From: Sulfurimonadaceae bacterium
GTDB taxonomy: Bacteria > Campylobacterota > Campylobacteria > Campylobacterales > Sulfurimonadaceae
Direction of reading: 5' to 3'
Assembly: GCA_041562555.1 (NCBI GenBank)
Contig: JBFEXS010000026.1
Coordinates: forward strand, 1 to 21,364
Length of the DNA: 21,364 nt
Both the position numbers and the translations under genes were made by a program. Numbering within the stretch: the first letter of the stretch is position 1; each line of letters opens with the position of its first letter. Of the stretch, positions 1 through 21,364 are shown one piece after another. The notes below the pieces were generated by a model, which worked only from the letters and a program-made list of their open reading frames with translations, had not been told where the DNA came from and did no database searches.

Positions 1-300
1 CAGCAAGCGACACGTGATGCATATGCTGCGATTGCCCATTATGGTATGGACAAAGAAGTGGGATATATCAATATCAATGGTATTATGGATGCCCAGGGTA
101 AGACGATCAATATGAAAGACACCAAGCATTATCATGAGAAGATCGATGCAGCGCTTGAGCGATGGATGCAAGAAGGTCAAAGAAACATCAATGACTTTGT
201 CAATGAACATTGGAAGCTTATCGACACCCTTGCGAACACCCTTTTAGAAAAAGAGATCATCTATGAGGAAGAATTGGATGAGATCCTGGCGCAAGCCTAG
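1..300 (+). CDS. FtsH-like ATP-dependent metalloprotease, C-terminal peptidase M41 region (5' partial)
   Basis: The frame is open from base 1: QQATRDAYAAIAHYGMDKEVG...HWKLIDTLANTLLEKEIIYEEELDEIL. This matches the M41 tail pattern (AT..A..M...GM; L..LA..LLEKE.I...E...I). Confidence 0.8.
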   Translation, partial: QQATRDAYAAIAHYGMDKEVGYININGIMDAQGKTINMKDTKHYHEKIDAALERWMQEGQRNINDFVNEHWKLIDTLANTLLEKEIIYEEELDEILAQA

Positions 301-310
301 GAAAACAGAC

Positions 311-730
311 TTAGTACTCTTTTGGGCCCTGCTCCAAATATAGGGCTGTTTCAGTATCCCGTGTGGCAGTATGGGAGATAAGCCATTTCTTGTACTCCCC
401 TTCTAAAAAGCCCTGTACTTCCGAAAAGCTGCGAATCGCCAGCCAGCGTTCAAAATATTTTGCCAACTTCAATCGCATCGCATCATGGTCTTCTTTGTGT
501 ATCTTATAACGTTCATACTCTTTTTCCTGCATCATACTCTCTTCTGCAGCAAAATGGTCTTCAACATCAAATAAAAAGTTTTTAAACGCCTCATCAATTT
601 TTTTAAGATCAGGCTCTTGGGCGGTTAAAGTCTCATAAAGCGTATTCAACACTTCCATCTCTTCTTCGTGTAGCATGTTAATCTCTTCATTAACGACTGA
701 GCGTAGCTCTTGCTCTTGAATTAGCATCAT
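311..730 (-). CDS. Single-domain bacteriohemerythrin
   Basis: All di-iron ligand motifs are present: LHEE, DHFAAEE, IHKEDH, WLISHTATRD. GGAG RBS upstream. Confidence 0.9.
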   Translation of the reverse strand: MMLIQEQELRSVVNEEINMLHEEEMEVLNTLYETLTAQEPDLKKIDEAFKNFLFDVEDHFAAEESMMQEKEYERYKIHKEDHDAMRLKLAKYFERWLAIRSFSEVQGFLEGEYKKWLISHTATRDTETALYLEQGPKEY

Positions 731-760
731 TTCTCCATAAATAGACAGATTTAAAAAGGA

Positions 761-769
761 ATTATAGCT
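761..769 (-). promoter_or_regulatory. Putative sigma70 -10 element for the hemerythrin gene
   Basis: AGCTATAAT on the minus strand, about 30 nt upstream of the start codon. Confidence 0.55.
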
Positions 770-858
770 TTAAAAAGTTTATCTTGACTGACAGATATGA
801 AGAAGTTCAGTATCTCAGCTTAAGGCAAAGGGAAGATGGGATTTTAGCTCTCTATTAG

Positions 859-866
859 GTTATACT
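859..866 (+). promoter_or_regulatory. Putative -10 element of the Crp/Fnr gene (leaderless configuration)
   Basis: GTTATACT ends 6 nt before the ATG at 873, and there is no Shine-Dalgarno sequence. Confidence 0.5.
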
Positions 867-872
867 GTCATC

Positions 873-1499
873 ATGAAACATGATGATCTATTAAATACAT
901 TAAAACAGATATATCTTTTTGACAAACTTGGCGATGATGAGCTTAAAGCTCTAAGTAGTATTTGCACACAGCAGCGTTATGACCGGGATAGCTGTCTTTT
1001 TTTACAAGGGGAACAGGGAAACCATCTCTTGATCCTTGTCGAAGGTATGGTAAGCGTCTATAAAACAGATGACAAGGGAAATGAGATCATTATCAATAAT
1101 TTTCATCCTGTCTCCCTTATCGCCGAGCCAGCTTTGCTTCAAGGAGCCCCATATCCTTCATCGGCCCGTGTAAAAGAACCAAGCGTGCTGATCAGGATCG
1201 AGCTTGAGAAGTTTAAAAACAGTTTTCTGCATAAAGGTGATATCGCACTGAATATAATCAACTCCCTGCTCTTTAAAGTGCAACTCTTGCAAAACACAAT
1301 TGCAATAAACCTTTCTGGGAGCGCCAGAGAAAAGATCATCAACTTTTATCAGAATGAAAACTTTCAATCCCGTCGGTATAAGCAGTATGAGATAGCGGCT
1401 TTGTTAAGCATATCCCCTGAGACACTTTCTCGCAATCTTAAAAAGCTACAGCAAGAGGGACTGATAGGAAAAAAAGGCCAACGGTTTTATTGGATATAG
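873..1499 (+). CDS. Crp/Fnr family transcriptional regulator (Nss/Dnr-like, no N-terminal FNR Cys cluster)
   Basis: cNMP-binding domain (LFLQGEQG..LLILVEGMVSVYK..DKGNEII; IAEPALL..PYPSSA) and a C-terminal HTH (KQYEIAALLSISPETLSRNLKKL). Confidence 0.92.
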   Translation: MKHDDLLNTLKQIYLFDKLGDDELKALSSICTQQRYDRDSCLFLQGEQGNHLLILVEGMVSVYKTDDKGNEIIINNFHPVSLIAEPALLQGAPYPSSARVKEPSVLIRIELEKFKNSFLHKGDIALNIINSLLFKVQLLQNTIAINLSGSAREKIINFYQNENFQSRRYKQYEIAALLSISPETLSRNLKKLQQEGLIGKKGQRFYWI

Positions 1500-1585
1500 T
1501 CCATGTCACCTCTCCTTTTATACCCTTATTAAGGCGCATCATCTTATAATTTCATATATAAATAACTATATAAAGGTTCGTAATA

Positions 1586-1981
1586 ATGAGTACAGAAAAA
1601 AAATGGGATCTGCTGTATATTCAAGATACTGCATCTCACCTTAACGCTGAGACTGAGGCATTTGACAGCTTTTTTAAAAGTGTTGACAAAGTTACAGGCA
1701 ATGAAACTGCCCTGAAACGACTTTATATTAATAAATATGACATTGTGATCCATGATTCTACAGTCAATTTCAGAAACAGCATCGCTTTCCTGAAGGAGAT
1801 CAAAGAGATGAAACCTGAACTTGAAGTATTTGCATTCGCCTCATTAAGTGATGAAGATAAAGTTGGGCATGTGATTGATGCAGGAGTAAACGCTTTTGTA
1901 TTGACTGCAGACCAGTTTGATCAGGCGCTGGAAACAGTTGCGCAGATAGAGATTTCCAAGAAAGAGGCAAAAACAAAATAA
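1586..1981 (+). CDS. Stand-alone atypical response-regulator receiver domain
   Basis: CheY-like pattern: LLYIQD, YDIVIHD, FLKEIKEMKP, AGVNAFV. The conserved Lys after beta5 is absent. Confidence 0.75.
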   Translation: MSTEKKWDLLYIQDTASHLNAETEAFDSFFKSVDKVTGNETALKRLYINKYDIVIHDSTVNFRNSIAFLKEIKEMKPELEVFAFASLSDEDKVGHVIDAGVNAFVLTADQFDQALETVAQIEISKKEAKTK

Positions 1982-1994
1982 GAATATGAAGATA

Positions 1995-2501
1995 TTACTG
2001 AAACAGTGATATCCTCTTTTCTTTTAATCGCGTTATGTACACTTTAAGATCGTCGCAATCCCTTACTTTTATCTTCTCGCCTTCCACCGTCACTGACCTT
2101 ATATGTTTGTTGATCTTAAAGTCATCCTCATAAGTGGGTGGTGTTTCCAGACAATATTCGGATAGTTGTATAAGACTGTCCTCATCCTGGCAAAGTTCCT
2201 TAAGTGATCTGGACAGTTTCAATACATGCTCATACTGTTTTTGGAAAACATCAAGGCTTTCATCGCCGCCTGATCCGGATTGAAAGTCCAAGACTTTATC
2301 TTTAAAACCCTTTGCCTGGTATATGTTCAAAGCCTCATTAAGAAGCTCAACCTCTTTGATGGTAGTATGCATCAGGTATGTTTGTGTATTATCCACTTGA
2401 AAACCTGTTTGCTTGTTTACATAATCAAAACAAAAATACAGTTCACAGTCATGATAGGGTTTTCTATCATTGATGTGAAAGGTAGGTATACTGTCGTTCA
2501 T
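1995..2501 (-). CDS. Hypothetical protein (about 168 aa), probably co-transcribed with the NifU-C gene
   Basis: Long ORF. I placed the start at ATG 2501 (alternative GTG 2507), just after the NifU-C stop at 2510, to avoid the overlap shown in the ORF track. Confidence 0.7.
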   Translation of the reverse strand: MNDSIPTFHINDRKPYHDCELYFCFDYVNKQTGFQVDNTQTYLMHTTIKEVELLNEALNIYQAKGFKDKVLDFQSGSGGDESLDVFQKQYEHVLKLSRSLKELCQDEDSLIQLSEYCLETPPTYEDDFKINKHIRSVTVEGEKIKVRDCDDLKVYITRLKEKRISLFQ

Positions 2502-2509
2502 GTCCACGT

Positions 2510-2785
2510 TTATACGGCAAAAACGCGGATATCTTCTGAAAGTTTGGTCTGCAAGATGTTTTGAATCGACATCAAGGTTCCTCCTGACGAAGGACAGGCA
2601 ACACAAGCCCCTTGATACTCGATATACACTATAATCAGTCCATTCTTCTCTTCTACATTCACCAACTCTAGGTCTCCGTTGTCTCTATGTAGAAATCCTC
2701 GGATACTCTCTTCGATAATCTCATCAATAGCATTAATCTTTTCAGTAAGGCTTCTAGTATTAAACTCTGCAGTCTGTTCACTCAT
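2510..2785 (-). CDS. NifU C-terminal (Nfu-type) domain protein, Fe-S cluster carrier
   Basis: IRGFLHRDNGDLELV...IEYQGACVACPSS..TL..IQNIL is the Nfu CxxC signature. AAAGGA RBS precedes ATG 2785. Confidence 0.9.
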   Translation of the reverse strand: MSEQTAEFNTRSLTEKINAIDEIIEESIRGFLHRDNGDLELVNVEEKNGLIIVYIEYQGACVACPSSGGTLMSIQNILQTKLSEDIRVFAV

Positions 2786-2960
2786 ATTTATTCCTTTGTG
2801 GATGGGCAAAAGCCCAAAATGACTAAGGAAGTTTACAACTTTATTGTTTGAAGTCACTTAAAGTAAAAACCATATGTTTTATGTCAGTAAACAACAAGTG
2901 AATAAGCCAAGCAGAACCTGTAAAGAGTATAATGCATCTAACGAACAACAAGGGAATAAA

Positions 2961-3854
2961 ATGGGTGGTTTTGCTGGTGGTGATGAAGCCGGTTACTGGG
3001 AAGAAAACACGTTTCAAGATACACAGAACATGGATAGAGACAAGGATGTGTTCCATCTAAAGAAAGAGCATGATCAATTGAGTATAAGAGCACATGCGAG
3101 GATCGATGTCTTTGTCAAGCTGACCGGTGTTCAAGAGGAGAAGCTCAATCTTTTGTGCCGAAGTGTGCGCGCAGACAACATTTATGACACTATTAGCTTT
3201 GTACCGTCGGTCTGTGAGTGTTTTACAATTGAGGGATGTGATGAGATTCCCATACATGAAAACAGTATCACTCACGCCTATAAGGCATTGATCGACTTTA
3301 CTGACGACTCCGATATCGAGGAGTTTTTCAAGGAGCATAAAGTAGTGGTCAAGAAAAACATCCCGAAAAAGATTGGTTTCGGCTCCGCCGCTTCAGATGC
3401 GGCCTCGTTTTTATTGTTATGTAAAGAAGCTTGCAGCCTTGTGCTGACCATGGATGAACTAATGCATATCGGAAACAGCTCGGGCATGGACATGGCATTT
3501 TTTCTTCATCCACATACTTCATCCACTCTCCTTGGTTCTGGAGAGATCGTCACACCCTTCCCCGAAGCACCTTTGCAGTTTGAATATTTCATTCCCACGA
3601 CAGATCTTGACGATACAGTTATCTTAGGGCATATATTCAATCAAACACAAGACACGCTTGCTTGCCAGACATTTCGTACATTTACACAGCTTGAATCATT
3701 GAAAATCCTTGAGCAGTCCGTAGATCCGGCGGATCTAAATGACTTCTATGCTGCGGCGCTACAGGTTTATCCCAAGTTGGCCCAGGAAGCAAGGCCAGGA
3801 TGGTTTTTCTCAGGAAAGGCTTTCATAAGGGTCTTGTCGCAAGATCGAGCTTAA
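2961..3854 (+). CDS. IspE-like GHMP kinase-fold protein with degenerate motifs
   Basis: AHARIDVFVKLTG, IYDTISF, KKNIPKKIGFGSAASDAASFL, GMDMAFFL and NDFYAAAL align with IspE blocks. AAGGGA RBS precedes ATG 2961 (alternative start 2874). Confidence 0.75.
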   Translation: MGGFAGGDEAGYWEENTFQDTQNMDRDKDVFHLKKEHDQLSIRAHARIDVFVKLTGVQEEKLNLLCRSVRADNIYDTISFVPSVCECFTIEGCDEIPIHENSITHAYKALIDFTDDSDIEEFFKEHKVVVKKNIPKKIGFGSAASDAASFLLLCKEACSLVLTMDELMHIGNSSGMDMAFFLHPHTSSTLLGSGEIVTPFPEAPLQFEYFIPTTDLDDTVILGHIFNQTQDTLACQTFRTFTQLESLKILEQSVDPADLNDFYAAALQVYPKLAQEARPGWFFSGKAFIRVLSQDRA

Positions 3855-3953
3855 GTAAACAAAGAGCATATACTTTAGTCATAAATTTTAAATCATGTCT
3901 AGGTGTATAAAGGTTATAAATCGACGATGAATTCTAAATAATAAAGGACAGAT

Positions 3954-4127
3954 ATGAGTATAGAAGAGATAGAATTGGAACTGGAATTAGCAGGCCTGAG
4001 CAGGGAACAGATAAACAAGCTCATTTCCTCAGTACGCCAAAATGGTTTTGATGCAGAAGCTTTGGATAAGAAACTACAACTCATGGGATTTGAAAAAGTG
4101 TTTACTATCTATGATGATATAGACTAG
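3954..4127 (+). CDS. Small hypothetical protein (57 aa; not in ORF track)
   Basis: MSIEEIELELELAGLSREQINKLISSVRQNGFDAEALDKKLQLMGFEKVFTIYDDID, with a strong AAAGGA RBS and a downstream hairpin. Confidence 0.8.
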   Translation: MSIEEIELELELAGLSREQINKLISSVRQNGFDAEALDKKLQLMGFEKVFTIYDDID

Positions 4128-4138
4128 ATTTCACGATG

Positions 4139-4158
4139 GAGGCTCCAGGGCCTCTTTT
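4139..4158 (+). terminator. Possible short intrinsic terminator between convergent genes
   Basis: GAGGC-TCCAGG-GCCTC followed by TTTT. Confidence 0.4.
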
Positions 4159-4162
4159 ACGA

Positions 4163-4372
4163 TTAACGTTTTACCGTAGCTTGGTTACAGCCATCGAGTT
4201 TTATACGGTCCTCTTCAAAGACCTGAAGCCATTCAAGCATGTGATCTTGTGTCAGAACGACGGCACCCTCTTTACGTTTAAGACTGGTCTCATCCACAGG
4301 TTTAACATCTTTGAAATACTTTCTAGCCTCTTTTAGGAGTCTTTGATGTGCTTTTACATGTAACTTACTCAT
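4163..4372 (-). CDS. Hypothetical protein (69 aa)
   Basis: ORF with a GAAGGA RBS 5-6 nt upstream. It fits the gap between its neighbours. Confidence 0.7.
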   Translation of the reverse strand: MSKLHVKAHQRLLKEARKYFKDVKPVDETSLKRKEGAVVLTQDHMLEWLQVFEEDRIKLDGCNQATVKR

Positions 4373-4484
4373 GCTTGATCCTTCAGAATTTTAGTAATTG
4401 TATAGTGTAGCTAGTTTATACCTTATAAAGTGTTAAAAACTTCGGCTTTGTACACTTTTAAAGGAAAAACAACAAATTTAATAC

Positions 4485-4760
4485 CTATTGCCCTACTTCT
4501 GGTTTGACTTCTTGGATATCACTTATATTTTCCGGTGAAATATCAAGGGCCAATGCAACATATGAGGCAAGTGCGTTGTCATCGACTGCTTCCTGACACT
4601 CATCAGATGTATTATAGATCACAAGCCTTCCCTCTTTTATGATGACATCCATAGCTCTTACACCAAGTTCCGCTGCAATATTATGCAGATCCGGACGGTT
4701 TAAGTGGACTCCATCGACCTTCATTGAAAATCCTGCGCGTGTTTCCGGCATTCCAAACAT
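4485..4760 (-). CDS. Hypothetical protein (91 aa)
   Basis: ORF with an AGGA RBS, co-oriented with and downstream of trxA. Confidence 0.75.
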   Translation of the reverse strand: MFGMPETRAGFSMKVDGVHLNRPDLHNIAAELGVRAMDVIIKEGRLVIYNTSDECQEAVDDNALASYVALALDISPENISDIQEVKPEVGQ

Positions 4761-4824
4761 TGTACTTCCTGCTTATATAAGTTTTTCGTGTGATATGGTA
4801 AATTGAATAGTTCTACAAATACGA

Positions 4825-5196
4825 CTACGCGTTAGCAGCCGCTTCATTTGCGATCTCTTCATGAACCTTGGCCATATCCAGTTCTTTCGCCTGTCGGATG
4901 ACATCGTTAAGAGCTTCCTCTGGAAGCATACCGCCCTTGTTGAAGACAATAACACCCTCTTTAACGATCATGAGTGTCGGTATGGAACGGATAGCGAACT
5001 GTCCTGCCAATTCTCGCTGTTCTTCTGTGTTGACCTTTGCAAAGGTGATCTCAGGGTTGTTATCCGCTACTTTTTCAAATATTGGAGCAAACTGTTGACA
5101 CGGTCCACACCATTCTGCCCAGAAGTCAATCACAACCGTCTCATTGTTCTCAATTGTCTCGTTAAAGTTTTCAGTAGTTAAATTAATATATGCCAC
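4825..5196 (-). CDS. trxA: Thioredoxin (123 aa, with a C-terminal helical extension)
   Basis: VIDFWAEWCGPC active site and IRSIPT cis-Pro motif. GTG start at 5196 follows an AAAAGGA RBS. Confidence 0.95.
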   Translation of the reverse strand: MAYINLTTENFNETIENNETVVIDFWAEWCGPCQQFAPIFEKVADNNPEITFAKVNTEEQRELAGQFAIRSIPTLMIVKEGVIVFNKGGMLPEEALNDVIRQAKELDMAKVHEEIANEAAANA

Positions 5197-5329
5197 AAAT
5201 GTCCTTTTTTGGCCGAAGTATATCACAAGGAAAAATCTCTTGACTTAAAATTATGTGTTAAATAATTGATGTTTATTTTACTTCATACTATGCAGTAACA
5301 GACCAGTAGACGAGAGAATATTTCAAACA

Positions 5330-5346
5330 TGATTAAAAGTTAATCA
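5330..5346. promoter_or_regulatory. Perfect inverted repeat, candidate transcription-factor site in the divergent trxA intergenic region
   Basis: TGATTAA-AAG-TTAATCA. Confidence 0.35.
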
Positions 5347-5447
5347 ATATTTTGTATAAAAAATATCACAACTATGTATACTTGGAGTATGGGCTTACTA
5401 TTGATCATGAGTCAACAGTGTGCTCAAATACACATCAAAGGGATAAT

Positions 5448-5746
5448 ATGCAACAGGTGTTGAAAGACAAACTTGAGACAACAGTATCACTCATTGATAA
5501 TGTCATGGTTGACCCGGATATTGATCTGGAATACTGCATACCTGAAGTGGCGATGACACTCGATGACAGTGAAATAGAATCGGATCCATATATCTTGGTG
5601 AAATATAGCGAAGACAGTTATATAGAGCGGAAGATACATTTGAACGATCACTATCAGATCAGTCAACAGAAGAGATAGCCAATTTTATCACATTCTCTAT
5701 TGAACAGTTTAAAGAGGAGGTAGATTCATTAAAGTATGGTATGTAG
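5448..5746 (+). pseudogene. Acidic hypothetical protein (about 99 aa if repaired) interrupted by a 1-nt frameshift near 5655
   Basis: AAAGGGA RBS and ATG 5448. The first frame reads MQQVLKDK...IHLNDHY. A second frame from 5657 continues DQSTEEIANFITFSIEQFKEEVDSLKYGM to the stop at 5746, directly followed by a terminator-like hairpin. Confidence 0.7.
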
Positions 5747-5755
5747 TATTTGTTG

Positions 5756-5789
5756 AGTCATTTTCAAACTTCCATTTGAAAATGGCTTT
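5756..5789 (+). terminator. Stem-loop, probable terminator
   Basis: AGTCATTTTCAAA-CTTCCA-TTTGAAAATGGCT forms a 13-bp stem with one G-U pair, 10 nt after the 5746 stop. Confidence 0.6.
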
Positions 5790-5885
5790 AACCCAAACCT
5801 ATCGATTAACTATAATACGGAACAAATAACCGCTATTTACTTTCTGCAGCCGTACAGGTAAAACCTTTATCCTTAGAATCGTTTC

Positions 5886-6572
5886 CTATAATACTTTCAA
5901 AATGGCCTGAAGCACTTCAAGAATATTATCTGATTGTCTATCGACACAAATGGTCTCAACTTCCATAAGAAAGATCTGACCGTCTATCTCAATTGCACCC
6001 TGCTTCATCTTTCGCACCTGTTTTACAACAGCATCGATATCATCTATCACGCTATTTGTCTGATCCTTGGAGATCAACTCAAGTCCCACATTCATAGAAC
6101 TGTAGCTCCTGTTTGCATACGCTTCGTAATGTGTCATGATGGCATTTTGCGAACACGCCTTATGCAGCATACTTCTGTAAGGCGATATTACCTCTTTAAT
6201 ACCTTTTTCCTTCAGCCAATCAGCGATGATCTCAGCCAACTCTGCACTGCGGTTCATTTGATGATAAAGGGCACCATGAAACCTGACGCACTCCACTTTG
6301 CTAAAGTTTTCAAGTTGTTCATCAAGTGCACGGATCAACTCATCCGTGGACATAGGCATCACTTCCAGACCGTGGTTTTCTTTATCCGGATAGGAAAGGT
6401 AGGCACATGTCTTGACATTATGCTGCTTTGCCAACTCCTCGTAATATTGGATACTCTGGGCATCACCGGCATGACCTCCAGCGGCAATCATCGCGACGTG
6501 CACAAGAGAGACAAGCTTGTCATCCAATGCATTTGCGGGACCTTTTTCACCTACTGTACAATTGATTAACAT
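5886..6572 (-). CDS. LamB/YcsF (PxpA, 5-oxoprolinase subunit A)-like protein with degenerate motifs
   Basis: INCTVGE, IAAGGHAGD, AYLSYPDKENHG, RFHGALYH, EAYANRSY and ETICV align with PxpA blocks. Confidence 0.85.
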   Translation of the reverse strand: MLINCTVGEKGPANALDDKLVSLVHVAMIAAGGHAGDAQSIQYYEELAKQHNVKTCAYLSYPDKENHGLEVMPMSTDELIRALDEQLENFSKVECVRFHGALYHQMNRSAELAEIIADWLKEKGIKEVISPYRSMLHKACSQNAIMTHYEAYANRSYSSMNVGLELISKDQTNSVIDDIDAVVKQVRKMKQGAIEIDGQIFLMEVETICVDRQSDNILEVLQAILKVL

Positions 6573-6595
6573 ATGACCCCTTTATAATGAGGGGA

Positions 6596-6604
6596 ATTAT
6601 AGCA
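6596..6604 (-). promoter_or_regulatory. Extended -10 promoter of the PxpA-like gene
   Basis: TGCTATAAT on the minus strand, 23 nt upstream of the ATG. Confidence 0.65.
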
Positions 6605-6675
6605 TCTTAAAAGCGCGTTGTAGAGTTAACGGGAGGATATGGCCGTCAAGACTTTCTGAGAGAAAAGGGTATGCA

Positions 6676-6906
6676 CTACCCTCTTTCTAGAAACAGTCTG
6701 TATCCGTTTGTTTCATGGGATGCGATAACATGGGCTAATCTCCATCCGTCTTTGTAGAGTTCCGTCAATGTTGTTTTTGAGTTTTGCACCTGCGATACAC
6801 CATCCGTAGTTTCACCACCTGTTGACTGTTTCTTCGCATCGGTAACCTGTATGATTTCCGAGTCCTCATTGTAGAGCACAGCACAAAAGTAAACACGTAT
6901 TTCCAT
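6676..6906 (-). CDS. Hypothetical protein (76 aa)
   Basis: AAAGGA RBS and an upstream GGTTACAAT -10. The C-terminus LTELYKDGWRL..V...Y.LFLER resembles small DUF4177-like proteins. Confidence 0.75.
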   Translation of the reverse strand: MEIRVYFCAVLYNEDSEIIQVTDAKKQSTGGETTDGVSQVQNSKTTLTELYKDGWRLAHVIASHETNGYRLFLERG

Positions 6907-7074
6907 GCCAAATCCTTTTATATATAAAGTCTAAAAGACCATTGTAACCAAACTTATGAATACATAAGATAAAGAAAACGTGTTAATTTTTATGGACATT
7001 TCAGAAGCTATTTTTTAGAATTTCATAATTTCTTTCATATCTATATGGAGTGAGTATTACGGAGGAATACGACT

Positions 7075-7593
7075 ATGGAATATGATTTCACTACACAACG
7101 GCTGATTGTCAAAGAGTGGCATGCCTTTGACCCAAAAGAGCTTGGTCAGCCCGACTTGGTGGAGATTGTGTCAAACATGTTAACACGGGATGTTACGGGG
7201 AACTTCCCCTTCATGTGGCAGGGCGAATACAACCGCAAAAGAGCAGAAGCCTGGATCAAGGAGCGTGATAAAGAGGCGAAAACCCTCCTTGCGGTAGAAA
7301 AAGATACCAACCGCCCCATAGGCTACATCACTTTCTTTACGGTCGGGGATAGAAACAAGGGCCTTAACCTGCGTATCGGCTATCTGCTCTCCAAGGCGAA
7401 ATGGGGCAAGGGGTTAGCCACAGAGCTTGTTCACGGATTCAAACACTGGTGTCAGAAACATGACATTCTTTCTCTTTATGCTTCTGTTGATCCGGACAAC
7501 ATCGGCTCCATCCGTGTTCTGGAAAAGAACAGCTTCACCACTGAGAGAAAAGACAGTAACGGCAGATCCTTGCTGTTCGCCTATGATTTTTAG
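7075..7593 (+). CDS. GNAT N-acetyltransferase, RimJ/RimL type
   Basis: IGYLLSKAKWGKGLATE and VDPDNIGSIRVLEKNSF motifs. GGAGG RBS. Confidence 0.92.
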   Translation: MEYDFTTQRLIVKEWHAFDPKELGQPDLVEIVSNMLTRDVTGNFPFMWQGEYNRKRAEAWIKERDKEAKTLLAVEKDTNRPIGYITFFTVGDRNKGLNLRIGYLLSKAKWGKGLATELVHGFKHWCQKHDILSLYASVDPDNIGSIRVLEKNSFTTERKDSNGRSLLFAYDF

Positions 7594-7607
7594 GCATATT
7601 CTCCTAT

Positions 7608-8114
7608 CTATAGAACCCTTCTGTCCAGGATATAATCGACGATCATATGAATAAATACAGGTATTTCCTGATTTGCATCTACGCTGAAATCTGCCAGTTC
7701 CCTATAGGTCTCAATGCGTTCGTCATAAAGAGCCCTTGCTCTGGCCTCATCTTGAAAAAGCGGACGTTTTGCCCGTTCTCTGTCGTTCAAGCGATGGACT
7801 ATCACATCAAAGTCTGCGTCGATATTGATAATCAGAGACTTGTCCGGTATCTTGCTATAGATAGGCACCCCACCTCCTGTGGCAATGATACGCCCTTTTT
7901 CCTGAGCCAGCGTATTAATGCACTCCTGCTCAAGCCGACGAAAAGCCTCCTCGCCTTTGTCGGCAAAGATCTCATTGATACTGCATCCCTGTTCTTTTTC
8001 AATCACTGTATCTACATCTACGAATTTTCTCAAAAGCTGTCGCGCCAAAGCCTTACCCACACTTGTCTTACCACTACCCATAAAGCCTATCAAAACAATA
8101 TTATCGTATACCAT
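7608..8114 (-). CDS. aroK: Shikimate kinase
   Basis: NIVLIGFMGSGKTSVG Walker A, FVDVD, GEEAFRRLE, IATGGG and RPL motifs. GAGGA RBS precedes ATG 8114. Confidence 0.95.
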   Translation of the reverse strand: MVYDNIVLIGFMGSGKTSVGKALARQLLRKFVDVDTVIEKEQGCSINEIFADKGEEAFRRLEQECINTLAQEKGRIIATGGGVPIYSKIPDKSLIINIDADFDVIVHRLNDRERAKRPLFQDEARARALYDERIETYRELADFSVDANQEIPVFIHMIVDYILDRRVL

Positions 8115-8175
8115 AGCTTCCTCTTTAAAGATATTTATTTTTCCGTGACTATACTGTAACACCCTTTATACGAGA

Positions 8176-8652
8176 TTAGGTCTTATAAATTTTTATATTG
8201 GGCAACATCTCTTTTATAGTCGTCGTGTCCGGTGGTACAAGAGGGTTGTTACTGATATCCAGATAGACCATCAATACAAAATGACTCAAGTCGGGAAGAC
8301 TGCGTAAGTTATTGTCATTGACTACAAGTTTTTTCAGACGTTTCTGTGACTTTATAACTGACAACTCTTCGATTTGGTTGTTTCCTAAAAAGATGAAGCG
8401 CAGTTTGGGCAGATCATTCAAGACAGTAATATCGTCTATACAGTTATCGCTCAAAGCCAATTTATGCAGGTTGGGCAGTTTTGCCAACAAAGAGATGTCT
8501 TTTATCCTGTTACGTGACAGAGAAAGAGCGCCTATCCATGTCAATGAGGTGATCTCATCAGGGATTGCCTCCAAACCAAGTCCGCTTAAGTCAAGGTAAT
8601 TCAAATTATCTTCTTTAGTCGCATGAATACGTCGTAATGCCTCTTGACTCAT
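8176..8652 (-). CDS. Short leucine-rich repeat protein
   Basis: About six LxxLxLxxNxI-type repeats of about 22 aa, after an N-cap EALRRI...LDLSGLGL. GGAGG RBS. Confidence 0.92.
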   Translation of the reverse strand: MSQEALRRIHATKEDNLNYLDLSGLGLEAIPDEITSLTWIGALSLSRNRIKDISLLAKLPNLHKLALSDNCIDDITVLNDLPKLRFIFLGNNQIEELSVIKSQKRLKKLVVNDNNLRSLPDLSHFVLMVYLDISNNPLVPPDTTTIKEMLPNIKIYKT

Positions 8653-8713
8653 GATCCTCCTTGATAAAACGACACCCTTCAGTAGTATGGCTGAAAAGGT
8701 TTCTGCTATTTCG

Positions 8714-8731
8714 AATTATAGCGCTATAATT
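8714..8731. promoter_or_regulatory. Palindromic back-to-back -10 elements (bidirectional promoter)
   Basis: The perfect 18-bp palindrome AATTATAGCGCTATAATT gives GCTATAAT on both strands between divergent genes. Confidence 0.65.
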
Positions 8732-8773
8732 GCGAAACTATTCTATCTACAGACAGACATGAAGGAAAAAGAT

Positions 8774-9106
8774 ATGGCTTTGGACAATTCACTCTATGAT
8801 TCGGTTGAAAACACCTATTTCAAGTTGAAAGAATATTTGGAATCAACGCAGCTCGGGCGGGAACATTCACCTATGATTTTAAAACAGGAAGAACTGGGGG
8901 AGTTGCTGGAACGTCTGGATATTGAAGCGATCGAAGAACAGACAAAAGACATCAATGCACTTCATGATCAGCTTGATGCCATAAAATCAATCTCTGACGG
9001 GATTAGAGCAGATCTTCAACATATCACTGACTCTGTCACACTTTCTGAGAAAGTCGTACATGATCTTGAGATCGTATTTGATAAGATCAATGAACTGATC
9101 GTATGA
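8774..9106 (+). CDS. Hypothetical helical/coiled-coil protein (110 aa)
   Basis: GAAGGA RBS precedes ATG 8774. The sequence is acidic with a heptad-like pattern. Confidence 0.75.
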   Translation: MALDNSLYDSVENTYFKLKEYLESTQLGREHSPMILKQEELGELLERLDIEAIEEQTKDINALHDQLDAIKSISDGIRADLQHITDSVTLSEKVVHDLEIVFDKINELIV

Positions 9107-9125
9107 TCAATGCCAAAAAAATAAC

Positions 9126-9734
9126 ATGACATATACTCACGCATTAGGCCTGTTGGCACAGTTCATCCTTGCTGTTTCCATCCTGCCTTATTCTATCAGC
9201 ATCTTTCGTGGCACCGTCAAGCCCAACCGTATTTCCTGGTTTATCTGGAGTGTTATCGGCCTGGCTTTTTGGTTGGTCACCCCGCCGACAGCCGATGAAG
9301 TCACCAAGATGTTAACCGTCATCTTTATGGTCAACCCTGCCATAATCTTTATCCTGACACTGTTTAAAGGAGAGTACCTCAGACCTGATAGGCTTGAAAT
9401 TTTCTCCCTCGTCATCGGGCTGATAGCCATCGCCGTATGGTACCTATTGCGAGAAAGCTCAGGTATACTCCCCATAAGCATTGCCATCTTTGCGGACTTT
9501 TGTGCTCTTTTGCCGACCATCCGTTTTGTCTTTGACGCCCCGGATGAAGAGAAACCCCTGGCATGGATATTCTTTTTTCTTGGCTCCTTCATCGCTCTGT
9601 TTGGCATAGATGATTACCATCTCGAAAGTCTACTCCTGCCATTATATATGACGATCGGGGCATCCTTTGTCGTCTTTCCTCTGGTACGCTACAGGATACA
9701 GAAAAGAATACCACTCAAAGAGTGGATTATCTAG
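9126..9734 (+). CDS. Uncharacterised multi-pass membrane protein
   Basis: About seven hydrophobic segments. The two halves show internal similarity (ILPYSISIFRG..KPN..SW / LLPTIRFVFDAP.EE...AW), reminiscent of PQ-loop/SWEET-type repeats. Confidence 0.8.
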   Translation: MTYTHALGLLAQFILAVSILPYSISIFRGTVKPNRISWFIWSVIGLAFWLVTPPTADEVTKMLTVIFMVNPAIIFILTLFKGEYLRPDRLEIFSLVIGLIAIAVWYLLRESSGILPISIAIFADFCALLPTIRFVFDAPDEEKPLAWIFFFLGSFIALFGIDDYHLESLLLPLYMTIGASFVVFPLVRYRIQKRIPLKEWII

Positions 9735-9744
9735 TCCTCGTTAT

Positions 9745-10668
9745 CTAGGATTTTTTGAGTAGTTCTCTGGCCGCCCATTGTGCGAACTCCGTACGGGTAC
9801 AGCTGTCACTCTGCCCGTACTCAAGCCCTTCCGCACAACGGTAGATGATGAGATCGTTCTTAGGGTTGGGATTTGGCGCTTCATCGATAACCTGACGTAC
9901 GGACCATTCGTTCCCATGCTTCCCATTGGTATAATAGTGTCCCAGTTTGATCTCACTTACGCTTAACTTATCCTGTTCAGCGTGTTGAAGCGTTAGTGCG
10001 AAGAGACGCTCCAGATCATCGATGGTAACATCAACAACGAGGTCCATGTCTTTCATAGCCTGTTCGATATACTTGCTGCGCAAAGAAGAACTGACCGACT
10101 CTTTTAGGCTCATCTCCTTTTCTCTGAAGCGCATCATGCTGATAGGATAACGACGCCAGTCAAACATACTGTTGAAGATGACTGCGATAATGAACATGCC
10201 CAGCACATTGATGAAGACAGGCGAGACCACATACATATACCCCAGATCATGAATCGCCGGTCCACCTACGACAGCCACAAGTGCTGTAGCACCTCCGGGA
10301 GGATGAATGCTGTTTAGAAGATGCATCATCCCTATAGACAAGCCAACAGCCAGGCCGGCAGCCACAAAAAGATTGGGTACCAAGATATAACAGCTCACAC
10401 CGATGAACGCGGACATCAGGTTCCCCATGAAAAGCGCCCAAGGCTGGGATAAGGCACCGTGTGGGATTGCAAAGAGCAAGACAGCAGCCGCACCCATTGA
10501 AGGCACCAAAAAGATGGCACCCTCAAGGCCGATAAGAAGATAGCTGATATAAAAGGTGATAGAGATGCCAAAAACGGCACCGATTGTAGCAACTATTTTT
10601 TCGCTATTACTCGTTCTGGAGCGTTCTATCGCAAAAAAGGTCTTGAGTCTCAGGAGCGTTTCGTTCAC
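9745..10668 (-). CDS. HPP family membrane protein with a C-terminal soluble extension
   Basis: PSMGAAAVLLFAIPHGALSQPW and IHPPGGATAL signatures. The GTG start lies 2 nt after the upstream gene's stop. Confidence 0.92.
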   Translation of the reverse strand: MNETLLRLKTFFAIERSRTSNSEKIVATIGAVFGISITFYISYLLIGLEGAIFLVPSMGAAAVLLFAIPHGALSQPWALFMGNLMSAFIGVSCYILVPNLFVAAGLAVGLSIGMMHLLNSIHPPGGATALVAVVGGPAIHDLGYMYVVSPVFINVLGMFIIAVIFNSMFDWRRYPISMMRFREKEMSLKESVSSSLRSKYIEQAMKDMDLVVDVTIDDLERLFALTLQHAEQDKLSVSEIKLGHYYTNGKHGNEWSVRQVIDEAPNPNPKNDLIIYRCAEGLEYGQSDSCTRTEFAQWAARELLKKS

Positions 10669-10670
10669 GT

Positions 10671-11132
10671 TTAAAATTCTATTTGCGGTTCTTTGGATTT
10701 TTGTATGAAGAGCAGGACATTGGTAACACAGTACTGATCCATCTCGTCGATCCCGCCATGCTCATATTCCAGGAGATAATCAAAACCCTCAAGTGTGGTG
10801 TTCTTGACCTTGTTCAAGTGTACGACGTATAGCAAAAGATCAGCCAGATCACTCACCGGTATGATCTCTCTATATTTTTTCCCATATTCATCGATATAGG
10901 TCTCGACGATATCTTCATCGGACATCAACAATATCCAAAGGATGACATTATCAATTGTTTCCGGTGCATTGACTTTTTTTAAAAAACCCTCATACAACTC
11001 TTGGTTTTCGGAGAGTTCTTCAAGCTGCTCATCTACCTGTGCTTTTAAGAAATCGATTCTCTCATCCGTCAGTTTGTTGTTTCTGTAATCGTCCAATACT
11101 TGTTCGGCGATCTGATAGGTGTGCATATTCAT
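10671..11132 (-). CDS. Hypothetical acidic protein (153 aa)
   Basis: Long ORF, adjacent to and co-oriented with the HPP gene. Confidence 0.8.
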   Translation of the reverse strand: MNMHTYQIAEQVLDDYRNNKLTDERIDFLKAQVDEQLEELSENQELYEGFLKKVNAPETIDNVILWILLMSDEDIVETYIDEYGKKYREIIPVSDLADLLLYVVHLNKVKNTTLEGFDYLLEYEHGGIDEMDQYCVTNVLLFIQKSKEPQIEF

Positions 11133-11304
11133 GGTTTCTCTTTTATATTTTAATATGAAATTATACAGGTCTTTATGTAGAACCTATTTAAACCTTGTGC
11201 AAAATGATTAGATTCTTTTACTATGCATTGTTTCACCCAACTCATATATAATACGAAAAAACTCGACAGCCCTGTTATTTGAGTGATGTTAATTAGGATA
11301 GAAG

Positions 11305-13014
11305 ATGAAAACAGTAGACAAAGGCCAAACGAAAGTGAGAACACTCAAGGAACTGGCCTTATTGGCAGATTATTCACTGATGGACACCCTTAAGCGTGAC
11401 CCCGATGCGACAAGAGACGGAATCGACCATGCACCTAGACAGGTCTTTTCCGGACACTATGTACCTGTAAACCCTACTCCCATTGACAGACCTGAGTATA
11501 TTGCCCATAGCAAGACATTTTTCAGTGAACTGGGTCTGGATGACAGCCTGGCTCAGTCAGAGGATTTCATGCGTATGTTTTCAGGTGATACGGCCCAGTT
11601 GCCTGAACCATTACGACAACACGGATGGGCGACAGGCTACGCCCTCTCTATTTACGGGACGGAATATTATGATCAATGCCCTTTTAAAACAGGAAACGGT
11701 TATGGTGACGGCCGAGCCGTCTCTATCCTTGAAGCGGTGATCAACGGAAAGCGATGGGAGATGCAGCTCAAAGGTGGCGGACGAACACCCTATTGCCGAG
11801 GCGCTGACGGCCGTGCAGTTTTGCGCTCAAGCGTTCGTGAGTTCCTGGCTCAGGAGCATATGTATGCCTTGGGCATTGAGACATCGCGTTCACTGACACT
11901 CTATACATCCAGGACTGAGAAGGTCAAGCGTCCATGGTTTCTCAACGGATCTTACTCCAGAGACCCGGAAGTCATGATCGAAGAGGATGTAGCCATCACG
12001 ACGCGTGTCGCACCCTCTTTTCTTCGTGTAGGTCAACTTGAGCTTTTCGGTCGACGTGCGCGCAAAGGTGAACATCCAAACGCACGGGAAGAGCTTGAGC
12101 AGATCGTGCTGCATATCATCGACCGTGAATACAGCGAAGAGATCGATCAAAACCTGCCTCTTAACAAAAAAGTCATCCTTCTTGCACAGGAGTTTCGCTC
12201 CCGTCTCACATCCCTTGTGGCAAACTGGATACGTGTAGGCTACTGTCAGGGGAACTTTAACAGTGACAATACGGCTCTTGGAGGCTTCACCCTAGATTAT
12301 GGGCCGTTTGGCTTTATGGATATGTTCGATCCGAGGTACCAGCCATGGACCGGTGGCGGTGTGCACTTCTCCTTTTTGAACCAACCCGTAGCAGCGGAAC
12401 GAAACTTTCATATGTTCTGTACTGCTCTGCTCCCCCTTCTGGCAGGAGACAAAGAAGAGCTTGATCAACTTGATGAGATCAGAAGCGGCTTTTCCAAAGT
12501 GATGCAGGCACGTATGATCAAGATGTGGTCTTCCAAACTGGGTCTTAAAAAATTTGACACGGAGCTCTTCAACGAACTTATTGTGCTAATGATAGACACC
12601 TCTGTGGATTACACGATCTTCTTCCGTGAGCTCTCCTGCATACCGGACACTATCGAACCTCTTGTCAAAAGCTTTTACGGGGACGCTATCTATGAGGAAA
12701 AGCTTCGTGAAAGATGGTCGCAGTGGCTGGAAAAATGGAGATCATCGATCAATGCTGACACATCGAAATCCCGGGACCTTCTTTCCGAGCAGATGAAAAG
12801 GATCAATCCGAAATATACTTTGCGGGAGTGGTTCCTCGTACCTGCCTATAAAGCCGCCGAACAGGGTGATTATAGCCTTATTAAAGAGTTGCAGGAAGTG
12901 ATGAACAAGCCTTATGACGAGCAATCCAAAGAAGTTGAAGAGAAGTACTATAAAGAGAAACCTTCCCACCTGTTTGACATCGCCGGGGTATCCCATGTGA
13001 GCTGTTCCTCATAA
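11305..13014 (+). CDS. selO: Protein adenylyltransferase SelO/YdiU family
   Basis: [63 protein letters not shown] and C-terminal SCSS. Confidence 0.95.
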
Positions 13015-13075
13015 TATTTCATGGGATAATATTCACATAAAAATACACAGTGAGTATACTGGATAAAGAGGTACT

Positions 13076-13297
13076 ATGAAGAAGGTCATTACAGAATCGA
13101 CGATCACTTGCCCTCTTTGCGGGCACAGTGAGTTGGAAACAATGCCTACAGATGCCTGCCAATGGTTTTACACATGCAAGGGATGCGGTGAAATCCTTAA
13201 GCCAAAAAGGGGAGATTGCTGCGTTTTTTGCTCCTATGGAACCGTGCCATGCCCGCCCATACAACAGAACACCTCCTGTTGCGACTCACCAGAGTAA
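13076..13297 (+). CDS. GDCCVxC-domain small Cys-rich protein
   Basis: STITCPLCG..E.MPTDACQWFYTCKGCG..LKPK.GDCCVFCSYG.VPCPPIQ. GAGG RBS. Confidence 0.93.
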   Translation: MKKVITESTITCPLCGHSELETMPTDACQWFYTCKGCGEILKPKRGDCCVFCSYGTVPCPPIQQNTSCCDSPE

Positions 13298-13318
13298 ATT
13301 TGACGGCTTTATCAAACC

Positions 13319-13528
13319 TCAAGTGATATTTTCCACTAAATCATTGTCCGTAGGATAACCTGCCACCTCATAGCCGTCCTCGTCAAAAAAGTGTTTCTTC
13401 CCTGTATCCATACTGATACAGACCAGAGGATACTCATCGTCCTCCCGTATCTCCTTGATGACAAATCGATGACCCATGCGTGTCTTCCAGCGCTGTCCTG
13501 TTTTAAACTCTAAGTATTCGTATGTCAC
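13319..13528 (-). CDS. Hypothetical small beta-rich protein (69 aa)
   Basis: GTG start 5 nt after the stop of the upstream co-oriented ORF. Protein-like composition. Confidence 0.7.
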   Translation of the reverse strand: MTYEYLEFKTGQRWKTRMGHRFVIKEIREDDEYPLVCISMDTGKKHFFDEDGYEVAGYPTDNDLVENIT

Positions 13529-13533
13529 GCTGT

Positions 13534-13863
13534 TTAGTCGTCGTTATGCAGTTGTCCCGTAAACTCAAAACCAAACTTCATCTTATTGGCTATCTCTTCT
13601 TCGACTTCTTCGATCTGGTCTTCTGTTCGGCTCTCTACCTGATCGATAAAAAAGCGATAATGGTCTTCACGTCTAAAGGTATGTACCTTATACTCTTTGT
13701 CTTTGCCATGCTCTTGCTGAAACTTTTCAAGGCCATCTTCCCATGCAAAAGTCAGCTCACACTCAATCGTTCTCTCTTCATCCTCATCAGGAAGGGTATA
13801 CTTGAATTCCACTTCTTCGTCATAGGTAATTACTTCGTAAACCTTTTGTGCAGTCGTTGACAT
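13534..13863 (-). CDS. Hypothetical acidic protein (109 aa)
   Basis: GGAG RBS and an upstream GGCTATAA promoter-like motif. Confidence 0.8.
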   Translation of the reverse strand: MSTTAQKVYEVITYDEEVEFKYTLPDEDEERTIECELTFAWEDGLEKFQQEHGKDKEYKVHTFRREDHYRFFIDQVESRTEDQIEEVEEEIANKMKFGFEFTGQLHNDD

Positions 13864-13989
13864 TACACTCTCTCCGTTAATAAAATATTTTTATGTGGAT
13901 TTATAGCCAATATAACTGTATATTTGATAAGTTTTTAGAGTACTTCTTCTAATTAAATGTATATATAATCTCTAGATAAAAGTAGGGAT

Positions 13990-16077
13990 TCATTCATGGG
14001 ATATGTCCATCAGCTCTCTGACAAGTTTTTTGATGAACGGTCGTTGCACCCCATCTATGTCAACTGTCTCCAAATCAACACTGAAACGACAATGTTCTCC
14101 CATCGGTGTTATAACGGTAAGATCGTCTGCACCGGCAGCTGATGCCATTGTATGCCGAAGGAAATGCGGACCATATCTGCGTTCGGGCAGTTGGGTGTTA
14201 ATGAACGTCTCGATATTTTCCCTGTCACTAATCTCACCAAAGGCTGAAGCGGTAAACCAAGTACCATGAGGGTGAAACAATGACGCAGCAGCATGACCGT
14301 CACGTCTATCGACACAATCCAGGAACTTCATCAAGAGCAACCTCTTTGAATGACGTGGTGCATAACTCGTATGCAACAGTTCCTTGGCTTGATTCGAGTT
14401 AGGCTCTATCAGTTCTTTCTCATATAGATTCTGCACATCACGGTTCTCAAATGAACGTCTTAGCGGTGAACCTTTGTCTATCGCATAGATGGCCTGCATG
14501 CGTTTTTGTAAAATGTGAGGGTCCATCGATTTTGGCTCTCCTCCTCCGCCCAGACAACCGCCGACGCAGGCCATCACTTCTATGGCGACAAACTCCTCCC
14601 GCCATGTCTCACTCTCGAGCATCTCTTGTGCTGCAGCTATCCCGTTACAGATAGCCACTTTTCCTACACCCGGGACCTCTGCTGTTTTAACAAGTTCCTT
14701 AACACCGCGAAGCTGATGCCAATCGACCTTGATATTGTCGCTGTGACCGGCAAGATGTAATGCCGTTCGCACCATGGCTTCCATAACACCCCCTGATGCA
14801 CCAAATATCTGAGCAGCTCCGGTACTTTCGCCCAAAGGATTGTCAAACGTGCCGTCAGTTGGCAGCGAACCAAAGGCAATACCTCTTGCCCGTATCATTC
14901 GTGCCAACTCCCGTGTAGTAATACTGTGATCTACGTCTTCGGATACGCCGGGTCTTTCGGATTCATCTTTTTTTGCCGTACAGGGCATCACGCTTACCAC
15001 ATAAGGCTCGACATCTCCTTCAGCAAACTCAGGGCCCAAAGAACGGGCAAAAGCTCCGCGTTTTGTCAGTGCCCCATGCATCTGCTGGGGTGATTTGGTC
15101 GTACTGAGATGGGGCAGGATGTCAGGCCGGTTGATCTCGACCCAGTTCACCCATCCCGGACAGCACGAGGTAAAAAGGGGTAGATCTTTGCCTCTTTTGA
15201 GTCGGGACAAGAACTCGGCACCCTCTTCCATGATGGTAAGATCTGCCGCAAAATTAGTATCAAACACATAATCGAAACCCAAAGCCCTGAGTGCATTGAT
15301 CAGCCTCCCCGTACTGACAGTCCCGGGCTTCATCCCAAACTCTTCACTGATGGCAATACGCGTTGCAGGAGCTACTTGGACGACTGAAGTCCGTCTTCCG
15401 TTATCGAGTGTATGCAGGACATCATGCCAATGGGGTGATTCGATCAGTGCGCCTGAGGGACAGACCAGTGTGCACTGACCGCAGGAGATACAGTTGGTGT
15501 CTGCTAAAGACTGGTCAAACACCGTAACAGGCAGACGATCCGACCCTGACTCGGCAAAGGCAATGACATGTTGTTTCTGTCCGGCTTCACCACATGCTTC
15601 AACGCATAGACCGCACTCTATACATTTTGACAATTCACGCCAAATGCTCGGTGAAGTGTGATCCAGCAGTTTATGTTCAGGATGTTCTGCTGAGCCCATC
15701 GGGATCTTTTCCCAGCGGTCTTCCCACTGGTTTTCATTCACCAGGTTTTGAAATTGACAATTACCGTTGACTTCACAATGAATACAATCATTGGGATGAC
15801 GGGCAAGCAGGAATTGTGCATCTGCTTTTCGAAACTCTTGCAGTTCCTTGGAATCCGTTTGTATAACATCACCATCTTCTGCCTTGGTCACACAGGCGGG
15901 TTGGGGATGTGAACCGTTATTGACATCAACCAGGCACATCCGACATACGGCATGTGATGGCAGACGGGGATAGTAACACAGAGTGGGAATATGTATACCG
16001 GCAGACCTTGCGGCATCAAGTATGGTAGTGCCCTCTTCTACCTCGACCGATCTATCATTTATGGTAAGTTTGATCAT
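13990..16077 (-). CDS. hydA: Monomeric [FeFe]-hydrogenase (group A, CpI-like M3 architecture) with a C-terminal SnoaL/NTF2-like domain
   Basis: [2Fe-2S] motif C-x10-C-x2-C-x13-C. His-ligated cluster HPNDCIHCEVNGNC. Two [4Fe-4S] motifs, CIECGLCVEAC and CISCGQCTLVCP. H-cluster motifs FTSCCPGW, MPCTAKKDE and EVMACVGGCLGGGGEP. Fused small-subunit region ending LLHTSY. GGAG RBS precedes ATG 16077 (alternative start 16092). Confidence 0.95.
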   Translation of the reverse strand: MIKLTINDRSVEVEEGTTILDAARSAGIHIPTLCYYPRLPSHAVCRMCLVDVNNGSHPQPACVTKAEDGDVIQTDSKELQEFRKADAQFLLARHPNDCIHCEVNGNCQFQNLVNENQWEDRWEKIPMGSAEHPEHKLLDHTSPSIWRELSKCIECGLCVEACGEAGQKQHVIAFAESGSDRLPVTVFDQSLADTNCISCGQCTLVCPSGALIESPHWHDVLHTLDNGRRTSVVQVAPATRIAISEEFGMKPGTVSTGRLINALRALGFDYVFDTNFAADLTIMEEGAEFLSRLKRGKDLPLFTSCCPGWVNWVEINRPDILPHLSTTKSPQQMHGALTKRGAFARSLGPEFAEGDVEPYVVSVMPCTAKKDESERPGVSEDVDHSITTRELARMIRARGIAFGSLPTDGTFDNPLGESTGAAQIFGASGGVMEAMVRTALHLAGHSDNIKVDWHQLRGVKELVKTAEVPGVGKVAICNGIAAAQEMLESETWREEFVAIEVMACVGGCLGGGGEPKSMDPHILQKRMQAIYAIDKGSPLRRSFENRDVQNLYEKELIEPNSNQAKELLHTSYAPRHSKRLLLMKFLDCVDRRDGHAAASLFHPHGTWFTASAFGEISDRENIETFINTQLPERRYGPHFLRHTMASAAGADDLTVITPMGEHCRFSVDLETVDIDGVQRPFIKKLVRELMDISHE

Positions 16078-16131
16078 ATCCGCACACTCCATCCAAAGAT
16101 ATTAAACTATGCTTTTTTCTGACAATATCTC

Positions 16132-16171
16132 ATTGTAACCAGAATCAACTTGAACAATCTTTGAAGCAATC
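16132..16171 (-). promoter_or_regulatory. Putative hydA promoter with an upstream direct repeat
   Basis: GGTTACAAT -10 on the minus strand (16132-16140). TTGAACAATC and TTGAAGCAATC at 16150 and 16161 (plus strand) are 11 bp apart. Confidence 0.45.
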
Positions 16172-16305
16172 AGCAAAATAATTTCACTCCTGTACCTACA
16201 AAGACAAGAATGATAAGATCATTTCAACAAAATGCTATTTAATAAGTCTGATTTTATGCAGAAAGTGTTCTATGTTATGATTGCACAGACATTGATTAAA
16301 GGCTG

Positions 16306-17181
16306 ATGATGAAAAAGATAATTCTACTCAATATATTGTTGATAGTTACACTATATGCTACCCCGAAAGAAAATATGGATGGAAATAAAATAGTACAAAG
16401 TCTTGATAATCGAAAGGCTCCCTTGTATACACCGTTTGTAGAGAACTATATTCTCAATGAGATCAAAGCATTAAGGGATGAAAATCGTGATCTAAAAGTG
16501 ATGGTAAATACAGAATTGGCAGAAAGAGAACTCCGTGTGACCGATAAAGCTATCAATTATGCGACGTCCACGATGAATAATATGTTTTATATCATCGCAG
16601 CGGCCAGTTCCATTCTTGTATTGCTAGGGTGGAACTCGTTAAGAGATCTCAATGATCGTTTAAAAGGTATGGTAGATGAGAAAATCCAAAAAGTCATATC
16701 GGGTTACGAAGAGAGAATGGAAAAGTTAGAGTATGATCTTTCACAACGTTCCCAGCAGGTCTTAAAAAACCAAGAGGAGATTGCACGAACCAATACCATA
16801 CACTCTTTGTGGATGCGTGCTGGCTTAGAGACAACAGCCGGCGGTAAAATCGACATCTATGATCAGATTTTAGCCATTCGCCCTAAGGACTCGGAAGCAC
16901 TGTCTTATAAGGCTGATGCCGCATTGGAAGCAGGTGAGGCACATTGGGCATTAAGTCTATCGAATCGAGCCCTGGCTATTTCACCGACTAATGCATACGC
17001 ACTCTTTCAACGTGCCTGTGCCTACAGTGCCTTGGGACAAGCTGACAACGCATTGGCAGATTTAGAGAAAGTCTTGGATGAAAACGATCAATACATCGAC
17101 GATGTATTAAAAGAACCCGAATTTGATGTCATACGAAATGAGTCTAGGTTTGTCGAGTTGTTGAATAAGCATAAAGATTAG
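16306..17181 (+). CDS. Membrane-anchored tetratricopeptide repeat protein
   Basis: N-terminal signal-peptide-like segment, coiled coils around one TM segment (MFYIIAAASSILVLLGW), and C-terminal TPRs (ALSYKADAA, ALFQRACAYSALG..DNALADL, EPEFDVIRNESRF). Confidence 0.88.
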   Translation: MMKKIILLNILLIVTLYATPKENMDGNKIVQSLDNRKAPLYTPFVENYILNEIKALRDENRDLKVMVNTELAERELRVTDKAINYATSTMNNMFYIIAAASSILVLLGWNSLRDLNDRLKGMVDEKIQKVISGYEERMEKLEYDLSQRSQQVLKNQEEIARTNTIHSLWMRAGLETTAGGKIDIYDQILAIRPKDSEALSYKADAALEAGEAHWALSLSNRALAISPTNAYALFQRACAYSALGQADNALADLEKVLDENDQYIDDVLKEPEFDVIRNESRFVELLNKHKD

Positions 17182-17188
17182 GATAAAT

Positions 17189-17224
17189 GGGTCAGATACC
17201 AATGTAAACTTTAATAGCTGGCTT
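17189..17224. repeat. Possible degenerate GGGTCAG...CTGACCC-type palindromic element
   Basis: GGGTCAG-22 nt-CTGGCTT, 7 nt after the TPR stop. It resembles the element at 20131-20176. Confidence 0.3.
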
Positions 17225-17395
17225 TTGATAGCTTTAATTAACAGCATTACTCTAAAGGCTTATGAAACATACAGTTATGTTAGCTATAAACCCACATAAA
17301 AGATATATTATTGACGAAGAGTGTGATGTCAGCGACTGGACAAATTAAACTTTGATACAATAAAAAACTGTATAGGATTTTCACGAAGGGTATAA

Positions 17396-17632
17396 ATGAA
17401 AGTAGATAAATATGATGTTTCGGCAGAGTCAGGTGCTTCAATATGGGTATTGGTCAAACACGGTACGGAAATTGAGAAGTTTGAAATGCCTGAGGGCTAC
17501 AGTATCAAAGGTTTTATTGAGACGTTTGAGCTAAACAAAGATTCAGACTTGGATTATGAACAGGCAATGGAGCGAATGAAGGTAAAAGGCTGTTACTATG
17601 GCACCACGTTTAAGGGATGTTCTATTAAATAA
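17396..17632 (+). CDS. Hypothetical protein (78 aa; weak resemblance to the YcgL domain)
   Basis: GAAGGG RBS and a TGATACAAT extended -10 upstream. Confidence 0.75.
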   Translation: MKVDKYDVSAESGASIWVLVKHGTEIEKFEMPEGYSIKGFIETFELNKDSDLDYEQAMERMKVKGCYYGTTFKGCSIK

Positions 17633-17711
17633 AATATAAAGTGCTATAAAAAGCACCCTGTTCCCTTTAATTTTAAGAGAATACAATAGTATTAAAATAA
17701 ATAGAGGTGTG

Positions 17712-19136
17712 ATGATGAAAGTTTTATTGACAGGTGCCAATGGATACATAGGAAGACGTTTAAAACAGGCTCTCACACATGAAGATATCTCATTACGCCT
17801 TCTTGTACGTAACCCCAAAAGCCTCGATCCAGGTTTAGATGCCGAAGTGTTTCAAGGAGATACTTTTAATCCCGCTTCACTCGAAAATGCACTCGAAGGT
17901 GTTGATGTTGCTTACTATCTTGTACACTCCTTAGAACAAAAGAACTATCAAGAACTTGATAAACTCAGTGCTCAAAACTTTTTAGATGCTGCCATAAAGC
18001 AAGGTGTGAAGCGCATCATCTATCTCGGCGGACTGGGTATTAAAGAAGAAGCCAGTAAGCATCTTCTAAGTCGTATCGAGACTGGCGAGGTCCTTTCAAG
18101 CAGACCTGATAAGATAGAAACAATTTGGATACGTGCAGGTGTCATCATCGGATCAGGAAGTTCAAGCTTTGAGATCATCAGACACCTGACAGAAAAACTA
18201 CCTGTTATGGTCACCCCAAAATGGGTAAATACACTTGCTCAACCCGTAGGCGTAGATGATGTTATTGAGTATCTCAATGCCTCAAAAAATATAGAGATCC
18301 GAGGCAATTTAATTGTAGATATAGGCAGTGAGCAAATGACGTATAAAGATATGATGTTACGCTGTGCCAGTGCATTAGGTCTGCGACGTTGGATCTTCCC
18401 GCTTCCTATACTTACGATAAAACTATCATCCTATTGGCTTAATCTTTTTACCCCAGTGCCTTATACTGTCGCTCGTTCACTCATCGAAGGACTCTCATCA
18501 GAGGTTATCATACAAAATGACAATGCAAAAAAGTACTTTCCTGACATACACCCTATGGGCTTTGAAGATGCCGTTAAAAAAGCCATACAGGAGATGGAAG
18601 AGAATCAAGTCTTTAGTCGCTGGAGTGATGCCGGTGGGGTGTATGACCAATGGGAACTTCAGCACAAAAACGACCCCTCTTCATCTGTTCTGATGGATAG
18701 ACAGACGCTGCCGCTCGATGGTATCCCTAGTGAAAATGTCTACCTTACTTTTTGCTCCATTGGTGGTAAACAAGGTTGGTTTGGTTACGACTGGCTGTGG
18801 GAGATACGAGGATTAATAGACAAACTCTTAGGTGGTGCAGGTATCAATCGAGGACGAAGAGACTCACAGACGTTACGTATAGGAGAGAGTGTAGACTTTT
18901 GGAGAGTGGAGAACTTGACTGAGAACAAAAGACTGCTACTCTATGCACAGATGAAAGTCCCAGGTAAAGCCTGGCTAGAGTTTACCATCAAAGAAGATAA
19001 GCTGGTACAAACAGCCTACTTCTATCCGCGAGGACTTTGGGGAAGATTATACTGGTATGCACTGATTCCCGTACACTATTTAGTCTTTAGAAAGATGATA
19101 AAAACCATCCTTAAAAATGCTCATGCATTAAAGTGA
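17712..19136 (+). CDS. YbjT-like atypical SDR / NAD(P)-binding oxidoreductase with a C-terminal DUF2867-type domain
   Basis: KVLLTGANGYIG Rossmann motif, AYYLVHS, RIIYLGGL, IIGSGSSSFE. C-terminal IGGKQGW, DFWRVE, AQMKVPGKAWLEF and PRGLWGRLYWY. The start could be 17709, 17712 or 17715. Confidence 0.92.
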   Translation: MMKVLLTGANGYIGRRLKQALTHEDISLRLLVRNPKSLDPGLDAEVFQGDTFNPASLENALEGVDVAYYLVHSLEQKNYQELDKLSAQNFLDAAIKQGVKRIIYLGGLGIKEEASKHLLSRIETGEVLSSRPDKIETIWIRAGVIIGSGSSSFEIIRHLTEKLPVMVTPKWVNTLAQPVGVDDVIEYLNASKNIEIRGNLIVDIGSEQMTYKDMMLRCASALGLRRWIFPLPILTIKLSSYWLNLFTPVPYTVARSLIEGLSSEVIIQNDNAKKYFPDIHPMGFEDAVKKAIQEMEENQVFSRWSDAGGVYDQWELQHKNDPSSSVLMDRQTLPLDGIPSENVYLTFCSIGGKQGWFGYDWLWEIRGLIDKLLGGAGINRGRRDSQTLRIGESVDFWRVENLTENKRLLLYAQMKVPGKAWLEFTIKEDKLVQTAYFYPRGLWGRLYWYALIPVHYLVFRKMIKTILKNAHALK

Positions 19137-19221
19137 AAATTTTAACGTCAATTCCAAAGCAATAGAGGCAATATCCCATTTGTTCTTATTTGTAGGTTTA
19201 TTCTACAGACGTAGTCGTTAC

Positions 19222-19413
19222 CTAAGCCAATTTTTCAGAGCTTACTTTATTTGCTCTATATACTTTTCTATTGGTCGTAGGGTTTTCAGGGCCTCTGAGC
19301 AGCGGATCGACTTTGTCGAGATCTAAGTTTCTCGCCTGTTGCTCATAAGGGGACCCGACAAGCGATGAGAAGACATTCCAAGCATGTTTTGCTATTTTCT
19401 TTAAGATCATCAT
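19222..19413 (-). CDS. Hypothetical protein (about 62 aa)
   Basis: GGAGGA RBS immediately upstream of ATG ATG. The second ATG (19410) may be the real start. Confidence 0.65.
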   Translation of the reverse strand: MMILKKIAKHAWNVFSSLVGSPYEQQARNLDLDKVDPLLRGPENPTTNRKVYRANKVSSEKLA

Positions 19414-19535
19414 TCCTCCAAATAAAAAACTATGAGTATTACTGTATCTTATTCACTATAATCTAATGTTTAAATCAACAAACAAAAGAGAAGAAACAAA
19501 TTTACTCTTGGCTTAGGCCTATGTTGCTCTTGCTT

Positions 19536-19928
19536 CTATTTGGTCCACACATAATTTGTCGTATTCTTTTGTTTTGCTTTAAACAGATCCTCTACAAAAT
19601 GGTTTTTTTCATAAAACATGTTCAAACCACTGCTGACTGACAGCAAGGTGATCGTATCAAACTCTTTTTTGAGACACTCGATCAGATAGGTTCCCAGACC
19701 ATTCTTCTGATAATAGGCATCGATGGATATTTGACTGATAGAAATCTTTTTTAAAAGCGCATCTTTTATCCTGTAGTCAATAAACCCGATGGCATTAATA
19801 TCCAGATATAAATCGAGTCTATTGCTGTATGTACTTTGATGCGAGTAAGAGGTTGATATATTACTTCGGTTTTGCTGTGCATGGATGAGGGCACAGGAGT
19901 CCTGTAGTGCTGCATTAACATTTGTCAT
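19536..19928 (-). CDS. GNAT-like protein (130 aa)
   Basis: ISIDAYYQKNGLGTYLI (motif A) and FYEKNHF (motif B). GAGGA RBS precedes ATG 19928. Confidence 0.75.
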   Translation of the reverse strand: MTNVNAALQDSCALIHAQQNRSNISTSYSHQSTYSNRLDLYLDINAIGFIDYRIKDALLKKISISQISIDAYYQKNGLGTYLIECLKKEFDTITLLSVSSGLNMFYEKNHFVEDLFKAKQKNTTNYVWTK

Positions 19929-19979
19929 GATAGGCTTCCTCAGAGTGAGCACATCGGTCAAAGACGGGCGTGCATCGTG

Positions 19980-20100
19980 AAAAAAGCCTAACTAAAATCA
20001 ATGCAAATCAATTTGAGTAGATCTAAGCTTTCTGTATGATTAGTAAAGTTTTTAAAGCATTTTAAAAACGAAGTCAAATACAGATCAAATACTTGAAATT
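19980..20100 (-). ncRNA. Candidate structured leader or sRNA ending in a terminator-like hairpin
   Basis: It lies downstream of TGCTATAAT and contains the hairpin GTTTTTAAA/TTTAAAAAC and the stem AAAGCTTAG/TTAGGCTTT ending in a U6 run. There is no sizeable ORF. Confidence 0.3.
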
Positions 20101-20106
20101 ACGCGA

Positions 20107-20115
20107 ATTATAGCA
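20107..20115 (-). promoter_or_regulatory. Consensus extended -10 promoter
   Basis: TGCTATAAT followed by GC-rich TCGCG. Confidence 0.65.
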
Positions 20116-20130
20116 CAATAGTGAAATATA

Positions 20131-20176
20131 AAGGGTCAAGATTATTTAACCATTAAAAATTAATGACCTGACCCCT
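20131..20176. repeat. REP-like imperfect palindrome (GGGTCA...TGACCTGACCCC)
   Basis: AAGGGTCAAGATTATT...TAATGACCTGACCCCT has GC-rich arms in an AT-rich context and lies 16 nt beyond the HEPN stop. Confidence 0.5.
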
Positions 20177-20192
20177 ATCCTACAAATTGCTT

Positions 20193-20906
20193 CTAAAAAA
20201 CATCATAATAAGTCAACTTATTATCAATTATCTTTAACTCTTGTAGCATTTTAAACATATGAAGGTACTCATGTTTAGTATAACTAGTCGAGGTTGCTAA
20301 AAACACATCTTCGATTAAAGCTAAAACATTTTGCGGGTATTTAGATATTTTATCAATATCTTCCCATGACACACCAAAACCTTCTATAACCTTTTTATCT
20401 GTATGGGCTATTTGTGTATCTCTGATATTTTTCAAAGATTCAAGTTGCGATTCAAAGTTTTTCTTATTTTTTTCATTGTCTATTTTTAGCTTTTTAACTA
20501 AATCTTGTACAAACCTATCATTAATTCTTGTAAATACCTTTTGACCATTTTCCATTTTTTCAACAACAGTCTCTTTATATTTATTAAAATCGAAATCTAG
20601 AAAAATATGACTCTCTGGATTAAAACCTAATCCAGGTAATTCATTTCGGTTTGATTCAATAAAGTTAATGATACTATCTAATGAAACACTGTTTCTATCA
20701 TATACCTTAGATAAGGATAGCAACAACTGATCTATACATTGTAATTGAATAAAAGAAAAAAAAGAACGATATTTAGATGTATTTATTTCCTCATAATAAT
20801 GAGAAATTATTTCTTCCATCTTAAGAGATATATGAAACTTATAAATATTATCAGATAACTTTCTTGTATAGTCATATAGTTTGTTTTGTTTATCATTGTA
20901 ATCCAT
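20193..20906 (-). CDS. HEPN-domain protein (AbiU2-like), putative RNase/defence protein
   Basis: All-helical pattern with LLLSLSKVYDR.SVSL and LKNIRDTQIAHTD (R-x5-H). Very AT-rich: two sampled 60-nt lines had 13 and 14 G+C. Confidence 0.75.
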   Translation of the reverse strand: MDYNDKQNKLYDYTRKLSDNIYKFHISLKMEEIISHYYEEINTSKYRSFFSFIQLQCIDQLLLSLSKVYDRNSVSLDSIINFIESNRNELPGLGFNPESHIFLDFDFNKYKETVVEKMENGQKVFTRINDRFVQDLVKKLKIDNEKNKKNFESQLESLKNIRDTQIAHTDKKVIEGFGVSWEDIDKISKYPQNVLALIEDVFLATSTSYTKHEYLHMFKMLQELKIIDNKLTYYDVF

Positions 20907-20945
20907 AAAGCTAATTATCTCATAAAATAATTAATATACTAAAAT

Positions 20946-21037
20946 TTAAGGAGTAGTGTAATTGCAAGGGTCTGAGTGAGGAAGCGTACATCGGTACACG
21001 ACGAGGGAAGCAACGCAGCAAGTGCGCCGCTATTTAA
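20946..21037. repeat. 92-bp hairpin-forming intergenic repeat (REP/MITE-like)
   Basis: TTAA at both ends. The arms TTAAGGAGTAGTGTAATTGC and GCAAGTGCGCCGCTATTTAA pair with G-T wobbles on the plus strand, around a central GTAC-ATCG-GTAC hairpin. Confidence 0.6.
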
Positions 21038-21046
21038 GTTTTAGAG

Positions 21047-21364
21047 TTAAACTGGTTTAACAGTTACGCCGTATTTCTCTTCAGCATCTTTACGAGACTC
21101 AAGAGCATAGTTTTCGATCTCGTTGAAGTTTAGGTATTTATAAACATCCGCTTCTTTACCGGCTAGTTTAGCAGGTACGATCTCCATGTACTCTTCAACC
21201 GTCGGGATACGACCAAGTTTAGCACATAGTGCTGCAAGCTCTGCAGAACCTAGGTAAACCTGAGTCTCTTTACCAAGACGGTTGTCGAAGTTACGAGTAG
21301 ATGTAGAGAATACTGTAGCACCTTTTCTAGCTTGTGCCTGGTTACCCATACATAGTGAACAACC
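21047..21364 (-). CDS. acnB: Aconitate hydratase B, C-terminal end (5' partial)
   Basis: [10 protein letters not shown]...[14 protein letters not shown]...[10 protein letters not shown]...[10 protein letters not shown]...YKYLNFN. Confidence 0.97.

Follow-up and report, generated by a model that had tools for sequence, protein, structure and literature searches.

[FeFe]-hydrogenases are the fastest H2 catalysts and are destroyed by O2. To our knowledge, the only natural O2-protection mechanism that is understood is that of CbA5H from Clostridium beijerinckii (8zqd, 9f46), a group A hydrogenase with extra domains, in which protection is provided by a Cys cap. The H-domain and small-subunit region of CbA5H match residues 199–583 of the protein described here, whereas its extra parts are N-terminal (the match begins at chain residue 250) and unrelated to the NTF2 fold. 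The best matches of our protein are the HydA1 subunits of the HydABC complexes from Thermoanaerobacter kivui (8a6t_A) and Acetobacterium woodii (7q4w_A), with an E value of 1e-137, identities of 42% and 40%, and TM-scores on the target of 0.85 and 0.79, respectively. Their M3 domain order is identical to that of the query body, but they end at the equivalent of residue ~581 without an NTF2 tail, and they have HydB and HydC as partners. CpI from Clostridium pasteurianum (4xdc, 1feh), the model monomeric M3 enzyme, shares its architecture and its cluster and proton-path residues with the query (35% identity, TM-score on the target 0.83) and also lacks the tail, ending at query residue 578. The M3-type HydA of Thermotoga maritima (7p5h_A, 645 aa) does extend past the small-subunit region, by what is presumably an Fe-S domain. 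This extension is not homologous to the query tail, as the match ends at chain residue 552 and query residue 581 and nothing matches beyond that point; a C-terminal Fe-S domain of the T. maritima type was also rejected for the query tail because it has no conserved Cys (C593 and C669 vary).

The gene of interest occupies positions 13990..16092 on the minus strand of the window, the whole 21,364-nucleotide stretch of DNA that was analysed, and all features below are given on that strand. ORF translation, Pfam and NCBIfam define it as a hydA-SnoaL gene, whose product is a group A [FeFe]-hydrogenase of the M3 type that ends in an NTF2/SnoaL-like domain. The open reading frame specifies 700 residues from the first ATG and 695 from the second (M6, 16077). 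The second ATG is probably the true start, because inspection of the sequence revealed a Shine-Dalgarno-like GGAG (16087..16090) 9 nt upstream of it (ATG at 16077–16075), the homologues share a matching 'MIxLT' start, and the version in the database, P0002, is 695 aa long. In agreement with the original prediction, the frame runs past the normal HydA end: AKELLHTSY, KRLLLMKFLDCVDRRDGHAAASLFHPHGTWFTASAFGEISDRENIETFINTQLP and FIKKLVRE are all present in the translation, and positions 13990–14349 correspond to residues 582–700 plus the stop codon.

The body of the protein can be aligned end to end with CpI and HydA1. It starts with a [2Fe-2S] domain (Fer2_4, residues 5–81, 15850..16080, 70.5 bits in Pfam) in which C39, C50, C53, and C67 are invariant among 105 family sequences, and continues with a NuoG-type His/Cys [4Fe-4S] domain (NADH-G_4Fe-4S_3, residues 88–121, 15730..15831, 37.8 bits; H99, C103, C106, and C112 invariant) and two ferredoxin-type [4Fe-4S] sites (Fer4_7 and Fer4, residues 150–216, 15445..15645; C157, C160, C163, C167, C201, C204, C207, and C211 invariant). 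All the accessory clusters of an M3 enzyme are thus present, with 16 out of 16 ligand positions invariant in the same 105 sequences. The H-cluster catalytic domain (Fe_hyd_lg_C, residues 236–517, 14542..15387), located by Pfam and by alignment to CpI and HydA1, scores 268.8 bits against a cut-off of 22.1, and the small-subunit-like region (Fe_hyd_SSU, residues 526–580, 14353..14517), where canonical HydAs and all PDB matches end, scores 67.1 bits against a cut-off of 24. The translation contains FTSCCPGW, MPCTAKKDE, and EVMACVGGCLGGGGEP, matching TSCCP, MPCxxKxxE, and ExMACxxGCxxGG, which we take to be the H-cluster motifs of group A HydA. The TSCCP, MPCxxK, and MACxxGC motifs and all cluster ligands are invariant in the 105 sequences, including C310, C311, C371, K374, C509, and C513, and so are the pocket Lys and Met residues and the Cys and Glu residues of the proton path. 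The NCBIfam model FeFe_hydrog_A (TIGR02512) gives 427.4 bits, above its cut-off of 405.95. Judged from these residues and profiles, the hydrogenase part is a complete group A enzyme of the M3 type, in which no Fe-S or H-cluster ligand is missing.

Despite the similarity to HydA1, membership in the bifurcating HydABC enzymes or group A6 was rejected. The NADH-dependent A6 profile NF040763 covers only residues 7–580 and scores 657.1 bits, below its cut-off of 765, and no NuoF/NuoE-like HydB or HydC genes were found beside the fusion gene in the window or in 80 further loci. Assignment as a clostridial ferredoxin hydrogenase (NF040762, Hydr_FeFe_Clost) failed as well, with 459.1 bits against a cut-off of 900.

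What sets this protein apart is its tail (residues 583–700, 13993..14346, followed by the stop codon at 13990–13992). Each of the 43 solved HydA sequences that match at E ≤ 1e-30 ceases to align at query residues 577–583, so the tail starts exactly at the canonical HydA end, well beyond what chance would produce. Pfam places SnoaL_4 at residues 587–652, connected to the small-subunit-like region by a linker of ~9 residues. The SnoaL_4 score is 26.0 bits for the tail alone (cut-off 24) and 22.8 bits, slightly under the cut-off, within the whole protein; the C-terminal third of the SnoaL_4 model is left unmatched. Among 69 family tails, SnoaL_4 was detected in 60 and SnoaL_2 also in 60 (both at E ≤ 1e-3), and the ten best ESM Atlas clusters for the tail all carry SnoaL_4. 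Modeled alone with AF2, the tail reached a pLDDT of 87.9 and a pTM of 0.82, with helices at tail residues 3–19, 22–26, and 47–56 plus strands. A Foldseek search with this model returned 117 PDB matches at E ≤ 1e-3, of which the best were ketosteroid isomerases and NTF2-like or cystatin-like proteins; the top structures had a probability of 1.0 with moderate TM-scores (0.47–0.60) and identities of 12–22%. Pfam, AlphaFold, and Foldseek thus recovered the NTF2-like fold that had been proposed for the last ~120 residues, and the models indicate that the ~118-residue tail is an NTF2/SnoaL-fold domain shaped as an alpha+beta cone, the fold in which a curved antiparallel sheet is packed with three helices. 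This cone is also found in stand-alone NTF2/SnoaL-like proteins (1w02, 5d82, 5tgn, 3h51; SnoaL_4, SnoaL_2, DUF4440). Those proteins are free enzymes or binders, whereas the domain of the query type is almost always fused to HydA.

The tail is strongly conserved. Its first helix (residues 586–599, 14296..14337) carries the near-invariant LLMKFLDCVDRRDG, as seen in sets of 117 and of 105 full-length sequences and in the 80 loci, with the consensus LLM[KR]FLDCVDRRDG. W612, T614, L635, and F670 never vary and R646 and H647 hardly do, a pattern that indicates purifying selection on the tail. The polar residues VDxRD, W, T, RH, and R are kept in both subfamilies of the fusion, the second of which is described below. 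There are only two Cys residues in the tail, C593, which gives way to Ala in the FLDAVDRRDG of the second subfamily, and C669, which is variable. Because neither is conserved family-wide, a role with an electron carrier, as suggested in the original prediction, or with a cluster is unlikely, and the tail probably lacks a redox cofactor.

We identified the fusion in 114 species among 185,579 species genomes. Carriers include Oceanicaulis alexandrii ac9 (NZ_CP159475.1), Thiomicrorhabdus chilensis DSM 12352, Hydrogenovibrio halophilus DSM 15072, Pleionea sediminis, and Thioclava spp. In all 80 genome loci retrieved from among the 114 species, the tail lies in frame behind the HydA frame; at least 569 open codons precede the tail in 70 of these loci, and the other 10 end at a contig edge. 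At the protein level, the fusion is present in ~240 clusters, including those of a second subfamily that is more remote and has some members of eukaryotic appearance. Fe_hyd_lg_C was found in 120 of 120 tail-sharing proteins listed, most of them 686–725 aa in length, and in 119 of 119 matches of a profile built for the distant tail. Conversely, when the tail was searched against 1.84 billion representatives, no more than 48 matches were obtained, and hydrogenase domains were detected in 26 of the 41 that were scanned with Pfam. Among candidates for stand-alone or split forms, 16 short hits are probably fragments, because 10 retain the small-subunit region and five of the other six lie on contigs of at most 1.7 kb; P0147 and P0154 may be genuine free tails. 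Relatives of the tail therefore occur almost exclusively on HydA. Taken as a whole, the sequence comparisons indicate that the tail is no recent accident but an obligatory component of the enzyme that defines the family, in an architecture common to a whole enzyme family of proteobacteria and, probably, of some eukaryotes.

The family appears to have spread horizontally among Alpha-, Beta-, Gamma-, and Zetaproteobacteria, because the class labels on a tree of 71 rows require 13 changes against a minimum of 3 and the GC content of the fusion gene is 49.5%, compared with 40.8% in the remainder of the window. No plasmid copy was found: among 366 matching plasmid records, 9 cover the HydA body and none extends past query residue 586. 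Database entries for members of the family bear the generic label '[FeFe] hydrogenase, group A', many with precomputed SnoaL Pfam matches. The proposal of an undescribed subtype was thus half right, in that we found no study of the tail, although the architecture is not peculiar to the window and belongs to a large family already on deposit. The expectation that no SnoaL fusion has been characterised was borne out: none is present among the solved HydAs, and no paper describing a SnoaL/NTF2-hydrogenase fusion was found in the searchable literature. Term searches of papers on Acanthamoeba and Naegleria HydA found no mention of a C-terminal domain.

To place the gene in its genomic context, the ORFs of the window and of the 80 loci (81 regions, 1192 ORFs) were grouped into families. 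The commonest neighbor family, GGDEF/EAL/PAS, was present in 11 of the 81 regions at variable positions, and acetyl-CoA synthetase-like, SDR, and ABC families each appeared in 10; no conserved neighbor gene or operon partner was found in these regions. Maturase candidates were selected by the presence of CxxxCxxC or a GTPase P-loop in all frames of at least 250 aa, yielding 12 frames, among them HydA itself three times and two further frames that are near-identical copies. Eight of the 12 frames and one ORF with a GTPase motif were scanned with NCBIfam. The candidates proved to be a lipoyl synthase, an ArsK-like transporter, or a disulfide reductase, or had no NCBIfam match, and two weak radical-SAM matches (E ≥ 1e-4) are not HydE or HydG. 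HydE, HydF, and HydG were found neither among the ORFs of the 21-kb window, by Pfam and NCBIfam, nor, by this pre-filter and NCBIfam scan, within 10 kb of the gene in the 80 loci. Proteobacterial HydA genes seemingly without linked maturases are a long-noted puzzle (PMC4967309), on which the present clade may also bear.

Comparison of the AF2 models points to a location for the tail. From the tail-only model to the full-length model, the pLDDT of the first helix rises from 78 to ~95 and that of the loop at residues 638–657 (14122..14181, with conserved G641, R646, and H647) from 74–80 to 94–97, although these differences may reflect the differing alignments (105 versus 69 rows); in the full-length model the tail as a whole has a pLDDT of 92–97. 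The loop is a candidate contact with the catalytic body, because it is confidently ordered only in the full-length model. We infer that the first helix of the tail and this loop most likely fix the tail in a rigid position on the catalytic body. From there it would act as a cap that modulates the hydrogenase through stability, gas access (for example that of O2), or partner docking, and it probably performs neither electron transfer nor chemistry of its own. We favor this reading, in which the tail is a cofactor-free, non-catalytic accessory cap docked on an intact M3 hydrogenase within a horizontally moved family, and give it a probability of roughly 45%. A non-catalytic role is plausible by analogy, because the NTF2-like superfamily is described as having both catalytic and non-catalytic members (PMC3924330), and because the ECF factor sigma-J is described as carrying a C-terminal SnoaL_2 fusion that serves as an integral modulator of its function rather than as an enzyme (PMC5766207). 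The partner in sigma-J is a transcription factor and no metalloenzyme. It should be noted that the invariant D595, D598, W612, T614, R646, H647, and R692 could equally well surround a pocket for a ligand or for catalysis, of the kind found in SnoaL, LEH, and KSI enzymes.

Such a pocket is the core of a competing explanation, that the tail is a ligand sensor or a small enzyme whose cone uses the invariant Trp, Thr, Arg-His, and Asp residues to bind a hydrophobic or anionic molecule, for instance a quinone, a lipid, or a metabolite, with the ligand coupled to hydrogenase activity or localisation. Most of this fold family consists of enzymes and binders that form a pocket, the ketosteroid isomerases that head the Foldseek list have steroids or phenols bound, catalytic members do occur among the superfamily (PMC3924330), and the polar set is invariant across both subfamilies. 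However, the Foldseek matches share 12–22% identity and gave no residue-level mapping onto a catalytic NTF2 enzyme, the D..D motif in the first helix may be structural, and the R646/H647 loop, ordered in the models only beside the body, is easier to reconcile with an interface than with an open pocket; nor does any conserved neighbor in the 81 regions indicate a metabolite pathway. A D..D motif in the first helix is common among SnoaL_4 proteins generally. We consider this explanation possible but rather unlikely. Many NTF2-fold proteins are obligate dimers or oligomers, and the fold of the CaMKII association domain is an oligomerisation hub in CaMKII, so the tail might alternatively be a module for assembly into dimers or larger oligomers, with the outer face of its sheet as the contact, and the ninth-ranked Foldseek match is annotated as a putative CaMKII association domain. 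The tail is nonetheless confidently ordered in the monomeric full-length model, where no second copy was needed, and oligomerisation as its purpose seems quite improbable; a homodimer prediction (two copies of residues 226–700), performed without controls, returned a score of 0.00 and a mark of 0.42 and speaks neither for nor against dimerisation.

Two further explanations question the protein itself. Without HydE, HydF, and HydG, no [2Fe] subcluster would be made, and the protein might then be no working hydrogenase in its hosts and serve redox sensing or Fe-S scaffolding, with the tail belonging to that role. The failure to find maturases in the window, or within 10 kb of the gene at any of the 80 loci, agrees with this idea, but maturase genes are often unlinked to hydA, and the invariance of all H-cluster ligands and of the pocket and proton-path residues in the 105 sequences is hard to explain without a bound H-cluster; we regard this explanation as very doubtful. 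Alternatively, a lost stop codon, a frameshift, or a misassembly could have joined HydA to an adjoining SnoaL gene; a lost stop codon or a misassembly had been raised as a possible refutation of the fusion. The marginal whole-protein SnoaL_4 score is the one point in its favor. Against it stand the identical in-frame junction in 80 of 80 independent loci, with matches in 114 species, the ~240 protein clusters from many sources, and the near absence of convincing stand-alone homologues of the tail, which together leave an artefact practically inconceivable.

The fusion enzymes form a large, coherent, and so far uncharacterised HydA clade, with the added NTF2-fold domain as its only distinguishing feature. 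The clade may bear on O2 handling, on partner choice, and on the physiological role of H2 metabolism in aerobes. Among the named hosts are bacteria that published descriptions call sulfur- or iron-oxidising, aerobic, or microaerophilic (PMC4744846, PMC3770913, PMC8250860, PMC13488337). One may speculate, although we hold it to be unlikely, that the NTF2-like cap is an adaptation of an otherwise clostridial-type [FeFe]-hydrogenase to O2-exposed hosts, which would act by closing a gas path, by stabilizing the H-cluster in a protected form, or through a bound ligand of the respiratory chain such as a quinone. The hosts in question would include sulfur- and iron-oxidising and marine heterotrophic proteobacteria, along with organelle-targeted eukaryotic versions. 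Were this adaptation real, the clade would represent a new [FeFe]-hydrogenase class that is O2-compatible or linked to respiration; were the tail purely structural, it would still be a useful new subclass for hydrogenase classification schemes.

A promoter and terminator scan around the gene gave counts no higher than in shuffled sequence, and no good FNR/CRP site was found upstream of the window's own hydA. Across the family, an FNR/CRP box (TTGAT-N4-ATCAA with at most two mismatches) occurred in 21 of 69 hydA upstream regions against a background expectation of ~16%, an enrichment too weak to indicate regulation, and three of the 21 matches overlap the start codon.

The hydA gene (minus strand, 13990..16092) translates into 700 residues with the Pfam layout of a complete M3-type [FeFe]-hydrogenase: Fer2_4 (residues 5-81), NADH-G_4Fe-4S_3 (88-121), two ferredoxin-type 4Fe-4S sites (150-216), Fe_hyd_lg_C (236-517, 268.8 bits) and Fe_hyd_SSU (526-580), with SnoaL_4 behind them at 587-652. 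The second ATG (M6, 16077) is likely the true start, given a GGAG 9 nt upstream and the agreement with homologue N-termini and the 695-aa database form. The protein scores above the cut-off of the general group A NCBIfam model (427.4 vs 405.95) and below those of the A6 (657 vs 765) and clostridial (459 vs 900) models, and its nearest solved relatives are HydA of the bifurcating HydABC of T. kivui (42% identity) and A. woodii (40%), followed by CpI (35%). The A6 and clostridial models both end at residue ~580, as do the matches of solved HydA sequences (query residue 577-583 in 43/43 at E ≤ 1e-30), and only ~586 columns of the full-length model align with solved HydAs. The frame thus continues ~118 residues past the canonical end, as stated in the original prediction.

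That this tail (residues 583-700) is SnoaL/NTF2-like, also predicted originally, was corroborated by Pfam, AlphaFold2 and Foldseek. The window's tail alone reaches 26.0 bits for SnoaL_4 (cut-off 24), and family tails match SnoaL_4 (60/69), SnoaL_2 (60/69) and DUF4440 (23/69) at E ≤ 1e-3. Modelled by AlphaFold2 from an alignment of 69 rows (mean pLDDT 87.9, pTM 0.82), the tail consists of three helices plus a sheet that is long and curved. Foldseek returned 117 PDB matches to this model at E ≤ 1e-3, headed by ketosteroid isomerases (KSI), a CaMKII-association-like domain and NTF2 proteins of 'cystatin-like fold' (probability 1.0, TM 0.47-0.60, identity 12-22%). Matches in a profile search of PDB sequences, to 5tgn and KSI, were only weak, and SnoaL_4 was present in all of the 10 best ESM Atlas clusters. 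Judged from sequence and model, the tail is an NTF2/SnoaL-fold domain.

The tail was found in 114 species in a scan of one genome from each of 185,579 species. An artefact, whether misassembly or a lost stop codon, is excluded, since the tail is in frame behind HydA in 80/80 loci kept and Fe_hyd_lg_C is present in 120/120 listed tail-bearing clusters (122 in total from a search of proteins of 385-1225 aa; most 686-725 aa, tail identity 50-65%). At least 569 open codons precede the tail in 70/80 loci, the other 10 being cut by the contig end. HMMER run without filters, with the tail as query against 1.84 billion representatives, returned only 48 matches; the 41 scanned with Pfam, the seven shortest (47-86 aa) being left out, had hydrogenase domains (26), SnoaL only (5), nothing (7) or something else (3). 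Among 16 matches in a short-protein search, 10 retain the SSU region and most lie on tiny contigs, and all 119 longer proteins retrieved with a profile built from the most divergent tails carry Fe_hyd_lg_C. These searches indicate that the tail domain exists essentially only within this hydrogenase family, and the fusion, on the sequence evidence, is real, old and obligatory.

We consider it solid that the fusion hydrogenases form a distinct, widespread, uncharacterised subclass of group A with a cofactor-free NTF2-like C-terminal domain. The suggestion of an undescribed subtype holds insofar as no paper on a SnoaL/NTF2-type fusion to [FeFe]-hydrogenase was found in full-text literature (main texts, few of them from subscription journals). 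It does not hold for the proteins themselves, which public databases already list under generic names, many with precomputed SnoaL Pfam matches, so that the architecture counts as 'seen but not studied'.

Several host genera are described as oxidising sulfur or iron, as microaerophilic or as versatile aerobes (PMC4744846, PMC3770913, PMC8250860, PMC13488337). The loci and matches name Gammaproteobacteria (Pleionea, Thiomicrospira, Thiomicrorhabdus, Hydrogenovibrio, Halothiobacillus), Betaproteobacteria (Gallionella, Sulfuriferula, Nitrosomonas, Duganella, Pseudoduganella, Caenimonas), Alphaproteobacteria (Thioclava, Alloyangia, Salipiger, Jannaschia, Hyphomonas, Oceanicaulis, Brevundimonas), the zetaproteobacterium Mariprofundus and one Polyangiaceae bin. 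An aerobic or microaerophilic lifestyle is also generally ascribed to the other hosts. In a FastTree tree built from 71 rows, with 10 truncated loci omitted, branches are short and the classes intermix, needing 13 class changes against a minimum of 3; starred branches force at least 4 changes each for Gamma- and Betaproteobacteria. The window's protein groups with Pleionea and Hydrogenovibrio halophilus / Thiomicrospira WB1 (support 90). hydA has a GC content of 49.5%, the remaining window one of 40.8%; gene-minus-flank differences span -9.6 to +11.5 points in the 64 loci with >5 kb of flank, and several other low-GC hosts have an excess of +8 to +11 points. In low-GC hosts the gene has the look of an island gained by horizontal transfer, and the intermixed classes together with the GC excess fit repeated horizontal transfer.

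The first tail helix, LLM[KR]FLDCVDRRDG (586-599), shows almost no variation; W612, T614, L635 and F670 are invariant, and P636, G641, R646, H647 and R692 nearly so. Relative to the window's protein, identity averages 75% for the hydrogenase body and 57% for the tail. Of the two tail cysteines, C593 is Ala in a second subfamily and C669 is variable, making a cluster-binding or thiol-switch role unlikely. The full-length model (mean pLDDT 80.3, pTM 0.81) has its low values in the cluster-free Fe-S domains and reaches 92-97 in the tail; relative to the tail-only model, pLDDT rises from 78 to ~95 in the first helix and from 74-80 to ~95 in the 638-657 loop holding R646 and H647, a comparison between alignments of different depth. 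This rise and a body-tail linker of only ~9 residues suggest that the tail is docked fixedly on the H-domain/SSU surface via that helix and loop.

Fold, conservation, model confidence and host ecology lead us to favour, at a probability of roughly 45%, a docked non-catalytic accessory cap, which would modulate stability, the access of gas or O2, or the docking of a partner. A pocket for ligand sensing or catalysis in the NTF2-like fold is an unlikely reading, and the tail as an oligomerisation module is distinctly less probable still. Equally doubtful, if not slightly more so, is a protein that does not work as a hydrogenase in hosts poor in maturases. Genes for HydE/F/G, HydB/C or ferredoxin were not found linked to the fusion gene in the window and 80 loci. 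The translation contains FTSCCPGW, MPCTAKKDE and EVMACVGGCLGGGGEP, and the Cys/His ligands of all five clusters, Lys and Met of the pocket, and the acidic and Ser positions matching the CpI proton path are invariant or nearly so among 105 full-length family members. The hydrogenase part looks fully functional from these residues.

The second subfamily, found with the divergent-tail profile, has FLDAVDRRDG instead of FLDCVDRRDG, ~700-711 aa and 55-57% identity to the window's protein over the whole length, tail included. One member is a EukProt protein whose N-terminus is extended by 69 presequence-like residues, and the HMMER scan and divergent-tail profile also returned tail-bearing proteins whose low-complexity inserts are of a kind typical of eukaryotes. 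Such eukaryote-like features mark four tail-bearing HydAs (P0198, P0200, P0155, P0153), so the fusion may also occur in microbial eukaryotes; one of the four is this EukProt entry and the other three have long low-complexity inserts, in one case within the NTF2 domain.

No gene family accompanies the fusion across 81 regions (80 loci and the window), the commonest neighbour family occurring in 11/81 at varying positions. In two Gallionella-like loci (L003, 6707-7750; L040, 6924-7826) a radical-SAM-like ORF of 301-348 aa lies directly upstream of hydA, matching viperin/MoaA-type models weakly (E ≥ 1e-4) and HydE/HydG models not at all. Directly downstream of hydA in the window, on the same strand, are two small acidic ORFs of 69 and 109 aa (13319-13528 and 13534-13863, minus), with no Pfam/NCBIfam match and no counterpart beside hydA in the 80 loci. 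Between these and a SelO protein adenylyltransferase homologue (11305-13014, plus; Pfam SelO 238 bits) lies a 73-aa Cys-rich ORF (13076-13297, plus; NCBIfam 'GDCCVxC domain-containing (seleno)protein', 108.4 bits, cut-off 40); selO and hydA both lie in a stretch of higher GC (~45-51%) than the remaining window. Some 13 kb from hydA, a hemerythrin-domain protein (311-730, minus), a CRP/FNR-family regulator (873-1499, plus; best match FtrB, below cut-off) and a single-domain response regulator (1586-1981, plus) are grouped and may form an O2/redox-sensing set. At its far edge the window cuts into an aconitate hydratase 2 (AcnB) gene, in keeping with a gammaproteobacterial chromosome; the 3' end of this gene (21047-21364, minus) covers the C-terminal 85 model residues at 124.5 bits. 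A 158-aa leucine-rich-repeat protein (8176-8652, minus) matches internalin-type and type III effector LRR models weakly, all far below cut-off.

Follow-up and report, generated by a model that had tools for sequence, protein, structure and literature searches.

A stand-alone, NTF2-fused group A [FeFe]-hydrogenase in an oxygen-respiring Campylobacterota genome without detectable HydEFG maturases

The 21,364-nucleotide stretch of DNA analyzed here (the window) contains an intact [FeFe]-hydrogenase gene on the reverse strand (13990..16077; 695 amino acids plus stop), as the initial annotation had proposed, and its product, HydA, is a group A enzyme with the domain order of CpI (M3). The open reading frame spans 13990..16092 (reverse strand) and would yield 700 amino acids if the in-frame ATG at 16092 were used (5 additional residues). 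However, the start at 16077 (MIKLT...) agrees with the N-termini of 74 aligned homologues, and HydA was therefore taken to be 695 amino acids long. The protein passed the NCBIfam model "[FeFe] hydrogenase, group A" (TIGR02512; 427.4 bits; cutoff, 405.95). It scored below the cutoffs of the nearest NCBIfam model, NF040763 (A6 type; 657.1 bits; cutoff, 765), and of NF040762 (clostridial ferredoxin hydrogenase, CpI type; 459.1 bits; cutoff, 900), and despite the latter score it keeps the CpI-type order of Pfam domains. The best solved relatives were HydA1 of T. kivui (464 bits), HydA1 of A. woodii (421 bits), and CpI (344 bits), and the top Foldseek matches of the fold model were 8a6t and CpI. 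From residue 5, the N-terminus aligns to the start of solved cytoplasmic HydA chains.

All domains lie on the reverse strand and begin with a [2Fe-2S] ferredoxin-like Fer2_4 domain (residues 5-81; 15850..16080; Pfam), in which Cys39, Cys50, Cys53, and Cys67 are invariant. It is followed by a His-ligated [4Fe-4S] domain, NADH-G_4Fe-4S_3 (residues 88-121; 15730..15831), with H99, C103, C106, and C112, identified by Pfam and homologue alignments. Two [4Fe-4S] ferredoxin motifs (residues 150-219, of which the Pfam matches cover 150-216; 15436..15645; C157/160/163/167 and C201/204/207/211) were assigned on the same basis. A family-specific, His/acid-rich insert, GSxEHPEHxLxDHTSPSIW (15625..15696), separates the His-ligated cluster from the first of these 4Fe-4S motifs; it faces gaps in the alignments with 8a6t, 7q4v, and CpI and is thus not present in those solved HydA chains. 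Its DHTSPSIW portion, which served as the search pattern for family loci, is invariant across the aligned homologues, and the insert region has low pLDDT in the model. The H-domain, Fe_hyd_lg_C (PF02906; E, 6e-80; residues 236-517; 14542..15387), contains TSCCPGW, MPCTAKKDE, and EVMACVGGCLGGGGEP, the three H-cluster signature motifs. A small-subunit-like segment, Fe_hyd_SSU (residues 526-580; 14353..14517; Pfam), and an NTF2/SnoaL-like C-terminal domain (residues 581-700 of the 700-amino-acid open reading frame; 13993..14352; model and Foldseek) complete the protein. HydA thereby carries every ligand for five Fe-S clusters, the full H-cluster pocket, and the proton path.

The C-terminal domain was recognized mainly by its fold. 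SnoaL_4 matched residues 587-652 at 22.8 bits, just below the Pfam cutoff of 24, and SnoaL_2 scored 16.6 bits (cutoff, 27); some fragments from the family passed the SnoaL models, with P0123 reaching 33.8 and 33.2 bits. The AF2 model of the domain (pLDDT, 88.2) has three helices and a curved sheet, and Foldseek returned 99 PDB matches at an E value of ≤0.001, with TM scores of 0.5-0.6 and 13-22% identity at the top. These top matches were ketosteroid isomerases, SgcJ, and other NTF2-like folds, indicating the alpha+beta cone fold. A sequence search with the tail against 1.84 billion representatives gave 46 matches. Among the 25 of these that were scanned, 18 were hydrogenase pieces, 1 had F-domain parts only, 2 were SnoaL only, and 4 had no relevant domain, so that no independent family hinting at a function was seen in that set. 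One of the last four is a cytochrome c. ESM Atlas returned only generic SnoaL/NTF2 clusters for the tail (0.85, under the lead threshold).

The initial annotation had treated the solitary position of the gene as unusual. Its local observation was correct, as none of the 24 window open reading frames scanned encodes HydE, HydF, HydG, a NuoE- or NuoF-like protein, or a membrane anchor. However, the solitary position is not a peculiarity of this copy, since HydA belongs to a large family that is highly conserved, at 67 to 80% identity, in alpha-, beta-, and gammaproteobacteria. At least 120 relatives of about 690 amino acids share 74-77% identity over 97-99% coverage. At least 180 relatives were found among species genomes, and the best 80 of the 180 are all titled Pseudomonadota. 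Cultured carriers include Thiomicrorhabdus, Hyphomonas, Janthinobacterium, Duganella, Variovorax, and Thioclava, and T. chilensis DSM 12352 has a full-length copy that is 73% identical to the window protein. The only published mention of the family found in our literature search is that of Hansen and Perner in 2016 (PMC4744846). In the available portion of that paper, the function of the family is called "uncertain" and biochemical data are said not to exist, and three Thiomicrospira carriers showed no H2 consumption in experiments on uptake only; the group A1 assignment is attributed there to Greening et al. 2015 (PMC4744846). A literature search covering papers without their supplements found none on the NTF2 fusion or on the maturase-less status of the family.

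The stand-alone arrangement holds across the family. An all-against-all comparison of open reading frames from 80 loci found only HydA itself in common, and the best true neighbor cluster covered 9 loci. Among the 147 nearest-neighbor open reading frames (one on each side at the 80 loci), none was NuoE/F-like, HydE/F/G, or another hydrogenase subunit. Neither comparison revealed a partner gene or operon conserved with the family. In the window, the upstream neighbor is a divergent TPR gene, separated from HydA by an AT-rich intergenic region (16078..16305; 28-29% GC in 200-nt windows) that presumably holds the promoter, and the downstream gene, on the same strand and 126 nt away, is a native 109-amino-acid gene (13534..13863, reverse strand). 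Promoter and terminator scans around HydA gave matches at the level of shuffled sequence. FNR-type boxes were not enriched upstream of family members, occurring in 21 of 75 upstream regions and in 14 of 74 downstream controls when up to 2 mismatches were allowed, and in 2 and 4, respectively, when up to 1 was. A k-mer comparison of the family upstream regions showed shared leaders within subclades only.

The motifs quoted in the initial annotation (TSCCPGW, ADLTIMEEGAE, LSTTKSPQQ, APA, MPCTAKK, and ACVGGCLGGGGEP) are all found in HydA. By alignment, the H-cluster Cys ligands C300, C355, C499, and C503 of CpI correspond to C311, C371, C509, and C513, which are invariant in all 75 family members. 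C299, K358, E279/E282/R286, and S319 of CpI correspond to C310, K374, E290/E293/R297, and S330. Together with M353 and M497, these residues, all kept in HydA, make up the second sphere and proton path; the titles of PDB variants name several of them. Of 21 CpI H-cluster and proton-path positions, 18 are invariant in the 75 sequences and the other 3 are kept in 74 of 75. Only 34% of positions are invariant in the H-region as background (hypergeometric P for the catalytic-site enrichment, 8e-7), and the active-site residues of the family are therefore under strong selection. The third signature motif had been described as odd. It does depart from the common form, but not as a deviation of this copy, as 75/75 family members have E where Q is usual; nor does the P that follows AC count as a deviation, since CpI has H there, so that this position is not universal among solved enzymes. 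Four substitutions, V233T, F/Y360D, T420S, and Q509E, are fixed in the family at positions that vary little or not at all among the five solved enzymes in the alignment. Such family-specific changes beside the site include two new carboxylates, D376 and E519. Because these changes are fixed, the pocket may house something other than the usual center.

[FeFe]-hydrogenases are O2-labile enzymes of anaerobes, and HydE, HydF, and HydG are considered necessary for their active site. No maturase reached its cutoff anywhere in the host genome: the best HydE match had 41 bits (cutoff, 254.6), the best HydF match had 112.6 bits (cutoff, 325.55), and HydG had no match. The lack of maturases noted around the gene thus extends to the whole assembly, which at 2.10 Mb is 88.9% complete, so that absence there is not proof. 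The same pattern recurs systematically among genomes with fused homologues, as the initial annotation had suspected. With the model cutoff as the criterion, HydG was found in 0 of 74 carriers (24 plus 50 genomes), and HydE and HydF were each found in 0 of 24. As a positive control, the one relative genome with a canonical H-domain (G039) gave HydG at 351.5 bits (cutoff, 312), and 2 of 14 control genomes also passed the HydG cutoff. The Hyp machinery was considered as a substitute for maturation and rejected, as HypD was present in only 5 of 25 genomes and was not found in the host. With both HydG and HypD not found in its 88.9%-complete genome, the host shows neither of the known routes to CO and CN ligands. 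No chemistry is known to provide these ligands in the absence of HydG. The prediction that the host lives with oxygen is supported by a cbb3 oxidase subunit, CcoN (658 bits; cutoff, 583), and heme-copper oxidases (COX1) occur in 24 of 24 carriers tested. According to the available portion of one study, most archaea lack conventional maturases and their hydrogenases are active after semisynthetic maturation, and some eukaryotes without maturases produce H2 (PMC11216029).

The window copy was acquired horizontally by a Sulfurovum-like member of the Campylobacterota and sits in a variable spot of a native contig, in line with the transfer proposed in the initial annotation. This is borne out by phylogenetic absence, composition, synteny, and tree placement. 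No H-domain match was found in 16 same-genus or 8 same-family genomes, and none of 400 other genomes of the phylum has a family member, 8 of them having only H-domain matches of 39-45%. The GC content of the gene, 49.5%, exceeds that of the genome (42.7%) and that of each of 300 random 2.1-kb windows, and its tetranucleotide distance is 0.037 versus 0.025 ± 0.004. The flanking genes share 69-97% identity with their counterparts in same-genus genomes and keep their order there, and the named relatives of SelO are from Sulfurovum and other Campylobacterales. The 109-amino-acid gene, one edge of the variable spot, has counterparts of 83-87% identity in same-genus genomes without the hydrogenase. 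In one relative (G010), a distance of about 1.5 kb separates it from the native GNAT gene, which forms the other edge here (19536..19961, reverse strand). In the tree, HydA nests among gamma- and betaproteobacterial rows, with the longest end branch in its half (0.35; median, 0.13). Searches for mobile-element scars flanking the gene found only short repeats at chance level.

An artifact of binning, with HydA derived from a co-assembled proteobacterium, might be suspected from a bin of 137 contigs with 4.3% estimated contamination and from the proteobacterial affinity of the closest relatives. It is very improbable, however, as the 21-kb contig that encloses the gene has a composition typical of the genome (rank 59 of 124 in the bin) and the genes on both sides (SelO, the 109-amino-acid gene, GNAT, and the end of aconitase) are syntenic with and 71-97% identical to those of same-genus genomes; a chimeric assembly joined exactly at both intergenic borders (13864-13989 and 16078-16305) is formally possible. 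The gene could also be a functionless passenger, transferred without the donors' means of activation and not yet decayed, and its status as the sole copy among 16 same-genus and 400 other phylum genomes, with other inserted genes next to it in the variable spot, would fit that account. We consider this improbable. The frame is intact, all 194 family-invariant columns are retained, and the 6 departures from columns that are at least 95% conserved are within the family range (median, 4; maximum, 9), indicating no decay. The long end branch implies either that the gene has resided here for long or that its donor was not sampled, yet the open reading frame was kept, and the donors lack maturases too, so that nothing known was left behind. 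In one joint judgment of identity, stand-alone family, HydEFG absence, and horizontal acquisition into a variable spot, we are highly confident that HydA is a stand-alone group A enzyme, soluble and cytoplasmic, with an M3 layout and an NTF2-like C-terminal extension, from a family of O2-respiring Pseudomonadota in HydEFG-free genomes.

The stand-alone transferred group A enzyme, taken together with the following mechanism, is the best explanation as a whole and has about an even chance of being correct. A low-potential carrier, either ferredoxin or flavodoxin, would deliver electrons that travel through four accessory clusters and reach a site of the H-cluster type, protons would move along the conserved E290/E293/R297-S330-C310 path, and H2 would be made, or consumed, under scarce O2. 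The di-iron part would be assembled by a HydEFG-independent route, with the NTF2-like tail as a family-specific accessory, possibly for cofactor handling, O2 protection, or ligand binding. A finding against this mechanism is that every carrier tested respires O2. Alternatively, HydA may be a hydrogenase-like redox protein that holds only the accessory clusters and the H-site [4Fe-4S], without the di-iron subcluster, and uses its pocket for other chemistry, electron transfer, or sensing in aerobes. It would then resemble apo-HydA or eukaryotic Nar1/NARFL, the latter a hydrogenase-type gene in genomes without HydEFG. Nar1-type proteins are defined by loss of the di-iron pocket residues with the cluster cysteines kept, whereas HydA keeps the pocket residues as well. 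Counterparts of K358, C299, M353, M497, E279, E282, and R286 are invariant over three proteobacterial classes, and their only known role is to hold or serve a di-iron site; moreover, no conserved neighbor points to an alternative substrate or partner. The redox-protein alternative gains from the missing maturases (HydG in 74/74 carriers, HydE and HydF in 24/24, and none found in the host), from HypD in only 5/25 genomes, and from the heme-copper oxidases in all 24 carriers tested. The fixed family-specific changes by the site, including the carboxylates D376 and E519, and the frequent use of the NTF2-like fold for small-molecule binding or catalysis also speak for it, as does the lack of H2 uptake by three carrier species in the available portion of that report (PMC4744846). 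Judged from sequence, real H2 chemistry with a maturation route outside those known is favored, if tentatively and at somewhat less than even probability, over the redox protein without the di-iron cofactor, which we regard as a serious but less probable alternative. A bolder form of the H2 chemistry reading, in which O2-respiring bacteria own a HydEFG-independent way to build a working hydrogen-converting center and the tail serves as a module for assembly, gating, or O2 protection, seems rather unlikely. It could involve a true H-cluster built by enzymes outside those known or a CO/CN-poor center using D376, E519, and the free C310, and given the mobility of a single gene across phyla, one gene would suffice to confer the trait.

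The family is a tightly conserved clade that keeps its catalytic residues as a lone gene in at least 75 genomes that respire O2 (24/24 carriers tested and the host) and lack HydEFG (HydG, 0/74; HydE and HydF, 0/24), and it is mobile enough to pass from Pseudomonadota into Campylobacterota. Because several carriers are cultured, a maturase-independent route to the H-cluster, or a new use of the scaffold, is directly testable. If the enzyme is active and air tolerant, it would be of interest for hydrogen biotechnology. When metagenomes from oxic marine and soil sites yield matches to "group A [FeFe]-hydrogenase," most of these may represent this NTF2-fused family, and without evidence they should not be taken as a sign of fermentative H2 production.

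Among known systems, HydA1 of the electron-bifurcating HydABC complexes (Thermoanaerobacter kivui, 8a6t; Acetobacterium woodii, 7q4v) is the best sequence match and ranks first by Foldseek, at 40% identity. As in the window HydA, its F-domain clusters are followed by the H-domain and then by the fused small-subunit segment. In contrast to HydABC, the window HydA has no adjoining HydB or HydC (NuoF/NuoE-like) among the 24 window or 147 neighbor open reading frames, carries the extra NTF2-like domain, the His-rich insert, and GGGEP for GGGQP, and belongs to a family whose hosts respire O2 and lack HydEFG. CpI of Clostridium pasteurianum (4xdc and 3c8y) is the same M3 single polypeptide, monomeric and ferredoxin dependent, and its cluster ligands and proton path align residue for residue with those of HydA at 34-36% identity in fold alignments. 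The family differs from CpI by V233T, F360D, T420S, and Q509E and by the C-terminal domain, and it occurs in aerobes without maturases, whereas the CpI host is a strict anaerobe with them. The Thiomicrospira/Hydrogenovibrio family of Hansen and Perner is the same family, and the available portion of their paper is silent on the NTF2-like domain, on the missing maturases, and on how widely the family occurs (PMC4744846). The hydrogenase-type HydA of Rhodospirillum rubrum also occurs in a genome without HydEFG (PMC4967309). Its likeness to the window family, and that of the archaeal enzymes in the available portion of the study describing them, lies in the lack of HydEFG from the genome (PMC11216029). 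The window family is set apart from other maturase-less homologues as a tightly conserved clade by its architecture, its NTF2-like fusion, and its full retention of the pocket. Like the window HydA, CbA5H (8zqd and 9f46), from Clostridium beijerinckii, is a group A enzyme that carries an accessory domain; it matches more weakly (264 bits). It differs in having an SLBB domain at the N-terminus, in lacking an NTF2-like domain at the C-terminus, and in being matured by HydEFG. According to the available portion of a report on CbA5H, the cysteine of its TSCCP loop can shield the distal iron (PMC13397568). This cysteine is common to both proteins, and CbA5H is a possible model for how the window HydA might survive O2.

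The hydrogenase ORF (13990..16092, minus strand) translates to 700 residues, and an alignment showed that the ATG at 16077 (MIKLT...) gives the same N-terminus as in the homologues. This agrees with the start taken in the initial annotation, and the protein is therefore 695 aa long. Pfam placed a [2Fe-2S] domain (Fer2_4) at residues 5-81, a His-ligated cluster domain (NADH-G_4Fe-4S_3) at residues 88-121, two 4Fe-4S motifs at residues 150-216, Fe_hyd_lg_C at residues 236-517 (E 6e-80), Fe_hyd_SSU at residues 526-580, and a weak SnoaL_4 match at residues 587-652 (22.8 bits, below the cut-off of 24). Of the NCBIfam models, the one for group A (TIGR02512) was passed (427, cut-off 406), whereas the narrower A6 model (657 vs 765) and the clostridial model (459 vs 900) fell below their cut-offs. 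The tail, modelled alone from a 75-row alignment, reached a pLDDT of 88.2, and Foldseek matched it to NTF2-like folds (ketosteroid isomerases and SgcJ; TM 0.5-0.6, 13-22% identity). Modelling of the whole protein was confident for the H-domain and the tail but not for the cluster-binding loops. HMMER with the tail against 1.84 billion representatives retrieved only 46 relatives, 25 of which were scanned. One carried F-domain parts only, two were SnoaL-only, and four had no relevant domain, one of these being a cytochrome c. The tail is an NTF2-like domain lineage almost confined, among these relatives, to the NTF2-tailed hydrogenase, since the other 18 of the 25 were [FeFe]-hydrogenase pieces.

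The protein is an NTF2-tailed [FeFe]-hydrogenase belonging to a family of stand-alone genes. At least 120 relatives of ~690 aa were found by protein search at 74-77% identity and 97-99% query coverage, and those named among the matches listed included Thiomicrorhabdus, Thioalkalispiraceae, Thiobacillus, and Burkholderiaceae. With one genome per species there were 180 relatives, of which the best 80 were kept; every one of the 80 had a title naming a proteobacterial class (alpha, beta, or gamma) or Pseudomonadota. Cultured carriers among these 80 included Thiomicrorhabdus, Hydrogenovibrio halophilus, Thiomicrospira (T. chilensis, locus L046, at 73% identity to the window protein), Hyphomonas, Thioclava, Janthinobacterium, Duganella, Pseudoduganella, Variovorax, Aquabacterium, and Paraburkholderia. 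In an all-against-all comparison of the ORFs of the 80 loci and the window, nothing was common to the loci but the hydrogenase gene, and the commonest true neighbor cluster occurred at 9 loci. The ORFs immediately flanking the gene (147 over both sides) were mixed in content, and Pfam detected among them no NuoE/F-like protein, maturase, or hydrogenase subunit. In the literature searched, no paper was found that describes the NTF2 fusion or a lack of maturases throughout the family.

The 5' leaders, 30-60 nt upstream, were kept within subclades (L023, L027, L042, and others; L029/L037/L041; L028/L040). One example, CTCGGCAC, was present in 10/75 upstream regions vs 1/74 downstream regions, and no family-wide motif was found in the 75 upstream regions relative to the 74 downstream ones. 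The gene seems to move together with its own 5' region. Near-identical copies occurred in a Novosphingobium bin (L089:787-2859) and a Brevundimonas bin (L092:10001-12073), with end branches of 0.002 and 0.003. The isolate names of these bins have a common prefix, and the identity reflects either a very recent between-family transfer or one contig type binned twice.

Horizontal acquisition, as proposed in the initial annotation, was borne out. The window is all of contig C26 of the host bin (2.10 Mb, 137 contigs, 88.9% complete, 4.3% contamination). This contig is typical of the bin in tetranucleotide composition (rank 59 of 124), and its left flank lies at the mean value. The adjoining SelO gene has 69-84% identity in same-genus genomes and named relatives in Sulfurovum and other Campylobacterales; a binning or assembly artefact is very improbable. 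The same-genus genome G010 has the order aconitase end, GNAT, ~1.5 kb, a 109-aa gene, and, further on, SelO. The window carries, between its 109-aa gene and GNAT, the hydrogenase, a TPR gene, and an NmrA/DUF2867 gene; between GNAT and aconitase it carries an AbiU2 gene. The GC content of the hydrogenase ORF (49.5% vs 42.7% for the genome) exceeds that of all 300 random windows of the same size; the rise coincides with the ORF, whose tetranucleotide profile is atypical. Searches of 16 genomes of the genus, 8 further genomes of its family, and 400 more sampled across the phylum turned up no member of the hydrogenase family; 8 of the 400 held distant canonical H-domains only. In a quick maximum-likelihood tree, supported by SH-aLRT only, the window sequence fell within a group of gamma- and betaproteobacteria; its end branch was long (0.35, against a median of 0.13), and no sister to it was well supported. 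The three proteobacterial classes were interspersed, with 12 label changes against a minimum of 2. No repeats or mobile-element remains were found flanking the gene.

Two other genes of the window were also variable. The AbiU2/HEPN-type abortive-infection gene (20193-20906, minus strand; PF18734, E 2.5e-13), next to the native GNAT gene, has surroundings of 27% GC and had no tblastn match in stretches from five same-genus genomes; in G010, one of these, GNAT and the end of the aconitase gene lie close together. The variable region that holds the hydrogenase thus has a second insertion here. The NmrA-like NAD(P)-binding and DUF2867 fusion (17709-19136, plus strand) occupies the same spot and is patchy (3/12 same-genus genomes at 58-61% identity; 3/8 other genomes of the order); it, too, belongs to the accessory genes of this hotspot, and its GC is unlike that of the hydrogenase. 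SelO/YdiU, a protein adenylyltransferase, has three paralogues in the host (C26:11305-13011, C2:40983-42332, and C19:18338-19669); the copy in the window shares only 34-36% identity with either of the others, and same-genus genomes have the same multiplicity. A 203-aa ORF without a Pfam family (1995-2606, minus strand) and a NifU-like gene (2510-2857, minus strand) overlap by ~100 nt in different frames. Both may be real, with one start miscalled, since both had tblastn matches in the relative G007 (45% and 52% identity).

The known maturases are absent across the carriers examined, and the absence of HydE, HydF, and HydG noted around this orphan gene extends to the host bin at its 88.9% completeness. 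The best HydE score there was 41 bits (cut-off 254.6), HydF was matched in its GTPase part only (112.6 bits vs 325.55), and HydG had no match. HydE and HydF were above cut-off in 0/24 carrier genomes, and HydG in 0/24 and 0/50 carriers (0/74), with six short loci outside the count. G039, the only one of a set of related genomes with a canonical 41% H-domain, served as positive control (HydG 351.5 bits vs 312), and two control genomes were above cut-off with each maturase model. The [NiFe] route to Fe-CO/CN is no general substitute, since HypD occurred in 5/24 carriers and not in the host. In the host genome no [NiFe] large subunit was found, and the only Fe_hyd_lg_C match was the window gene. 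The hosts respire O2, with CcoN at 658 bits (cut-off 583) in the window's host and COX1 in all 24 carriers tested. The window also has, at 311-1981 and some 12 kb away from the hydrogenase, a hemerythrin-domain gene grouped with a Crp/FNR-type regulator (cNMP-binding and HTH) and a lone receiver-domain gene; the group looks like an O2/redox-sensing cluster.

The nearest solved relatives by sequence were HydA1 of the T. kivui HydABC (8a6t, 464 bits), A. woodii HydA1 (7q4v, 421), and CpI of Clostridium pasteurianum (4xdc, 344). CpI aligned ungapped across the site at an offset of +11. Numbered on the 700-aa translation, CpI C299/C300, C355, and C499/C503 correspond to C310/C311, C371, and C509/C513; K358 to K374; M353/M497 to M369/M507; E279/E282/R286 to E290/E293/R297; S319 to S330; and F417 to F430. 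These CpI positions are H-cluster-site and proton-path residues. Several of them are named as CpI variants in PDB titles. Across 75 sequences (the window protein and 74 full-length homologues; truncated L024, L033, L034, L056, L090, and L097 were left out), 18 of 21 site positions were invariant and 3 were conserved in 74/75, vs 34% invariance over the H region (hypergeometric P 8e-7). V233T, F/Y360D, T420S, and Q509E are fixed in the family at positions (nearly) constant in the five solved enzymes aligned. The third motif had been called deviant; because Q509E is fixed across the family, its E for Q is a family signature. At the V after AC, four solved enzymes have P and CpI has H, so that P is not universal there.

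Because residues serving only the di-iron site and proton supply are strictly conserved, we tentatively argue that an H-cluster-like center may be present and used. Somewhat less likely is a redox protein that lacks the cofactor or is loaded differently, as argued for by the complete lack of any known CO/CN ligand source, the aerobic hosts, the negative H2 uptake tests, and the fixed substitutions adjacent to the site, and against by that strict conservation. Hansen and Perner 2016 (PMC4744846), citing the group A1 assignment of Greening et al. 2015, report that three Thiomicrospira species with this hydrogenase consumed no H2 under the conditions used, state that biochemical data do not exist, and call its function uncertain. 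PMC4967309 records an older view that maturase-less alphaproteobacterial HydA is inactive or has another role. A functionless passenger is unlikely here and, like an artefact, a minor possibility; the window copy is not decaying. PMC11216029 makes the case that archaea and some eukaryotes have an alternative maturation pathway.

A nearly invariant, family-specific His/Glu/Asp-rich insert, GSxEHPEHxLxDHTSPSIW (15625-15696, minus strand; residues ~133-156), separates the His-ligated cluster from the first 4Fe-4S motif, in a part where the model is unconfident. The insert may form an additional metal site or serve as a docking loop, and it sets the family apart from CpI and from the enzymes of T. 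kivui and A. woodii, in all of which it is missing.
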